Source: Candidatus Iainarchaeum sp.
Lineage (GTDB): Archaea; Iainarchaeota; Iainarchaeia; Iainarchaeales; JAZDFD01
Length of the DNA stretch: 64,000 nucleotides
Reading direction: 5' to 3'
NCBI GenBank assembly: GCA_043808155.1
Contig: JAZDFD010000026.1
Span: 39,673 to 103,672 of the forward strand
Shown here: one piece after another, positions 1-64,000 of the stretch
How the letters are laid out: each line of letters begins with the position of its first letter
Position numbering within the stretch: position 1 is the first letter of the stretch
Notes under the pieces: model-generated
The model's input: only the letters and a program-made list of their open reading frames with translations
What the model was told of the DNA's origin: nothing
Database searches by the model: none
Program-made: the position numbers and the translations under genes

Positions 1-414
1 GAGAAGAGGAATTCCAAGTTTCTTACATGCTTTACTCATACCTTTTACAATTTGTTCAATCTGGTCAGGACTTATTTTTGATGAAGCAATATAATCAAGA
101 AAATAAAATGGCTCTGCACCCTGACAAAGAATGTCATTTGCACAGTGGTTTACAATATCAATTCCAACAGTATCCCACTTGTTCATCATTGCTGCAATTT
201 TTAATTTAGTGCCAACACCATCAACACTTGCAATCAAAACAGGTTCTTTAAATTTCATTAATTTTTCTGCACTGATTGCACCACCGAATGAACCAACACC
301 CAATAACACATCTTTTGTAAAAGTAGAGTTAACATGTTTCTTTATTTTTTCAACTGCAAGATTTCCTGCGTCAATATCAACACCTGCATCTTTGTAAGTT
401 GCTTGTTTTTTCAA
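1..414 (-). CDS. purM: Phosphoribosylformylglycinamidine cyclo-ligase (AIR synthetase), 5' part, truncated by the window edge
   Basis: Manual translation from TTG at 414: KKQATYKDAGVDID...SVDGVGTKLKIA...VNHCANDILCQGAEPFYFLDYIA, which are PurM motifs. Directly downstream of purF. Confidence 0.93.
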   Translation of the reverse strand, partial: MKKQATYKDAGVDIDAGNLAVEKIKKHVNSTFTKDVLLGVGSFGGAISAEKLMKFKEPVLIASVDGVGTKLKIAAMMNKWDTVGIDIVNHCANDILCQGAEPFYFLDYIASSKISPDQIEQIVKGMSKACKKLGIPLL

Positions 415-420
415 GGGGTA

Positions 421-1980
421 TCACTCATATGTTCTTTTTTCTTCTTTTTTGCCTAAGCATTCAAGTGCTTTACGGGCTAATTTCTTTCCGCATTCAGTTG
501 GATATCTTCCTGTTATGCAGGCAAGACAAAGTTCATTTTCAGGAAGCCCAATTGATTTAATTAATCCTTTGATTGTTTGATATTTCAAAGAATCCACGCC
601 AATTGCTTTTCTTATTTTTTCAATTGTTTTTTCAGGCAAATCCTCAAAACCAGTATCCTTCAAATTTTCTTTGTCTGCATAATTACATGCGATAAGTTCA
701 TTCATTGTTGACATATCAACTCCGTAAAAACATGGGCTCTTTATTGGCGGGCTGGAAACTCTTACGTGAACTTCCTTTGCCTTACCGTCCTTTTTTAATC
801 TTTCAATAATTGCTTTTATTGATGTGCCTCTCACAATACTGTCATCAACAAGAATGATTTTCTTATTGCGCAAAATTGTTTTGTTAAGCATGAATTTATC
901 TCTTACAAGATCATATCTTCCTGAGCTTTCAATAAAGGTTCTTCCAACATATCTGTTTCTTATAAGCCCCTCCATTGATTTCAGACCAAGTTCCTGTGCA
1001 TAACCATCAGCAGCGGGTTTTGAAGAATCAGGTACACACACAACAATATATTCATCACTATTAACATCAAGCGGTTCATTTCTTGCGAGTTCTCTTCCTA
1101 ATTCATAACGTGCTTCATAAACTCCGCGTCCGTCAAGAATAGATGCTGCACTGGAAAAGTAAACCCATTCAAACATACAATGTGCTGTTTTTTTATTTTT
1201 TGCATATCTTTCAACTGACACATCTCCATTTTCAATAAGTAACATTTCACCTGGTTTCATTGCAACAATTCCATTGTCGCTATAATTTTGAAGCGCAACA
1301 CTTTCAGATGCTGCAGCAACAATCTCCGAGTTTTTAATATAACTCAAAGGCATTATCCCCATAGGATCACGCAATGCCACTATTGAACCCTCTGCATTCA
1401 TGTATGCGATATTGTAAGCACCATCAAATTTCTCAGAGAGTCCTGCGAAAACATCTTTCAGATCTTTTTTATCTGAACCTATAAATGCTTTTGAAAGATA
1501 GTGCATTATAATTTCAGTATCTAATCCTAACGAAAGATGATAATTCCCCTTTTCAAGATCTTTTTTCAGATCAGAAAAATTAGCAAGATTTCCGTTAAAT
1601 GCAAGAGAAAACCATTTCCATGGTCTCCCGTGTTTTCTTTCAAATGGCTGTGTACATTCTACTCCGTCAGAACCAGACGTTGCATATCTTGTATGCCCTA
1701 TTCCTCTGTCGCCTTCAAATTTTTTGAACAATCCTTCCATTTTTGGCTTTACCCTATAATGAAAAACTTCGTTTACAGAACCCAATTTTTTGTAAGTATT
1801 AAGCATCAGAGCGCGGTCTTTATTATAGGTTGACATACCTGCACTTAATTGCCCTCTATTCTGCATCTGAAGAAGCATTTTATAAAGAAAAAAAACAGAA
1901 CCTCCTGTCAGAGATTTATCTACGCCTTTTGGCAAATAAACTGCCGCAATCCCGCATTCGCTTTTCATTTCACTGCTCAT
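421..1980 (-). CDS. purF: Amidophosphoribosyltransferase
   Basis: N-terminal ECGI Ntn-hydrolase Cys, QNRGQ, GHTRYAT, and the PRPP motif VDDSIVRGTS. Confidence 0.97.
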   Translation of the reverse strand: MSSEMKSECGIAAVYLPKGVDKSLTGGSVFFLYKMLLQMQNRGQLSAGMSTYNKDRALMLNTYKKLGSVNEVFHYRVKPKMEGLFKKFEGDRGIGHTRYATSGSDGVECTQPFERKHGRPWKWFSLAFNGNLANFSDLKKDLEKGNYHLSLGLDTEIIMHYLSKAFIGSDKKDLKDVFAGLSEKFDGAYNIAYMNAEGSIVALRDPMGIMPLSYIKNSEIVAAASESVALQNYSDNGIVAMKPGEMLLIENGDVSVERYAKNKKTAHCMFEWVYFSSAASILDGRGVYEARYELGRELARNEPLDVNSDEYIVVCVPDSSKPAADGYAQELGLKSMEGLIRNRYVGRTFIESSGRYDLVRDKFMLNKTILRNKKIILVDDSIVRGTSIKAIIERLKKDGKAKEVHVRVSSPPIKSPCFYGVDMSTMNELIACNYADKENLKDTGFEDLPEKTIEKIRKAIGVDSLKYQTIKGLIKSIGLPENELCLACITGRYPTECGKKLARKALECLGKKEEKRTYE

Positions 1981-2116
1981 TACTCACCACTAATGAACTT
2001 ATACTTATTTTAATGCGCATTTATAATATAAAGATATGCGCCAAGCAGATGCTTAATTTCACTAATTCTAAGTTTCAAATAAAAGCATTTCCATATTTTT
2101 CTATTGTATACAGAAG

Positions 2117-2608
2117 GTGTTTGAAATCTGGAGTGTTGAAGTTTGCTATAGGCCTGATAAAAGAGATGCTTTAGGCCTGTCTGTGAAAGCAGATATTAAA
2201 GATGATTTAGGGCTTTCAGTAGAGTCTGTTTCTTTTGTGCATGTTTATACAATAAATGCAGAAATTACTGAAAACGAAGCAAAGAAAATTGCCTCTCAGT
2301 TACTTTCAGACCCTGTAATTCAGGATTATTCTGTTAATAGTCCTTTGAAAACTAATTTTGACTGGGAAATTACTGTTGAGTTAAATCCTGACGTTACTGA
2401 CAATGTGGGGCTTGCAGCAAAGCACGGGATTGAAGATTTGTTAATTGGAAAAATGCGCGAAGATGAATTTGTAAAATACTCGCGAAAATATTTATTAAAA
2501 GGAAAACTTTCAGAAGACAAAATTAAAAGAATCTGCGAAGATTTACTCGCAAATAGTGTTATTGAAAAGTATTCTTACAAAAAAGGAAATGCAAAAGTGA
2601 AAAAATAA
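2117..2608 (+). CDS. purS: FGAM synthase PurS-like subunit (tandem PurS-like domains)
   Basis: LLSDPVIQDY and LLANSVIEKY resemble the PurS C-terminal motif twice. Lies immediately before purL and purQ. Confidence 0.75.
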   Translation: MFEIWSVEVCYRPDKRDALGLSVKADIKDDLGLSVESVSFVHVYTINAEITENEAKKIASQLLSDPVIQDYSVNSPLKTNFDWEITVELNPDVTDNVGLAAKHGIEDLLIGKMREDEFVKYSRKYLLKGKLSEDKIKRICEDLLANSVIEKYSYKKGNAKVKK

Positions 2609-2637
2609 AAAAATGAAACCAAAAATGTGAAAAAAAA

Positions 2638-5022
2638 ATGAGTGCAAAAATAAAACCAATAAAAATCACAACCAAAAGTGACTCTGAGCTTAAAATAATA
2701 AGCAAAGAAATGATTCTTTCACTCACTTTGGAAGAAATGAAAATAATTCAGAATCATTTTTTAAAACTTGGACGAGAACCAACTGATGCAGAATTAGAAA
2801 CACTTGCACAGACTTGGAGTGAACACTGCAAACACAAAGTATTCAATGCAGAAATTACCTACACAGATGAAAACGGAAATACTGAAGTAATCAACAGCTT
2901 ATTTAAAACATATATTAAAGCAGCAACAGATGAAATCTCAGAAAACAAAAATTGGTTAGTGTCAGTTTTCAAAGATAATGCAGGAATAATTTCATTTGAC
3001 GATAAACACGACATTGCATTTAAAGTTGAAACGCATAATCACCCTTCGGCATTAGAACCTTACGGTGGTGCAAATACAGGAATTGGCGGAGTGATAAGAG
3101 ATGTATTGGGCTGCGGTCTAGGTGCAAAACCAATTGCAAACACAGATATTTTCTGTTTTGGTCTGTACAACACACCTGCAGAAAAAGTGCCTGAAGGAAT
3201 TCTCCACCCTAAAAGAATCATCAAGGGAGTACGTTCGGGTGTGCGTGACTATGGAAACAGAATGGGAATTCCCACTGTTAATGGTGCAATTATTTTTGAT
3301 GAACGATATTTAGGAAATCCATTAGTGTATTGCGGTACGCTTGGAATAATGCCAAAGGGAATGCATGAAAAAAGTGTAACTCCCGGCAGTTTAATTGTTG
3401 CAATCGGTGGCAGAACAGGACGTGACGGAATTCACGGTGCAACTTTCTCATCAGTTGAACTTGATGAAGCTTCAGAAGTTTCAGCTGTGCAGATTGGAAA
3501 TGCGATTGAAGAAAAAAAATTCACAGATGTTTTACTTGAAGCGCGTGACGAGAAACTTTACGAATGCATTACTGATTGCGGTGCAGGTGGCTTCTCTTCA
3601 GCAGTTGGTGAAATGGGTGAAGAAACTGGTGCAGTAGTACAGCTTGAAAATGCACCTTTGAAATACAAAGGTTTAATGCCATGGGAAATCTGGGTTTCCG
3701 AAGCACAGGAAAGAATGATTCTTTCTGTTCCCGAACCTAATAAAGATGAGCTTTTCAAACTCTGCGAAGATGAAGATGTTGAAGCAACTGTTTTAGGACA
3801 TTATGCGGATCACAAAAAATTAGTTGTCACGTTCAACAAAGAAACAGCAATTGATTTGGATATGGAATTTTTGCATAATGGTTTACCTTCAAAAAAAATG
3901 ACTGCAAAATTCACACCTGTAAAACACAAAGAACCTGTTCTCAAAAAACCAAAAGACCTGGGCAACACATTGAAAGAAATTCTTGCAATGCCAAATATTG
4001 CTTCAAAAGAAACAACAATTCGCCAGTATGATCACGAAGTGCAGGCAAGTTCAGTTCTGAAACCATTAGTTGGTGTGAAAAATGATTCCCCAGGTGATGC
4101 TGCAATAATAAAACCATTATTTGATTCCTACAGAGGAATTATTCTTTCAAATGGAATTAATTCAAAGTTTTCAGATATTGACACTTACTGGATGGCGGCA
4201 TCAGTAATTGATGAAGCAATAAGAAACATAATTGCAGTCGGAGGAAGTTTAGAACAAATTGCAATCCTTGATAATTTCTGCTGGGGCAACCCTAATAATG
4301 AACAAAAATTAGCTGAATTAGTGAGAACTGCAAAAGCCTGTTATGATGTTGCGATAGTTTATGAAACTCCTTTTATTTCAGGTAAAGATTCATTCTATAA
4401 TGAATTCATTCTAGGAAATAAAACAATTTCAATTCCTTCAACATTACTAATAAGTGCTGTTTCAGTAATGAAAGATGTGAGAAAAAGAATCACAATGGAT
4501 TTGAAAACAGAAGGGAATTTAATTTATGTTTTAGGTGAAACTTCTGAAGAACTCGGAGCGTCACATTACTTTGCTCTAAATAAGACAATTGGAAAATCCG
4601 TTCCAAAATTAAATGCTGAAAAAGCAAAGAAATTATACAATGCAATTTCAAAAGCATCTGATTCTGAATTAATTGAATCAATGCATGATTGTTCTGAAGG
4701 TGGGCTTGCAGTTGCATTAGCAGAAATGGCATTTGCATCTGATTTGGGATGTGAAGTTAAAATAAATAAAATTCCCATCAACGGAACAATTGACAGAGAA
4801 GATTATATTTTATTTTCAGAATCAAATTCACGTTTTATTGCGGAAGTTAAGCAGGAAAACGAAAAAGAATTTGAAAAATTACTTTCAGGGAATGTATTTG
4901 CTAAAATCGGGCGTGTAACAAACTCCAAAAAAATGATTGTAAAAGGATTTGACGGAAAAGATATTCTTAATGAAGAACTTAAATGGCTGAAAAAAGCATG
5001 GAAGGAAACTCTAAATTGGTGA
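2638..5022 (+). CDS. purL: Phosphoribosylformylglycinamidine synthase subunit PurL
   Basis: QTWSEHCKHK, KVETHNHPSALEPYGGANTG, DCGAGG, SEAQERM. Confidence 0.97.
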   Translation: MSAKIKPIKITTKSDSELKIISKEMILSLTLEEMKIIQNHFLKLGREPTDAELETLAQTWSEHCKHKVFNAEITYTDENGNTEVINSLFKTYIKAATDEISENKNWLVSVFKDNAGIISFDDKHDIAFKVETHNHPSALEPYGGANTGIGGVIRDVLGCGLGAKPIANTDIFCFGLYNTPAEKVPEGILHPKRIIKGVRSGVRDYGNRMGIPTVNGAIIFDERYLGNPLVYCGTLGIMPKGMHEKSVTPGSLIVAIGGRTGRDGIHGATFSSVELDEASEVSAVQIGNAIEEKKFTDVLLEARDEKLYECITDCGAGGFSSAVGEMGEETGAVVQLENAPLKYKGLMPWEIWVSEAQERMILSVPEPNKDELFKLCEDEDVEATVLGHYADHKKLVVTFNKETAIDLDMEFLHNGLPSKKMTAKFTPVKHKEPVLKKPKDLGNTLKEILAMPNIASKETTIRQYDHEVQASSVLKPLVGVKNDSPGDAAIIKPLFDSYRGIILSNGINSKFSDIDTYWMAASVIDEAIRNIIAVGGSLEQIAILDNFCWGNPNNEQKLAELVRTAKACYDVAIVYETPFISGKDSFYNEFILGNKTISIPSTLLISAVSVMKDVRKRITMDLKTEGNLIYVLGETSEELGASHYFALNKTIGKSVPKLNAEKAKKLYNAISKASDSELIESMHDCSEGGLAVALAEMAFASDLGCEVKINKIPINGTIDREDYILFSESNSRFIAEVKQENEKEFEKLLSGNVFAKIGRVTNSKKMIVKGFDGKDILNEELKWLKKAWKETLNW

Positions 5023-5040
5023 AAACTGAGGCTGAAAATT

Positions 5041-5802
5041 ATGAAACCAAAAGCAATTGTTTTGAGAACTGCAGGAACAAACTGCGATCATGAATCAAAA
5101 TCAGCACTTGAATTAGCTGGTTTTGAAGCAGAGCGTGTTCACATAAACAAACTAATACGCAAGGAAATTTCACTTGAGAATTATCACTTAGCAATGATTC
5201 CCGGCGGTTTTGCTGACGGAGATTATTTAGGTTCTGCAAAAATACTTGCAAATAAAATCAGATTTCGCTTAGAAAATGAATTTCCTGATTTTGTAAAAGA
5301 TGGAAAATTAATTCTTGGGGTCTGCAATGGTTTTCAAGCATTAGTAAAATCAGGCATGCTTCCTGCACTTAATAATGAATACACAAAACAAACTGCCACA
5401 ATTACATTTAATGATTCCGGACACTTTCAATGTGAATGGGTCAATTTGAAAAATGTAAACAAAGGAAAATGCATTTTCACTAAAGGAATTTCTGAATTAT
5501 ATGTTCCAATTGCGCATGGGGAAGGAAAGTTTGACCCAGGTGCAGACGAATTTTTGAAAAAAATGTATGATGACGATCAGATAGTTTTCAAATACGCTAA
5601 CAACCCAAATGGTTCAATTGATGACATTGCAGGGCTTTGCGATCCAACAGGGCGAGTATTTGGATTAATGCCCCACCCCGAAAGAAATATTTCATATTTA
5701 AATGACCCCCGCTACTTTCGAAAAAAACCCGAAAAAGAAGAAGGTGCGGGAATGCAGATTTTTAGAAATGCATTTGAGTATGTGCAAGAAAATCTTATTT
5801 AA
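5041..5802 (+). CDS. purQ: FGAM synthase glutaminase subunit PurQ
   Basis: PGGFADGDYL, GVCNGFQ, AHGEG, MPHPER. Confidence 0.97.
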   Translation: MKPKAIVLRTAGTNCDHESKSALELAGFEAERVHINKLIRKEISLENYHLAMIPGGFADGDYLGSAKILANKIRFRLENEFPDFVKDGKLILGVCNGFQALVKSGMLPALNNEYTKQTATITFNDSGHFQCEWVNLKNVNKGKCIFTKGISELYVPIAHGEGKFDPGADEFLKKMYDDDQIVFKYANNPNGSIDDIAGLCDPTGRVFGLMPHPERNISYLNDPRYFRKKPEKEEGAGMQIFRNAFEYVQENLI

Positions 5803-6625
5803 GCGCAGCGCCAATCGCAGTACAATACTCTGCATTCTTTGGGAAAATAGGTTTTAGATTAAAGATTTTTAATGCAACAGAAATTCGTTTTCTCACTAAT
5901 TTGTTGTTTGCAACTCTGCCTGTGAAGATTATTGTTTTTGTGTTTTCGGATTTTGCTGCAAGGTATGTCATTACTCCGATTGATTCCGCAACTGAATTTA
6001 TTAATGAAAATGCGAAATCGTTTTTTGAAAATTTTGTGCCCTTAATTTTTCCAAAGTTTGAAGCAGTTGCATCTTTTGGAATTATTCCTACATGTCCTTT
6101 AACAATATCCCCAACAGTCAAATCCAGTGAATTTTTTCCTTTCATTGCAAGTTTTTCAGTTTCTGAAACGTGACATTTCAAAACCAATTTTGAAATACCC
6201 TCAATCGTGCCCCCGCCAAGTCCTGTACCGCCAAGATGCACAGCTTTTTTACCATGAATTCTGATGAATGGCGTACCAGTTCCGATATTTGCAACAATAA
6301 AATTGTTTTTACCTGAAATAAATTTTGCACCTTCTGCAATTGAAGTAATTTCATTTCTGTGCTGTGCTTTAATTCCGAGAATTGTTTTTGGTTTAAAGGA
6401 ACTGCCAGTGATTTTAATTTCAGAAATTTTAGAAACATAAATTTTATTTTTTGAAAGGTTTTTTTTCAGAAAAGTTTCAAATTTTTTAATATTAATTTTA
6501 TTTTTTTGCTTAAGCTTTTCAGATTCAATGGAAAACTTATACATAATCTTTTTATTCTTCACTTTTTCCCCATTAAAAATCACAACATCTGTAAAAGATG
6601 CACCCGCATCAATTCCCAGAATCAT
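5795..6625 (-). CDS. Type II pantothenate kinase (CoaW/Fumble-like, ASKHA fold)
   Basis: GIDAGAS, NIGTGT, GGTGLGGGT, DLTVGDI and ASNFGK motifs typical of type II PanK. Confidence 0.8.
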   Translation of the reverse strand: MILGIDAGASFTDVVIFNGEKVKNKKIMYKFSIESEKLKQKNKINIKKFETFLKKNLSKNKIYVSKISEIKITGSSFKPKTILGIKAQHRNEITSIAEGAKFISGKNNFIVANIGTGTPFIRIHGKKAVHLGGTGLGGGTIEGISKLVLKCHVSETEKLAMKGKNSLDLTVGDIVKGHVGIIPKDATASNFGKIKGTKFSKNDFAFSLINSVAESIGVMTYLAAKSENTKTIIFTGRVANNKLVRKRISVALKIFNLKPIFPKNAEYCTAIGAALK

Positions 6626-8223
6626 AGAAATCCCATTGCAAGTCCCAGAAGTGCAATAACAACACCAGTGAAACCTTCACCTGCAATTAAACCTGCGGCA
6701 ATAAGTCTTCCTTTCTCTACGAAATTTGCTTTATCTGCCCAAAGCCTAATTAGTCCACCAACAAACAACGGGAATGAAAGTTCAATTGGAACATACAACC
6801 CAATACCAAATGCAACTGTTGCAATTGGAGACAAATTCAGAAACATTAAAATAACTGCAATTAATGCACCAATTAAAATTCCTGCGAGAAGAATTTCCGA
6901 AAGTCCGGGTGCTTTAACAATTTCCGCAAGTGCTACTGCCTGAGGCGCTGGCAAATCTACACCGCCAAAACCATATGCCTGCTGTAATGAAATCATCACA
7001 AATCCAATTACTAATGCACCTGTCACAACCCCCACAATCTGTGCAATTGTCTGATTTTCAGGTTTAGTTCCGAGAATATATCCTGTTTTCAAATCCTGCA
7101 TCATGTCCCCAGCAACACCTGCAGCAATACAAACAACAGCTGCCAGGAAAACAAAGAAAATTGCATTAAATCCAAACAGAAGTTTTGCAACTATCAAAAC
7201 AATCATTGCGAAAATTTCCATTGGGTCAACATTCATTTCACCAGTGACTCGTGCACCAATATATGCCATTATGAATGCACCAACAATTGCAAGAATTGAA
7301 AGGTCAATTCGCATTTCAGTTATTATTGTAAAACTTGCAACTAAAACAATCAGAAGAATTCCTGTCCATTTATTATATTTTGAAAATGAATCTTTCCATG
7401 TACTGAAAAGATTCTTCAATTTAGGCAGTCCTCTCAGTAAAAAGTATGCAAGGCTTGCACCAATCACGACACCAATTCCCAAAGGTTTAGTAAATTGTGC
7501 TGCAGCAACAAATTTTGTTGCAAAAAATCCTGCTGAAACAAGATAAGGTATAATCAAAAAATATGAAAGCAGTGCACCCAAAAACCAGACACCTGTAAAA
7601 AGCGGACCAATAAGGAAACCGCCTGACAATGCAATTAATGAAATACTCATACCCCATGAATAAAGATTTGCTAAATCTAATTTTAGTGTTTCAAGATTGA
7701 AATAACTGGGAAACAATTTGAAATAATCTCTTGCTGCAGAAAATAATACACCAACACCAAACATTGAAAGCATCAGTTTTGCTTTTTTCCCGCCTGCGTC
7801 CCCTGCTTCAATTATTGCTGCAGCTGCGGCACCATCTGCGTAAGGAAGTTTTTCATTTTCAATCATTTCTTTTCTTAACGGAATACTGAAAATAATTCCT
7901 GTTACTCCTCCAATTAATGCAATTAAAGTAATATCAATAACTGAAACCTCAAAACCAAGAAGCCAGATTGCAGGAACAGTAAAAATAATTCCTGCAGCTA
8001 AAAGACCGCCTGCACTTGCCGCGGTTTGTGCAATATTAATTTCATTTTTATTGCTGTTTTTTAATAATGTAAAAATTCCTAATGCCATCACAGAAACAGT
8101 TGTTATTGGCCAGTATACTCCGCCAATTTTAAGTCCTGCAAAAGCAGAGTACATCGCAACTATAACAGAAAGAATAGCACCAATTAAAAGCGCTCTCAGT
8201 GAAAGCTCACCCATATTAATCAA
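6622..8223 (-). CDS. OPT-family oligopeptide transporter
   Basis: Multi-TM protein with EINIAQTAASAG, LPYADG, GDMMQDLKTG and PAPQA OPT motifs. Confidence 0.88.
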   Translation of the reverse strand: MINMGELSLRALLIGAILSVIVAMYSAFAGLKIGGVYWPITTVSVMALGIFTLLKNSNKNEINIAQTAASAGGLLAAGIIFTVPAIWLLGFEVSVIDITLIALIGGVTGIIFSIPLRKEMIENEKLPYADGAAAAAIIEAGDAGGKKAKLMLSMFGVGVLFSAARDYFKLFPSYFNLETLKLDLANLYSWGMSISLIALSGGFLIGPLFTGVWFLGALLSYFLIIPYLVSAGFFATKFVAAAQFTKPLGIGVVIGASLAYFLLRGLPKLKNLFSTWKDSFSKYNKWTGILLIVLVASFTIITEMRIDLSILAIVGAFIMAYIGARVTGEMNVDPMEIFAMIVLIVAKLLFGFNAIFFVFLAAVVCIAAGVAGDMMQDLKTGYILGTKPENQTIAQIVGVVTGALVIGFVMISLQQAYGFGGVDLPAPQAVALAEIVKAPGLSEILLAGILIGALIAVILMFLNLSPIATVAFGIGLYVPIELSFPLFVGGLIRLWADKANFVEKGRLIAAGLIAGEGFTGVVIALLGLAMGFL

Positions 8224-8271
8224 TAAACAATTAGGGCATGATGTTTAAAAAGCTTAGTATATGTCCCATCG

Positions 8272-8475
8272 TTATTCGTCATGATCTTCATCAAATTCAT
8301 CATCATTTTCAAAATAAAGGTCTTTTGATGATTTTAATTTAGGTTTGTCACCGACGTAAACTACATTTAATTCAAGGTTACATTCAGGGCAGTTCATAAC
8401 GTCCCCCTCATCATATTCGTTATAATCGACTTCAAATCGTTCTCTACAATCTGGGCATCTGACTTTTCTAATCAA
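8272..8475 (-). CDS. Small zinc-ribbon protein with acidic tail, LysW-like
   Basis: CPDC...CPEC pairs and an acidic C-terminus ending DEFDEDHDE. Confidence 0.6.
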   Translation of the reverse strand: MIRKVRCPDCRERFEVDYNEYDEGDVMNCPECNLELNVVYVGDKPKLKSSKDLYFENDDEFDEDHDE

Positions 8476-8538
8476 AATATCTCCACCCCTGTGTGAGTTT
8501 ATTATGAAATAATTTTGAAACCTTAATCTTTATAAACA

Positions 8539-9165
8539 TTAAGGTAAGGGCACTAAACCCACTAAAAACAGCAAAATCAGGGTCATTACAAAACTTAGAA
8601 GTATTGGTTTTTTAGTCAGCACTTTGATTAGTTTGTAAGCATAGTAAAAATACCAGAGAATAACTGCAAATCCAACTAGGAAAATCATTATGAACCCAGT
8701 TACCATTGCGTCACTTATTTCCAGATTTGTTAATGTAGTGCTTCCCATCACTTGTTCGTAAGATGCACCATACTGATCAAGTACTTTCAAACTAGTTACT
8801 GTGTCTGCAGGAACCAGCATAATCAACGCAAATCCCAGAATTGAAAGAAGTGCTATAAAAACCCACAATACTGAAACTGCAGTCATCACTCCCCCGAGTT
8901 TGCCTTTCAGTTCTCTGCCCCTGAAAAGATAGCCAGTAAGATAAAAAAGAAGTGTTGTAATAACTAAAAGCACATAACCCTTAAGCACTGCATAACCTAA
9001 TGCAAGAAAATCAATCATAAATCCATAATAAAAATTAAATAAAATCCACATCAAACTCGGAACTAAAACCAGGAACAAAGCCATTCCCATATTTGGCCTG
9101 TCAATATTGTCTTGGATTACATCACTTGGTTTGAAGATATTCAGATTCATGCAATATATTAGCAA
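8539..9165 (-). CDS. Multi-pass membrane protein (Yip1-like)
   Basis: About 5 hydrophobic segments and a Yip1-like N-terminal FKP motif. Family call is tentative. Confidence 0.55.
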   Translation of the reverse strand: MLIYCMNLNIFKPSDVIQDNIDRPNMGMALFLVLVPSLMWILFNFYYGFMIDFLALGYAVLKGYVLLVITTLLFYLTGYLFRGRELKGKLGGVMTAVSVLWVFIALLSILGFALIMLVPADTVTSLKVLDQYGASYEQVMGSTTLTNLEISDAMVTGFIMIFLVGFAVILWYFYYAYKLIKVLTKKPILLSFVMTLILLFLVGLVPLP

Positions 9166-9240
9166 TTAGTGATATAAAAAGCTAATGGATTGTCATTTTC
9201 AAATGTTTAATGTTAGATATATCGTTTAGAGTCACAATTA

Positions 9241-10425
9241 TCAAAAGTGACCCATTTTTTGTATTTTGGTTTCAAGATAATTACAATTATGTTCATTACA
9301 TTTGATTTTCAATGGGATTCTTTTAGTGATTTTCAATCCATGGCCTTCCAGACCCACTATTTTTTGCGGGTTGTTTGTTAAAAGTCTTATTGTGCTTAAT
9401 CCCAGTTTTGAAAGTATTTGCGCACCTGTTCCGTATTCTCTTAAATCATCTTCAAAACCAAGTTCGTTGTTTGCTTCAACAGTATCTTTGCCTTCTTCCT
9501 GAAGTTTGTATGTTTTAAGTTTGTTCATTAATCCAATACCGCGTCCTTCGTGTTGCTGAATATAAAGGAGAACTCCCTGCCCTTCTTTTTCAATCATTTC
9601 CATTGCTTCTTTCAGTTGCGAACCGCAGTCACATCTTTTTGAATGAAACACATCTCCTGTTAAACATCCTGAATGAACCCGCACTAAAACATTTTCTTTC
9701 CCTTTTACATTTCCTTTCACTAATGCAACATATTCTTTTTTTGAATTATCAGTAAAACCAATTGCTTTGAAAGTTCCGTGTTCTGTCGGGAGATTCACGC
9801 ACACAATTTCTTTTACTGAACTTTCGGTTTTGCTGCGATATTGAATCAAATCTTTTATTGTGAGAATTTTTATTTTGTGTTCATCTGCAAATTTCTTCAA
9901 ATCCGGAAGCCTTGCCATTGTTCCGTCTTTGTTCATTATTTCTGCAATTACCCCCACTTGTTTCATTTCTGCAATTTTCAGCAAATCAACTGTTGATTCA
10001 GTATGTCCTGCACGCTCCAGAACTCCATTTTCCTTTGCAAGCAGGGGAAACAAATGCCCTGGTTTTACTAAATCATTTTCATTTGTTTTTTCAGAAATAA
10101 GAATTTTGATTGTTTCAATTCTGTCTTTTGCAGAAACTCCTGTTGTGATTCCTTTTCCTGCGTCAACAGAAACAGTAAAACCCGTCTGAAATTTATCTTT
10201 GGGTTGTGTCATCAAATTCAGATTAAATTGTTCTGCAATTTTTTTGCTTATTGGAAGGCACATTAAACCATGCGCATTCTGAATCATAAAATTAATTTTT
10301 TCGGGAGTTGCTTTTTCCCCCGCAATTACAAGGTCACCTTCGTTTTCTCTTTCTTCATCATCCACTATAATGAGAAAATTTCCCTTTTGCAATTCTTCAA
10401 TTGCCTCTTCTACTTTAATAAACAT
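9241..10425 (-). CDS. ribBA: Bifunctional 3,4-dihydroxy-2-butanone-4-phosphate synthase / GTP cyclohydrolase II
   Basis: DDEERENEGD, RAGHTE, RVHSGCLTGDVFHSKRCDCG, EGRGIGL, LLTNNP. Confidence 0.96.
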   Translation of the reverse strand: MFIKVEEAIEELQKGNFLIIVDDEERENEGDLVIAGEKATPEKINFMIQNAHGLMCLPISKKIAEQFNLNLMTQPKDKFQTGFTVSVDAGKGITTGVSAKDRIETIKILISEKTNENDLVKPGHLFPLLAKENGVLERAGHTESTVDLLKIAEMKQVGVIAEIMNKDGTMARLPDLKKFADEHKIKILTIKDLIQYRSKTESSVKEIVCVNLPTEHGTFKAIGFTDNSKKEYVALVKGNVKGKENVLVRVHSGCLTGDVFHSKRCDCGSQLKEAMEMIEKEGQGVLLYIQQHEGRGIGLMNKLKTYKLQEEGKDTVEANNELGFEDDLREYGTGAQILSKLGLSTIRLLTNNPQKIVGLEGHGLKITKRIPLKIKCNEHNCNYLETKIQKMGHF

Positions 10426-10481
10426 AAATGAATTAGCATCTGTGAATACTTAAAAAGTTTATGCGTAACAAAAATGAGTAA

Positions 10482-11582
10482 CTAACCCCTTGGTATTCTT
10501 GGTTTTCTTTTTGGAAAATGTGGTTTTTCTTTGCCCTCTACAATTCTTTTTGCTTCTTCACTTTCACGAGGGTCTGTTGGACTTGTTAATCCTGCAACAA
10601 TTTCTCTTGCTCTTGCTGTGCTCATTGTGACTGGCTCTGCAGGAAATCTTTCTCTTGACTTTTCCCTTTCAGTTTTAGATTTTTTAAGTGTTTCATTCAG
10701 CTCTAAAGCGCTATGCCTGCCTCCTTCGGTACTAAATATCCGCATTAACATTCCAGCATACATCAAAGCCACTGCTTCAGGAACTTTAAAGTGTTGTTGT
10801 ATTAATGTCGTGGCTTCTGCTTCATTTTTAACAGTTGAAAGTTTTATGAAAAGTTGATGATGTCTCGCAGTAAGAATTTGAACTTGATCTAACAGGGGGA
10901 GTTTTTGGAAACCTTCTGCTCTTTTGTGTCTTTTTTTATGAAGCCCGACTTCAACAGAAAGTTTCTCTTCAGTAATTTTGCCACCAACAAATTTAAGCAT
11001 TAAAAAATAGTTTCCCATATTACTGTGCGCTTGGTCTAGATTGTTTAATTTTGAATACACATTCTCATTTAATTCAACTACTGCTTGTTTTCTGCCTGTT
11101 TTTGTTGTTCTTTCCTTAACATTCCAGTGAGCAATTGCACTTTTGGGAATTAGCAAATCGCGAGAAATACTGCCTCCTTCGTGTGGATGTTTTGTTTTAG
11201 CAACACCAACTATTCTTTCTGCTCTTTTCCAGTCTTGATTACTTATTCTGAAAAATTGGTTATTAAAAATCTTAACATAAGGTTGCTTGACCGCAGTTCC
11301 CCGTACTCTAATTTTTTCGGGGTCGGTTAATACAGTTTGGGTAATCTGAAGATTGCAAATCTGATTTGGCTTTGCTTTGTTTGTGAAAGCTATGTCAGTG
11401 AAATATCCTTTCTCAAATTTTGCATTTTTCACTAATCCGAGAAGCTGAAGGCTTGTTTCTCCTTTAGTGCCTTTTCTGCTTGAAGTTTTTAGCACAAATC
11501 TTTCAATAAACTCCTCAGGCGTTTTGCATCTTTTCATTGCAGCTAAAAGTGTTAGGGACATAGAAAAAGTATGATTATACAA
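10482..11582 (-). CDS. Hypothetical basic protein (likely ATG start at 11561)
   Basis: 366-aa ORF with no recognised motif and a K/R-rich C-terminus (KRKPRIPRG). Confidence 0.6.
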   Translation of the reverse strand: MYNHTFSMSLTLLAAMKRCKTPEEFIERFVLKTSSRKGTKGETSLQLLGLVKNAKFEKGYFTDIAFTNKAKPNQICNLQITQTVLTDPEKIRVRGTAVKQPYVKIFNNQFFRISNQDWKRAERIVGVAKTKHPHEGGSISRDLLIPKSAIAHWNVKERTTKTGRKQAVVELNENVYSKLNNLDQAHSNMGNYFLMLKFVGGKITEEKLSVEVGLHKKRHKRAEGFQKLPLLDQVQILTARHHQLFIKLSTVKNEAEATTLIQQHFKVPEAVALMYAGMLMRIFSTEGGRHSALELNETLKKSKTEREKSRERFPAEPVTMSTARAREIVAGLTSPTDPRESEEAKRIVEGKEKPHFPKRKPRIPRG

Positions 11583-11603
11583 CTATAAAAAGATTCTGTT
11601 AGT

Positions 11604-13052
11604 TTAAGGATAATTAGGTGCTTCTTCTGTGATGTTAATATCATGAGGATGCCCCTCTTTGAGCCCTGCGTTTGTGACTCTTACAAACTTTGCTTTCTTT
11701 TGCATTTCTGAGATGTTATGCGCACCAACCATGCCCATTCCTGCCTGCACGCCTCCCAGAAGCTGGTAAATCATTTCTTTTAATGAGCCTTTGTAGGGCA
11801 CAATTCCTTCAATTCCTTCTGGAACTAATTTTTTTACGTCCATTGTTTCTTTTTGGAAGTATCTGTCTCTTGCACCTTCATCTTTTGTCATTGCACTGAT
11901 TGAACCCATGCCCCTGTATTGTTTGAATTTTCTATTGTTCAGATAAACAGTTCTTCCCGGAGTTTCATCCGTACCTGCAAAAATAGAACCAATCATTACT
12001 GAACTTGCGCCTGCGCCAATTGCTTTTGCAATATCACCGGAGTATCTTAAACCCCCGTCTGCAATTATTGGCACTTTAGATTTTTCAGCTGCTTTTGCAC
12101 AATCCTGAATTGCAGTAAACTGAGGCATGCCTGCACCAGTAATAACTCTTGTTGTACAGATTGCACCCGGACCAACACCGACTTTTACTGCATCTGCACC
12201 AGCGGAAATTAAATCATGTACTGCTTCTGCTGTTGCAGCATTTCCTGCAATAACCTGAATATTAAAATTATTTTTTAACTTTCTTACACCCTGCACAACT
12301 GACTTTGCATGTCCGTGTGCAGTATCAATAACAAAAACATCAGTATCCTGTTCAATTAGTTTTTTAACTCTGTCAAAATCACCTGGTCCGATTGCAGCAC
12401 CAACTTTTAATCTGCCTTTTGCATCTTTCAATGCATTTGGATTTTCTGCGCTTTTCTTAATATCTGCAGTTGTAATCAATCCTTTTAATTCATTTTTTGA
12501 ATTCACAATTGGCAGTTTCTCAATTCTGTGTTCATGCATAATCTGTTTTGCTTTTTCCATCTTAACTTCTTTATTAACAGTAATCAAATCTTTGCTCATA
12601 ACTTCATTTACTTTCTTTTTGAAGTTAGTTTCAAATCTTAAATCTCTGTTTGTAACAATCCCGACTAATTTTCCTTTTGAAACTACGGGAAATGATGAAA
12701 AATTATGTAATTTTTTAAGTTCAAATATTTTTGCAAGTGTGTCTTCAGGTGAAACAGTTACAGGATTAGTTATTACCCATATTTCACTTCGTTTAACTTT
12801 GCTAACTTGTTCTGCCTGTTCTTCCGGACTCATGTTTCTGTGAATAATTCCAATACCGCCCTGCTGTGCCATAACAATTGCAGTTTTGTATTCAGTAACA
12901 GTATCCATTGCCGCACTTACTAAGGGTATATTCATGTCAATTTTTTTAGTAAGCTTGGTTTTCAAATCCACATCGTGGGGATGAACAGAAGAAGCCATCG
13001 GAATAAGGAGTACATCATCAAATGTTAGTCCGAGTTTTGTTTCACCGCGCAT
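11604..13052 (-). CDS. guaB: IMP dehydrogenase with CBS domains
   Basis: [38 protein letters not shown]. Confidence 0.97.
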
Positions 13053-13139
13053 TTAAAACGCCTTTTACTTATACTTGTATATATAGATTTATAAATACTT
13101 TACCTAAAGTGTTATTGGGGTTAAAATAGGAGATTTTGA

Positions 13140-14407
<1,268 letters not shown>

Positions 14408-14428
14408 AATAAGTGATATTTTTCTGAT

Positions 14429-14848
14429 TCACTTCTTTTTCAACAAACTGCTTTTATAGTTCTCAGGTTCGAAAGAATTAATCCTCACAACATCTAATTT
14501 CCAGCCAAGAAGATTTGCTCTCTGTTTAATTGTTTCGGCATTTTCTTTCTGGTCATAACCAAGTGCAATAACATCAGGTCTGTAATCCTCAACAATTTTG
14601 AATTTGTTTGAATTCTTTAGTGAATTCCCTAACACAACAGAATCTGCAATACCCAAAGCTTCAACATCTTTTTTTCTCTGCTCTTCATTATGACGTGGGG
14701 GTTTGCCTTTAATTGTTTCAATAGTTTCATCTCTTGCAATAACAATAACTAAGTCAGTTCCAAGTTTTTTAGCTTCTCTTAAGTAGTGTTCATGCCCTTT
14801 ATGAACCAAATCAAAAGAACCAAATGCTAAAACTCGTTTTTTGGACAT
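14429..14848 (-). CDS. ribL: Archaeal FAD synthetase (cytidylyltransferase family)
   Basis: FGSFDLVHKGH, PDVIALGYDQ, KSS. Confidence 0.8.
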   Translation of the reverse strand: MSKKRVLAFGSFDLVHKGHEHYLREAKKLGTDLVIVIARDETIETIKGKPPRHNEEQRKKDVEALGIADSVVLGNSLKNSNKFKIVEDYRPDVIALGYDQKENAETIKQRANLLGWKLDVVRINSFEPENYKSSLLKKK

Positions 14849-14915
14849 GTTTATCTCACTTTAATACCTGTAAAAGAACACTTTTTTATATACTTATAGC
14901 TTCTTTAATTATACT

Positions 14916-15869
14916 ATGATTACAGACCCAAAAGAAAAACTAGCGCTCATTAAAAGAAACACAGCTGAAGTAGTTACAGAACGAGAACTTGAAACATTAG
15001 TCCGAACTGTGGAAAAACCTGTTGTTTACTGCGGTTATGAGCCTTCAGGACCTGTGCATTTGGGGCACATGGTTACTATTTCCAAATTAATTGATTTTGA
15101 AAATGCAGGCTTTAAAGTAAAAATTCTAATGGCTGACTGGCACGCATGGTTAAATAGAAAAGGCGACTGGGATTTTATAAGAAACGCAGCAAAAGAATGG
15201 GAAAAAGCATTCAAGAGATTAGGTCTGAAAAATGCAGAATATATTTTAGGCAGTTCTTTTCAGATGAAAGAAGAATATATCACAGATGTTTTTGAATTAG
15301 CTGAGGAAATTTCAGTTTCGAGAGCACTACGTTCAATGCAGACTGTTGCACGGGAATCTGAAAATGCAAAAGCGTCTCAGATGATTTATCCTTTAATGCA
15401 GATTGCAGATATTAAACATCTTAAAGTAGATGCAGTTGAAGCAGGAATTGAGCAGAGAAAAATTTACATGCTTGCGAGAGAACACATTTCACGAATTGGT
15501 TACAAAAAACTTCCTTATGTTTACACTCCTTTAATTAATTCATTATTGGGTCCGGGAGATAAAATGTCTTCTTCAATTCCCAATTCAATGATTTCAACTG
15601 AGGATGATGCTGCTTCAATTAAAGATAAAATCAAAAAAGCATACTGCAAAGAAAAAGAATTAGACGGAAATCCAATTTTGGAAATTGCCCGCTATGTTGT
15701 GATGCCAAGAACTAAAGAACTGATAATCCCGCGACCAAAAAAATACGGCGGAAAATTAATTTTCACATCACAGGAAGAAATTGAACGTTCCTTCAGAGCA
15801 GGCGAATTACACCCAATGGATTTGAAAACTGCTGTTGCTGAACATCTGATTAAGATTTTGAAGAAGTAG
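14916..15869 (+). CDS. tyrS: Tyrosine--tRNA ligase (archaeal type)
   Basis: YCGYEPSGPVHLGH, YPLMQIADI, KMSSS. Confidence 0.96.
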   Translation: MITDPKEKLALIKRNTAEVVTERELETLVRTVEKPVVYCGYEPSGPVHLGHMVTISKLIDFENAGFKVKILMADWHAWLNRKGDWDFIRNAAKEWEKAFKRLGLKNAEYILGSSFQMKEEYITDVFELAEEISVSRALRSMQTVARESENAKASQMIYPLMQIADIKHLKVDAVEAGIEQRKIYMLAREHISRIGYKKLPYVYTPLINSLLGPGDKMSSSIPNSMISTEDDAASIKDKIKKAYCKEKELDGNPILEIARYVVMPRTKELIIPRPKKYGGKLIFTSQEEIERSFRAGELHPMDLKTAVAEHLIKILKK

Positions 15870-15974
15870 TTATCACTGCAAAGCAATAAACGCATAAATC
15901 AATGCTTATTAAGTATTATGCTCAATGCATAATCTTTATATAGTTTAATGTACATTTAATATGCAGGTGATAAC

Positions 15975-16211
15975 ATGAATGTAAATCTTGGAATCCCTTA
16001 TGAAGCAATTGTAAACAAAGCTATAGACAAGGGTTATGCAGGCAATCAAACAGAAGTTATAAGACAAGCCCTGCTTGCTTATGATAGAATACTGGAAGAA
16101 GAGGAAAAAGAACTTGTTGCCAAGGCAATTAAAATAGAAATGAGTGAAGTAAAAGCAGGTAACATTAAAACAAAATCTTTTGATGCAATGAAAAAAAAGT
16201 TCAAGTGGTAA
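15975..16211 (+). CDS. Putative antitoxin (ribbon-helix-helix)
   Basis: 78 aa with the RHH-like motif GYAGNQTEVIRQAL, 1 nt upstream of a RelE-like gene. Confidence 0.7.
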   Translation: MNVNLGIPYEAIVNKAIDKGYAGNQTEVIRQALLAYDRILEEEEKELVAKAIKIEMSEVKAGNIKTKSFDAMKKKFKW

Positions 16212-16212
16212 A

Positions 16213-16473
16213 ATGGAAGTAAAGATTCTTGAAACCGCTGAAAAAGAGCTTGAAAAAATAGTTAACCCCCTAAACAAGCAGTTCGGAAAACATATTGAAA
16301 AAATTGCTTCAAATGAAACAAGCAGACACCTGAAACATGGTTTGCAGTATTTCACCGAAAATGTTACAAAACAGGCTAGAATTGTTTACTATTTTGAGGA
16401 AAAAACTATTTATGTAATGCACTGCTTCAAAAACCACAAAGAATACGAAAGATGGTATAAATCATTTAAATAA
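16213..16473 (+). CDS. Putative RelE/ParE-family toxin
   Basis: 86 aa basic protein: MEVKILETAEKELEK...ARIVY...IYVMHCFKNHKEYERW. Confidence 0.7.
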   Translation: MEVKILETAEKELEKIVNPLNKQFGKHIEKIASNETSRHLKHGLQYFTENVTKQARIVYYFEEKTIYVMHCFKNHKEYERWYKSFK

Positions 16474-16524
16474 GTTCTGGTTTTTTATTCTTTTGCCTCA
16501 CTTCTAATTATAGCCATTATTGGC

Positions 16525-16586
16525 ATAATGCGAACGACGTGAGCAAGTGCTACCGAAGGTGCACACGCACTCGCCGGGCGCTCGGC
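16525..16586 (+). repeat. tRNA leader module, homologous to 43902-43969
   Basis: ATAATGCGA...GTGC-hairpin-GCAC-ACGCACTCGCCGGGCGCTCGGC matches the tRNA-Ala leader. Confidence 0.8.
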
Positions 16587-16756
16587 GCACGGGTACCGAA
16601 GTGGTTAAACGGGACAGACTCAAAAAAACTTTTAGAAAAAGTTTTAGCAAAAGAAACTTTTCAGAAAAGTTTCATCAAAACTAAAGCTTTATCTTTATTG
16701 AATTTGAGAGATCTGTTGGCTTAGTGCCTCCGTAGGTTCGAATCCTGCCCCGTGCA
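16587..16756 (+). tRNA. tRNA-Leu(CAA) with an 86-nt intron at 37/38 (16625-16710)
   Basis: GCACGGG/CCCGTGC acceptor stem, ACAGA/TCTGT anticodon stem, CAA at 16621-16623, long variable arm, GTAGG-TTCGAAT-CCTGC T arm. BHB motif: CTCA/TGAG helix with AAA and AGA bulges. Confidence 0.92.
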
Positions 16757-16757
16757 T

Positions 16758-16936
16758 AGCCGGTTTCGTCCGGCTGTACCGAGATATGTGCACTGTTGCT
16801 TTGTGCAACAGCGCAGTAATATTTTTCGGAAACTGTGTCATAGCAAAAAGCGTACCCGATTTCTGCTTAGCAGAAATGGGCGCATTTCATCAGAGCTGAA
16901 ATAGCGTGGCACCCGTACTCGCCGGACGTGACGGCG
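16758..16936 (+). repeat. Structured tRNA trailer element, homologous to 44044-44169
   Basis: About 10 differences over 94 aligned nt versus the element after tRNA-Ala; multiple hairpins. Confidence 0.88.
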
Positions 16937-16953
16937 GAATCCTGCCCTGTACA
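16937..16953 (+). repeat. Degenerate duplicate of the tRNA-Leu 3' end (att-like)
   Basis: GAATCCTGCCCTGTACA versus GAATCCTGCCCCGTGCA at 16740-16756 (15/17 identical). Confidence 0.7.
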
Positions 16954-17083
16954 ATTTTCTGATTTATGAAGCGGTACGGATTAGCGAAATAGTAATTAGG
17001 GTTCGTGGGTGTGGGATTTCCTGTAGAATGAAAAGAATTAAATAAAAGAAGAACCACTATTTTTCTACTGAGTGAGTAATAAA

Positions 17084-17527
17084 ATGCCTGCGAAAAGACC
17101 AAAGTACATCTCAAAATTTAGTGCAAGAAGGCGAAGAGCTAATACTGAAGCAAGAAAACAATTTCCGGAATGCGGAACCAAAGATGAAACATTTCAAATA
17201 TTCCGCAATGCTTATCATGCGATAATTCTCGCTGAGGAATTCGGGGGGCTTAATTCTCCTGCAGTCAGAACAAAACTTCGTTTTATCCATCCAGAGGAAC
17301 GCCTGCTTCTCCGAAAATATATCGCTAAAACAACCCGTGACCCAATTCAGCGGCGGATTGTTTGGGAACTTTTAAAGCTTGAGAAAGAGCGTGGCAGATA
17401 TATTTATCCTGACTTCCCAGAAGTGAAACTAACCAGACCGGAAATTAATGCACTTAAAAAAGCACAGGCAGAAATTAATGAACATAAAAAGAAAAAGACT
17501 TCCACGCTTAAATTTAAAAGCAGATAA
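17084..17527 (+). CDS. Hypothetical basic protein
   Basis: Begins MPAKRPKY...RRRR and has a K-rich C-terminus. Confidence 0.6.
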   Translation: MPAKRPKYISKFSARRRRANTEARKQFPECGTKDETFQIFRNAYHAIILAEEFGGLNSPAVRTKLRFIHPEERLLLRKYIAKTTRDPIQRRIVWELLKLEKERGRYIYPDFPEVKLTRPEINALKKAQAEINEHKKKKTSTLKFKSR

Positions 17528-17593
17528 AGCGTATTCTATGCATGAGAAAAATATTTTTACTTTTGATAATTTCTTTATTGATTTTTGGATGTG
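17507..17593 (+). repeat. 87-bp promoter + lipoprotein signal peptide cassette, copy 1
   Basis: 83/87 identical to 18864-18950. Confidence 0.9.
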
Positions 17594-18768
17594 TTGAAAA
17601 TAATCTTCCTGGGAATGGAAGCGCAGATGATACGGATAATTTCATGAATGATGCGGATAATTTGGATAATGGGGCAAATGAAAATACAAATAACATTGGG
17701 GATGAAAAAATTAAATCTGATGATTTGCAGGATACTCCAAGTGGGGATGGGATTTCTGAAGATGAAACCCAGGACGAGGATATTCAAAAATCTGCGTTAA
17801 TACAATTGAACGAATTCGATATGTTAGACCAATACAAAAAGGAATTTGTAAGAGATTTTGATATTCTTGAATGCCAGAGCAAAACTTATTTTACAGATGC
17901 CAGCATCACTGAGGTTATTGATTGGTATTATTCTGATCTGCCTTATACCTTAGTTTCAAAAGATGTTTTTAATCCCCCAGAAAATCCGGATGTTGAAATA
18001 GGGTATCTCGTTTTTAAAAAAGAAAATACAGGAATATATATAGATGTGCAGCCGGCTGAAACAATTCCTATAGCTACAGGCAAAACCTTAATCATCTATG
18101 CTGAATGCCCATGGGCTATGCTTAAGGAAGTGGTTGGTGATGTCAGCGGAGAGCTTGGTGTTGAAGGAGACATTGACTGGTCAGACGCTTATGTTTTTGA
18201 GGATCCGGAAGCTGATTTCTGGAAAGGAAGCGGTTCACCACCGGAAATAATAAACTATCCGCCATCAGACATTCTGAAAATATATGTAAAGAATGATGAC
18301 GCTTATCTTTATGTTAAATATGAAGTAGCAGGACAAATACCTGCATTGCCATACAAATATGGTGAAGACACAATAAGGATATTTACATATTTTACGCTTA
18401 TAGATAAGGATCAAAATCCAAGCACAGGAATTAAGAATGGGTATACTGGTGCTGACCTTGCATTGGATTTTTGGTTTGGTTCCCCTCCAGAAGCAAATGG
18501 CAAGATGTATTCATTAATCCAATATGCTTTTTATGATCCTGCAGGAGAAGAGGAGCTCGGCTCGTTCAATGATGGCGGAACTCTGATTGCAGGAGGATTA
18601 GGATATACTTATGTGGCATCAAAGTATAAACTTGCAGACCTGGGATTGAAAAAAGGCGATACCATCAATATTTTCCCTTTGATTGAAGTAGAAAGTGATT
18701 CCTACCATCACTTTGCCAGGGATGTATACAAAAAAGATGTTGAATGGACTTCCATAAACATAAAGTAA
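17542..18768 (+). CDS. Acidic lipoprotein of unknown function
   Basis: Signal peptide with lipobox IFGC and a D/N-rich linker. Confidence 0.75.
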   Translation: MRKIFLLLIISLLIFGCVENNLPGNGSADDTDNFMNDADNLDNGANENTNNIGDEKIKSDDLQDTPSGDGISEDETQDEDIQKSALIQLNEFDMLDQYKKEFVRDFDILECQSKTYFTDASITEVIDWYYSDLPYTLVSKDVFNPPENPDVEIGYLVFKKENTGIYIDVQPAETIPIATGKTLIIYAECPWAMLKEVVGDVSGELGVEGDIDWSDAYVFEDPEADFWKGSGSPPEIINYPPSDILKIYVKNDDAYLYVKYEVAGQIPALPYKYGEDTIRIFTYFTLIDKDQNPSTGIKNGYTGADLALDFWFGSPPEANGKMYSLIQYAFYDPAGEEELGSFNDGGTLIAGGLGYTYVASKYKLADLGLKKGDTINIFPLIEVESDSYHHFARDVYKKDVEWTSINIK

Positions 18769-18863
18769 CTTAGTTTAATAAAAAATAGAATTATTTAATT
18801 TCACTAGTGCTAGTTTAATCTCCTCAGGAGGACTAATTTCCTGTGAACATTCAAAGTGCTATA

Positions 18864-18950
18864 CTTAAATTTAAAAGCAGATAAAGCGTATTCTATGCAT
18901 GAGAAAAATATTTTTACTTTTGATAATTTCTTTGTTAATTTTGGGGTGTG
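18864..18950 (+). repeat. 87-bp promoter + lipoprotein signal peptide cassette, copy 2
   Basis: 83/87 identical to 17507-17593. Confidence 0.9.
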
Positions 18951-20206
18951 CAAACAACAACCTGCCTGCAAATGAAAGCACAGATGATAATAATGGTTTA
19001 GATGTGCCTGATAACACTCAGGACACAACAGATACAGAACCTGATGAAGTAATTCCTGATGTAGAACCAGTGCCTAATATTTTTATTGATGCAAGTACTC
19101 CAAGCGGACCTTATAATGAAGGCGATGAATTTGATATTGAATATACTGTAGAAAATATTGGGGACACTATCAAAGGATACATTGTTAGTGTTTGTGAAAA
19201 AGCAGGATTTGAAGCAAAGTGCAGAACAAAAACAGTGAAAGATATAGGCACTCATAATTCATCATTAGTTAATTGTGATTTTACGGAAGAAGATGCAATT
19301 TGCGATGAAGAAACATTAGGCACTAATGGAATATACACTTATTCAGTTTTAGTTTATGATTGTGCAGATTTAGAAGACGCAACTGACATGGACTGTTCAG
19401 AAGTGGAAAAATCTGCAATTCCTGAAAGTGTTGAACCATTAAAAACATTTGAAAAAGAAATTGAAGTTGGCGGGGAATCAAATGATGATGAAGACTCTGA
19501 TACGGATTCAGATAGTGGAACTACACAAGGTGCCATAACCGACTTCCGAACAATTGACCCAAACTGGAAATGTAATTTTATAATGGATTCAGAAGACCCA
19601 ACAGATATTTGGAGATATTCAAAGTTAGATACAGATATTAGCATTGCATGTGGTAAGGCAATCTTAATTCAGGAAACAGTAAATCAGCCTCTGAGACCAG
19701 TATATAATATTTCATTTAATTATAGTGATACTTTCTCCGCACAATATGCAGGTAATGGTGAAATTATAATCAGTCACTTGGGAACTGCACAGTCTGCATT
19801 CAAAGATGTTTTAATTCATGAATTAACACACAGTGCATTAGACGAAATCCCATTGCCAGTCTGGTTTGAAGAAGGAATTGCCGAAAGAATGGTTGATTTA
19901 GTCAATGAGCAAGACACATCACTTTGGCGAGTTTACATAAAAGATATTGAAACATTAGATCCTTTTGATACTGGTGATGGAGTAGATAATTCAATTAATT
20001 ATCGATATGCAAATTATACTGTAAAGAAATTTGTTGAAAAATACGGGTATGATGCATTAAGAGAGACTATTCAATTTGTTAAAGATGAACAGGAATGGGG
20101 AAACATAAACAAAAGAAACCAAGTTCTTGTTAATGCAGCAATTGACGCCACTGGCGATTCTTCAATCACACTAGATAAATTAGCTTATCCAAAAAACTAC
20201 GAATAA
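18899..20206 (+). CDS. Lipoprotein with a C-terminal zinc metallopeptidase (gluzincin-like) domain
   Basis: Lipobox ILGC, LIHELTH...WFEEGIAE, and a Cys-containing middle domain. Confidence 0.75.
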   Translation: MRKIFLLLIISLLILGCANNNLPANESTDDNNGLDVPDNTQDTTDTEPDEVIPDVEPVPNIFIDASTPSGPYNEGDEFDIEYTVENIGDTIKGYIVSVCEKAGFEAKCRTKTVKDIGTHNSSLVNCDFTEEDAICDEETLGTNGIYTYSVLVYDCADLEDATDMDCSEVEKSAIPESVEPLKTFEKEIEVGGESNDDEDSDTDSDSGTTQGAITDFRTIDPNWKCNFIMDSEDPTDIWRYSKLDTDISIACGKAILIQETVNQPLRPVYNISFNYSDTFSAQYAGNGEIIISHLGTAQSAFKDVLIHELTHSALDEIPLPVWFEEGIAERMVDLVNEQDTSLWRVYIKDIETLDPFDTGDGVDNSINYRYANYTVKKFVEKYGYDALRETIQFVKDEQEWGNINKRNQVLVNAAIDATGDSSITLDKLAYPKNYE

Positions 20207-20255
20207 TTCAGAAACTGTTCAAAAAAGTTCAGAGAATTTAGAGAAAAGTGATACA

Positions 20256-20456
20256 ATGAAATGTGCAAAGTGCGGTAAACCTGCAACTAAATATAATTCA
20301 AATCAAATTCCTGTTTGCTCTAAACACACTAAAGAAAAAATTACTGCCCCTAAATGCCCTAACTGCAAATTAGAAATGATAATCAGACAGGGAAAATATG
20401 GTGCTTTCTGGGGCTGCAAAGCTTTCCCAATGTGTGACGGGATTTCTAAAATTTGA
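20256..20456 (+). CDS. Small protein with a topoisomerase-type C4 zinc finger
   Basis: CPNCKLEMIIRQGKYGAFWGCKAFPMC plus an N-terminal CxxC...CxxH. Confidence 0.85.
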   Translation: MKCAKCGKPATKYNSNQIPVCSKHTKEKITAPKCPNCKLEMIIRQGKYGAFWGCKAFPMCDGISKI

Positions 20457-20458
20457 AA

Positions 20459-20803
20459 TTAGGGATTTTCTTTAAGAAATTTTGCCAAAGCATCCCTTCT
20501 TTTTCTGTATTCTTTTTCCATGTCTTTTTCTATAGGGCTGTCAGGATCTCCAAGTTCCATTTTTAACCATTTATTCAATTCATTCAAATGTATTTTTAAC
20601 TGCCCTTTGCTAACTGCATTGAGTTTGTGCGTATCCATTGACTCTGCAATTTCTCCTGCAACCGTTTGGGCAATTTGTCGTTTGTCTGAAATGTGAAATC
20701 CGTGTCTATAATTCAAAGAATCAATAACATACTGCGGAAGTCCTGTCCTTGGTTTTGCGTTTGGTAAGTTTCTTTTGTTTGTTGGTCTTTTTGGTCCAGC
20801 CAT
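20459..20803 (-). CDS. Hypothetical basic protein
   Basis: Begins MAGPKRPTNKR and fills the intergenic gap. Confidence 0.55.
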   Translation of the reverse strand: MAGPKRPTNKRNLPNAKPRTGLPQYVIDSLNYRHGFHISDKRQIAQTVAGEIAESMDTHKLNAVSKGQLKIHLNELNKWLKMELGDPDSPIEKDMEKEYRKRRDALAKFLKENP

Positions 20804-20956
20804 ATCAATCACTAAAATTATTGTTTTTGATATTTTTAAAGTTATTGATTACTTTGCTTCTGCTTTTGAATTGTAGATATTTGACTAAGATATAAGCAAA
20901 ATAAAATAAAAAAATAAAAAATAGGTTACTGGTTTTAAACAAATAATTGATTAAAA

Positions 20957-21145
20957 TTAGTAATTGCTGTCTCGTGAGGAATAATTTCCTCTTGAAGGTT
21001 TTTTGTGTTTTTGGTAGCATTCTCTACAGTACACAGGTCTTGTTCCGTCAGGCTTGAAAGGGACTTCTGTGTCCTTTCCGCATTCTGAGCAAGTTACTGT
21101 GAATGTTGATCTGCCAAATTGGTCTTTACTCATAATTTTTTTCAC
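20957..21145 (-). CDS. CxxC-x17-CxxC zinc-ribbon protein
   Basis: CSECGKDTEVPFKPDGTRPVYCREC. Confidence 0.9.
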   Translation of the reverse strand: MKKIMSKDQFGRSTFTVTCSECGKDTEVPFKPDGTRPVYCRECYQKHKKPSRGNYSSRDSNY

Positions 21146-21317
21146 GTTTTTTATATTATAATCAATCCCCGTATTGTGAGGAAAGATTAGATATTACTCC
21201 TATAAGGGGTTTATAAAGGTACCTTATGGGTTTTAGCGTAATTACAACTAAAAAGCGCAAGCTTCACCTCAGAATATAACACAGGCATTTAAAAAAAGAA
21301 AATGTAATATTTAAACA

Positions 21318-22241
21318 ATGCCTAAAAAAAAGAAAGATGTACATTTTGGATTTAAAGCGCATACTGGGGGCGAAACTTTTGGATTTTCAGACCGCCCATC
21401 TAAAAAAACTAAAACTGTAATTTTTGAAGAGAGCAAAGGCTGGAAAGGATCAGAAGGACCATATGCTATTGAAGATTTGCCCAGTTCGGATGAGGGGTTA
21501 AGTGAATTTCAAAGAACTCAAAAACAATATATGCTAAATGCTTTAGAAGATGGCAAAAAAATAATGGCAGCAGAAACTATTTTTGATAAAAAAAGAATGA
21601 AACAATATGTTCAAGTTAGTAAAAAACTGGAACTTGCACAGCAAAAATTTCATAGTACTCCGAATTTACAAAATGCAAAAGAATTTTTCAGAGCAACTGC
21701 AGAATATCACAAATTAAGACACAAAGTAATTCGTGAAACTGTTCACAGAGAAGAAAAACCATTAGAAGCCCCTCATTTTGGATCAATGCATTCATTACTT
21801 TTAAAAGAATTAAGAAAAGAAGAAATTGATACAAGTTATGAGGGCGAACCAATGCTATGCAATTGGCAGGATTTTATCGTTAGGAAAATGCTTATAGGCG
21901 AAAAAAGCGCCAAAGTAACAGAAACAGAGTACAAAAGAGCGTATGTTTCCTATTGTATGCTATATGATTCAGCAGTATTTAGTGCACTTGTTGGGCAAAA
22001 AGGCAAACCAGTTAACAATAAACAATTAACATTCAAATCATTAGCAGACAGAGTTTTAATAGGAAATCTAAGTGAAATCCAACTTGATAAAATAATAAAC
22101 TCAGGAAATTTTAGACTTGTTTTTGAATATAATGGTCTTTCGGGCACCCCAACACGAAAAGATATTGAAAAATTTTTAGATAAACATTCTACGTTTTGGA
22201 AACGTCAAAAAATAATCACAGGAAAAGAAAACCCTTTTTAG
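21318..22241 (+). CDS. Hypothetical protein
   Basis: 307-aa ORF starting MPKKKK, with a TATA-like TTTAAA about 28 bp upstream. Confidence 0.65.
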   Translation: MPKKKKDVHFGFKAHTGGETFGFSDRPSKKTKTVIFEESKGWKGSEGPYAIEDLPSSDEGLSEFQRTQKQYMLNALEDGKKIMAAETIFDKKRMKQYVQVSKKLELAQQKFHSTPNLQNAKEFFRATAEYHKLRHKVIRETVHREEKPLEAPHFGSMHSLLLKELRKEEIDTSYEGEPMLCNWQDFIVRKMLIGEKSAKVTETEYKRAYVSYCMLYDSAVFSALVGQKGKPVNNKQLTFKSLADRVLIGNLSEIQLDKIINSGNFRLVFEYNGLSGTPTRKDIEKFLDKHSTFWKRQKIITGKENPF

Positions 22242-22259
22242 AATTAAAAAATAAAAATA

Positions 22260-22523
22260 TCAAATTTTTCTTAACCATTGTAAATATTGTTTGTGGTTGC
22301 CTGCAAACATTATTCGTCTATTGTTATTTTGTTCTTCAAAACAAATTCTGTGTTGCCCTGCTTCAACAACAAAAAAAGGGAATCCGTGTCTCAAATGTCT
22401 TGCAGTTTTTAATGTTTTAAGACTTTGGATTTTTTTCCATATTTTATGTTTTTCTGATTTGTCAAATTTTAAGAAAAATTTATCCCAACCCTCAACAAAT
22501 TCTAAGTTAAACAAGTTAATCAC
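22260..22523 (-). CDS. Putative RelE/ParE-family toxin
   Basis: WDKFFLKFDK...RHLRHGFPFF...HRICF...FAGNHKQY; paralog of 16213-16473. Confidence 0.72.
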   Translation of the reverse strand: MINLFNLEFVEGWDKFFLKFDKSEKHKIWKKIQSLKTLKTARHLRHGFPFFVVEAGQHRICFEEQNNNRRIMFAGNHKQYLQWLRKI

Positions 22524-22787
22524 TTAGAATCCATATTTTTTCTTTACACTTGCTTCGTTAAACACTTTGCGTTTCTTAGATTTGACATCTTTAGAAATTT
22601 TCTGCATTTTTTTCAGAGCAAGTTCATCTTCCAAATCCTTCAAATCTTTAAATACTTTATATTTCTCTCCAAGTTCAAGAATACCAGCTCTAATAATTTC
22701 ACTTTTATTTTTGTACAAACCGCTTTTAGAAAGCCTATCCAATATCACTTCTTGACTTCCTTCAAGTCTAACCAGTGTTTCACTCAA
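22524..22787 (-). CDS. Putative antitoxin (ribbon-helix-helix)
   Basis: SGLYKNKSEIIRAGI RHH motif; abuts the toxin gene. Confidence 0.72.
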   Translation of the reverse strand: MSETLVRLEGSQEVILDRLSKSGLYKNKSEIIRAGILELGEKYKVFKDLKDLEDELALKKMQKISKDVKSKKRKVFNEASVKKKYGF

Positions 22788-22850
22788 AAATAATCACCTA
22801 TCATAATGATATACAAAGAAATATTTAAAGATATCGATTCAAAAATAAAA

Positions 22851-22934
22851 CGCAAGGGACGAGATTCGAACTCGCGCTTCCCGAAGGAAACGGGCTTAGC
22901 AGGCCCGCGCATTAAACCACTCTGCCACCCTTGC
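22851..22934 (-). tRNA. tRNA-Ser(GCT)
   Basis: GCAAGGG/CCCTTGC acceptor, CGGGC-CT-GCT-AA-GCCCG, long variable arm, TTCGAAT T loop, G discriminator. Confidence 0.95.
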
Positions 22935-23070
22935 ACAACCCGATTGCGTACGGGTACTCCGCGTGCCATTTTCAATGGCACTGTCATCATTTCTGATTGC
23001 GTAGATTGGATCCGCAATTCCGCAATGCAATATGTGTGAGTTTTCGTTTGACTCAAACCCACGATAATAT
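22935..23070 (-). repeat. Long hairpin-rich leader of tRNA-Ser containing leader-type hairpins and a core module (23030-23070)
   Basis: ACCCG/CGGGT and GTGCCATT/AATGGCAC hairpins. ATATGTGTG..TTTCGTTTGACTCAA..CACGATAATAT matches the tRNA-Glu intron. Confidence 0.7.
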
Positions 23071-23112
23071 ATCATAAATTAGAGAAACTAATATAAAACG
23101 CGCCTAAGCTTA

Positions 23113-23238
23113 TTACTTCAAAAGTCTGTTTTGTCTGTTATGTGCCTGCTGAGTGTTATGAGGCCATTTAACCTTCGGAATTGCAAACTCTGAACCGCGT
23201 TTCTTTTTCATTCCTGTCCATAAATCACTGAATGCCAT
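23113..23238 (-). CDS. Small hypothetical protein (41 aa)
   Basis: Manual translation MAFSDLWTGMKKKRGSEFAIPKVKWPHNTQQAHNRQNRLLK; TATA-like box upstream. Confidence 0.35.
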   Translation of the reverse strand: MAFSDLWTGMKKKRGSEFAIPKVKWPHNTQQAHNRQNRLLK

Positions 23239-23280
23239 ATTAATATTGTATATTATGATTATTTAAAAATAGCGTGAGAA

Positions 23281-23421
23281 TTACACTGACATCTTTTTTT
23301 TCTTTCGTCCAGAACGAGCTTTTAATTTTTCTTCCCAATCTGGTCCGAGAATTAATGAATTGAAAGGATGCGCAATTGCTTTTGCAAATCTTTTGTGAAT
23401 TGGTTCTCTTGGCTTAGGCAT
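23281..23421 (-). CDS. Small basic hypothetical protein (46 aa)
   Basis: Manual translation MPKPREPIHKRFAKAIAHPFNSLILGPDWEEKLKARSGRKKKKMSV; TATA-like box upstream. Confidence 0.45.
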   Translation of the reverse strand: MPKPREPIHKRFAKAIAHPFNSLILGPDWEEKLKARSGRKKKKMSV

Positions 23422-23479
23422 AATAGAAATTAAGTCATAGATGTATTTAAAACTGTCGTTAAAAAACTAAAAAAAGAAA

Positions 23480-23551
23480 CGCCTTGGCCAGGATTCGGAC
23501 CTGGGACCCTCCGGTTAACAGCCGAATGCTCTACCGCTAAGCTACCAAGGC
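23480..23551 (-). tRNA. tRNA-Asn(GTT)
   Basis: GCCTTGG/CCAAGGC acceptor, TTCGG-CT-GTT-AA-CCGGA; the T loop reads TCCGAAT. Confidence 0.93.
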
Positions 23552-23975
23552 AGAAAAAGTTTACAGAATAATTGTCGGTAAATTATTTAAAAGCACGTGT
23601 TGCATAAGCAATGAAAATATACATTAGAATGCAATGTTAAAACACTCATTCCCCAGACTTATGAAATTCCATCTTTAAACACTGGTTTGCAAATCAAACC
23701 TGAAAAACCATATTCTGCACTTAATAAAGTTAAAAAAGCCCAGATTACGCTTTTTTTCAATTTTTTTACTGGTTAAGGCACTTAACAATATGAATTTTGA
23801 TAGTATTGTGTTATATTGAATTATACATAATAAACAGAGTGTTATAAGTGCTTATTTAGAGCATTTGAGTGTTATAATTCTCCTATACATAAAAAGGAAC
23901 CTATATTAAGGAGTTTAGGGGTTATATATTAGCATAAATTAATTTTATTGATTTATAACGAAGGGGTGAGATTAG

Positions 23976-25100
23976 ATGAAATCAGTTATTGAAAGTGCAA
24001 TGGACAAAGAAACTAAGAAAGAAGAAGATAGACTCGAAGATTTCGGAACTCCAAAGATTATGGTTATTGGAGCCGGTGGGGCAGGATGTAATGCTGTTAA
24101 CAGACTAGCAAATATGGGTATTTCGGGTGCCCAGCTGGTTGGAGTAAACACAGATAAACAACACCTTGCAATAATCAACGATGAGCTAACCAAAATTCTC
24201 ATTGGTAAGGCAGTTACCAGAGGATTAGGTGCAGGGGGCTACCCTGAAATAGGTGCTAAAGCAGCAGAAGTTTCAAGAGCTGCATTAGAGGAAGTTTTAA
24301 GCGACGTTGATATGCTTTTCATTTCAGCAGGTATGGGCGGAGGAACAGGAACAGGTGCAGCACCAATAATTGCAGGAATCGCAAAAGAACAGGGTGCAAT
24401 TGTAATCTCAATTGTTACTTATCCGTTTGCATTAGAAAAAGCAAGATTAATCAAAGCAGAAGAAGGAATTGAAGCATTAAGACAATATTCAGATACTGTT
24501 GTTGTAATTGATAACAACAGATTAGTTGAATTAGTTCCTAACTTGCCAATTCAGGATGCATTCAAAGTTGCAGATGAAGTAATTGCAAGAACTGTAAGGG
24601 GAATTACAGAAACAATTACTCAGCCATCATTAATCAACTTAGATTACGCAGATGTGAGATCAGTTATGAGCAACAGGGGATTAAGTGTAATCGCAGTTGG
24701 TGAATCAAAAAGTGTAGACAAAGTAAACGAAGTTGTTGAAGACACATTGAAGAATGCTTTGCTTGATGTTGACATTGGCGGAGCAACTGGTGCATTAATC
24801 CACATTACAGGCGGACCTGAATTAACTTTAGGTGAAGCAAACGCTGTTGGTGAAATGTTAACAGAAAGAATTGACCCTAAAGCAGCAGTTATCTGGGGTG
24901 CAAGAGTTGACCCAACCTTTGAGAATAAGATTGAAGTAATAACAATCTTCACAGGTGTAAGTTCACCATACATCAAAGGTCCAGCTTCAGACGCTGCAGG
25001 TTCAAGCAAGTCAAGATATGGTTCAAGCTCAAAATACGGTTCACGCAATGACTACGGCTCAAGAAGCAATAGCGACTTAGATTTGGATTTCGTAAGATAA
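23976..25100 (+). CDS. ftsZ: Cell division protein FtsZ (FtsZ2-like N-terminus)
   Basis: GAGGAGCN, GGGTGTG tubulin signature, INLDYAD. Confidence 0.97.
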   Translation: MKSVIESAMDKETKKEEDRLEDFGTPKIMVIGAGGAGCNAVNRLANMGISGAQLVGVNTDKQHLAIINDELTKILIGKAVTRGLGAGGYPEIGAKAAEVSRAALEEVLSDVDMLFISAGMGGGTGTGAAPIIAGIAKEQGAIVISIVTYPFALEKARLIKAEEGIEALRQYSDTVVVIDNNRLVELVPNLPIQDAFKVADEVIARTVRGITETITQPSLINLDYADVRSVMSNRGLSVIAVGESKSVDKVNEVVEDTLKNALLDVDIGGATGALIHITGGPELTLGEANAVGEMLTERIDPKAAVIWGARVDPTFENKIEVITIFTGVSSPYIKGPASDAAGSSKSRYGSSSKYGSRNDYGSRSNSDLDLDFVR

Positions 25101-25140
25101 ATCCAATTCTTCTTTTTCTTTTTTTTATTTATTTTTATTT
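25083..25140 (+). terminator. Hairpin plus T-tract terminator after ftsZ
   Basis: TTGGATTT/AAATCCAA inverted repeat followed by long T runs. Confidence 0.55.
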
Positions 25141-26579
25141 CACAAAAACAGCGGAAGCGCATTTATCAAAAGCAAAAGAACAATAATTGCAAGTGATACA
25201 CGTCGGATTGCTTTATCTGCATCTTCATCTGAAAGATTCAAAAAACCAATGTATGGCAAAACCATTATTTTCAGAATCCTTCCGCCATCAAATGGTTCTA
25301 AGGGTAAGAAATTAACAATTGCAACTAAGAAACTCAAAATGAAAAACCAATTAATGAAACTGTTTAATGGCGAAGCAACTGCTTTGTAAAGTTCAAAATC
25401 CTCAGGCGGAATATAATCTTCGTTTTGTTTATCTTTGATCTGGAAACCAAGATAATTTAATTTTCCTTCAGGTTTGATATTGAATATTTCAGTAGTGCCG
25501 TCTTCTTTTTCCATTGTCAGAGTAAATTCTTCAGTTTTAAAACGAGAAATTATAGTGGCAGCCTGCGTTGCAGAGGAAACCTTCTGCCCATTCACCTCAC
25601 GAAGAAGCATACCTTCTTCTAATTTCCCAAATGCAGGAGCTTTTAAAATATCTCCACAGAAATCAAATTCTTCCTCTACACTGGAAACAACAATTCCTTC
25701 ATAACCTTCGGCCTTAATTTCATTAAGCCAAGGATCAATCATTGGTTTTTGAATTGCAATTAAAAAGACTAATACCAAAACAAGAACTGCAAACATTGTG
25801 AAAAGATTTGCCATTGGACCTGCAGCAAAAACTTTCAGTGCTTTTATTGGTTCTGCTTTTTTCACTTCTTCCTCATCAGGTTCTACAAATGCCCCTATTG
25901 GGAGAATTCCCAAAAGTAAAAGCCCGCCGGATTTTATTTTCAATCCAACACGCCTCAAAACAACTCCGTGCATACCTTCATGTAAAATTAAAATAATCAA
26001 TAACGAAAGCCAGCCGTGCAATGGAACAACAACAGGCATGTTTGGTATTTCAACACCGGGAATTAATGGTGCAACTCCAGGACATACCTGTCCACCAGTT
26101 CCCTGTGCAACATTTGTCATTATATAAATCGCATAACCAAAAAGCGAAAATACAATAAATCCTGCAAAACCAAAAAATGCAAAACTCAGAGACAAATGAA
26201 GTGCATATTCTGAAATAAATGGATTTGAAAGCATCAGTAAAAAGAAATTTTCATAAATAAAATACAAAATACCTGCACTAATCAGAAACAAAGGCAATCT
26301 AATCCAAATTTTCCTGCCTCTGCCATACATATAATCTACAGCAAAAGCACCAAAACCAAAAACTAAGCCAATTCTTGCAAAAGCATCAATCAATCTTCCA
26401 AATACCATGAACTTATCAAGCCAGGGAATAAATTTTGTGGTTTTTATCATTGATGCAATGTAATATGTTTTTGCTTTGCCAGATCGTTTTAGAATATAGG
26501 TAGTTACTAAGCAAAAAATCAAAAACGCAAAAACCCAAAGTATCCACTCGGGAATAATCTGTGTTATATTTTCAAACAT
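25140..26579 (-). CDS. Site-2 protease (M50) membrane metalloprotease with a PDZ-like insert
   Basis: HEGMH, GAFVEPD, AGPMAN, NFLPLEPFDGG. Confidence 0.92.
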   Translation of the reverse strand: MFENITQIIPEWILWVFAFLIFCLVTTYILKRSGKAKTYYIASMIKTTKFIPWLDKFMVFGRLIDAFARIGLVFGFGAFAVDYMYGRGRKIWIRLPLFLISAGILYFIYENFFLLMLSNPFISEYALHLSLSFAFFGFAGFIVFSLFGYAIYIMTNVAQGTGGQVCPGVAPLIPGVEIPNMPVVVPLHGWLSLLIILILHEGMHGVVLRRVGLKIKSGGLLLLGILPIGAFVEPDEEEVKKAEPIKALKVFAAGPMANLFTMFAVLVLVLVFLIAIQKPMIDPWLNEIKAEGYEGIVVSSVEEEFDFCGDILKAPAFGKLEEGMLLREVNGQKVSSATQAATIISRFKTEEFTLTMEKEDGTTEIFNIKPEGKLNYLGFQIKDKQNEDYIPPEDFELYKAVASPLNSFINWFFILSFLVAIVNFLPLEPFDGGRILKIMVLPYIGFLNLSDEDADKAIRRVSLAIIVLLLLINALPLFL

Positions 26580-26654
26580 TTAATCACGCAAATTTCACTG
26601 TTCATTTTGTTGTTTTCATTTTATTAGTTAGATTGTACTATTTAAAGTCGTGTT

Positions 26655-27164
26655 TTATTCGCTTTCCTTTTTACGTTTCATTTTTTTCATCAGCATATCT
26701 TCTAATGTCATTGATTCATTTTCACTGGATGAGTAATCTTCAAAATCCTCGGCTGAAATTGTTTCCATTAATTTAATTTCGAGTATATTTTCTAACTTTT
26801 TAATTAAATTATCACTGGGTTTTAATGAACCTGATTCAAACCTATTAACTTCTGATGCTTTAGTGTATAATAATTTACCGAGTTCCTCAATTGTCATGTT
26901 TCTTTTCTCTCTTGCTTTCCTAATTTTTTGCCCAAAATCCGAAACTAATACATGTTCTGATTCAGGAAATTTTTTCATCTGAATTTGCGGGCGGTATTGC
27001 TGAACCTGTGATTGAGCAAATGATTTTTTTGGTTTAATATTTTCTAAAATTGGTTTTTTGTTGGTTCCATAATTTGAACAATTTTCACATGCAATCAGAT
27101 CTGAACCCTCAAAATTCATTTTGAAAAATCTTCCGCGTTCAGTTCCGCAGATTTCACATTGCAT
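26655..27164 (-). CDS. mbf1: Archaeal multiprotein bridging factor aMBF1
   Basis: N-terminal CEICG...CENC zinc ribbon, an HTH domain and the C-terminal TLED motif. Confidence 0.88.
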   Translation of the reverse strand: MQCEICGTERGRFFKMNFEGSDLIACENCSNYGTNKKPILENIKPKKSFAQSQVQQYRPQIQMKKFPESEHVLVSDFGQKIRKAREKRNMTIEELGKLLYTKASEVNRFESGSLKPSDNLIKKLENILEIKLMETISAEDFEDYSSSENESMTLEDMLMKKMKRKKESE

Positions 27165-27241
27165 AATAGGTTTAAAAAGAATCTTTTTAATAAATTACCT
27201 GTATATTTAGTCATTATACTACACGCTTAAGGGTGTGAATA

Positions 27242-28423
27242 ATGGAAAATTTGCCTTCAAAAATCAACAAAAAAAATGCATTAGATCTCTACGATTATGT
27301 TTTTACATTAGAGGAACAAGTACGCACACTTGAAGAAAAAAACCGAATTTTCAGAAATGAGACAGATTCACTTAGAATGAGATATGACAAATTAATGGCA
27401 GAACATAATGAAATTAAAAAATCACCGTATGTTCTTGGAACTATTAGAGAAATGCTTGGTGATTCTGCAGTTGTCAGAGGTTGGAATAATAACGAACTAA
27501 TTATTGATGTACCTGAAAAACTAAGAGAGGATTTGAACATTGGCACACGAATTGCACTTACTCAAAGAGGCATGGGTATTATGAAAATTTTGCCCAAAAC
27601 AAAAGACCCGAGAGCAAAAGCAATGGAAATTATTGAAAAACCAAAAATCTCATTTAAAAATATTGGCGGTTTGCATAATGAAATTCTGGATTTGCAGGAA
27701 GCAGTAATTCTTCCGTTAACAGAAGGTGAAAGATTTAAAAAATTAGGAATTGAGGCACCTAACGGAATTTTATTGCACGGTGCACCTGGAACAGGAAAAA
27801 CAATGCTTGCAAAAGCACTTGCACATGAAAGTCACGCTACATTCATAAGTTTAATAGGCTCAGAACTCGCAAGAAAATATATTGGTGAAGGTGCAGAATT
27901 AGTAAGAGATGTTTTTGCATTGGCAGAAGAAAAAAAACCTGCAATTATTTTTATTGATGAAATTGATGCAATCGCATCAAGGCGAATAGATGAAGGAACT
28001 TCAGGTGACAGAGAAGTTCAGAGAACAATGATGCAGTTACTGAATGAAATGGACGGGTTTAAAGAAAAAACCGGAATTAAAATTTTATCTGCAACAAACA
28101 GAATTGACGTTCTGGATGCTGCAATTCTAAGACCAGGACGATTTGATAGAATTGTCGAAATACCACTTCCAGAACTTGAAGCACGAAGAGAAATTTTCAA
28201 AATCCACACAAGCAAGATGACACTTGCAAAAGATGTTGATTTAGAAAAATTTGCAAAACTTACTGATGAAATGACTGGTGCGGATATAAAAGCACTATGT
28301 ACAGAAGCAGGAATGTTTGCATTACGCGAAGAAGCAGATGAAATTACAAATACACATTTCACAAAAGCATTAGACAAAGTAAAAAAACTGGTTTTTGAAG
28401 AACCACACCAAATGTTTTCCTAA
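27242..28423 (+). CDS. pan: Proteasome-activating nucleotidase
   Basis: Coiled coil + OB + AAA domain: GAPGTGKT, IFIDEIDAI, GDREVQRTMMQLL, LRPGRFDR. Confidence 0.93.
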   Translation: MENLPSKINKKNALDLYDYVFTLEEQVRTLEEKNRIFRNETDSLRMRYDKLMAEHNEIKKSPYVLGTIREMLGDSAVVRGWNNNELIIDVPEKLREDLNIGTRIALTQRGMGIMKILPKTKDPRAKAMEIIEKPKISFKNIGGLHNEILDLQEAVILPLTEGERFKKLGIEAPNGILLHGAPGTGKTMLAKALAHESHATFISLIGSELARKYIGEGAELVRDVFALAEEKKPAIIFIDEIDAIASRRIDEGTSGDREVQRTMMQLLNEMDGFKEKTGIKILSATNRIDVLDAAILRPGRFDRIVEIPLPELEARREIFKIHTSKMTLAKDVDLEKFAKLTDEMTGADIKALCTEAGMFALREEADEITNTHFTKALDKVKKLVFEEPHQMFS

Positions 28424-28425
28424 TT

Positions 28426-28671
28426 TTAGGTCCAGTCGCGCATGCCTTCTTTTAATTTTTTAGTCCTGTGTTCATCAAACTTTTGAAGTAGTATTTTCTT
28501 TTCTATTTGAATTATGTCAGGAGAGTAGCCTCTTTCGTTGAGATGATTATGAAAAATCCTGCTTGCACCTTTTCTTGAATGACCTAAATCCGCAATCATT
28601 TGCGAAAAAGTAGTTATTGGTATTCCTGCTTTTTCAGCGCGTTGTTTGTGTCTGTAAAATGTATTAGGCAA
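28426..28671 (-). CDS. Small basic hypothetical protein
   Basis: 81-aa ORF with a GGTGA Shine-Dalgarno before TTG and a TATA-like box upstream. Confidence 0.5.
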   Translation of the reverse strand: MPNTFYRHKQRAEKAGIPITTFSQMIADLGHSRKGASRIFHNHLNERGYSPDIIQIEKKILLQKFDEHRTKKLKEGMRDWT

Positions 28672-28719
28672 ATTATCACCAATAAAAATAAGACGTTGAA
28701 GTTTAAAAACATTGCAATT

Positions 28720-28838
28720 GAACAGAAAGAAATTGAGCGAAGAAGGTCAGACCTTCTTCACAGCTAGAGATCGAACTCGGATAAGAATTGGATAGGCTCA
28801 CCAGTCCGAGTTCAAATTGGGCTAAAATTAACCCAATA
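28720..28838 (-). ncRNA. Candidate ~120-nt structured small RNA divergent from fen1
   Basis: Three hairpins; two stem mismatches become G-U pairs on the minus strand; TATA at 28858-28865 and a U-rich 3' end. Confidence 0.45.
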
Positions 28839-28887
28839 TATTATGCGACATTCAGACTATTTAAAGGTTTTGCCGGATAGTGTTAGT

Positions 28888-29913
28888 ATGGGAACTGCAA
28901 TTGGAGAACTGCTTGAAAAAGAAGAATTTTCATTAGAGTATCTGGAAGGAAAACTCGTTGGAGTTGATTCATTTAATATTTTGTATCAGTTTCTTTCCTC
29001 AATAAGAAGTTATGACGGAACTCCTTTAATGGATTCAAAAGGACGCGTAACATCACACATAACAGGACTTCTTTACAGAACAACAAACCTCTTACAAAAA
29101 GGAATAAAACCAATTTTTGTTTTTGACGGCGAACCGCATATACTGAAGGAAGAAACACGCAATGAAAGAAAAAAAATCAGAACAGATGCAAAAGAAAAAT
29201 ATGAACAAGCAAAAGAAGAAGGCGACGCGGAAAAAGCAAAAAAATATGCACAGCAATCCGTACAATTAACTTCTGAAATGATAGAAGAATCAAAAAAACT
29301 TCTTCAGCTGATGGGGCTCCCGGTAATTCAGGCACCAAGTGAAGGCGAAGCACAAGCCTCACACATGGTTGCACAGGGAAAAATTTATGGCTGTGTTTCA
29401 CAGGATTATGATTCATTACTTTTTGGTGCAAAAAGACTTCTCAGAAATGTCACTGTGACAGGAAGAAGAAAACTTCCCGGAAGGAATGTTTACATTGATG
29501 TAAAACCCGAAAAAATTGAACTTGAAAAAACACTTCAGAAATTAGGGATTACAAGAGAAAAATTAATTTGGATTGGAATTTTAGTCGGAACTGATTTCAA
29601 TGAAAAGTTTCCTAAAGTTGGTGCAAAAACAGCAGTTAAATTAGTTCAGGAAAATAATTCATTTGAGGACATAATAAAAGCAACAAATCATACACCTGAT
29701 TTTGATTATAAGGAAATTGAAGAACTTTTTATGAAACCGGAATTCACTGATGATTACAAAATTGAATTCAATTCACCTGACAAAGATGCAATAATAAAAT
29801 TCCTTTGTACAGAACATGATTTTTCAGAAGAAAGAGTTTCAAGTGCGTTAAAAAAAATAGAAACAAAATTAGAAGAAACCGGAACTCAAAGCACACTGGA
29901 TGCTTGGGGTTAA
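28888..29913 (+). CDS. fen: Flap endonuclease 1
   Basis: YQFLSSIR, FVFDG, APSEGEAQ, SQDYDSLLFG, GTDFN and the PIP box QSTLDAW. Confidence 0.96.
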   Translation: MGTAIGELLEKEEFSLEYLEGKLVGVDSFNILYQFLSSIRSYDGTPLMDSKGRVTSHITGLLYRTTNLLQKGIKPIFVFDGEPHILKEETRNERKKIRTDAKEKYEQAKEEGDAEKAKKYAQQSVQLTSEMIEESKKLLQLMGLPVIQAPSEGEAQASHMVAQGKIYGCVSQDYDSLLFGAKRLLRNVTVTGRRKLPGRNVYIDVKPEKIELEKTLQKLGITREKLIWIGILVGTDFNEKFPKVGAKTAVKLVQENNSFEDIIKATNHTPDFDYKEIEELFMKPEFTDDYKIEFNSPDKDAIIKFLCTEHDFSEERVSSALKKIETKLEETGTQSTLDAWG

Positions 29914-30788
29914 ATTAACAGAATTGCACCTGCAAAAATAAGAACTAATGAAATCAATTTTCTTAACAGATGTTTCTTTTCAAGTTCTTCTTTCAAAATA
30001 TCTGGTCTGAAAATGCTTATTATCAGAGCAAAAAGAAAAACAAATGCGGGCTGTACAGAATAGATTAGTGATATCAAAGTTACTGAACCTAATGCGAGAG
30101 CAAAGAAAAAAATAAGATACGCAGATGCGCTTGCACTTTCTGCAATAAAAGAAACTGGAATGATTTTTTTGTTTTGTTTGAACATTGATAATGTTTCTTT
30201 CATTTGCGGAAGCAAAATAATTAAGATTATCAGAAAATAGAACATTTTAAGCCAAACAAATAAAGTTATAAAATCAGTAAATGATAAAGTGAATTTTATG
30301 ATAACATCATAAATTGCAAATACTAATGAAGCTATAATCATGAGAATTAACTCTTTCTCAAAAAGTGAGCTTATTGTTTTTCTGAAAGAAATCAGAAAAA
30401 CACCTGCAAAAACAACAAAAAATCCAATGTATTGCTGCAGTGTTAATATTTCGGACAGAAACAAATAAGCCAAAATCAGAACAAAAATAGGGTTAATCTG
30501 AAACACGAGCATTGCTTTTGAGACTTCTTCTTTCTGCAGAGCTTTAAGATAAAGCAAAGTTCCGCTTACATTCAAAACAGCCAAAATTAATGCAATTAAA
30601 ATAATCTCAAAATCAGGAAAATTCAAATTTAAATAAATTTGGAGCAGTACAGCAACTGAAAAACTCACTATTCCGCTTATGAGCATATAATTAATTGGTT
30701 TTATTCGATTAGAAACAACGTATTTATCAACAATATTTACTGCAGCCCAAATTACAGTAGCTAAAATAACAAGATACAGCCAAAGCAT
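29910..30788 (-). CDS. EamA/DMT-family transporter
   Basis: About 10 TM helices arranged as two EamA-like repeats. Confidence 0.85.
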   Translation of the reverse strand: MLWLYLVILATVIWAAVNIVDKYVVSNRIKPINYMLISGIVSFSVAVLLQIYLNLNFPDFEIILIALILAVLNVSGTLLYLKALQKEEVSKAMLVFQINPIFVLILAYLFLSEILTLQQYIGFFVVFAGVFLISFRKTISSLFEKELILMIIASLVFAIYDVIIKFTLSFTDFITLFVWLKMFYFLIILIILLPQMKETLSMFKQNKKIIPVSFIAESASASAYLIFFFALALGSVTLISLIYSVQPAFVFLFALIISIFRPDILKEELEKKHLLRKLISLVLIFAGAILLI

Positions 30789-30792
30789 AAAA

Positions 30793-31434
30793 TCACTCTT
30801 TTAAAGGAACAAAAACAAATGCTCCAAGTTCATAAGCTGTTCTTTCCTCAAATTCAGAATTTTTCTTTTCAACAATATGCATAAACTGAGTATGGAAACT
30901 GCCTACAGGTGCAACTAATTTCCCGTTTTCAGCAAGTGATTTTTTGAGGTTTGCAGAAATTTCACTACATGCACATGATATTAAAATTCTGTCAAAATTT
31001 TTTTCTTCAGGAAAACCTTCCTGTCCGTTTCCGTATGTTACACAGATTTTTTCGTATCCTGAGTTTTTCAGGTTTTCTTTCGCAAGAGAAACTAATTCGG
31101 GCACAATTTCAATCCCAAAAACTTTTCCTTCTTTCCCTGCAAGTTCTTTCAAAAGAACAAGAACATAGCCGCAACCTGAACCAACTTCAAGAACTTTCAT
31201 CCCTTTCTGAACATCAAGCAGTTCCAGCATTACTGCAATTGTTGAAGGCTGGGAAATGGTCTGCCCATAACCAATTGAAAATGCAGAATCAGCATAAGCA
31301 TAGTCTTTCTGATGTTTGGGAAAGAAATTTTCCCGCGGAATGTTCATAAAAGCATTTACAACTGAGGAAGATTTTAAAACACCGGAATTTTGCATGGAAG
31401 CAACTAATTTTTTTCTTTTTTCTGAAAAATCCAT
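30793..31434 (-). CDS. pcm: Protein-L-isoaspartate O-methyltransferase
   Basis: IGYGQTISQP, VLEVGSGCGY, FVFVPL. Confidence 0.94.
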   Translation of the reverse strand: MDFSEKRKKLVASMQNSGVLKSSSVVNAFMNIPRENFFPKHQKDYAYADSAFSIGYGQTISQPSTIAVMLELLDVQKGMKVLEVGSGCGYVLVLLKELAGKEGKVFGIEIVPELVSLAKENLKNSGYEKICVTYGNGQEGFPEEKNFDRILISCACSEISANLKKSLAENGKLVAPVGSFHTQFMHIVEKKNSEFEERTAYELGAFVFVPLKE

Positions 31435-31438
31435 TTAA

Positions 31439-32392
31439 TCAGTCCTTTGATTTTTCTCTTTCCTTGATCAATTCAAGTAATTCTTTGAACCTTGAGAATG
31501 AATCTAATTCTTCTTCCTGCACAAGTGCAGAACCATCAATGTTTTTTCTGGAGAATTCTTCTTTAGTGATTATTACTGAATGGGTTCCCAAAGCATCTTT
31601 TGCCTGCCGCATTATGATTGCTTTTCTTTTGATTTTAATTTTTGATTCTTCGGGGGAAATTATTAATTTATCATCAGGATTTGAAATCACTTTGAATGGT
31701 GCGTGTTTAAACTCCTGCATTTTGAAACCTAATGCATGCATTTTTTCAAGAGCTTCGTGTTCAGGTTTATCTGAAAATAAATGTGCTTTGTCAGTAGATT
31801 TGTCTGAATTTAACTTGTCCAAATCAAATAAATCAATTTGCCGAATGAGTTTAGTATTGAAATAATCCTCCAGTTTACGTGCAACCTGCAGTGATGCTTT
31901 TGCACCATGTTCATATCTGTTAAGTGACTCAGGTGTTGTACCAATATCAAGGGCAATTTCACTCATTGGAATTTTTTTCTTTTCTCGGAATTTCTTTAAT
32001 TTTTCAGAATCTAATTCTACAATATCCCTGCCCTTAAACGAACTGACACTTGGCATATTTCCCGTGAGAAAATCAGAAAATGTTTCAATATTCAAAACTG
32101 AAATCCCATATCTGTTGTAAATTGCACTAGTCTCAAGAGTGAATTTTTTAGTTTTTTTACCAATTATCAAAACTGAAGAATTGAAAATCTCACCTAATTT
32201 TTCAAGCTCGTCTGCATGTTCGGGTCTTAATGAATCAACATTATCAAACACTTTTATAAGAAGTGAAATCCCCTTTCGTTTAGCAACTAAATCAAAACAT
32301 GTGTTTGTATGCATAAAAGAGCTCACGCTGAATCCATGTGACTGTAAAAGCGAAATTACTTTTTGAAGTACTATGTTTCTTTCATCAGACAT
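31439..32392 (-). CDS. Archaeal conserved HTH transcriptional regulator (COG1395-like)
   Basis: CFDLVAKR...LLIKV...NVDSL N-terminal domain plus a central Cro-type HTH. Confidence 0.8.
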   Translation of the reverse strand: MSDERNIVLQKVISLLQSHGFSVSSFMHTNTCFDLVAKRKGISLLIKVFDNVDSLRPEHADELEKLGEIFNSSVLIIGKKTKKFTLETSAIYNRYGISVLNIETFSDFLTGNMPSVSSFKGRDIVELDSEKLKKFREKKKIPMSEIALDIGTTPESLNRYEHGAKASLQVARKLEDYFNTKLIRQIDLFDLDKLNSDKSTDKAHLFSDKPEHEALEKMHALGFKMQEFKHAPFKVISNPDDKLIISPEESKIKIKRKAIIMRQAKDALGTHSVIITKEEFSRKNIDGSALVQEEELDSFSRFKELLELIKEREKSKD

Positions 32393-32982
32393 TCTGCAAC
32401 CTCTGTTAAAGACTTAGCTTCCAAATCTGCTTTGAAATTGATTTCACTATTAAACCATTTATCTCGTTCTGTTTTAAAAAACACTGTTTTCATTCCGAGT
32501 TTGTGAGCAGCCATAAGATTTCGTTTTTGGTCATCTACAAAGAAGGTCTCTTCTGCTTTTGCATTTAATTGTGAAAGTGCATATTTATAAATTTTAGAAT
32601 CTGGTTTTTTCATTTTGCAATTCGCACTTATAACAATTGAATCAAAAAGTGAATTGAAATCATACTTTTCAATTAGGTAATCTGCCCAGCTTCCGACAAA
32701 ATTTGAAAGCAGACTTAATTTGTATTTTGGTTTGAGTTTTTTTAGCATATGAAAGTCATTATTGATTTCAAGTGAATCTAAAAACTTATTTTCTGTTTCT
32801 TTCCAGTCTGAAACACCTTTCCAAAAATCAGCATCTGAAATTTCGCCAACTTTAGCAAGCTGATATCGTTCAATAAGTGTTTCATAAGACACCTGTTCCT
32901 TAACAAAAGGAATCAGACTGAATGGAATTACTGCACCTTCCTTTAAAACAACTCCAGCCATATCAAAAATGACTGTCTGCAT
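32371..32982 (-). CDS. HAD-family phosphatase
   Basis: FDMAGV, LLSN, KKPD, FFVDD. Confidence 0.9.
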   Translation of the reverse strand: MQTVIFDMAGVVLKEGAVIPFSLIPFVKEQVSYETLIERYQLAKVGEISDADFWKGVSDWKETENKFLDSLEINNDFHMLKKLKPKYKLSLLSNFVGSWADYLIEKYDFNSLFDSIVISANCKMKKPDSKIYKYALSQLNAKAEETFFVDDQKRNLMAAHKLGMKTVFFKTERDKWFNSEINFKADLEAKSLTEVAECLMKET

Positions 32983-33804
32983 TTAAACCCCTACAACGCC
33001 CATGAGGAAACCAATTAATGCAGTAAACATAGCAGCTTTTGTCAATGCAGAAAAACGAGAGTAGTTTTTACTGTAAAGCATAACTAAAGAAAACAAAAAT
33101 AAAACATTTGCAAAAGTTACAATTGCTATTGATAAAAGATTGCCATATGAATAGAAAACAAAGGGTACATAAACTAAAATTATTGCAATAACCAAAAATG
33201 AAGTAATCATTGAAACAACTATTTTCTCAGGAAGAATCATTGGCAGAGTTTTTTTGAACCCAAAATCATTTTTTAAATCATCAAAGTCTTTTCCAATTTC
33301 ACGTGACACATTTGTAAGCATTGCAACTAATGCAAAAAGCAAAACAGTTAATGTTAGTTCAAAAGCAGCAGCACCAAAAATTATCGTAAAACCAGTTGCA
33401 GCTGCAACAATCCAGTTTCCAATATATTTGTATTCTCTCCATGATGCAGAATAATGAATGAGCAAAAGTGAAAACAAAAATGCAATTGCTAATGTTTGGG
33501 GGTTTATAAGTGCAGCAAATGCATTTCCGGAAACAAAAAGAAAAACAGCGAGCATTAATGCAGTTGACGCATGAATTTTTTTGCTGGGAATAGGTCTTTC
33601 AGGTCTTAACGATTTATCTACATCTCTGTCAAAGTAATCATTAATTACCATTCCGCCTGCAGAAACTAAAAGTGCAGCCAGCATTGCAAAAAGAACAATA
33701 AAATTAAATTCAATTGTTCCTGCAGCGATACTGTAACCTACAAAAGCCCCAAAGGCGGCCATAAGAGAGTTAATTGGTCGTATAATTTGGATGAATGGGT
33801 GCAT
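32983..33804 (-). CDS. UbiA-family prenyltransferase, probably digeranylgeranylglyceryl phosphate synthase
   Basis: INDYFDRDVD, RPIPS, REIGKDFDD. Confidence 0.85.
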   Translation of the reverse strand: MHPFIQIIRPINSLMAAFGAFVGYSIAAGTIEFNFIVLFAMLAALLVSAGGMVINDYFDRDVDKSLRPERPIPSKKIHASTALMLAVFLFVSGNAFAALINPQTLAIAFLFSLLLIHYSASWREYKYIGNWIVAAATGFTIIFGAAAFELTLTVLLFALVAMLTNVSREIGKDFDDLKNDFGFKKTLPMILPEKIVVSMITSFLVIAIILVYVPFVFYSYGNLLSIAIVTFANVLFLFSLVMLYSKNYSRFSALTKAAMFTALIGFLMGVVGV

Positions 33805-33814
33805 TTTAATCCCA

Positions 33815-33985
33815 TTACTTAGAGCCGGTTTTTTTGGTTTTATGCTTAACCCTAAGTCTTTTTGTGCCGCATTTTCGGCATTTTAATGGTTTCTTGCCTT
33901 TACTGGAACGGTTCTTTGCATTGCATTTCATGCAAATCCAAACGTTCTCAAAAAGCCTTTTGTCAGCTTCTTCAAATCTTGCCAT
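33815..33985 (-). CDS. rpl40e: 50S ribosomal protein L40e
   Basis: Manual translation [25 protein letters not shown]...[12 protein letters not shown]. Confidence 0.93.
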
Positions 33986-34086
33986 AGTGTGTCACTTTTT
34001 ACTGTTTCCAATTTATTATTGTTAATAATGAAGATATAACCTATAACATTTAAAAGCTTACATTTCATAAAGTATGTTCAATATTT

Positions 34087-34257
34087 GCCCCTGTAGTGTA
34101 GCGGCCAAGCATCCTGCCCTTTCAAACCCGCTTTCGAGCGGGTGGGCCGAGATATGTGTGTTATTTCGTTTTGACTCAATAACACGATAATATTTGAAAT
34201 CATATCTTAGGCTTTCGAAGACAGGCGGTGACCCGGGTTCGAGTCCCGGCGGGGGCA
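34087..34257 (+). tRNA. tRNA-Glu(TTC) with a ~98-nt intron at 37/38 (34125-34222)
   Basis: GCCCCTG/CGGGGGC acceptor, CTGCC/GGCGG anticodon stem, TTC at 34121-34123, CCGGG-TTCGAGT-CCCGG T arm; CTTT/GAAG central helix with an ACA bulge. Confidence 0.9.
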
Positions 34258-34328
34258 ATTAACTTTTTATTTTTCTTAATCGCTGAAACTCTAAAATTTA
34301 AATAGTATTTATACGTTAAGTGTGACAG

Positions 34329-35798
34329 CTAATTTTCAATTATTTTAATACTCACAAGAAATGGTGAGGAAGATGTTGTTGCTATTTTAACTGCCATGCG
34401 TTGCACATCGCCGCCGGTAACTTCGGGACCACCTGTGTATCTGAGTATGCCCCCGCCATCGTTAAAAAACTGCATTGCAGGCGGTGCATATCTTTCTTCA
34501 TTTGTTATTGTACCCCCGCCATATCCAACTACAGTCTGTTTGTATTCAACTCCATAAACCATATCCAATACAAAAACTCTTGGGGCATCTTTTAAAAGTA
34601 AAAATTCTCTTTTTTCACCAACAGAAAGTTTTTCATAACCACCTGAAATTAAATTCAAATATTCTGTTCTTTCTTTATAATTCGTGCCGCAACTTTGATA
34701 TTCTATTTCTGATTCAGCAGGTTTTTCTGTTTCAGTTCCGCAGTCATTATTATCTGTACAGGTTCTTGTTCTTGTTCGTGACTGTTCTGAATTAACACAT
34801 GTACTCCATGCACTCCATGAACTCCAGCCACTGCAGTCCCAATCTTCAGTACATGGTATCTCATCTAAACATTTAGTTGGGGCGCAACCAAATTCACAAA
34901 CTTCAGAAGAGGCATAATCACAACTTCCGTCTGAACAGGAGCCAGTGAAATATCGTGTTTCATTATCACAATATGGTTCACAACTAATTCCTTCACATGG
35001 ATCGCCCTTACAAGTTCCAGACTCACATCCGAATATACAATTTACTTCAGTATATTCGCACACAGGAACTCCAGTTTCTGAATAGCAAACACCATTAATA
35101 TTTTTTGTGCTTTCATCTTTGCATCCATCTTCGCATATCACGCCGTCACAGGGATCTGGATTACATAATGCATTTTCACAACCAAATTCACAATTTTCTG
35201 TTGAGTAAGTGCAAATAGCATTATTACATATCCCATCATATTTTCGATCATCAGTATTTATGCATTGATCTGGGTCGCAAACCACGCCCTGACAGGGATC
35301 CTCATTACATAAACCATCTGTACAGCCAATAACGCATTCTTTTGTATCGTAATCACATGAACCATCTACGGGATTGCAAACGCCATTATATTTTTGATTG
35401 TTGTCCACATCACATTCATTTTCACAAACTACAGTTTCACACAAATCGGGTTCTGATTTGCATTCTCCATCTTCACAACCATAGTCGCAATCCATATCTT
35501 CATAATGACAAAAACCATCTAGTGGATTGCATTCACCGTCATAATAGAGCGTATTCACGCCCGCACCACAATAATTACCTGTGCAGGTTACACCATCACA
35601 AAGGTCTTTAAGCTCAGGAAAAATATCGCCGCCGAAATCATCATATGCACTAATGATTTTATCCTCACCAGTTTCAGATGTGGATTTACCAAATCCGCCA
35701 AGATTAGCCATAATGGCAATTAAAATTGCAACAACCAGAAGCGCACCTGCGATAAGCAACAGATATTCCATTGAGCCCTGTGCTTTTGAAAATTTCAT
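34329..35798 (-). CDS. Class III signal peptide (pilin-like) protein with five 8-Cys repeats and a thrombospondin-type WSxW module
   Basis: KAQGSMEYLLLIAG; D(L/P)CxxVxC repeats; WSSWSAWSTC...RTRTRTC. Confidence 0.85.
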   Translation of the reverse strand: MKFSKAQGSMEYLLLIAGALLVVAILIAIMANLGGFGKSTSETGEDKIISAYDDFGGDIFPELKDLCDGVTCTGNYCGAGVNTLYYDGECNPLDGFCHYEDMDCDYGCEDGECKSEPDLCETVVCENECDVDNNQKYNGVCNPVDGSCDYDTKECVIGCTDGLCNEDPCQGVVCDPDQCINTDDRKYDGICNNAICTYSTENCEFGCENALCNPDPCDGVICEDGCKDESTKNINGVCYSETGVPVCEYTEVNCIFGCESGTCKGDPCEGISCEPYCDNETRYFTGSCSDGSCDYASSEVCEFGCAPTKCLDEIPCTEDWDCSGWSSWSAWSTCVNSEQSRTRTRTCTDNNDCGTETEKPAESEIEYQSCGTNYKERTEYLNLISGGYEKLSVGEKREFLLLKDAPRVFVLDMVYGVEYKQTVVGYGGGTITNEERYAPPAMQFFNDGGGILRYTGGPEVTGGDVQRMAVKIATTSSSPFLVSIKIIEN

Positions 35799-35966
35799 GA
35801 AAGTATTACACTTTTGTTATTTAAAATGATTTCCATTCAAGCAAAAAAGACCCTAATCAGAGGCAGACACCTGTACTGGCAAATCCAAACTAATATAAAT
35901 CAGAATAATGTTATAATTACAGTTAAATTGCAATAAATATTGCAAAAACTTAAAGGAGGTGAAACA

Positions 35967-36680
35967 ATGGATTTATTTTCAAAAAACGGATTGCTAGTGT
36001 TCGGGGTGTTTTTCATTGCAACAATGGCGATGGCATTTGTACTCATGGACAGTTATGCACAGAGTAACTTGACTGGTCAAGGAATTCAAACAGGTTTCTA
36101 TCCCAGCTCTGTTCCAGTGGAACCGCCAACTAAAGATTGTCCAACTGGCATTTGGAATTTCTGTGGAACTGACGGAGACACCTGTGCTGCATATGAAGAG
36201 ACATACGGTGGTGACAAAGCACAGGTATTTATAAAATGCGATGGCGGAAACCTGATCGAACAAAGATACGGATTTTACAAGTGTAACTTAAATCACAGAC
36301 TAATGACGTTAAATCCGGTAAGTGAGAGATGTGAAAGATCTTGTGGACAATATGCAAAAATCACAGTATTAGAATACTGTGAAGGCGGCTGCAAAAGTGT
36401 AGATGGTGTAGCAGCATGTTTGGAGTATGGTCCGTGCTATGGTCTAGAAGGATATGACGGAAAATCCGGTATGTCACTGGTGGATCAGGCAAGATATCTT
36501 GCAGATATAGCAGTAAGAACAATGACAGGCGATCCTGGACAGCAGTGTCAGATGTACAACATCGTTTGGCCAGTATTCCTTGCAAATCCGACAGAACTTC
36601 TAAAAGTAGTAATGTTAACGGAATATAACTGTGACATAGTACCTGACAAATTGCCAGCAGATTGGAAGGACCCGTGTTAA
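35967..36680 (+). CDS. Cys-rich exported or membrane-anchored protein
   Basis: GGAGGTGA Shine-Dalgarno, N-terminal TM followed by LTG, many Cys. Confidence 0.7.
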   Translation: MDLFSKNGLLVFGVFFIATMAMAFVLMDSYAQSNLTGQGIQTGFYPSSVPVEPPTKDCPTGIWNFCGTDGDTCAAYEETYGGDKAQVFIKCDGGNLIEQRYGFYKCNLNHRLMTLNPVSERCERSCGQYAKITVLEYCEGGCKSVDGVAACLEYGPCYGLEGYDGKSGMSLVDQARYLADIAVRTMTGDPGQQCQMYNIVWPVFLANPTELLKVVMLTEYNCDIVPDKLPADWKDPC

Positions 36681-36777
36681 TGACATTTCAATTTAAAAAC
36701 TAGAGGATTAATTTCCTCCTTTTTTCTTTTTTTTATTTTATGGAAGCATTAAATATGACTTTAGACATTATTGAACC

Positions 36778-37494
36778 ATGAAAGACTGGTTTGGTATTGC
36801 ATTGCTTTTATTGATTTTAGTTAGTGGCTGTACTACGCCAACTTACCCTGTTAAGGAAGAACCAGAACCAGTTTGCGGAGATGCAATAACTTATGGTGTT
36901 GATGCACAAGGTGCATGCGCTGAATTTCCAACAACCTGTTTGCCTGAAGGTTACACTAAAGTTAATGAATGCATTAAAGTTTGCGAACCAAAATGCGATG
37001 ATAAATGTCAGGGAACAACATTTCTCACTGAGGGTGAATGTGAAAACGGAGAATGCATTTACAAAAATGTTAAAGAAAATTCTTTTGAATGCGGTTATGA
37101 AAAAATATTTGACGGTGAAGTGACATTGCAATACTGCAATTATAATGAATTTTTTGATAGATATAGTTTTTTCCTTTCAGTAAGAAGTACTGGTGAAATA
37201 TTGGCAAAAGCAGGTTCAAGTGTTTGGTTGATGACTCCAGACATTGATAAAACAAGTTACCAGCCAATTTCAAAAGAATATGCGCAGGGAATTTATTGGT
37301 GGCAGGATGTTTTTAGTGACAAACCATATAGGGGTCGAACATTTAACATCACAGGAGAAGAAGAATTCAAAGAATTTGATTATAAATTTATTTACTGCGA
37401 ATTAGAAAATAATCTTTATGACAAATGTGATGAAGAAAAAGGTATAATTTTGTACACTGGAAATACTGCAGATTGCAATATTGTCAAATATTAA
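36778..37494 (+). CDS. Cys-rich lipoprotein
   Basis: Lipobox VSGC and a Cys module similar to the repeats in 34329-35798. Confidence 0.75.
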   Translation: MKDWFGIALLLLILVSGCTTPTYPVKEEPEPVCGDAITYGVDAQGACAEFPTTCLPEGYTKVNECIKVCEPKCDDKCQGTTFLTEGECENGECIYKNVKENSFECGYEKIFDGEVTLQYCNYNEFFDRYSFFLSVRSTGEILAKAGSSVWLMTPDIDKTSYQPISKEYAQGIYWWQDVFSDKPYRGRTFNITGEEEFKEFDYKFIYCELENNLYDKCDEEKGIILYTGNTADCNIVKY

Positions 37495-37592
37495 TAAATT
37501 CCAATATCCGATTTCTAAATCAAATTTTGCTTAAAATTTGCTAAAAAACCACACACAAAATCATTAAATAATAGCGTGACAATAAATAATAC

Positions 37593-37820
37593 ATGAACCA
37601 AACAGATAAACGATACCTGTTAGTATTGATTTTTGGGACCATGCTAGCAGGATTAACTGCACTAATTTCACTAGGTTTTAATGGCAAGGGACCATTAGGC
37701 TCTGCTTTGAGCTCATATGTGCCCCCTGAAGTGACAGTCATTAATTATATTGGACTAGCACTGGGTGCAATCATTGTAATTGGCGGGTCAATCTTTTTCA
37801 TCAAAAAAATCATGGACTAA
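37593..37820 (+). CDS. Small two-TM membrane protein
   Basis: Two hydrophobic segments. Confidence 0.55.
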   Translation: MNQTDKRYLLVLIFGTMLAGLTALISLGFNGKGPLGSALSSYVPPEVTVINYIGLALGAIIVIGGSIFFIKKIMD

Positions 37821-37873
37821 GCAAATAGAAAGCTTTTTTAGTGTTTCAGCACTACGTATATAGGGGAAAAATA

Positions 37874-38293
37874 ATGAATAGAAACACAATAGTCATAGTT
37901 TTACTTTTAGGGATTCTTTTAATGTCTGGTTGTATAGATAATACAACAGAATACCCTACAAATACACCTTCGGGGACAACGGATTTTGTTTCAGTTAAAT
38001 TCATAATTGAAAAAGACAATGAAAATGTGATTGTAAAAACAGTCCAAATTGAAAAGGGCAAAACAGGTTTAGACGCAATGCAGGCATCAGGAATTGAATT
38101 CGCTTCAACTACTTATGACGGAATGGGCACGTTCATAGACTCAATAATGGGCGTATCTGGAGATGCACAATATTATTGGGCATTATATGTAGACGGGAAG
38201 TACGCAGAAGCCTCACTTGACAATTACACACTAAACAACGACATTGAACTCAAATGGGTTTATGAAAAAATCGATTTTTCTGAATTTGAATAA
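37874..38293 (+). CDS. Lipoprotein with a DUF4430 / transcobalamin-C-terminal-like domain
   Basis: Lipobox MSGC; GTFIDSIMGV...YYWALYVDGK. Confidence 0.78.
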   Translation: MNRNTIVIVLLLGILLMSGCIDNTTEYPTNTPSGTTDFVSVKFIIEKDNENVIVKTVQIEKGKTGLDAMQASGIEFASTTYDGMGTFIDSIMGVSGDAQYYWALYVDGKYAEASLDNYTLNNDIELKWVYEKIDFSEFE

Positions 38294-38394
38294 TTCGGCA
38301 ATAAACGCAATCTTGGGAAACAGGAAGCTTTATAAAGGCAGAGAGAAGCAATATATACATATTAACTCTAATGAGTGAATTGGGGGATAAAAAA

Positions 38395-38814
38395 ATGATC
38401 TTCAGTAAAACAGTGAAACTTTTGATTGTAATAACAGTACTTGCAGTTTTAATGCAGACTGTTTCAGCATACACATCAGTAACTTACGCAAAAGACGGAA
38501 CATACATGCAATACACAAACACTAAATCAGGCGACTATTCATGCTTTTACGGTGGATGCACAACTGGATCACGGGGCGTTTATGATAATGTAATTGTTGG
38601 AAAAGAAAATCCACATACATATTATTATCAACCAGGAACCAGCTATTATTATCCATCAGGGGGCAGTAATTATTACTCCTATGGGGCTACCCATTACACA
38701 AGTCCTACTTACTATTATCCTTCATATGGATATTATTACTATCCTGCACCAGTGTATAATTACTATTACTATGCACCCTATACCTGGAGATATGGCTATT
38801 ACCCCTATCCTTAG
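38395..38814 (+). CDS. Secreted tyrosine-rich low-complexity protein
   Basis: Signal peptide ending VSA; repeated YYYP motifs. Confidence 0.7.
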   Translation: MIFSKTVKLLIVITVLAVLMQTVSAYTSVTYAKDGTYMQYTNTKSGDYSCFYGGCTTGSRGVYDNVIVGKENPHTYYYQPGTSYYYPSGGSNYYSYGATHYTSPTYYYPSYGYYYYPAPVYNYYYYAPYTWRYGYYPYP

Positions 38815-38896
38815 GAATTAGGGGATTCCTTTTTTAATCTTTCTAATAATTTAAATCTTACTAATTTTGCATTATATGTAAAATAAGGTGAAGTTT

Positions 38897-39028
38897 ATGG
38901 GTACACGCTCTAAAGACAGTTCCAGGTTCAAAAAAACCAAAGCTCGACAGCGCTGGAAATGGAAAAAGAAAAAGATGCGAAAGAAACAGCGCAAGAAGAG
39001 ATACCTGAAGAAGAGAGCTAAGTCATAA
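38897..39028 (+). CDS. rpl41e: Ribosomal protein L41e (eL41/eS32)-like
   Basis: AGGTGA Shine-Dalgarno. MGTRSKDSSRFKKTKARQRWKWKKKKMRKKQRKKRYLKKRAKS carries the archaeal L41e RWKW motif. Confidence 0.75.
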   Translation: MGTRSKDSSRFKKTKARQRWKWKKKKMRKKQRKKRYLKKRAKS

Positions 39029-39042
39029 AATCAGCTTATTTT

Positions 39043-39978
39043 TTATGGCGACAATAAAAAGATTATTATAAAACCCAAAATAAACAGCAAATAATGCACA
39101 TAAACCAAACGATACATCTTTTTCATATTCATTCCTTGGGGTTTTTTTAGTGACGTCCAATACAAAGGAGTTGCAAGTAAGGACAGGATTACTAACCATG
39201 CAAAACGCAGGGGGAGTTCACCCAAACTTTCAAGCGCAGGGAAAAATGTTTTCAACTTTGAATTCAATGTGAGAAAAACAAATGAAAGTCCACCAAGTCC
39301 CATTACAATATAAGTTAAAATTCGCAGATTTCTTTCGCCAAATAAAACTGCTGAGTTTCTGTAACCTGATTCTGCTTCATGTTTTTTTGAACCAATTTTA
39401 TAAAGTGTGTAACCGCCAAACTGCAGACCAACAACAAATAAAATAATCAAAATTGGGGCGTTAAATGCAGCAACAAATAAAACCCATCCTGCGTAGAATC
39501 TGAAAATTGGATTTACCATTGAACCTGAAATCAAATCAAGGATTGGGCGTTTTTTGAAATTAAATGGTTTTGTTGTGTAAAGAATTTGATTTACTAACAT
39601 TGCAATTAGACAATAAAGATAAAGAAAATTCATTGTAATCTGCATTATAAAAATTCCAATTCCAAACGAAATTCCAATTAAAAGAATTGCAAACATTAAT
39701 GCAATTTCAGGTAAAACTTTTCCTGAAGGAATCGGTCTGTATTTTTTCACATCATGTTTAGAATCTTTTTCCCAGTCAGTGTAATCATTCAAAGTATAAA
39801 GTCCGCTCCAGAGAACTGCAACTCCAACAAAACCCAAAAGAAACAATTGCAGATCTAATGTGAGATTAAATGTATAGGCTACAACAATCACAGCAATAAC
39901 CATATTCCCGAAGCTTTTGCTCCACTCAAGAGGCCTCATCAAGTGAAACAAACCGTGAGTTTTTTCATAAATTCCCAT
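39043..39978 (-). CDS. UbiA-family prenyltransferase
   Basis: MRPLEWSKS, YTLNDYTDWEKD, RPIPSG. Confidence 0.88.
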   Translation of the reverse strand: MGIYEKTHGLFHLMRPLEWSKSFGNMVIAVIVVAYTFNLTLDLQLFLLGFVGVAVLWSGLYTLNDYTDWEKDSKHDVKKYRPIPSGKVLPEIALMFAILLIGISFGIGIFIMQITMNFLYLYCLIAMLVNQILYTTKPFNFKKRPILDLISGSMVNPIFRFYAGWVLFVAAFNAPILIILFVVGLQFGGYTLYKIGSKKHEAESGYRNSAVLFGERNLRILTYIVMGLGGLSFVFLTLNSKLKTFFPALESLGELPLRFAWLVILSLLATPLYWTSLKKPQGMNMKKMYRLVYVHYLLFILGFIIIFLLSP

Positions 39979-40037
39979 TTCAATCAGCTAAAATATGCGT
40001 AAACCTGTTTTTAAGGTTTTTTAGAGTTGTTCAAATT

Positions 40038-40688
40038 ATGGAACCTGGAACTTTTAATGAGATTGAGCTTATTGTGCATCCTGGCTACCATATTATTGAC
40101 AGATTTGTAAAAAAGGTTGATGCTGCGAGAAAAGAAAACTACGGGGAGTTTAGAGAAATAAAGTTAAGCAGGGCTGAGATTGAATTTCTGAAAAAACGTT
40201 TTGCAGAATATGGCCGGCGTATTCTAGAGGCTGAAAAAAACCCCAACAGGATGGTAATTGTGATAAAACCAAGCGACATGCCAGACACTTTTGAAGAATT
40301 GAGTGGAAACATAGACCCGAAAATCAGGCAAGGAACTAAAATGGTAATGAGACAATTAAAGAGGTTCTCTGATTTTGCAAAAAAGAGATTAGAAGGAAGA
40401 TTTTTTGAGATTGATTGGAAAATAAAGAAAGAAGATGCTTTTGCAATTGCCCCGCTTTTGTCTAAAAATGTTAAAATTTATGCGTCCGGCGAGTATAAGA
40501 ATGACTGCGTAACAGAAGGGGCGCAAACACTTGAAATTTTTCTCAGGGCAAAAGGCAAAAAACCGCAAATTGTTTGGAGAGAGGGCAGGGTTACGAAAAA
40601 CTCAGCAATCCCGAGTGCATCCCAAAGAAGAAAATTGCAGGAAGAGAAAAAGCGCAGGAAGCTGGCTGAAAGGAAAAGGCGCTTATAG
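40038..40688 (+). CDS. Hypothetical basic protein
   Basis: 216-aa ORF ending KKRRKLAERKRRL. Confidence 0.6.
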   Translation: MEPGTFNEIELIVHPGYHIIDRFVKKVDAARKENYGEFREIKLSRAEIEFLKKRFAEYGRRILEAEKNPNRMVIVIKPSDMPDTFEELSGNIDPKIRQGTKMVMRQLKRFSDFAKKRLEGRFFEIDWKIKKEDAFAIAPLLSKNVKIYASGEYKNDCVTEGAQTLEIFLRAKGKKPQIVWREGRVTKNSAIPSASQRRKLQEEKKRRKLAERKRRL

Positions 40689-40758
40689 CAAAAGTCACAT
40701 TGCCCAAAACCTTGCATTTTGGATATGTTTAAATAAAACTTCAATCATAATTGAAAAC

Positions 40759-41541
40759 ATGGAAAAGAAATTAATTTTCGGGATTCTTGCTATTTTTGCA
40801 GTTGTTTTATTGAGCGGGTGCATTGAAGAAAAACCTCTTGCTAATAACACAATAACGGACAATACGGTAACAGGAAATGAAAATGTTTCAATGGATTTTT
40901 CTTCGGAGCCTTGCAGTGAGGATGTGGACGCTTATGACCCCTCAATTCCAAAAGTTATAGAAAAAAATTGGGAGGATAATTCAACATTAAAAGTCCGGGC
41001 TTATGTGAGGACCAACTGTGCGGAGGATGTTCTTAACGGGGATTTCAAAATTGAGGAAAATAAAATAACTTTAGTCTACGAGGCTTCAGATTGCATGGAA
41101 ACCGAAATGGGCTGTGCGGAATGCGACTGCGTGCATGAAATAAATTACACGTTCAGCAACATTGCAAAGAAAGAGTATGAATTTGAGATTGAAAAGAGTT
41201 ATGAGCCCGCAAATGAAAATGTCCGGATGGATTTTTATGCTGAGCCCTGCGATCAAGACATAAACCCCTACGACGAATCAATTCCCAGGGTGCTTGAAAC
41301 TAACTGGGCAAATAATTCAACTTTGGAAGTGATGGTACGTGTTGCAATAAATTGCGCAGAAAGCATTTTGAGCGGGGATTTTGAGATTGAAGGAAATAAA
41401 ATAATTTTGAGTTATGAATCAACTTATTGCGGGGATAACGAAGAAGGCTGTACTCTGTGCAACTGCGCGCATGATTTGATTTACACATTTACGAATATTG
41501 CAAAGAAAGAGTATGAATTTGAGATTAGTGAGATAAGCTAA
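40759..41541 (+). CDS. Lipoprotein with two tandem ~112-aa Cys-containing domains
   Basis: Lipobox LSGC; ENVSMDF...NIAKKEYEFEI repeated at a 336-bp offset. Confidence 0.8.
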   Translation: MEKKLIFGILAIFAVVLLSGCIEEKPLANNTITDNTVTGNENVSMDFSSEPCSEDVDAYDPSIPKVIEKNWEDNSTLKVRAYVRTNCAEDVLNGDFKIEENKITLVYEASDCMETEMGCAECDCVHEINYTFSNIAKKEYEFEIEKSYEPANENVRMDFYAEPCDQDINPYDESIPRVLETNWANNSTLEVMVRVAINCAESILSGDFEIEGNKIILSYESTYCGDNEEGCTLCNCAHDLIYTFTNIAKKEYEFEISEIS

Positions 41542-41616
41542 AAACAAAAAAACGCGCCCGAAAGTTTTATAAAAGAGAAAAACATTAAGTAATATAATAA
41601 GTTAAATGTGATTTCG

Positions 41617-41976
41617 ATGGCATCAAGAATACGTGCAATTATTAGGGAAACAAATCTTACCAAAGCTCATTTTAATGCGTTTCATAAATTTGTTACAAAT
41701 GCTGGAGAGAAACTTACAGGAAAAGGAATACCTTGTAGGAAAAATTCATCTTTTCAAGTTATAAAAGGCGAACATGAATTTAATAATGCAGCAGAATTGA
41801 AGTTACTCAATACAGCTCTTCCCGAACTTGAGAAACATGGTTTTTTTGTAGATAATTTGCCGCCAGGATATATGACTAATCCCTCAATAGTGAAACGTAG
41901 CTTGAGACCCATTTGGTATGAATCTTTGAACAACTGGAAAAATGCTGGAAAAGCACGTGAGAAAAAGAAAAAATAG
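41617..41976 (+). CDS. Hypothetical basic protein
   Basis: MASRIRAIIRE...REKKKK. Confidence 0.55.
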   Translation: MASRIRAIIRETNLTKAHFNAFHKFVTNAGEKLTGKGIPCRKNSSFQVIKGEHEFNNAAELKLLNTALPELEKHGFFVDNLPPGYMTNPSIVKRSLRPIWYESLNNWKNAGKAREKKKK

Positions 41977-42003
41977 CTAACACTAAATTTGTTCTTAACT
42001 CAA

Positions 42004-42018
42004 CGAAAGCTTTATAAA
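42004..42018 (+). promoter_or_regulatory. BRE-TATA promoter of the rRNA operon
   Basis: CGAAAGC followed by TTTATAAA, upstream of the rRNA leader. Confidence 0.6.
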
Positions 42019-42322
42019 GAAAGGGCTGACTTATTATATAAGTAATTTTATTACAAGTGCTTGGGAGAAGTTTTAGGCACGTCTATTTGTCAGCTACGAA
42101 CCGTAGTTGATTTGCATTGTTATTTGCCCGATAGTACCCGTTCTGGCGTTTTTTTCGGCAGCAGGGACTAAGGTGCAAACGTGAGTATCAGAGCTTTTTC
42201 TGGTATGATTTAGGTTTATAGGTTTGAGGAATTTTGACAGTCAATGTCCTTATTCCAATTCCATTTTTAATTAGTGCGATTAAGTTATGCAATGCGGCAA
42301 ATACAAAAATGCATAACATCCG

Positions 42323-43805
42323 ATTCCAGCTGATCCTGCTGGCGGATACTGCTATCGAAGTTCGAATTAGACATGCAAGTCTTATGAGCAATCTATGGTG
42401 TTCATGGCAAACGGCTCAGTAACACGTAGATAACCTAACCTCAGGAGGAGGCAAACCCGGGAAACTGGGCTTAATTCTCCATAGGAAATTGATACTGGAA
42501 GGTTCTTTTTCTCAAAGGATTTAATCCATGATTTAAATCCGCCTGAGGATGAGTCTGCGGTGGATTAGGTTGTTGGCGGGGTAAATGCCCACCAAGCCTA
42601 AGATCTGTACGGGCCTTGAAAGAGGTGGCCCGGAGAAGGACACTGAGATAAGGGTCCTAGCCCCACGGGGTGCAGCAGTCGCGAAACCTCTACAATGCAC
42701 GAAAGTGTGATAGGGGAACTTCGAGTGCGCTCTCTGAGTGCTTTTGCCAAGCCTAAAAAGCTTGGCGAATAAGTGGGGGGTAATATACGTGCCAGCCGCC
42801 GCGGTAATACGTAACCCACGAGTGGTATCCACTAATATTGGGCCTAAAACGTCTGTAGCCTGTTTTGTAAGTCTTTTGTGAAATCAGCCAGCTCAACTTG
42901 TTGAATTGCAAAAGATACTGCACGACTCGAGGCCGGAAGAGGTAAAGGGAATTTCAGGGGTAACGGTGAAATGTTATGATCCCTGAAAGACCACCAGTAG
43001 CGAAGGCGCTTTACCAGGACGGTCCTGACGGTGAGAGACGAAAGCTGGGGGAGCGACCAGGATTAGATACCCTGTTAGTCCCAGCCGTAAACGATGTGGA
43101 CTAGGTGTCCTAATACCTAAGAGGTATGGGGGTGCCGAAGCGAAGGCGTTAAGTCCACTGCCTGGGGAGTATAATCGCAAGGTTGAAACTTAATGGAATT
43201 GGCGGGGGCGCACTACAAGGGGTGGATGCTGCGGTTCAATTGGATTCAACGCCAGATATTTTACCAGAAACGACAGCAGAGTGATGGTCAGTCTGAAGGG
43301 CTTACCTGACGCGCTGAGAGGTGTTGTATGGTCATCGTCAGCTCGTACTATGAAGCGTCCTGTTAACTCAGGCAACGGGCGAGACCCATATTCTTAGTTG
43401 CTATTGCTCAATTTGGGTAAGCACTCTAGGAAAACTGCATGTGTAAACATGAGGAAGGAATGGGCAACGGTAGATCTGTATGGCCCGAATTTTCTGGGCA
43501 ACACGCGGCATACAATGGTTAATACAATGGGCTCCGACTCCGAAAGGAGAAGGTAATCTCCTAACATTAACCTTAGTTCGGATTGAGGGTTGTAACTCAC
43601 CCTCATGAAGCTGGAATCCCCAGTAATCGGAAATCACTATTTTCCGGTGAATAAGTCCCTGCGCCTTGCACACACCGCCCATCAAGCCAGCTGAATGGAG
43701 TTTAGATGAATTGCACTCAACCGAGAGTAATAATTCTGGGCTCTGTAAGGCGGGCTAAGTTGTAACAAGGTGTCCGTAGGGGAACCTGCGGACGGATCAC
43801 CTCCT
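42323..43805 (+). rRNA. rrs: 16S rRNA
   Basis: Starts ATTCCAGCTGATCCTGCTGG, contains GTGCCAGCCGCCGCGGTAA, ends GGATCACCTCCT. Flanking processing stem 42195-42227 / 43850-43880. Confidence 0.98.
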
Positions 43806-43901
43806 ATATTGAATAACAAACGTTATTCATTTTTGGAAAGGCTTGGCTGTCAAACCTTTAATAACCTATAGACCAAAAAAATGACTCGCGGAACACCCGT
43901 G

Positions 43902-43969
43902 ATAATGCGAGCACAAAAGTGCGAGCCAGTCCCACTACAGGTGGGACCCGCACCCGCCGGGCGTTCGGC
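43902..43969 (+). repeat. tRNA leader module, homologous to 16525-16586
   Basis: ATAATGCGA...GTCCCAC/GTGGGAC hairpin, CCGCACCCGCCGGGCGTTCGGC. Confidence 0.8.
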
Positions 43970-44042
43970 GGGCTCGTAGCTCAGTTGGTAGAGCGCTGCC
44001 CTTGCACGGCAGAGGCCACGGGTTCGAATCCCGTCGAGTCCA
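43970..44042 (+). tRNA. tRNA-Ala(TGC) in the 16S-23S spacer
   Basis: GGGCTCG/CGAGTCC acceptor with G3-U70, CTGCC-CT-TGC-AC-GGCAG. Confidence 0.97.
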
Positions 44043-44043
44043 A

Positions 44044-44169
44044 GTCCGGTTTCGACCGGACGTACCGAGATATGTGCACTGTTGCTTTGGCAACAGCGCG
44101 GTAATATATTTCGGAAACCGTGCCACAGCACAAAGCGTGTGGCACCCGCACTAGCCGGGCGTTCGGCTA
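44044..44169 (+). repeat. Structured tRNA trailer element, homologous to 16758-16936
   Basis: UUCG hairpin, CCGAGATATGTGCACTGTTGC...GCAACAGCGCGGTAATAT, GTGCCAC/GTGGCAC and TAGCCG/CGGCTA hairpins. Confidence 0.88.
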
Positions 44170-44344
44170 AGGATATTTACAACATTATTAAATTTTTTAG
44201 TTGTTGCAGGTTGTGAGATTTTTCACAACTCAAGAGCAGAGATTTTAGGATAAATCTTCATCCTAAAATTAGTGACGCGTACATTGGGAAAGGTCTAACA
44301 GACATGTTTTTCTGTGTCGTAATGAGTTATACCTTGAGAAAAAA

Positions 44345-47305
<2,961 letters not shown>

Positions 47306-47361
47306 TTTTCTCATTAGTTCTTATACATAGAAAAACTGTCTGGACTTAATTTCCAATGTAC

Positions 47362-47412
47362 GTAGGGGACTCTGTCCCCTTACAAACCCCTGAAATTTTT
47401 TAGGGGTTTGTG
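47362..47412 (+). terminator. Twin hairpins after the 23S processing stem (possible terminator)
   Basis: GGGGAC/GTCCCC and ACAAACCCCT/AGGGGTTTGT inverted repeats, followed by a T tract. Confidence 0.5.
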
Positions 47413-47490
47413 AATTACTTTTTTTAAATGTAAAAACGTAAAATATGAAAATACAAAATCTAAACATCCGACTGCAAAAAGATAATCAAA

Positions 47491-47524
47491 ATATTACTGC
47501 ACTGTCACAGACAGTGCTACATGT
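47491..47524 (-). repeat. Isolated core module of the tRNA-associated element
   Basis: Minus strand reads ACATGTAGCACTGTC-TGT-GACAGTGC-AGTAATAT, compared with the Leu copy ATATGTGCACTGTTGC...GCAACAGCGC-AGTAATAT. Confidence 0.65.
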
Positions 47525-47611
47525 GTTCACATCCGGAGCGCCGAATAGTTAGTTTTAAATACTACAAAAACATTAATTTGTCAAATTATATTCATTAAAG
47601 GAGGAATCGGA

Positions 47612-47716
47612 ATGGCAAAAACGAACATTAAATATCCAAGCAAACAGCAAATGTTAATCGTTTTCGGAACAGTGGTAGTTGTTTTGATTATTGCAGCTGT
47701 GATGGGTTATATTTAA
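47612..47716 (+). CDS. 34-aa single-TM small protein
   Basis: Strong AAAGGAGG Shine-Dalgarno; MAKTNIKYPSKQQMLIVFGTVVVVLIIAAVMGYI. Confidence 0.6.
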   Translation: MAKTNIKYPSKQQMLIVFGTVVVVLIIAAVMGYI

Positions 47717-47770
47717 CCCAAAATTTATTTTTTACAACTCTAAATTTAAATACTAGTTTCGGCTTTTCAT

Positions 47771-49309
47771 ATGTGTATGAAAAAAATGTTTCTGCTTATT
47801 GTAGTTATTTTACTTGTCCAGCCTGTTTTTGGATCTATTGATATTTTTGAAGGACCCTGTGCAGGGATGATTGATTATGACTGCGTATCTTACTGCAAAA
47901 ATCATCCTGAACTTGTGAATGAGTGTAATTCTTTTTATTCAGATCAGGACTGGTTTATAAATAATGTTTCCTCACCAAATGAAGGAAATACACAATCTAA
48001 AGAAATAAGTGTAAAAATAGAAGTAATTCCTTCCAAAATTATAAAACCTTATTCCACTCTAGAGAAGATTTTATTTCACTTTTTTTTTGAAGATGGTTCA
48101 AAAGTAAATCCTGAAAATATAAAATCAATAGAAGTTACTGCATTAGGTGAAAATTACAATAAAAATGATTTTGAGATTGATGAAACAGAAAATGCCCTAA
48201 CATTGAATCTTAAAAAACAATTTCTTCCAAAAGAGTTTGTAAAATATATGGGAATGGGTTTCAATCAGGATTCATATTTAAGAATAAACCAAGTAGAAGA
48301 AAACTCAGGAGGGCGATTATCTGGGGGGGAAACAGCAAAATTTGAATTTGACCCAGATGCAGAAAATTTTCAAATTGTTTTAAAACAATGGCAGAATGTG
48401 TGTTTTGGCACTCAAAAAAAAGTTGAATTCTCATTACTTTCAGAAGGAGAAACTCTTGAGGAAATAAGAACAGTTATATTTGAAGTTGATGGTGATTTCC
48501 AAACTGAATGTGATTTTTTAGAGGAAAAAAGTTCTGATGAAATTTATAAATTCAGCTGCAGTGTTCCTATTCCAAAAGAAACAGAAACCACCAGTACAGA
48601 AATTATGTATGGGATTTTAGCTGAAGCAAGAGTACAAGGGAAAAAACAAGCCGCAATTGCTGCAACTAACTTTGAACTTTCAAATGATTTAAGATTTGAG
48701 GCAATTTATCCTGAAAAAGGCAGTTCAATGTTGCCATCTGATTCGACAGAAGCTTCCAAATTAAAATTGTGGATTGAATGTTCAGAGTCTTCAGACCCGC
48801 TGGGAGTTGATTCAATTATTGCAGAAGTTAATGGAAAGGAAGTTATGCTTATTAAGAATGAACGTGAAGGATATTTTGAAGCAGAAAATGTTTTCGCAGA
48901 TATTGGAAATGGTGAGTCGTTACAAGTTAGTGTTTCTCTCAAAGAGGATTTTTTAGGAAATTATTTTGATTACGAAACAGTTTTTGATGACAAACCAAAT
49001 GATTTTGGTTTTAATCCAGAACAATTTAATGGAAATCAGCCCAATGAAGGTTTCCCTTGGGACATTATCATTATTGTTGTTGTAATTGCAGTTGCAATAC
49101 TTACAGCTACTTTCTTTCTAAGAAAAAAACAAGATAATATTGAAGAACTAACAGAAAAGAAAAAAGAACTTGAAGGACTCATAAAACAGATTGAAATTGA
49201 ATTTTATAAACGAAGAATTACTGATGTGGATTACAAGAAAAGACTACTTGAATATCAGGAAAAATTGAGATTTATAGACGTTAAATTAGGACTTAAAAAA
49301 CAGAAATAG
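47771..49309 (+). CDS. Secreted acidic protein with a C-terminal TM anchor and cytoplasmic coiled tail
   Basis: N-terminal signal peptide; TM segment WDIIIIVVVIAVAIL. Confidence 0.75.
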   Translation: MCMKKMFLLIVVILLVQPVFGSIDIFEGPCAGMIDYDCVSYCKNHPELVNECNSFYSDQDWFINNVSSPNEGNTQSKEISVKIEVIPSKIIKPYSTLEKILFHFFFEDGSKVNPENIKSIEVTALGENYNKNDFEIDETENALTLNLKKQFLPKEFVKYMGMGFNQDSYLRINQVEENSGGRLSGGETAKFEFDPDAENFQIVLKQWQNVCFGTQKKVEFSLLSEGETLEEIRTVIFEVDGDFQTECDFLEEKSSDEIYKFSCSVPIPKETETTSTEIMYGILAEARVQGKKQAAIAATNFELSNDLRFEAIYPEKGSSMLPSDSTEASKLKLWIECSESSDPLGVDSIIAEVNGKEVMLIKNEREGYFEAENVFADIGNGESLQVSVSLKEDFLGNYFDYETVFDDKPNDFGFNPEQFNGNQPNEGFPWDIIIIVVVIAVAILTATFFLRKKQDNIEELTEKKKELEGLIKQIEIEFYKRRITDVDYKKRLLEYQEKLRFIDVKLGLKKQK

Positions 49310-49344
49310 CAACTTTTAAATACTCTGCATAACGCAATATGTAG

Positions 49345-49597
49345 GAGTAGCAGGTGAGTGGCTAACGGTTCTTTGTGAACTGAGGAAAGTCCGTCCAGCT
49401 CTTTAAAATGATGTTCCTGAAAGGGAACCCAGGGGAACAGAAACGAACTTCTCCAGAATTACTATGATCAAAACTGAGTTTTCTGAAAGAAGATGAAACG
49501 GCCCTTGGTTGAAGTGTCAAAGCTTCAGAGCTGCAAGCATTTAAATGCGCTTAGGTGAATGCCACGGAAACAGAAGACGGCTTACACCCTGCTGCTC
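49345..49597 (+). ncRNA. rnpB: RNase P RNA (compact, about 253 nt)
   Basis: GAGGAAAGTCC (CR-I) and ACAGAAGACGGCTTA (CR-V); P1 GAGTAGCAGG/CCTGCTGCTC; TATA upstream and T tract downstream. Confidence 0.92.
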
Positions 49598-49684
49598 TTT
49601 TTTATCTCTCTGATTCTTTTTGAATTTTGAGATTGTATAATATATTTAAATACTCTCAATTTCTATTATAGTGCAGGTGTAAAA

Positions 49685-52360
49685 ATGATAAATAAAGCAG
49701 AGCTGAAAAAGACATTTACTAAGGACTGGAAGAAACATTATAAGGTTCAGTTTCTGATTGATAAAGGTTTCAAAAGAAAGCAGTGTAAAACCTGTGGAAG
49801 CTGGTTCTGGGCATTAGATGAAAGCAGAGATGTCTGTGCGGATACTTCCTGTGTTGGTTATCAGTTTATTGGGAAAGGAACAAAACATTTTTCATATGTA
49901 GAAACCTGGAAAGAAATTGAAAAATATTTCAAAAAAAGCGGACACACATCAATCAAAAGATATCCCACAGTCTGCAGATGGCGAGATGATTTATACTTTA
50001 CAAATGCATCAATAATTGATTTTCAGCCTTATGTTGTAACAGGAGAAGTTGAACCTCCCGCTAATCCTTTAATTGTTCCGCAAACAAGTTTACGTTTTAA
50101 GGATGTTTCAAATGTTGGTGTTACTGGTGCACACTACACATGCTTTGTGATGTTTGGTCAGCACGCATTTAATACAAAAAAAACAAAACAATTTTACTGG
50201 AAAGATGAAGCATTAGAACACGATTATAATTATCTATTGAAAGTAATTGGCGTTAAAAAAGAAGATTTGGTTTTCAAGGAAGATGTCTGGGCAGGTGGAG
50301 GAACATTTGGCCCCTGCATAGAATACTTTGCAGAAGGAGTGGAATTAGGAAATTGTGTTTTCATGCAGTTTCAGGATTTAGGAAACGGAAAATACACGGA
50401 ATTAAAGAACAAAGTTGTTGATATGGGTGCAGGTTTGGAAAGACTTGCATGGTACACTAACGGAACTGCAACATCTTATGATGTGACTTATGGAGACGTA
50501 ATAAAAAAGATGTTCAAAAATGCAGATTTGAAAATTGATAAAAAATTATTTTTAGAATATTCAAAATTAGCAGGTAAACTAAATATTGATGAAGTTAAAA
50601 ATATTCATGCAGAGAAAGAGAAGATTGCAAAACAACTCGGGGTTTCATATGATGAGCTTTACAAAGGTGTTGAAAAAATTCAGGCACTTTACTCAGTTGC
50701 AGATCATCTAAAAACAATTCTTTACACAACAACAGATGGAATGCTTCCAAGCAATTCAGGTGGGGGATATAATCTGAGAATGCTTCTCAGAAGAGTTTTT
50801 GCATTTGATTCTGAATTGAAACTTAATTTAGATTATGATGATATTATCAGAAGACATGCTGAATTACTTGCCCCATTAGATGACACTGTTTTAGAAGGTG
50901 TAACAACTTCAGTTGCATTAGTAAATGAGGAAGAAAAGAAATTCAAACAAATGAAGGAAACTGCAGGAAAGAAATTATCTGTCGTAATTGAGAATGCAAA
51001 GAAAGGCAAAGAAATTTCACAGGACGATTTAGTGAAATTCTACGAAAGTGAGGGAATCCCTCCAGAAACTGTTCAGGAACTTGCTAAAAAATCAGGTGTT
51101 GAAGTTTCAATTCCCGATGATTTTTATGGTATGATTGCCAAGAAAGATGAGAGAACAAAAAAGAAAATATCGTACGGATTAGAGAAATATCCAAATACAC
51201 AAATGTTATTCCACAAAGACCCTTACATTAATGAATTTACTGCAAAAGTTTTAGGAATTGAAGGAAACGCCTTAATTCTTGACAAAACTTTGTTCTATCC
51301 TGAGTCCGGAGGGCAGGCATCTGACTTTGGAAGCATTGACGGAATTCAGGTTTATGATGTTCAGAAGGAAGGCGGGATTGTTTTACACTTTGTAAAGAAA
51401 ATAGAGAATTTTAAAAGAAACCAAAATGTATATGGTGAAATAGATGCCCAAAGAAGGCTTGCATTAATGAGACACCATACTGCAACTCACCTGCTGAATG
51501 CATCTGCACGTGAATTACTTGGAAAACACATCTGGCAAGGCGGTGCAGAAAAACAGCACAATAAAGCACATCTTGACATTACGCATTTCAAGAAAATTAA
51601 TGAAAAGGAAATTAAAGAACTTGAAATTTTAGTAAATGAAAAAATACTTGCAAATATCCCAATAACAACAGAATTACTTTCACGCGACAAAGCAGAAAGT
51701 AAATATGGTTTCAGAATTTATCAGGGTGGCTTTGTCCCGGGAAAAGAACTGAGGATTATTAATGTAAAAGGTATTGATGTGCAGGCATGTGGCGGAACAC
51801 ATGTTACAAACACAGGGCAAATTGGATTCTTTAAAATAATTAAAAGAGAAAGTGTAAAAGATGGAGTGGAAAGAATCACTTTTGTTGCGGGAATGCCAGC
51901 TCTTCAGTATGTGCAAACCAGAGAAGAACTAATTTCAAAAAGTTCTGAAATTATGAGCGTACCTGAACAAATGTTAGTTGAAAGCACAAACAGATTCTTC
52001 AATGAGTGGAAAGAACAAAGAAAGAGAATTGAGGAGTTACAAGCAAGATTAGGACAAAAAACAGTTGAAAATGCAAATGTTTCAAAAGACGGACACATTA
52101 ATCAGATTCTCCCCTCATCAGATCCGAATGAATTATTAAAAATGGCACAGCAAATCACTAACACAAACAAAAAAGCAATTGCAGTTCTATGTGATGCTAA
52201 CGGAAACCTTGTGATTTTACGCGGAAGCGAATGCAAAAAAAGCGCAAAAGAAATTTTCGGAAAGATTGTTTCACAATGCAAAGGTGCAGGTGGCGGAAAC
52301 GATAAAATCGCACGCGGAAGAATCAAAGACATTGAAAAATTTAAGAAGCTCATTAAGTGA
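49685..52360 (+). CDS. alaS: Alanine--tRNA ligase (archaeal type)
   Basis: RWRDDLYFT, DMGAGLER, HHTATH editing motif, ACGGTH, GGG. Confidence 0.96.
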   Translation: MINKAELKKTFTKDWKKHYKVQFLIDKGFKRKQCKTCGSWFWALDESRDVCADTSCVGYQFIGKGTKHFSYVETWKEIEKYFKKSGHTSIKRYPTVCRWRDDLYFTNASIIDFQPYVVTGEVEPPANPLIVPQTSLRFKDVSNVGVTGAHYTCFVMFGQHAFNTKKTKQFYWKDEALEHDYNYLLKVIGVKKEDLVFKEDVWAGGGTFGPCIEYFAEGVELGNCVFMQFQDLGNGKYTELKNKVVDMGAGLERLAWYTNGTATSYDVTYGDVIKKMFKNADLKIDKKLFLEYSKLAGKLNIDEVKNIHAEKEKIAKQLGVSYDELYKGVEKIQALYSVADHLKTILYTTTDGMLPSNSGGGYNLRMLLRRVFAFDSELKLNLDYDDIIRRHAELLAPLDDTVLEGVTTSVALVNEEEKKFKQMKETAGKKLSVVIENAKKGKEISQDDLVKFYESEGIPPETVQELAKKSGVEVSIPDDFYGMIAKKDERTKKKISYGLEKYPNTQMLFHKDPYINEFTAKVLGIEGNALILDKTLFYPESGGQASDFGSIDGIQVYDVQKEGGIVLHFVKKIENFKRNQNVYGEIDAQRRLALMRHHTATHLLNASARELLGKHIWQGGAEKQHNKAHLDITHFKKINEKEIKELEILVNEKILANIPITTELLSRDKAESKYGFRIYQGGFVPGKELRIINVKGIDVQACGGTHVTNTGQIGFFKIIKRESVKDGVERITFVAGMPALQYVQTREELISKSSEIMSVPEQMLVESTNRFFNEWKEQRKRIEELQARLGQKTVENANVSKDGHINQILPSSDPNELLKMAQQITNTNKKAIAVLCDANGNLVILRGSECKKSAKEIFGKIVSQCKGAGGGNDKIARGRIKDIEKFKKLIK

Positions 52361-52364
52361 TTAC

Positions 52365-52967
52365 ATGAGTTTCTTCAGAAGACCAATTCTTACAAAAAAA
52401 AGAGAAAAAGAACTTACCCATTTTAGAAAATACGCAATCAAAGCACTTCACGAACTTGAGAAAAAAGAAACAAACCATTCAATAAAAGAACTTTACCAAG
52501 ACATGGCAAATAATATTGAAAAAACTCCGCTTATGTTTTATGATGCTCAAAACCTGCGTTCAAATGTTTACAGAGTTGGAAACAGAGTATTTGGTTCAGT
52601 AACCAAAGGCGAACATGTGAGACAGATAATGGTTTACCAGCAGGGCCCTGTGAAATACATCAAAAGCAAAAACTACATCAACCTCCCTGCTGAGCACATC
52701 TTTGGCGGAGACAGAATGAGCATGGATGGAATTTTCACACTCGCACATGAGTATGGGCATTTTCCAAAAAGGCATGTGGATGTTTTCGCAGATGCTTATT
52801 CACTAAATGAAGAACAAGCAGAAGAGCTCCTTGCAGACATCCTATCCGCAAAACTCGCAGTGAAAATGGGCTATCCAAAATCACACGTTCTGAAGCATTA
52901 TTTAGGGCGTGAGATTGTATACGGCACATTCCCATTCAGGCAGTTCATAAAAGATGCTGTGAAATGA
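52365..52967 (+). CDS. Hypothetical protein with an HExxH zinc-metallopeptidase motif
   Basis: LAHEYGH...EELLAD; ATG just after the alaS stop. Confidence 0.65.
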   Translation: MSFFRRPILTKKREKELTHFRKYAIKALHELEKKETNHSIKELYQDMANNIEKTPLMFYDAQNLRSNVYRVGNRVFGSVTKGEHVRQIMVYQQGPVKYIKSKNYINLPAEHIFGGDRMSMDGIFTLAHEYGHFPKRHVDVFADAYSLNEEQAEELLADILSAKLAVKMGYPKSHVLKHYLGREIVYGTFPFRQFIKDAVK

Positions 52968-53019
52968 GTTGAGACGCTTTTAAAAGTATTTTCCATCTCT
53001 GATATTTGAAAGTGAGAAA

Positions 53020-55893
53020 ATGAATTATCAAAAAATAGAGCAAAAATGGCAGAAAAAATGGAAGGACGAAAAGCTATTTGAGCCGAGCATAGATGCAAAG
53101 AAAGAAGGATTCTATGTTCAGGTTGCTTATCCCTATCCAAGCGGTGCAATGCACATAGGCCATGCAAGGACTTATACTGTTACAGATATCGCTGCAAAAT
53201 ATCACAAACTGAAAGGATTTAATGTTCTAATGCCAATGGGCTGGCATGTTTCCGGAATCCCAGTAATTGCAACTGTGGAACTTATACATAATAAAGATGA
53301 GAAAACTCTCAGTAAAATGAAAAATGTTTTTAAAATTCCCGAAAAAGATTTAAAAGAATTAGATACACCTGAAGGATTTGTAAATTACTTTGTGAATAAA
53401 GCAGAGTATGGTTACAAAAACGGATTTGGGATTTTAGGTTTTGGAATTGACTGGAGAAGAGAACTTACAACAGTTGATCCGCAATATAATAAATTTATTC
53501 AGTGGCAGTACAGGAAACTTCATTCAAAGGGGCTTGTTGGGAAAGGGACTTATCCTGTAAGATATTGCCCGCATGATGAAAATGCAGTTGGTGACCATGA
53601 TTTAAGTGAAGGCGAAGGTGTAGGAATTCAGGAATTCACTCTTTTGAAATTCAAATACAAAGACATGTTTATTACTGCGGCAACACTACGTCCGGAAACT
53701 GTTTACGGGCAGACAAATATCTGGGTAGATCCTGAAACAGAATATGTTATTGCAAAAGTTGATAATGAAAAATGGATTTTAAGTAAAGAAGCATCAGAGA
53801 AACTGAAATTCCAAAATAAGAAAATTGGGATTGTTGGAAAAATTAAAGGAATAGAAATGATTGGTGATAAAGCTGAAGCGCCAATGATTCACAAAGAGCT
53901 TCCGATATTTCCATCTCACTTTTGTAATCCTGCAATTGGAACAGGAATTGTTACGTCAGTACCTAGTGATGCACCAGATGATTATATTGGACTTAAAGAT
54001 TTGTGGGAAAATGAAGAAGAATGTAAAAAATATGGTTTACGTGCTGAAGATGTGAAAAAAATTGAAATAATTCCAATAATCACTTCTGAAAAGTTAGGCG
54101 ATTTAGCTGCAGTTAAAATTGTTCAGGAAATGGGAATCAAAAATCAGAATGAAAGAGGAAAACTGGAAGAAGCCAAAAAAATTGTTTACAAAGAAGGCTA
54201 TCATAAAGGTGTGATGAACAAAAACTGCGGAAAATACGCAGGAATGAAAGTTGAGAAAGCCAAAAACACAGTTAAGAATGAAATGATTAAAGCAAAAGAA
54301 GCAGATTTGTTTTATGAATTAGAAAATTCAGTTGTCTGCAGATGCGGAACAAAATGTGTAGTTTCATTACTGAGCGATCAATGGTTCGTAAAATATGGAG
54401 ATATTAAATGGAAAAAAGAATCTGAACAGACTTTGAAGAATATGAAAATTGTCCCCGAACTTTTCAGAACGCAGTATGAAAATGTTTTTGGCTGGCTCGA
54501 GGATAAGCCTTGCACGCGTGCAAAAGGATTAGGAACTAAATTTCCATGGGATGAAAACCAGATTGTGGAACCATTAGGAGATTCAACAATTTACATGGCA
54601 TATTTCACTATAAGCCATATTGTGAAAACAATTGATGCAAAGAAATTAAATGACGCGGTTTTTGATTATGTGTTTTTGGGCAAAGGAAATTCCGAAAAGA
54701 TTACAAAAGAAACAGGGATTGAAAAAAAGAAAATTGAACAAATGAGAAAAGAGTTTGATTACTGGTATCCATTGGCATTTAATGTGAGTGCGACTGAACT
54801 GATTCCAAATCATATGAGCTTTTCCATTTTCCAGCATACTGCAATTTTTCCAAAAAATAAGAGGCAACGGGGCACTTTGAATCTGGGGATGCTGGTAATT
54901 GAAGGGCAAAAAATGGCTTCGTCTAAAGGAAATGTTGTTTTGGTAAATGATATCTGCAAAGAGATTGGAACAGATATGCTGAGATTCTTTTTGATGAATT
55001 TTATGGAACCATGGATGGAAGCAAACTGGAAACAAAGCGATGTTGAAACAGGATTAAAAGCAATGAATAATTTTATTGGGAAATTATATGAAACTGCAGA
55101 GGAAGTTAAAAATGCAAAAGTAATTAATGAAAAAAAACTTTCAGAAGCAGATAACTGGATTTTAAACCAATTCAAAATCAAAAAAAATTGTGCTATTGAT
55201 GCTTATGAAACAATGCACTTGCGAAGTGCGATGCAGGAACTTGCATTCAAATTCATAAATGATTTGAAATGGTATGAGAGACGAACAGACGGCAAATTAA
55301 ATTCAGAAATTATGAAAAAAATGATTTCCGAATGGACAATTTTAATGTCGCCAGTAATGCCTCACATTTGCGAAGAAATTTGGGAATCATTAGGAAACAA
55401 AAAATCAGTTTTTGAATCAAAATTACCAAAAAAAGAAAAAATAGATGACAAAATTGAAAAACAGGAAGAATTGCTGAGAGAGATTCTTACAGATGTGATT
55501 GAAATAAAAAAACTCTCAGGAATTGAAAAACCTAAAAGAATAGTGATTTACACCTCTCCAAAATGGAAATGGGATGCAATTAAAAAAATTGCCGAAGTAA
55601 CAAAAGATCGACCTGATTTTGGAAAAGCAATGAGTGTTGTAATGAAAATACAGGAAGCGCGTGACGAAAGAAAGAATGCAGAAAAATTTGTGAAGGCTTC
55701 AATGAAAAGAGCAGCACAGATTGAAGGATTAAAAGAAATGGATGAACTTAAAATAATTGAAAACGCAAAAACATTCCTTGAAAAAGAAACTAATTCAAAA
55801 ATAGAGGTTTATTCCGCAGAAAAACCAAAAGAAGATTCTGCTAATAAAGCAAAAAATGCAATGCCTCTAAAACCTGCTATTTTTATTGAATAA
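53020..55893 (+). CDS. leuS: Leucine--tRNA ligase (archaeal type)
   Basis: YPYPSGAMHIGH, ATLRPET, GTGIVTSVPSDAPDD, KMASSKGN. Confidence 0.96.
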   Translation: MNYQKIEQKWQKKWKDEKLFEPSIDAKKEGFYVQVAYPYPSGAMHIGHARTYTVTDIAAKYHKLKGFNVLMPMGWHVSGIPVIATVELIHNKDEKTLSKMKNVFKIPEKDLKELDTPEGFVNYFVNKAEYGYKNGFGILGFGIDWRRELTTVDPQYNKFIQWQYRKLHSKGLVGKGTYPVRYCPHDENAVGDHDLSEGEGVGIQEFTLLKFKYKDMFITAATLRPETVYGQTNIWVDPETEYVIAKVDNEKWILSKEASEKLKFQNKKIGIVGKIKGIEMIGDKAEAPMIHKELPIFPSHFCNPAIGTGIVTSVPSDAPDDYIGLKDLWENEEECKKYGLRAEDVKKIEIIPIITSEKLGDLAAVKIVQEMGIKNQNERGKLEEAKKIVYKEGYHKGVMNKNCGKYAGMKVEKAKNTVKNEMIKAKEADLFYELENSVVCRCGTKCVVSLLSDQWFVKYGDIKWKKESEQTLKNMKIVPELFRTQYENVFGWLEDKPCTRAKGLGTKFPWDENQIVEPLGDSTIYMAYFTISHIVKTIDAKKLNDAVFDYVFLGKGNSEKITKETGIEKKKIEQMRKEFDYWYPLAFNVSATELIPNHMSFSIFQHTAIFPKNKRQRGTLNLGMLVIEGQKMASSKGNVVLVNDICKEIGTDMLRFFLMNFMEPWMEANWKQSDVETGLKAMNNFIGKLYETAEEVKNAKVINEKKLSEADNWILNQFKIKKNCAIDAYETMHLRSAMQELAFKFINDLKWYERRTDGKLNSEIMKKMISEWTILMSPVMPHICEEIWESLGNKKSVFESKLPKKEKIDDKIEKQEELLREILTDVIEIKKLSGIEKPKRIVIYTSPKWKWDAIKKIAEVTKDRPDFGKAMSVVMKIQEARDERKNAEKFVKASMKRAAQIEGLKEMDELKIIENAKTFLEKETNSKIEVYSAEKPKEDSANKAKNAMPLKPAIFIE

Positions 55894-55909
55894 GAATTTA
55901 CATAAGAAA

Positions 55910-57622
55910 TTATTTGGAATTTACTTCTAAAATATTAGGGATATCTGAAAGTTTTGAAATGAGAATATTAGTTTTATTTGCACTATCAACTTCTGCAATG
56001 ATTGATGACCTGAGCATGTCTTTTCTGGGAAATTCTGAAAGAACATATTTTATATTAATGCGTTCATCTGCAAAAACTTTTGTGATATCTGCAAGAAGAC
56101 CTATCCTGTCACGTGCAGAGAGTTGAATTGTAACTTCTCCAAAATTGCAATGATTTTTTGTAGTAAATGTTGGTTCAGTCACACCAAGTTTTTTTTCAAT
56201 CTCTTTTTTTGTTTTATTTAATCTTACAAAATCAAGCCAATGTTTATTTACTGTGTCGAATTCAGCAAACATCAATTCTATTTTATCGCCTTCTTTAAGA
56301 TTATACCACAAAGGCACACTTTTACCATTTACACGTGCACCAATTGATTTATTTGCTAATTCGGAATTAATGAAATATGCAAAATCTAAAGGCGTGGAAC
56401 CAAATGGAAGATCCAGTACATCCCCCTCATTTGTAAAAACAGAAATAGTATCGCGTAATAAATCAGTCTGCAATGTTTCAAGAAAACCTTCACAAACAGC
56501 ATCTTCTAAAATATATTCTAAATTATAAATTCGTTTTCTTACAAGATTGTACATTTTTTGGGGGTCATAAATATATGCAATTACTCCTTTTTTTATCAGA
56601 TTGTCCATTTCTTCTGTTCTTATTGAAATTGAACACTGGCTGCCGTCTGAACCAATTACATTTGTGGCGATTAATTTATCCAAACCAGAGGGATTATGTA
56701 TTTTATCAGTAAAATTATTAGGGATTGGGAAATAAAGCGAATGCAAAATTCCCAAAACATTGTAACAATCCTCTACTTTTTTTGTTTTAATAACAAGAAC
56801 AGAACAATCAGTAATGGACTCCAGAGGATTTCTCGCCATTTTACGTCTTATTTGATAATTACTTTTTTCATGAATTTCAAAACTTGCATTTTTTCCAGTT
56901 TTTTTTATTGCGTCATCTAATTTTTCAATCATTTTTTTGAATTCAATTGCTCTTTGTGCTCGGAGCGGGGCAATTTGTCTGTCAACAATTGCATTAAGCT
57001 CAGGTCTTGCAACTGGAAAAGCTAATTTTTCAATTTCATTTCTCATTGAGTGAATTCCTAATTTGTGAGCCAATGGAGCATACACATCTAATGCAAAATT
57101 TGAAATTTGCTTCTGCAATTCAACAGGCAAATATTCAATAGTTCTAAGATTGTGAATTTTATCTGCTAATTTAACAACAATAACTCTGAAATCTTTTGCA
57201 ACAGAGAAAAGCATTTTTTGTAAAGCTGAAAGTTCCTTGTCAGTTTTTGAATGTGCTGTAATCTGATCAAGTTTTGTTACGCCTTCAACTAATTCAGTTA
57301 TTTCTTTTCCAAATTCAACTTCAAGCTCTTTTTTTGTAACAGGTGTGTCTTCCAGAACATCATGCAATAAACCTGCTGCAACTGATTCAGGACACATGCC
57401 AAAATTAGCAATAATATATGCGACATTGTAAGGGTGAATAAAATATGGTTCACCTGACGCTCTTTTCTGATCTTTATGTGCATTTTCAGCAAAAAGATAT
57501 GCTTTTTTTATAAGTTCAAGACTCTTTACATCAAAATTATAGAACTTTCTTTCCATAACAAAGACTAAATTTTCTAAGTCTGGTTTTTGTTCAACAACTT
57601 CTTCCAGATACATTTTTGTCAC
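55910..57622 (-). CDS. Long RelA/SpoT homolog: intact HD hydrolase, degenerate synthetase, TGS and ACT domains
   Basis: HKDQKRASGEPYFIHP, LLHDVLEDT, KLADKIHNLRT; TGS LPFGSTPLDFAY; ACT DRIGLLADIT. Confidence 0.9.
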   Translation of the reverse strand: MTKMYLEEVVEQKPDLENLVFVMERKFYNFDVKSLELIKKAYLFAENAHKDQKRASGEPYFIHPYNVAYIIANFGMCPESVAAGLLHDVLEDTPVTKKELEVEFGKEITELVEGVTKLDQITAHSKTDKELSALQKMLFSVAKDFRVIVVKLADKIHNLRTIEYLPVELQKQISNFALDVYAPLAHKLGIHSMRNEIEKLAFPVARPELNAIVDRQIAPLRAQRAIEFKKMIEKLDDAIKKTGKNASFEIHEKSNYQIRRKMARNPLESITDCSVLVIKTKKVEDCYNVLGILHSLYFPIPNNFTDKIHNPSGLDKLIATNVIGSDGSQCSISIRTEEMDNLIKKGVIAYIYDPQKMYNLVRKRIYNLEYILEDAVCEGFLETLQTDLLRDTISVFTNEGDVLDLPFGSTPLDFAYFINSELANKSIGARVNGKSVPLWYNLKEGDKIELMFAEFDTVNKHWLDFVRLNKTKKEIEKKLGVTEPTFTTKNHCNFGEVTIQLSARDRIGLLADITKVFADERINIKYVLSEFPRKDMLRSSIIAEVDSANKTNILISKLSDIPNILEVNSK

Positions 57623-59367
57623 ATTTCCTCAGGTAAGTTAATATTTAATAGATTCAAGCCTATTTTAAGGATAATTGAAACTCCTAAAACAAGCCCTAAA
57701 CGAGCTATTCTAAGCTGTTTTTCAGAGTTAATTACCTGTGTTGAGTGATAAAATGAATTAAACGCACTTGACAGCTCTAAAAGATACTGGCATAAATTAT
57801 GTGGTGACTTTGAATCTAATGTGAGATTTACAGCAGATTCGAAACCTGCAATTAATGAAATTATATTCTGTTCAGGTTCTGAATTGAGCTGTGAAAAATC
57901 TGCTTTTTTGAAATTTTTTTCGTTAGCTTTTCTAAGTATGCTTTTTGCACGTGCGTAAGTGTAAAGTAAATAGGGTCCTGTTTCGCCCTCAAATTTCAAG
58001 GAATCTTTCCAGTCAAAAACAATTGTTTTTGCATTATCTCTGTTCAGCATTCCGAATTTAATTGCAGCAAGTGCAATCTGTTCGGCAGTTTTTGAAATCT
58101 TTTTTTCATTCCAATCAGAGTGTCTTTTCTTGGTTTCCTTGTAGGTTTGAGCATACATTTTCTCAAATAACTCATCATAAAGAACAACTGTTCCTGCACG
58201 GGATGACATTTTACCTTCTTTAAGATTCAAAAGACCATATGATACATGCTGGGTTTTTGCAAAAACTGGTTTCCATTGTTCACCTAAGATTTCAATTGTT
58301 TTTATTAATTGAGTGAAATAAAAATTTTGCTCATCTGCAACAACGTTATATGAAATCTCAGGTTTGTATTCCTGCTTTTTCATTTTTGCAAGCCCCAAAT
58401 CTTTTGTGGAGTAAAGAGGCATTCCGTCACTTTTGAGGAGAAGGAATTTTTGTAGTTTGTATTTTTCTAAATCAATTATTAACGCGCCATCACTTTCTTC
58501 AATTAACCCTGATTTTTTAATTTGCTTAACAATCTCTAAACCTGGTTTTTCAGTTTCACTTTCAAAATATAATCTGTCGAATTTGATTCCTAATTGTTTG
58601 TAAATGCTGTCAAAATAATCTAAACTCCATTTTCTTGTTTTTTTCCAGAGTTTCATAAGCTCAGGATTTGAGTTTCCATACATTTCAGAAACAGTATTAC
58701 GCATTTGCTGTTCAAGAGTTTCTTTTTCAGGTGATTTGTCAATTCGTTTGTTTGCATCAGTGTAGATTTCCCCGAGCCATTTGCCTTTATTATATTTGAT
58801 TTCTTTTTCCTTGTCTTTGTAGAAGTTGTCATAAGCCCACAAACACTTTGCAATATGCGGGCCTACATCGCCCTGAAAATTTGCGCGTATCACTTTATAG
58901 CCTTTCTTTTCAAACAAGCGGGAAAGCGTTTCTCCAATTGAGAGATTTCTTATATAACCAATATGAAATGCTTTGTGAGTATTTGCCTGACAGGATTCAA
59001 CAATTATTTTTTTTCCTTTTCCTTCTTTTGAGTCGCAGAATTTCTCTTCATCATTTAAAACCTGTTCAAGTACTTTCTGAGCAAACATCTTCTTATTCAC
59101 AAAAAAATTCAAATAAGGTCCCACAACCCTTGATTCTTCGATGGATTTAGGCAATTTTAGGGTTTTCTGTAAGGAAACAGCTATTTCTGTGGGGTTTTTG
59201 TGCATAATAGGGCTCAATTTAAAGCAGGGCAGGGCGTAATCCCCCATTTTTCGCTCTGGGGGACGTTCAATTAACGCTTTTATCTCATTCTTATTCATTT
59301 TGCCTTTAAGTGGGCCTGTTAAAGCAGTTATAACTGCATTTTTGAAATAATCCATACTAATCCCCAA
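57619..59367 (-). CDS. argS: Arginine--tRNA ligase
   Basis: GDYALPCF, GPYLNF, KMSSRAG, FEGETGPYLLYTYAR, C-terminal PEEM. Confidence 0.96.
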   Translation of the reverse strand: MGISMDYFKNAVITALTGPLKGKMNKNEIKALIERPPERKMGDYALPCFKLSPIMHKNPTEIAVSLQKTLKLPKSIEESRVVGPYLNFFVNKKMFAQKVLEQVLNDEEKFCDSKEGKGKKIIVESCQANTHKAFHIGYIRNLSIGETLSRLFEKKGYKVIRANFQGDVGPHIAKCLWAYDNFYKDKEKEIKYNKGKWLGEIYTDANKRIDKSPEKETLEQQMRNTVSEMYGNSNPELMKLWKKTRKWSLDYFDSIYKQLGIKFDRLYFESETEKPGLEIVKQIKKSGLIEESDGALIIDLEKYKLQKFLLLKSDGMPLYSTKDLGLAKMKKQEYKPEISYNVVADEQNFYFTQLIKTIEILGEQWKPVFAKTQHVSYGLLNLKEGKMSSRAGTVVLYDELFEKMYAQTYKETKKRHSDWNEKKISKTAEQIALAAIKFGMLNRDNAKTIVFDWKDSLKFEGETGPYLLYTYARAKSILRKANEKNFKKADFSQLNSEPEQNIISLIAGFESAVNLTLDSKSPHNLCQYLLELSSAFNSFYHSTQVINSEKQLRIARLGLVLGVSIILKIGLNLLNINLPEEM

Positions 59368-59469
59368 CTTTCTGAACTCTGCTCAACGCTGTAGAAAGTA
59401 TACTATGTTCAAAGTTGTTCTTTAATGTTTTTGTATGCTTCACGGAATGGGATTCTAGAAATTTTAAAA

Positions 59470-60087
59470 TTAGTTTGTTTTCTTTATTCTTTTTAATCTG
59501 AAAACGTCTTCTCTTTCCATTTCATCAAGACGTAATCTGATGAATTTTGCGCTTGCAGTCATTTCAGGAATCACTTTAAACTCAAGTGCGTTTACTCTTC
59601 TTTTGGTTTTGTCAATTTCTATAAGCATTTTTCTGAGTGTTGTTTCAATTTCTGCAGCAATGATTATGTTCTTTATTACATGTTCATATGCTTCTGCAGT
59701 ATCACCAACGTAAGCAGAAGTGCCGATGATTCCATAACCTCTTTCATAGGGAAGCTGAACACGATATTCACTATTTACTTCAGGTACGATTACACCCATT
59801 ACTGCTTTTGTTTTTACATCAACTTGTGATTTTTGTTTCAGTGCAAGTGCTGCTGATTTCACAACAAGTGTTCCTTCAACTGCACGTGCAAGTTCAACAG
59901 TATTTTTTGCTTCAATATAGGAATCCTGAAGTAGTGACTTACTTTCCTTTGCTTTCTTTAAAACCTCAAAGAACTCTTTGATTAATCCGTCACGTTTTCT
60001 TTTTAAAAGTCCGTGACCAGATTTAGCTAATTTGATTTTCTTATTGAGTTTGATTAGCTCAGATCTTGTTGGTTTTACTTTAGCCAT
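59470..60087 (-). CDS. atpD: A/V-type ATP synthase subunit D
   Basis: KPTRSEL, LLKRKRD, KTKRRVNALE. Confidence 0.96.
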   Translation of the reverse strand: MAKVKPTRSELIKLNKKIKLAKSGHGLLKRKRDGLIKEFFEVLKKAKESKSLLQDSYIEAKNTVELARAVEGTLVVKSAALALKQKSQVDVKTKAVMGVIVPEVNSEYRVQLPYERGYGIIGTSAYVGDTAEAYEHVIKNIIIAAEIETTLRKMLIEIDKTKRRVNALEFKVIPEMTASAKFIRLRLDEMEREDVFRLKRIKKTN

Positions 60088-60172
60088 TTAATCACATTCA
60101 AATTCAGTTTTTTTCTTGTCACTTTCGTTTTATTTTCACTTATTTTTCTTCTTTGGTTTGTTTCATTTCCAA

Positions 60173-61558
60173 TTATTTCTTTTCTGAAGTTGCTTTCTTG
60201 TCCTTCCCTAAATATTTTTCAATTAATGAATCATCAATTCTTGTTAATTCACTTCTTGGAAGGATTTTCAGAAGTTCCCAGCCCAGGTCAATAGTGTCAT
60301 TTATGTTTCTGTTTTCTCTTTTGCCCTGAGTTACGAATCTGTTTTCAAATTCTTCTGCAAATTTCAAAAATTTCTGGTCACGTTCACTCAATGCTTCTTC
60401 ACCAACAATTGCAACAAGGCCTCTTAATTCACGGCCCTCTGCATAAGCAGCATACATCTGATTTGAAACTGCTTTGTGGTCATCGCGTGTTGAATTTTTT
60501 CCAATTCCTGCATTCATTAATCTGCTCAGACAGGGAAGAACATCAATTGGTGGGTAAATTCCTCTCATGTGAATGTCACGTCCCAAAACAATCTGGCCTT
60601 CGGTAATGTAACCAGTTAAGTCTGGAATTGGGTGTGTAATATCATCACCAGGCATTGTAAGAATTGGGAACTGTGTTATAGAACCTTTTTTTCCTTTAAT
60701 CAAACCTGCTCTTTCGTAAATTGATGCTAAGTCTGTGTACATGTAACCTGGATAACCGCGTCTTCCCGGAACTTCTTCACGCGCTGCACCAATTTCACGT
60801 AATGCTTCGCAGTAATTTGTCATATCTGTAAGAATTACAAGCACATGCATATCCTGAGTGAATGCTAAGTATTCAGCTGCAGTTAGTGCCATTCGCGGAG
60901 TTACAATTCTTTCAATAGCAGGATCATCTGCTAAATTCAAGAAGACAACTGCACGTTCAAGTGCACCTGTCTGTTCAAAGTCATTAATGAACTGCTGAGA
61001 TTCTTCATTCGTAATTCCCATTGCAGCAAATACAACTGCAAAATTTCCGCCTTCAACTTTAACCTGACGCGCGATTTGTAATGCAATGTCATTGTGCGGA
61101 AGACCAGCTGCTGAGAAAATTGGTAATTTCTGTCCTTTAACTAATGTGTTCATTCCATCAATTGTTGAAATTCCTGTCTGAACAAAATCTTTTGGCGGAC
61201 TTCTTGCATAGGGGTTAATTGCAGCACCATTTACATCTCGTTTTTCATCAGGAATTATTTCCGGACCATCATCAATTGGTTTTCCCAAACCAGACATAAC
61301 TCTTCCGAGTAATTCTTTTGAACAATTAAGAGTGACTGTTTTTCCTAAGAATTTTACACCAGTTTTTGCATTTATTCCGGAAGTGCCTTCAAAAACCTGA
61401 ACAACAACAATATCTTTTGAAGTATCTAACACCTGTCCGTTTTTTGTTGAACCATCTGGAAGTTTAATTTCCACAAGTTCACCATAACCTACATCGTGTG
61501 TTTTTTCAACAAACACAAGCGGGCCTGCAATTCTTGAAATTGTTTTGTATTCTCTCAT
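60173..61558 (-). CDS. atpB: A/V-type ATP synthase subunit B
   Basis: [34 protein letters not shown]. Confidence 0.97.
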
Positions 61559-61571
61559 TTGTCATCACCCC

Positions 61572-63314
61572 TTAAGCAGAAATCTTTTTGAATTCTACAG
61601 TCATCTCCTTTGAAATTTTTTCGATTTCTTTTTCGAATTCCTTCTCAGGAATTGACCAAGCTTTTGTAAGCTTTGCTTTTGAATTCATGTTTACAATGCT
61701 GTCAATTGCTACACCTGCATCAATTGCAGTCTCTGCCTGATTTGAAAAACTAATCATTGACTTAAGCATCCCGTATTGTTTCTTTAATGAACAATATGAA
61801 TCAACTTCATGGAATGCGTTTTGCTGCAAAAATCCTTCTCTCAAAATTTTTGCAGTTTCTAAAGTTAATCTTTCTTTTTCCGGCAATGCATCTGAACCAA
61901 CCAACTGCACAATTTCCTGCAGTGCGGATTCTTTCTGCAAAATCTGCATTGTTTTTCTTCTTATTTCTGGCCAGTCTTTTCCAACATTGTCAACATACCA
62001 TGAACTTAAGGTTTCAGAGTAAAGACTGTATGACTCCAGCCAGTTAATTGACGGGAAATGTCTTCTCTGTGCAAGCTTTGCATCTAATGCCCAGAACACT
62101 TTTGTAATTTTTAATGTGTTTTGAGTTACTGGTTCTGAAAAATCCCCTCCAGGAGGACTTACTGCACCAATTGCAGTTACTGAACCCATCTTGCCTCCGG
62201 AACCTAAACATTTTACACGGCCTGCACGTTCATAAAATGCAGAAAGCTTCGATGCCAAGTATGCGGGATAACCTTCTTCACCTGGCATTTCTTCAAGCCT
62301 TGATGAAATTTCACGCATTGCTTCTGCCCATCGTGAAGTTGAGTCAGCCATTAATGAAACATCATAACCTTGGTCTCTGAAATATTCTGCAATAGTCATT
62401 CCAGTGTAAACAGATGCTTCACGTGCAGCCACTGGCATGTTTGAAGTGTTTGCAATTAACACAGTTCTTTCCATCAATGGTCGTCCTGTTTTAACATCCA
62501 TTAATTCAGGGAATTCTGTAAGAACTTCGGTCATTTCATTTCCGCGTTCTCCGCATCCAATGTAAACAACAATTTCAGCGTCACTCCACTTTGCTAACTG
62601 CTGTTGAGTAACAGTTTTACCTGAACCAAATGGCCCTGGAATTGAACCTGCACCGCCTTTTGCAATTGGGAACAATGAATCTAAAATTCTTTGTCCAGTT
62701 ATCAAAGGAATGTTTGGTAGGAATTTTTGTTTGCTTGGTCTTGGTTGTCTTACTGGCCAAAAGTGGCTTAAACCAAGTTTTTCACCTTTTTCCAAAACTG
62801 CAACAATATCACGCACTGTAAAGTTTCCAGAACTGATAGATTTAATCTTACCTGAAATCATTGGTGGAACTAAAATTTTGTGAACAATGTTGTGGGTTTC
62901 TTGCACTGTTCCTAAAACATCTCCGCCAACTACTTCATCGCCTTTTTTTACGGTTGCTTTAAACTCCCATTTCTTTTTAATATCAAGTCCGGGAACTGAA
63001 GCACCTCTTAAAATAAAATCTCCCATTAACTCAGTTAATGCGGGAAGTGGTCTTTGAATTCCATCATAAATAGTTGTAAGCATTCCAGGTCCTAACTCAA
63101 TTGATAATGGCATACCTGTATTTTCAACAGGTTCACCTGGTTTCAATCCAGTAGTTTCTTCATAAACCTGAATTGTTGCTTTTTTTCCGTTTATTTGGAT
63201 TACCTCGCCCATTAGTCTTTCTTTTCCGACTCTTACCAAATCATACATTCTTGCATCTAAATTATCTGCAATAACGACTGGTCCGGAAACTCTGTATATT
63301 TTTGCTACTTCCAT
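61572..63314 (-). CDS. atpA: A/V-type ATP synthase subunit A (no intein)
   Basis: [25 protein letters not shown]. Confidence 0.97.
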
Positions 63315-63604
63315 AAGTCAACACCCACACTCCTTTTGATTAAATCTCTAATATCCGTCTGCTCGCCTTTACTTGACACCTTTACAACAACCGGCGTTAC
63401 TAACTTCTCGAGTTTTGTTTTTGTTCTATGTAAAAGTTTGTTGTAACTTTCATTTTCCATTACAAGAATGCCTAGGTCTGAATCTCCAAGTGCTTCATCA
63501 ACTTTTGAATCTAGTGAACCTTCCGAAACAAAAACTTTCTTAACTCCGGCAAGTAAAAATCCTGTTACAAATTCATCATTTCCTAAAACTGCTATTTCCA
63601 TCAC
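63305..63604 (-). CDS. atpF: A/V-type ATP synthase subunit F
   Basis: IAVLG...GFLLAG...IKRSVGVDL. Confidence 0.93.
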
Positions 63605-63642
63605 ATACCACTTCTAATTTTCATCACATTTAATTATCACAT

Positions 63643-64000
63643 TTACAATACCAACTGCGCCTCAATTGTTTCTACAGATAATCCTGCATGCTTTCCTCTT
63701 GCAATTATTCTTAAATTTCGGATTTCGTTTTCTTTTGCAACGAAATAACCTAACACAGGTCTGATGTTTTTCTTAAATTCATGAACCATTTTCAATGCGC
63801 CCTGAACTAGATTTTTTCTGAGAAAAATTCTCTTCTCAAGTTTTTCCAAATCCTGAGGAACCTGAATTAATTCAGTTCCGCCATCAATCCAATAATTATA
63901 ATCACCCAACCGTTCAGTACGCAGACTATTGAGTGTGTTTATTGTGTTAATTTCTTGTACAATATATTTTTTCAGTTCTGGTTCTGCGTGTTCCAAGACA
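63643..64000 (-). CDS. atpC: A/V-type ATP synthase subunit C, 3' part
   Basis: PVLGYFVAKENEIRNLRIIARGK; operon position before atpF. Confidence 0.88.
   Translation of the reverse strand, partial: VLEHAEPELKKYIVQEINTINTLNSLRTERLGDYNYWIDGGTELIQVPQDLEKLEKRIFLRKNLVQGALKMVHEFKKNIRPVLGYFVAKENEIRNLRIIARGKHAGLSVETIEAQLVL

What the first reader, a model, noticed from the sequence alone, without database searches (positions are those of the whole stretch)
16525..16953. Two different tRNAs (Leu and Ala) sit inside the same homologous, structured leader+trailer cassette
Seen: tRNA-Leu(CAA) (16587-16756) and the rRNA-spacer tRNA-Ala(TGC) (43970-44042), 27 kb apart, share about 65 nt of leader (16525-16586 vs 43902-43969). 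They also share a trailer (16758-16936 vs 44044-44169) with about 10 differences in the first 94 aligned nt. The differences preserve pairing: AGCCGG/CCGGCT vs GTCCGG/CCGGAC, GTGC/GCAC vs GTCC/GGAC, and GTGTCAT/GTGGCAC vs GTGCCAC/GTGGCAC. Each trailer ends in a copy of the leader's last module (GCAC-nCG[C/T]AC-nnGCCGG[G/A]CG-CGGC), so each tRNA is bracketed by direct repeats. The cassette is GC-rich in an AT-rich genome. Established: archaeal tRNA flanks are normally short and unrelated between isotypes. Inference: this is either a miniature mobile element that carries or targets tRNA genes, or a reusable co-transcribed RNA scaffold released by RNase P/RNase Z. I know of no described family with this layout.
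Basis: partly seen in the sequence, partly recalled or inferred. Interest (0 to 1): 0.88.

Follow-up and report, generated by a model that had tools for sequence, protein, structure and literature searches.

The report
Small hairpin repeats flanking archaeal tRNAs
The leader and trailer shared by two tRNA genes are copies of small GC-rich hairpin repeat elements found dozens of times in this small archaeal genome, beside tRNA genes, inside tRNA introns and between ribosomal-protein genes, which gives a concrete candidate for how archaeal tRNA genes gain introns.

Summary
tRNA-Leu(CAA) and the rRNA-spacer tRNA-Ala(UGC) share a GC-rich leader and trailer (trailer 89% identical over 94 nt). It is not a two-copy cassette.

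It is built from two repeat units, which I labelled:
- **L**: about 60 nt, the leader and the end of each trailer.
- **M2**: about 70-76 nt, two hairpins, the start of each trailer.

Covariance models find 40 M2 and 31 L matches in this 1.08-Mb genome. They also find M2 in 16 of 40 related genomes of the same order and L in 14 of 40. Rfam has no match.

M2 keeps its hairpins through compensatory changes: 11 of 17 pairs here, 15 of 17 in other genomes.

Copies lie:
- against tRNA 3' ends
- at the 5' splice site inside tRNA introns
- against tRNA 5' ends (L)
- on the opposite strand, just upstream of nine protein genes

Many copies are flanked by 16-31-nt direct repeats of the target. The Leu trailer is one of these, followed by a 17-nt copy of the tRNA's 3' end. 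The eL19-uL18 junction holds an M2 here but in none of 24 relatives.

Best reading: small non-autonomous insertion elements that favour tRNA gene borders. The mobilising enzyme is unknown and there is no RNA evidence.

The parts
16525..16586 (+). L unit (leader of tRNA-Leu). It has a small GA-containing hairpin (about 16530-16544), a variable hairpin (about 16547-16564) and a terminal GC module ending in a GCCG...CGGC hairpin (16573-16586). The module abuts tRNA position 1.
   Evidence: variable hairpin: 4 of 5 pairs with compensatory changes in 14 copies. R2 match at 16527-16586, 72.7 bits.
16587..16756 (+). tRNA-Leu(CAA) with an 86-nt AT-rich intron at 16625-16710. The intron holds none of the repeat units.
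   Evidence: DNA contigs of three runs join 16624 to 16711; intron GC 0.23.
16753..16826 (+). M2 unit (first part of the Leu trailer). Hairpin 1 is at 16758-16775, the joining stretch with UAUGUG at 16776-16789, variable hairpin 2 at 16790-16814 and the AGUAAUAU motif at 16815-16822.
   Evidence: 73.9 bits, E 9.9e-14.
16827..16935 (+). Second part of the Leu trailer, an L-like unit. It is a hairpin (GUGUCAU/GUGGCAC) with a nested double-hairpin block, followed by the terminal GC module at 16906-16935. The block 16849-16936 is 96.6% and 95.5% identical to copies on two other contigs.
   Evidence: R2 match at 16892-16935.
16937..16953 (+). Decayed copy (15 of 17) of the tRNA-Leu 3' end (16740-16756). 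It is a target-duplication-like direct repeat bracketing the 180-nt trailer.
43902..43969 (+). L unit (leader of the rRNA-spacer tRNA-Ala), abutting tRNA position 1.
   Evidence: 43904-43969, 64.8 bits.
43970..44042 (+). tRNA-Ala(UGC) in the 16S-23S spacer.
44039..44111 (+). M2 unit (first part of the Ala trailer).
   Evidence: 69.8 bits, E 8.4e-13.
44108..44167 (+). L-like unit (second part of the Ala trailer): a hairpin plus the terminal GC module. No copy of the tRNA end follows it.
   Evidence: R2 match, 35.3 bits; flank score 10, not above the control.
34121..34197 (+). M2 unit inside the 98-nt intron (34125-34222) of tRNA-Glu(UUC) (34087-34257). It starts at the 5' splice site.
   Evidence: 76.8 bits. 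DNA contigs of three runs join 34124 to 34223; fold.
22933..23074 (+). Two weaker M2 matches (22933-22992 and 23003-23074). They lie on the strand opposite tRNA-Ser(GCU) (22850-22935), on its 5' side.
   Evidence: 33.5 and 41.6 bits.

Best explanation
The cassette is not a single unit. It is made of two kinds of small, GC-rich, hairpin-forming repeat elements, which I call L and M2. Neither carries a gene of its own.

**How I think it works.** Each unit was inserted into the genome many times, and each insertion duplicated 16-31 bp of the target. The units favour the borders of tRNA genes: L lies against the 5' end, M2 against the 3' end. M2, sometimes with L, also lies in the anticodon loop, where it persists as a bulge-helix-bulge intron. 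Units are also tolerated between tightly packed, highly expressed genes.

tRNA-Leu and tRNA-Ala look alike in their flanks because each acquired an L unit on its 5' side and an M2+L-like unit on its 3' side.

**Shown:**
- copy numbers
- placement at tRNA borders
- flanking duplications
- hairpin conservation
- one lineage-specific insertion

**Inferred:**
- The units are co-transcribed with the tRNA and removed by RNase P, RNase Z and the splicing endonuclease.
- The insertions are true transposition rather than copy-choice replication.

The mobilising activity is unknown.
For: **Copy number.**
- Model R1 (M2) gives 40 matches at E<=0.01 in the genome.
- Model R2 (L) gives 31 matches in the genome at E<=0.001.
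- Some blocks are 95-97% identical between contigs.

**Placement at tRNAs.**
- 14 of 40 M2 matches lie within 10 nt of a tRNA or overlap one. Random placement gives 0.34.
- 9 of 31 L matches do so, against 0.23 for random placement.

**Flanking direct repeats.**
- 13 of 39 M2 copies exceed the 95th percentile of a mismatched-flank control, and 10 exceed the 99th.
- 9 of 22 L copies exceed the 95th percentile, and 3 the 99th.
- Perfect examples run 16-20 nt. Near-perfect ones reach 29 nt.
- The Leu trailer is bracketed by a 15-of-17 repeat of the tRNA 3' end.

**A lineage-specific insertion.**
- The eL19-uL18 gap here is 116 nt and holds an M2 between two copies of a 29-nt stretch that includes the stop, ribosome-binding site and start.
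- In the 24 relatives' loci there was no R1 match, and 23 of 24 gaps measured -4 to +49 nt.

**Spread among relatives.**
- M2 occurs in 16 of 40 relatives, 1-8 matches each.
- In a wider sample it occurs in 29 of 150 genomes, one with 18 matches.
- L occurs in 14 of 40 relatives, with up to 31 matches.

**Same layouts in other genomes**:
- M2 after tRNA-Ala
- M2 at the 5' splice site of tRNA-Ser and tRNA-Ala introns
- L against a tRNA-Val 5' end
- L against a 3' exon
- L followed by a copy of the tRNA-Gly 3' end
Against: **No enzyme found.** The assembly is 88% complete. It gave no match to RVT_1, Cas1, Y1_Tnp, rve, DDE_Tnp_1 or Transposase_mut. The flanks of the two TnpB-like genes do not resemble the units.

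**Terminal inverted repeats are weak or absent.** For the Leu trailer, 11 of 1000 shuffles score as well. For the Ala trailer, 662 of 1000 do.

**Many copies lack a clear flanking repeat.** Two thirds of M2 copies, 13 of 22 L copies and the Ala locus have none above the control.

**No empty site was seen for either trailer.** The laid contigs showed no joint across them.

**Hairpins and unpaired motifs are conserved across families.** This includes a U.G or U-A pair in 22 of 23 and 24 of 24 copies. That is more than a decaying selfish repeat needs and points to a function.

**Orientation at protein genes is uniform.** All nine protein-adjacent copies have the same orientation. That suggests selection or a directional mechanism.
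Confidence: 0.6

Rival explanations
1. L and M2 are host-functional RNA modules. They would be hairpin 'bumpers' transcribed with the neighbouring gene that define or protect RNA ends, guide RNase P, RNase Z or the splicing endonuclease, stabilise 5' ends of mRNAs, or are released as small RNAs. They would have spread because they are useful. This is compatible with a mobile origin.
For: - Covariation is strong: 95.9% of cells are paired, 11 of 17 pairs carry compensatory changes, and 0 of 500 shuffles reach the score. In 24 distinct copies from other genomes the figures are 96.5% and 15 of 17.
- Unpaired motifs are conserved, as is a U.G/U-A pair at the base of hairpin 2.
- The GC hairpin abuts mature ends and splice sites exactly, in several genomes.
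- All nine protein-adjacent copies place the hairpin just upstream of the ribosome-binding site on the mRNA strand.
- The whole Leu cassette folds far better than shuffles (z -6.15).
Against: - Distribution is patchy: most relatives lack the units.
- The units sit in junctions that are tight in all 24 relatives examined.
- Many tRNAs of this genome have neither unit.
- Outside the conserved U.G pair, A.C mismatches (7) outnumber G.U pairs (3) in the genome's own copies, so the transcribed strand is not evident.
- The T-run after M2 is inconsistent, so it is not a simple terminator.
- There is no RNA evidence.
Confidence: 0.25
2. The leader and trailer are the two strands of a processing stem, as in rRNA precursors or split and permuted tRNAs. 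The leader module would pair with the start of the trailer so that the splicing endonuclease cuts the tRNA out. Introns made of M2...L would be fused trailer and leader.
For: - The terminal module of L resembles the reverse complement of the hairpin-1 side of some M2 copies.
- In the minimum-energy fold of the Leu cassette, the start of the trailer pairs with its terminal module.
- Introns in this genome and in relatives carry M2 at the 5' side and L at the 3' side.
- Split tRNA halves with complementary trailer and leader are known in Nanoarchaeum (review PMC4090602, passages seen).
Against: - Both tRNAs are complete and colinear.
- An RNase P RNA gene lies in the window.
- The two cleavages needed at tRNA positions 1 and 73 lie opposite each other, not four base pairs apart as in a bulge-helix-bulge motif (established knowledge).
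- In the Leu cassette fold the leader folds on itself and does not pair with the trailer. I ran no separate pairing test for the Ala leader and trailer.
- The units also sit at protein genes.
Confidence: 0.05
3. The short copies of tRNA 3' ends are attachment-site scars of larger integrated plasmids or viruses that recombined into tRNA genes and were later deleted, leaving small remnants.
For: - tRNA 3'-end duplicates follow the units at five tRNAs here: Leu-CAA, Leu-UAG, Glu-CUC, Gly-UCC and Arg-CCU.
- A longer case exists: 3' halves of tRNA-Gly lie 0.8 and 1.4 kb downstream of tRNA-Gly(CCC), with small ORFs between.
- One full and one partial tyrosine recombinase gene are present.
Against: - The same terminal module abuts the duplicate at different tRNAs, which would each need a different attachment site.
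- Equal-sized duplications flank copies at non-tRNA sites, such as the eL19-uL18 junction and other sites.
- The inserts are only 60-180 nt.
Confidence: 0.05
4. The resemblance is a one-off duplication or an assembly artefact.
For: The genome is an assembly of 35 contigs.
Against: - The two cassettes differ at about 10% of positions.
- Copies lie on many contigs.
- Copies also lie in 16 and 14 of 40 other genomes.
Confidence: 0.01

Closest known systems
Miniature non-autonomous insertion elements (MITEs) of prokaryotes
   Same: Small, multi-copy and non-coding, mostly intergenic, flanked by target duplications, with copy numbers that differ widely between related genomes.
   Different: There are no convincing terminal inverted repeats. 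The duplications are long and variable (16-31 bp) where most transposases give a short fixed length. From memory, only a few insertion sequences such as IS1634 give long variable repeats. No transposase family was found. Stems covary across families.
GC-rich hairpin repeat elements of AT-rich small genomes: yeast mitochondrial GC clusters, Allomyces double-hairpin elements, sponge mitochondrial repetitive hairpin-forming elements, Rickettsia palindromic elements
   Same: GC-rich hairpins scattered through an AT-rich compact genome, often next to tRNA and rRNA genes, nested in one another, with no coding capacity.
   Different: Those are organellar or bacterial. None is known to me to form archaeal tRNA introns or to abut mature tRNA ends so exactly. 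I saw only the search listing of the sponge paper (PMC2800124). The others are recalled.
tRNA intron transposition in Thermoproteales (Fujishima et al. 2010, as summarised in the review PMC4090602)
   Same: Near-identical sequences occur as introns in tRNA genes of different isotypes, implying DNA-level spread by an unknown mechanism.
   Different: Here the same family also lies outside tRNAs (flanks, rRNA spacer, protein-gene junctions) and carries target duplications. As far as I could see from the review passages, that was not reported there. I did not read the original paper.
Split tRNA genes of Nanoarchaeum equitans (complementary trailer and leader)
   Same: GC-rich sequences directly follow a 5' tRNA piece and directly precede a 3' piece, and can pair with each other.
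   Different: The tRNAs here are intact and colinear, and the units also flank whole tRNAs and protein genes.
REP/REPIN elements of bacteria
   Same: Short hairpin repeats in intergenic regions, with compensatory variation in the stems.
   Different: REPINs are mobilised by RAYT (Y1-type) transposases and make no target duplication. No Y1 transposase was found here.

Membership tests
Any Rfam family | Match to a curated covariance model | tested here: not met
   At the gathering threshold the window gave only rRNAs, RNase P RNA and tRNAs. At E<=10 on 16400-17100, only the tRNA was significant. Twenty copies of M2 and L at E<=1 gave 0 matches.
MITE | Multi-copy, small, non-coding | tested here: met
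   40 M2 and 31 L matches in 1.08 Mb. Units are 60-180 nt.
MITE | Target-site duplication | tested here: met
   13 of 39 M2 copies and 9 of 22 L copies exceed the 95th percentile of the control. Perfect repeats run 16-20 nt. Lengths vary from 16 to 31 nt, which is atypical.
MITE | Terminal inverted repeats | tested here: inconclusive
   For the Leu trailer, 11 of 1000 shuffles score as well. For the Ala trailer, 662 of 1000 do. Single M2 units have a GC hairpin at one end only.
MITE | Cognate autonomous element or transposase in the genome | tested here: not met
   There was no match to six transposase, integrase or reverse-transcriptase families. The ends of the two TnpB-like genes are unlike the units. 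The assembly is 88% complete.
Archaeal bulge-helix-bulge tRNA intron | Intervening sequence at 37/38 with helix and bulges at the splice sites | tested here: met
   This applies to the tRNA-Glu(UUC) copy only. The intron is 34125-34222. The fold shows the anticodon stem, a 4-bp helix between the anticodon and the intron's 3' end, and a 3-nt bulge. The Leu and Ala flank copies are not introns.
Split or permuted tRNA architecture | tRNA encoded in separate or permuted pieces | tested here: not met
   Both tRNAs match the tRNA model end to end, positions 1-71.
Integrase attachment-site scar | Duplicate of the tRNA 3' part at the far end of an integrated element that has an integrase | tested here: inconclusive
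   Duplicates are present. But the inserts are 60-180 nt without genes, and equal-sized duplications occur at non-tRNA sites.
Self-cleaving ribozyme classes | Catalytic core and site-specific self-scission | not testable with these tools
   No Rfam ribozyme model matched. Cleavage itself needs a bench assay.

The most novel reading that the evidence does not exclude
L and M2 are the vehicle by which tRNA genes of these archaea gain introns. A small structured cassette inserts at tRNA borders and anticodon loops with a long target duplication. It survives wherever the normal tRNA-processing enzymes can remove it from the transcript.

The same cassette then serves as leader, trailer or intron. 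The covarying two-hairpin core may itself be an active RNA, for example one that directs or performs cleavage at its gene-facing end.
Probability: 0.2. Interest if true: 0.9.

Novelty: new variant of a known kind. Interest (0 to 1): 0.68.

Why it matters
How archaeal tRNA genes acquire introns is an open question. Similar introns in unrelated tRNAs were reported for Thermoproteales with no mechanism (review PMC4090602, passages). A 2026 preprint on Asgard archaea concludes that the route of arrival remains open (abstract only).

Here one repeat family appears in four settings:
- as a tRNA intron
- as a tRNA leader or trailer
- in the rRNA spacer
- as a plain insertion with target duplications between ribosomal-protein genes

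That links intron gain to an insertion process whose footprints can be read.

It also shows that these very small genomes, which lack the transposase families I searched for, still carry an expanding repeat family. Annotators should expect long structured flanks and unrecognised intron-bearing tRNAs in this group.

Tried and rejected

**RNA evidence.** The best DNA run held 0.37 of the sampled words, and the RNA rows held 0.07. Expression, strand and RNA ends could therefore not be tested.

**Laid contigs.** Contigs of four DNA runs showed no joint across either part of the Leu trailer, and no empty site. They showed intron-less forms of tRNA-Leu and tRNA-Glu, with only 18-36 nt on the shorter side, which may come from other organisms. 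One contig about 95% alike stops fitting at 16527, where the L unit starts. I count this only as a hint.

**Terminator idea.** The T-run after M2 reaches 5 or more in 4 of 10 copies 3' of tRNAs, 1 of 4 copies that must be read through, and 5 of 9 copies antisense to protein genes. There is no consistent pattern.

**Promoter idea.** In reverse orientation the AT-rich end of M2 looks like a TATA box. But hairpin 2 varies from about 17 to 33 nt, and longer where it carries a nested block, so the spacing is not fixed. I did not test this further.

**K-turn, loop E and tetraloop-receptor readings of the M2 junction.** I compared these by eye with recalled consensus motifs. None fitted.

**Strand of function.**
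- Summed folding energies of 26 copies are similar on the two strands (-579.9 against -592.5 kcal/mol).
- G.U pairs are more frequent on the tRNA-sense strand (62 against 20 in minimum-energy folds).
- Outside one conserved U.G pair, A.C exceeds G.U.
- The question stays unresolved.

**TnpB link.** The flanks of both TnpB-like genes lack the units.

**Exact-pattern scan of 185,579 species genomes.** It returned one record, with a tandem pair. The pattern was too strict to chart the distribution, and I did not follow up the record title.

**Taxon name.** I did not establish it. Kinship is given only as 'same order' by the genome search.

**Sources not read.** Supplementary files of papers were closed, and I did not read Fujishima et al. 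2010. Either might describe related intron or flank families.
Full report
**What is at the two loci**

The window comes from a 1.08-Mb, 35-contig archaeal assembly of about 35% G+C, rated 88% complete.
- tRNA-Leu(CAA) lies at 16587-16756. It has an 86-nt AT-rich intron and was missed by ARAGORN's default run.
- tRNA-Ala(UGC) lies at 43970-44042, between the 16S and 23S rRNA genes.

- The leaders align over about 65 nt.
- The trailers are 89.4% identical over 94 nt.
- The quoted differences keep pairing.
- Each trailer ends in a copy of the leader's last module.
- The flanks are 51-65% G+C, set in sequence of 31-36%.
- One feature was not described: right after the Leu trailer, 16937-16953 repeats the last 17 nt of the tRNA with two changes.

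**It is a genome-wide family, not a pair**

blastn of the flanks against the whole assembly gave matches on many contigs.
- An 88-nt block of the Leu trailer is 96.6% and 95.5% identical to copies elsewhere.
- A 61-nt copy of the leader is 93% identical to a copy at a place with no tRNA.

Printing the flanks of all 45 ARAGORN tRNAs showed recurring modules. I defined two units.

*M2* is about 70-76 nt and forms the first 73 nt of both trailers. It consists of:
- a GC hairpin, often with a UUCG-type loop
- a joining stretch ending in UAUGUG
- a second hairpin whose stem differs from copy to copy
- a GGUAAUA motif

*L* is about 60 nt and forms both leaders, with a shortened form at the end of both trailers. 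It consists of:
- a small hairpin with two GA steps
- a variable hairpin
- a terminal module ending in a GCCG...CGGC hairpin

**Structure**

In 23 M2 copies of this genome:
- 95.9% of pair cells are standard pairs.
- 11 of 17 pairs show changes on both sides.
- None of 500 column shuffles reaches the covariation score, and versions with the 3' partner shifted by 1-3 columns fall to 35-47% paired.

In 24 distinct copies from other genomes, aligned to the model and therefore leaning towards it:
- 96.5% of cells are paired.
- 15 of 17 pairs show compensatory changes.

The pair at the base of hairpin 2 is U.G or U-A in 22 of 23 and 24 of 24 copies.

In L, four of the five pairs of the variable hairpin covary, while the terminal hairpin is invariant.

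Rfam has nothing for these units.

**Where the copies lie**

The M2 model finds 40 matches in this genome.
- 14 lie within 10 nt of a tRNA or overlap one. Random placement gives 0.34.
- 9 of those start within a few nucleotides of a tRNA 3' end, on the tRNA's strand.
- 3 lie inside tRNA introns in sense orientation: tRNA-Glu(UUC) in the window (starting at the 5' splice site), tRNA-Arg(CCU), and a tRNA on contig 20.
- 1 lies inverted in the tRNA-Tyr intron, against the 3' exon.
- 1 lies on the opposite strand, at the 5' side of tRNA-Ser(GCU).

Nine further copies lie on the strand opposite a protein gene, with the GC hairpin directly upstream of its ribosome-binding site and start codon. Pfam identifies eight of those genes: uL2, uL29, eL19, uL18, uL16, an AlaX-type editing protein, the carbamoyl-phosphate synthase large chain, and an epimerase cut by the contig end. 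The ninth has no Pfam match.

The L model finds 31 matches, 9 of them within 10 nt of a tRNA. L's terminal module abuts one of three things: tRNA position 1, a 3' exon, or a short copy of a tRNA 3' end.

**Footprints of insertion**

I compared the two flanks of each copy, using flanks of different copies as the control.
- 13 of 39 M2 copies exceed the control's 95th percentile, and 10 exceed the 99th.
- 9 of 22 L copies exceed the 95th percentile, and 3 the 99th.

Clear flanking repeats include:
- 17 of 17 nt (contig 31)
- 16 of 16 nt (contig 2)
- 20 of 20 nt (the tRNA-Arg 3' end)
- 18 of 18 nt (a small-RNA-like 3' end on contig 12, present three times around an L and an M2)
- 29 nt with one change (contig 28)

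At the eL19-uL18 junction:
- The stretch holding the eL19 stop, the ribosome-binding site and the uL18 start occurs on both sides of the M2 copy, 29 nt with four changes. Both genes therefore stay intact.
- In the orthologous loci of 24 relatives there is no M2 match.
- The gap there is -4 to +49 nt in 23 of 24, against 116 nt here. The 24th start call is unreliable.

That copy is therefore a lineage-specific insertion. For the Leu locus the same logic gives: tRNA, then a 180-nt insert (M2 plus an L-like unit), then the displaced copy of the tRNA end.

**Relatives**

- M2 occurs in 16 of 40 genomes of other families of the same order, 1-8 matches each.
- In a wider sample it occurs in 29 of 150 genomes at E<=1e-4, one of them with 18 matches.
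- L occurs in 14 of 40, with up to 31 matches.

The layouts recur there:
- M2 directly after tRNA-Ala
- M2 at the 5' splice site of tRNA-Ser(GCU) and tRNA-Ala(CGC) introns
- an intron with M2 at its 5' side and L at its 3' side
- L against tRNA-Val position 1
- L followed by a copy of the tRNA-Gly 3' end

**What remains open**

- *Mobilising enzyme.* No transposase, Cas1 or reverse transcriptase family that I tried matches the assembly. The two TnpB-like genes have unrelated ends.
- *Mechanism.* Long duplications of variable length fit either an unusual transposase or copy-choice replication at stalled forks near highly transcribed genes. That is inference only.
- *Terminal inverted repeats.* They are not supported for the Ala trailer and only weakly for the Leu trailer.
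- *Function.* Conservation of stems and unpaired motifs across families, and the uniform orientation at protein genes, argue that the units do something as RNA or as single-stranded DNA. Without RNA data I cannot say which strand acts.

**Comparison with what is known**

The nearest known kinds are miniature insertion elements and the GC-rich hairpin repeats of AT-rich organelle and small bacterial genomes.

The nearest archaeal precedent is the reported spread of similar introns among tRNA genes of Thermoproteales, whose mechanism is unknown (review PMC4090602, passages seen). A 2026 preprint on Asgard archaea states that the route of intron arrival is open (abstract seen).

Five literature searches listed no description of this family. 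I read only the listings and the items named above.

**Verdict**

- I rate it a new variant of a known kind. Its added interest is that one family links tRNA flanks, tRNA introns and plain insertions.

Noticed in passing
window 16625-16710: The 86-nt intron of tRNA-Leu(CAA) is AT-rich (GC 0.23) and carries none of the repeat units. DNA contigs of three groundwater runs join 16624 to 16711, so intron-less forms exist, possibly in other organisms (shorter side only 18-29 nt).
   Followed up: partly
window 47493-47550: About 180 nt downstream of the 23S gene lies an inverted M2-like sequence (AT-rich end, hairpin, then a GC hairpin). I saw it by eye. It is not among the model matches at E<=0.01.
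   Followed up: no
G000 contigs C1, C6, C12, C24, C28, C34 (upstream flanks): A third module, a roughly 20-nt hairpin of the form CRAGG-loop-CCUYG with compensatory changes, abuts the 5' end of eight tRNAs: Trp, Pro-UGG, Arg-GCG, Glu-CUC, Ile-UAU, Cys, Asp and Val-UAC. At tRNA-Trp an L unit sits between two copies of it.
   Followed up: partly
G000 C33:1308-1352, C14:53101-53148, C28:16967-17090: A fourth module is a hairpin followed by a short stretch that can pair with the loop of the next hairpin, so it looks like a pseudoknot. It lies directly upstream of tRNA-Ser(UGA) and tRNA-Ala(CGC). It also lies twice in tandem after tRNA-Asp, each time followed by a tRNA-Asp-like 3' end.
   Followed up: no
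G000 C14:24668-26212 (locus L082): tRNA-Gly(CCC) is followed at 0.8 and 1.4 kb by two copies of a tRNA-Gly 3' half. The second shares 24 identical 3' nucleotides with the tRNA and is followed by an inverted L unit. Between them lie small ORFs of 75 and 110 aa that look to me, from memory, like an antitoxin-toxin pair. This resembles an integrated-element scar.
   Followed up: partly
G000 C20:3956-4108: ARAGORN calls this intron-bearing gene tRNA-Pyl(CUA). Reading the anticodon loop by eye gives UCU (Arg), so the Pyl call is probably an artefact of the intron. The gene has an M2-like sequence in its intron and a full M2 after its 3' end.
   Followed up: partly
nested in hairpin 2 of M2: G000 C14:53218-53342, C35:18402-18527, C13:16407-16528, C1:77-197; in the L-like hairpin: window 16853-16905: A double-hairpin block of about 55 nt is nested inside hairpin 2 of four M2 copies. 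In the window it sits inside the hairpin of the L-like unit of the Leu trailer. The modules therefore nest within one another.
   Followed up: partly
window 16000-16527: A contig of run X4 that is about 95% identical fits up to 16527, the first bases of the L unit. It then runs on for 163 nt unlike the window. This is a possible strain difference at the border of the unit.
   Followed up: no
G000 C23:24585-25826 and C7:8169-9413: Two TnpB-like ORFs (413 and 414 aa) have no neighbouring Y1 transposase gene. Their flanks do not resemble the L or M2 units.
   Followed up: partly
window 1-64000: Rfam at the gathering threshold found 16S, 23S and RNase P RNA in the window, but no 5S rRNA next to the rRNA operon.
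   Followed up: no

Follow-up and report, generated by a model that had tools for sequence, protein, structure and literature searches.

Both tRNA introns that share sequence and short insertion elements are already known, and tRNA splicing endonuclease (EndA) of the α4 type is classically regarded as strict. Among DPANN archaea, α4 enzymes with an extra loop are reported to go together with more disrupted tRNA genes (PMC5829648). Transposed tRNA introns have been described in the Thermoproteales (Fujishima et al. 2010, as referred to in PMC4033280 and bioRxiv 10.64898/2026.10.13.758758), and PMC4033280 also describes mobile elements of Caldiarchaeum subterraneum that integrated at the ends of tRNA genes and left a duplicated tRNA fragment behind. 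How archaeal tRNA introns arrive is presented as an open question in the bioRxiv text.

Here we analyze a tRNA-Glu(UUC) gene from an Iainarchaeales genome, the intron of which contains a copy of a structured repeat that we call R1. In this one genome, the R1 family occurs in three settings, namely as tRNA intron, as leader or trailer of tRNA genes, and as spacer insertions that duplicate their target, and together these settings turn the origin of tRNA introns into a testable question. What is new here is the combination: across an archaeal order, members of one covarying repeat family serve as introns, leaders, and trailers and as insertions that duplicate their target. A literature search that covered few subscription papers turned up nothing of the kind for DPANN or Iainarchaeales. 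R1 thus offers a specific candidate route by which tRNA genes of archaea acquire introns. Our preferred reading, which we consider probable though well short of assured, is that the tRNA-Glu(UUC) intron consists of one copy of R1, a structured insertion element, followed by a 28-nt adaptor tail.

The source assembly (Iainarchaeales, DPANN) comprises 1.08 Mb in 35 contigs, with 35% G+C and 88% completeness, and appears as G000 in the comparison set; the comparison genomes are from the same order and none is from the same family or genus. The window, by which we mean the whole stretch of 64,000 nucleotides that was analyzed, is archaeal; in it, Rfam finds a 16S–tRNA-Ala–23S operon, an RNase P RNA of the archaeal type, and five matches to tRNA. 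When introns are allowed, ARAGORN predicts a tRNA-Glu(UUC) gene with a 98-nt intron at 34125–34222, whereas no tRNA-Glu(UUC) gene is called without introns. The Rfam tRNA model covers 34087–34257 with 38.8 bits against a cut-off of 29. The exons, which give a normal cloverleaf, share about 90% identity with the tRNA-Glu(UUC) gene of a relative (G010) that has no intron there, the intron lies at the canonical 37/38 position, as had been proposed, and the gene is the sole tRNA-Glu(UUC) gene that ARAGORN finds in the 88%-complete assembly. R1 itself is 61–70 nt long and consists of hairpin 1 with a UUCG- or UUUCG-type loop, the motif CCGAnnWUAUGUG, a variable hairpin 2, and the motif CRRUAAUAW. 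Alignment A1 holds 18 copies and leaves out the tRNA-Glu intron and the long forms, and the R1 covariance model was built from A1, that is, without the intron. The features of the locus are as follows.

34087 to 34124, + strand: 5' exon of tRNA-Glu(UUC), positions 1–37 (ARAGORN, Rfam).
34125 to 34222, + strand: 98-nt intron at the canonical 37/38 position (ARAGORN).
34125 to 34194, + strand: full-length R1 copy in the tRNA-Glu intron (cmsearch, model positions 1–69 of 69).
34126 to 34143, + strand: hairpin 1, ACCCGCT-TTCG-AGCGGGT, 7 bp with a UUCG loop, beginning one base past the 5' splice site.
34147 to 34158, + strand: 12-mer CCGAGATATGTG, with the single-stranded/helix core CCGAGAUAUGUG (invariant columns of alignment A1).
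34157 to 34186, + strand: hairpin 2, a variable covarying stem with loop UUUCGUUUUGACUCAA (fold, covariation, R1 model).
34185 to 34194, + strand: conserved 3' motif CGATAATATT / CGAUAAUAUU / AUAAUAUU, which closes hairpin 2 (fold, A1).
34195 to 34222, + strand: 28-nt tail that is not part of R1 (fold; homologous tail in the intron of G053).
34223 to 34257, + strand: 3' exon of tRNA-Glu(UUC) (ARAGORN, Rfam).

All features to which an earlier note on this DNA had drawn attention (the hairpins, the linker, the 12-mer, the closing motif, and the outer stem) are present in the intron, the outer stem in imperfect form: its pairing in the minimum-energy fold, between 34144–34156 and 34201–34214, includes one bulged A and G–U pairs. 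A GGG linker joins hairpin 1 to the 12-mer, and AUAU at 34190–34193 is able to pair with AUAU at 34152–34155, which is the covarying 4-bp helix of the family. In the predicted fold, CAUAUCUUAGGCUU in the tail pairs as a clamp with GGGCCGAGAUAUG, GAAG (34217–34220) pairs with the anticodon loop, and AC/A (34221–34223, the slash marking the exon boundary) forms the 3' bulge. By inspection, in the introns of both G000 and G053, a genome from another family, the tail goes with the R1 core and not with the exon. One contig of the DNA run X3 matches 33981–34124 with six differences and then runs into the R1 hairpin, where the hairpin-1 stem bears a compensatory change from C–G to G–C, and a second contig enters the intron tail; a close relative thus keeps the tRNA-Glu intron.

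The R1 model matches intron bases 34125–34194 with 74.7 bits and an E-value of 3.7e-15, which is rough due to a shortened calibration that leaves bit scores unaffected. This is the top match of the window, above every other site in it, and it exceeds both trailers in the training set, those of tRNA-Leu (73.3 bits) and tRNA-Ala (68.2 bits). The earlier note had claimed that the intron is built from the same element as these two trailers, a claim that it would have withdrawn had the intron scored no better than shuffled sequence; with a score of 74.7 bits from a model that had not been trained on the intron, the claim stands. The element also lies outside tRNA genes, as the note had held, and reaches further than it had envisaged, with 31–44 copies in the genome and occurrences in 31 of the 150 other Iainarchaeales genomes searched. 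The copy number depends on the threshold, with 44 copies at E ≤ 1, 36 at E ≤ 1e-3, and 31 at E ≤ 1e-5, the last count having been made under stricter filters, while a genome-wide search for the 12-mer and its context gave about two dozen copies of one architecture.

Forty matches in the genome were placed relative to the ARAGORN tRNA calls. Four of them lie inside called introns, on the strand of the tRNA in Glu(UUC), Arg(CCU), and a gene called "Pyl(CUA)", which is probably Arg(UCU) with a 37/38 intron, and on the opposite strand in Tyr(GUA). Nine more are at most 5 nt away from the 3' end of a tRNA, all on the tRNA's strand, tRNA-Ser(GCU) is preceded by two reversed copies at distances of 2 and 72 nt, and 19 have no tRNA within 150 nt. 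Apart from the intron copy, the window contains the following tRNA-linked copies.

16757 to 16823, + strand: R1 copy directly 3' of tRNA-Leu(CAA) (16587–16756), 1 nt gap, 73.3 bits.
22937 to 22986, + strand: R1 copy reversed relative to tRNA-Ser(GCU) (22850–22935, minus strand), 34.2 bits.
23007 to 23071, + strand: further R1 copy 5' of tRNA-Ser(GCU), likewise reversed, 40.6 bits.
44043 to 44108, + strand: R1 copy in the 16S–23S spacer, immediately 3' of tRNA-Ala(UGC), 68.2 bits.

In the copy at 22937–22986, hairpin 1 is two bases away from the 5' end of tRNA-Ser(GCU). For the 20 non-tRNA copies, orientation was counted automatically from flanking open reading frames of at least 100 aa: nine lie in co-directional spacers, seven of them antisense and two sense, and the other 11 comprise four in convergent spacers, one in a divergent spacer, and six that are unclassified. 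An antisense bias that had been noted by eye across all operon-spacer copies comes down to 7 versus 2 in this automatic count and is not firm. Taken together, the trailer, leader, Tyr-intron, and spacer placements mean that R1 occurs in both orientations relative to host transcripts.

The surroundings of the copies outside tRNA genes bear on how R1 arrived there. Locus-specific direct repeats of 13–40 nt flank 9 of the 20 non-tRNA copies (empirical p ≤ 0.02 each, against 300 random genome windows), and the left copy of the repeat terminates no more than 6 nt from the hairpin-1 end of R1; no significant flanking repeat was found at the other 11. In the L19e–L18 spacer, the last codons of L19e and its stop are duplicated on either side of an R1 copy, and the duplicated L19e end doubles as the ribosome-binding region of L18. 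From the L19e stop to the L18 start, the source genome has 116 nt; of the 13 relatives compared, 12 have −4 to +10 nt and the remaining one has 46 nt. This is an empty-site comparison for one site, made across families rather than strains. A related arrangement is seen behind tRNA-Leu(CAA), where an insert of about 180 nt, with R1 at its start and a reversed GC hairpin at its end, is followed by a copy of the last 17 nt of the tRNA (15 of 17 identical). Partial tRNA ends stand behind such hairpins at four further tRNAs. In all, 27 copies of a GC-rich hairpin that mirrors hairpin 1 in reversed form were counted in the genome. Around the tRNA-Glu intron, the search for a target duplication gave CTTTC as the only shared sequence, which is not significant (p about 0.75).

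These observations are consistent with R1 being, or having been, mobile at the DNA level in Iainarchaeales, with new copies that would come with a target duplication of 13–40 nt. We know of no transposase family that fits duplications of this length. The short form of R1 has no terminal inverted repeats, one end being hairpin 1 and the other an A/T-rich tail; a second, reversed GC hairpin ends the longer composite units only, for example that in an intron of G040. Searches of the 88%-complete genome gave no match for Cas1, RVT_1, or Y1_Tnp, and its two TnpB and two integrase matches share no sequence with R1 and are not adjacent to it (BLAST of the TnpB loci against the genome); no mobilizing enzyme was recognized in this incomplete genome. 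A degenerate R1 pattern gave 0 matches in viral contigs. The lack of a linked mobilizing enzyme and of terminal inverted repeats, the 11 of 20 copies without repeats, the missing repeat around the intron itself, the length of the duplications, and, as described below, the constraint on motifs and stems and the discontinuous outer helix count against our preferred reading.

A second reading turns around the direction proposed in the earlier note: R1 would have begun as a tRNA intron or trailer, and its excised or read-through RNA, or its DNA, would later have spread to other tRNA genes and, in the source genome, to operon spacers. We regard this as a possibility, though not a likely one. At E ≤ 1e-5, R1 is found in 31 of the 150 other Iainarchaeales genomes, these 31 being from 12 of the 31 other families of the order, and is not found in the remaining 119; at E ≤ 1e-3, it is found in 15 of 40. 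One relative (G175) has 14 copies and the others have 1–6, while 11 further genomes of the phylum, from families f33–f37, which are absent from the order-level searches, gave 0 matches. Placement in relatives was assessed for 29 best loci, one per genome. Five lie in tRNA introns on the strand of the tRNA (Ser(GCU) twice, Ser(UGA), Ala(CGC), and Glu(UUC)), three are directly 3' of a tRNA on the same strand, and three are directly 5' on the opposite strand; a further three are 45–126 nt away from a tRNA, and 15 have no tRNA within 200 nt. In all abutting cases, R1 meets the tRNA with its hairpin-1 end. In low-copy relatives, 11 of the 29 best loci are thus in or directly against tRNA genes, which would also fit an origin in tRNA genes that was followed by spread.

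The reading that R1 started out in tRNA genes is favored by this tendency of relatives with 1–6 copies to have them mostly at tRNA genes, and by the greater diversity of the tRNA-linked copies: the five in A1 share 74% identity outside hairpin 2, as opposed to 92% in a subfamily of seven spacer copies, which suggests that the spacer copies are a younger burst. It is also favored by G053, whose tRNA-Glu(UUC) is interrupted at the corresponding site by an R1-type intron of 89 nt, the tail of which matches that of the source intron down to the bulged A of the clamp. However, among the tRNA-Glu(UUC) genes of 33 other genomes, 25 are intron-less, seven have an unrelated intron at the same site, and the one in G053 alone is of R1 type. 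Six of the seven unrelated introns were scanned at E ≤ 10 without finding R1, and the seventh (G054) has none at E ≤ 1e-5. Even in the family of G053, five genomes of one genus are intron-less, one has an intron of another type, and one has probably yet another. With orthologs that are mostly intron-less, inheritance would need many losses or replacements. Furthermore, no reverse transcriptase was found, and the R1 part of the source intron is no closer to that of G053 (77% identity) than to its closest paralogue in its own genome (80%), values that suit three histories alike: inheritance accompanied by many losses, transfer of the intron as a whole, and gain on several occasions. The earlier note had proposed that an element lying outside some tRNA genes became an intron in another; that one element occurs both in and out of tRNA genes is borne out, but the homologous intron in G053 means that the tRNA-Glu intron is not a private recent gain. 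When metagenomes were scanned for a tRNA-Glu loop followed by hairpin 1, more than 119 stretches matched, and R1 was present at E ≤ 1e-3 in 0 of the 80 loci listed, so these are chance matches and the scan is uninformative.

According to a third reading, which we think improbable, selection maintains R1 at tRNA loci as a functional RNA module, with a role in processing, termination, or protein binding or as a stable small RNA; intron, trailer, and leader would then be ways to deliver or use R1, with the spacer copies as a by-product. The internal organization of the repeat is among the points in its favor. In the 18 copies of A1, the three stems of R1 covary, with 97.7% of cells paired as compared to 32–48% when the partners are slid by 1–3 columns, and both sides have changed at 9 of 17 pairs; at pair 28/69, in the 4-bp helix, nine copies have A–U and nine U–A. 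A conserved U–G pair, found in 14 of the 18 copies, is possible on the forward strand only. The seven spacer copies, so similar elsewhere, have just 55% identity in the hairpin-2 columns, and yet every one of their hairpin-2 stems pairs perfectly, with stems and loops combined in discrete types. Invariant single-stranded motifs, near-perfect pairing, and a hypervariable hairpin 2 that stays paired look more constrained than a decaying selfish repeat. The motifs and covarying stems recur in 12 of 31 other families, and the invariance of the single-stranded motifs throughout the order suggests that R1 has a binding partner. The 11 of 29 best loci of relatives in or directly against tRNA genes, and the location of all nine copies directly 3' of tRNAs on the tRNA's strand, point the same way. 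For the conserved internal loop, a kink-turn, a loop-E motif, and a tetraloop receptor were considered and dropped, as the defining G–A pairs are missing by inspection.

Against a functional module stand the orientations of the copies, since the leader copies and one intron copy are reversed, so that the host transcript bears the complement of R1, and 7 of 9 co-directional spacer copies are antisense. The copy number also varies from 0 to 31–44 within one order, with none in 119 of 150 genomes at E ≤ 1e-5. Searches of Rfam at gathering and permissive thresholds gave no family for R1 beyond tRNA, no C/D family scored better than E = 4 on intron or trailer at the permissive threshold, and the C (RUGAUGA) and D (CUGA) boxes are absent from the conserved columns of A1. 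The earlier note's other suggestion, a single functional RNA that two different processing routes set free, is not supported: R1 is reversed at tRNA-Ser, lies on the opposite strand in tRNA-Tyr, and is antisense in 7 of 9 co-directional spacers. The constrained motifs and the paired hairpin 2 are why we retain the reading of R1 as a functional module at all. Finally, that the likeness of intron and trailers is due to chance or to convergence on stable hairpins has virtually no probability left, for although two-mismatch matches to the 12-mer are no commoner in the window (4) than in shuffled versions of it (17 of 100 reach 4), the exact 12-mer occurs three times, at 16779, 34147, and 44065, in equal register between two hairpins, and the full-length score of 74.7 bits to a model without the intron refutes it.

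In the copies at tRNA genes, hairpin 1 lies against a boundary of the mature RNA, be it the 3' end, the 5' end in reversed orientation, or the 5' splice site at 37/38. The minimum-energy fold of pre-tRNA-Glu has −63.5 kcal/mol (z −2.8), and the intron alone has a z-score of −3.95. This fold consists, in order, of the anticodon stem, the 3-nt bulge AC/A, a helix of 4 bp that the anticodon loop forms with GAAG, the 5' splice site within two or three unpaired bases, hairpin 1, and a long arm that includes the pairing of the tail with the stretch given above. The canonical register with two 3-nt bulges and a 4-bp helix amounts to −36.0 kcal/mol compared to −37.2 for the minimum, a cost of 1.2; past the 5' bulge, this register has a local hairpin, set at a three-way junction, as its helix, and the outer helix is not continuous. 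For splicing, pre-tRNA-Glu would thus present the anticodon stem, the bulge AC/A on the 3' strand, the central helix with GAAG of the tail, and a 3-nt bulge CA/A on the 5' strand, with hairpin 1 as a flanking helix that replaces a continuous outer helix and with the tail clamping the rest of R1 through pairing with CCGAGAUAUG. The single α-type EndA would cut both bulges, a ligase would join the exons, and the released RNA would have no function of its own. The genome contains one EndA gene (PF01974), which encodes 179 aa with N-terminal and catalytic domains and matches M. jannaschii EndA 1a79 over its full length. Among named records, the nearest relatives of this EndA come from "Candidatus Iainarchaeum", Diapherotrites, and AR10-type MAGs, and it is on this ground that the genome is treated here as one of the Iainarchaeales. 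The presence of EndA, the lack of a second tRNA-Glu(UUC) gene in the assembly, and the retention of the intron in the X3 population favor the view that the intron has to be spliced out.

The order "splice site, 0–2 nt, hairpin 1" is shared by the tRNA-Arg(CCU) intron of the same genome, Glu(UUC) of G053, Ser(GCU) of G015, and Ala(CGC) of G040. In G015, hairpin 1 comes right behind the called 5' splice site, the 3' boundary that ARAGORN assigns to the intron being uncertain there and in G027. In G040, the hairpin-1 end of the full-length unit pairs with the reversed GC hairpin at the 3' end of the intron and forms a continuous outer helix. The unrelated tRNA-Glu(UUC) introns of relatives likewise open with a hairpin one base past the splice site. 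That Iainarchaeales introns repeatedly use a local hairpin at the splice site where a continuous outer helix would be expected bears on the substrate range of α-type EndA in DPANN. The sole RNA-library contig at the locus (X5, depth 2) covers 34075–34222 in unspliced form; it comes from assembled contigs and may be DNA carry-over. A joint of 34113 to 34223 in the DNA run X1 has 11 other letters between its two sides and belongs to a different, intron-less tRNA. An omega-RNA lead was likewise set aside as having no bearing on the locus, PMC12558985 reporting no bulge–helix–bulge motif at those RNAs.

A bolder version of our preferred reading, which we put forward tentatively and consider less likely than not, is that R1 is an intron-seeding mobile element, one that makes tRNA introns, leaders, and trailers across the order by a transposase-less insertion with long duplications. 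Its terminal hairpin would already be the helix that EndA needs next to the splice-site bulge, so that a copy inserted after position 37 would merely need a 4-nt complement to the anticodon loop in order to become a removable intron, whereas a copy at the end of a tRNA would be trimmed off by end processing. If true, R1 would be the first identified donor family for the gain of archaeal tRNA introns.

Among known systems, MITE-like repeats resemble R1 in being short, structured, multi-copy, and non-coding, in their target direct repeats, and in a copy number that varies strongly between relatives. R1 differs from them in that its short form has no terminal inverted repeats, its duplications are long and variable, and no partner transposase was found, as well as in its covarying stems, its invariant single-stranded motifs across the order, and its strong tie to tRNA boundaries. 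The box C/D guide RNA in the archaeal tRNA-Trp intron is similar to R1 in that a structured element makes up most of a canonical intron and would be released by EndA. Unlike that RNA, R1 has no C/D boxes or Rfam match (guide complementarity was judged by inspection), and the reversed copies argue against one released RNA species.

The Caldiarchaeum integrations, as summarized in PMC4033280, share with R1 the succession of a complete tRNA, an insert, and a partial tRNA 3' end, which we find after tRNA-Leu(CAA) and several other tRNAs. The R1 inserts differ from them in consisting of 70–180 nt of hairpins with no recombinase gene, and R1 also duplicates targets other than tRNAs, namely ribosome-binding-site and start regions. 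The transposed introns of the Thermoproteales, as presented in the sources cited above, have in common with R1 that, within one genome and one order, related introns sit in tRNA genes of different identity at sites that permit a bulge–helix–bulge; for R1 these are Glu(UUC), Arg(CCU), "Pyl(CUA)", and Tyr in the source genome and Ser, Ala, and Glu in relatives. Compared with those introns, again as these sources present them, R1 is found in trailers, leaders, and protein-operon spacers as well, in both orientations, it has duplications of 13–40 nt and an empty site in relatives, and its host is a DPANN lineage with a single α-type EndA.

R1, the 61-70 nt structured repeat found in tRNA introns, trailers and gene spacers, has a second hairpin that varies strongly in one set of its copies. 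Seven copies from contigs C1, C24, C28 and C31 of the own genome (G000), taken from the alignment of 18 own-genome copies, A1, share 92% identity when hairpin 2 is left out and 55% inside it, and their hairpin-2 stems are perfectly paired in every case. Hairpin 2 of this seven-copy set is thus hypervariable yet always paired. One of its stems is combined with a short loop in some R1 copies and with a medium loop in others.

Among relatives within the order, tandem R1 pairs with 20-30 nt spacing occur in three genomes, and one copy lies beside a tRNA gene in a fourth:

G018:C4:39124-39292, tandem R1 pair (locus L022)
G010:C1:95762-95916, tandem R1 pair (locus L030)
G168:C10:3177-3333, tandem R1 pair
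G037:C14, 131-207, R1 copy (locus L063) 3' of tRNA-Glu(CUC), with its AUAAUAUU end facing the tRNA

In the G018 pair, a shared 14-16 nt flank (CCCTCAGTCCGCCC..) precedes both units, and a similar flank adjoins an R1 copy in G032, a genome from a different family. The G037 copy breaks the rule that hairpin 1 touches the tRNA, as hairpin 1 is here the far end.

In G000, R1 copies make up both the intron and the trailer of a gene outside the window:

G000:C20:3956-4108, called tRNA-Pyl(CUA) by ARAGORN, with a 75-nt intron immediately 3' of the anticodon

If the anticodon stem is moved by a single position, the loop becomes CU-UCU-AA; read in this way, the gene is probably a tRNA-Arg(UCU) whose intron occupies the canonical 37/38 site. 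The tRNA calls for G000 include no further Arg(UCU) gene.

At the window tRNA-Glu(UUC), TTTAAAAG lies ~30 nt upstream (34048-34058), two T5 runs on the 3' side (34258-34277) constitute an archaeal-type terminator, and the single contig from an RNA library at this locus begins 12 nt upstream of the tRNA, at 34075.

G000 contains 14 LAGLIDADG_3 matches, four of which are free-standing genes of 265-361 aa, located within ~100-230 nt of tRNA genes that carry an intron; the tRNAs concerned are Met, Ala(GGC), Leu(UAG) and Arg(UCG):

G000:C6:33508-33783, LAGLIDADG_3 locus
G000:C1:92157-92384, LAGLIDADG_3 locus
G000:C6:23102-23281, LAGLIDADG_3 locus
G000:C13:8942-9127, LAGLIDADG_3 locus

Two further elements belong to the window tRNA-Leu(CAA):

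16625-16710, 86-nt intron of tRNA-Leu(CAA) (gene 16587-16756)
16921-16953, reversed GC hairpin GCCGGACGTGACGGC, terminating an insert 3' of tRNA-Leu(CAA)

Past the hairpin lies a copy of the last 17 nt of tRNA-Leu(CAA), identical at 15 of 17 positions. Several of the 27 reversed GC hairpins in G000 directly precede tRNA 5' ends or partial tRNA 3' ends. The intron belongs to an A/T-rich hairpin family distinct from R1 and has a 28-nt stretch (GAAACTTTT..GAAAAGTTTCATCAAAA) in common with the tRNA-Glu(UUC) intron of G168. The tRNA-Glu(UUC) genes of G021 and G031 carry introns of a related type, a hairpin followed by GCGAAAAAUG. Intron families in this order are therefore common to different tRNA identities and to different genomes.
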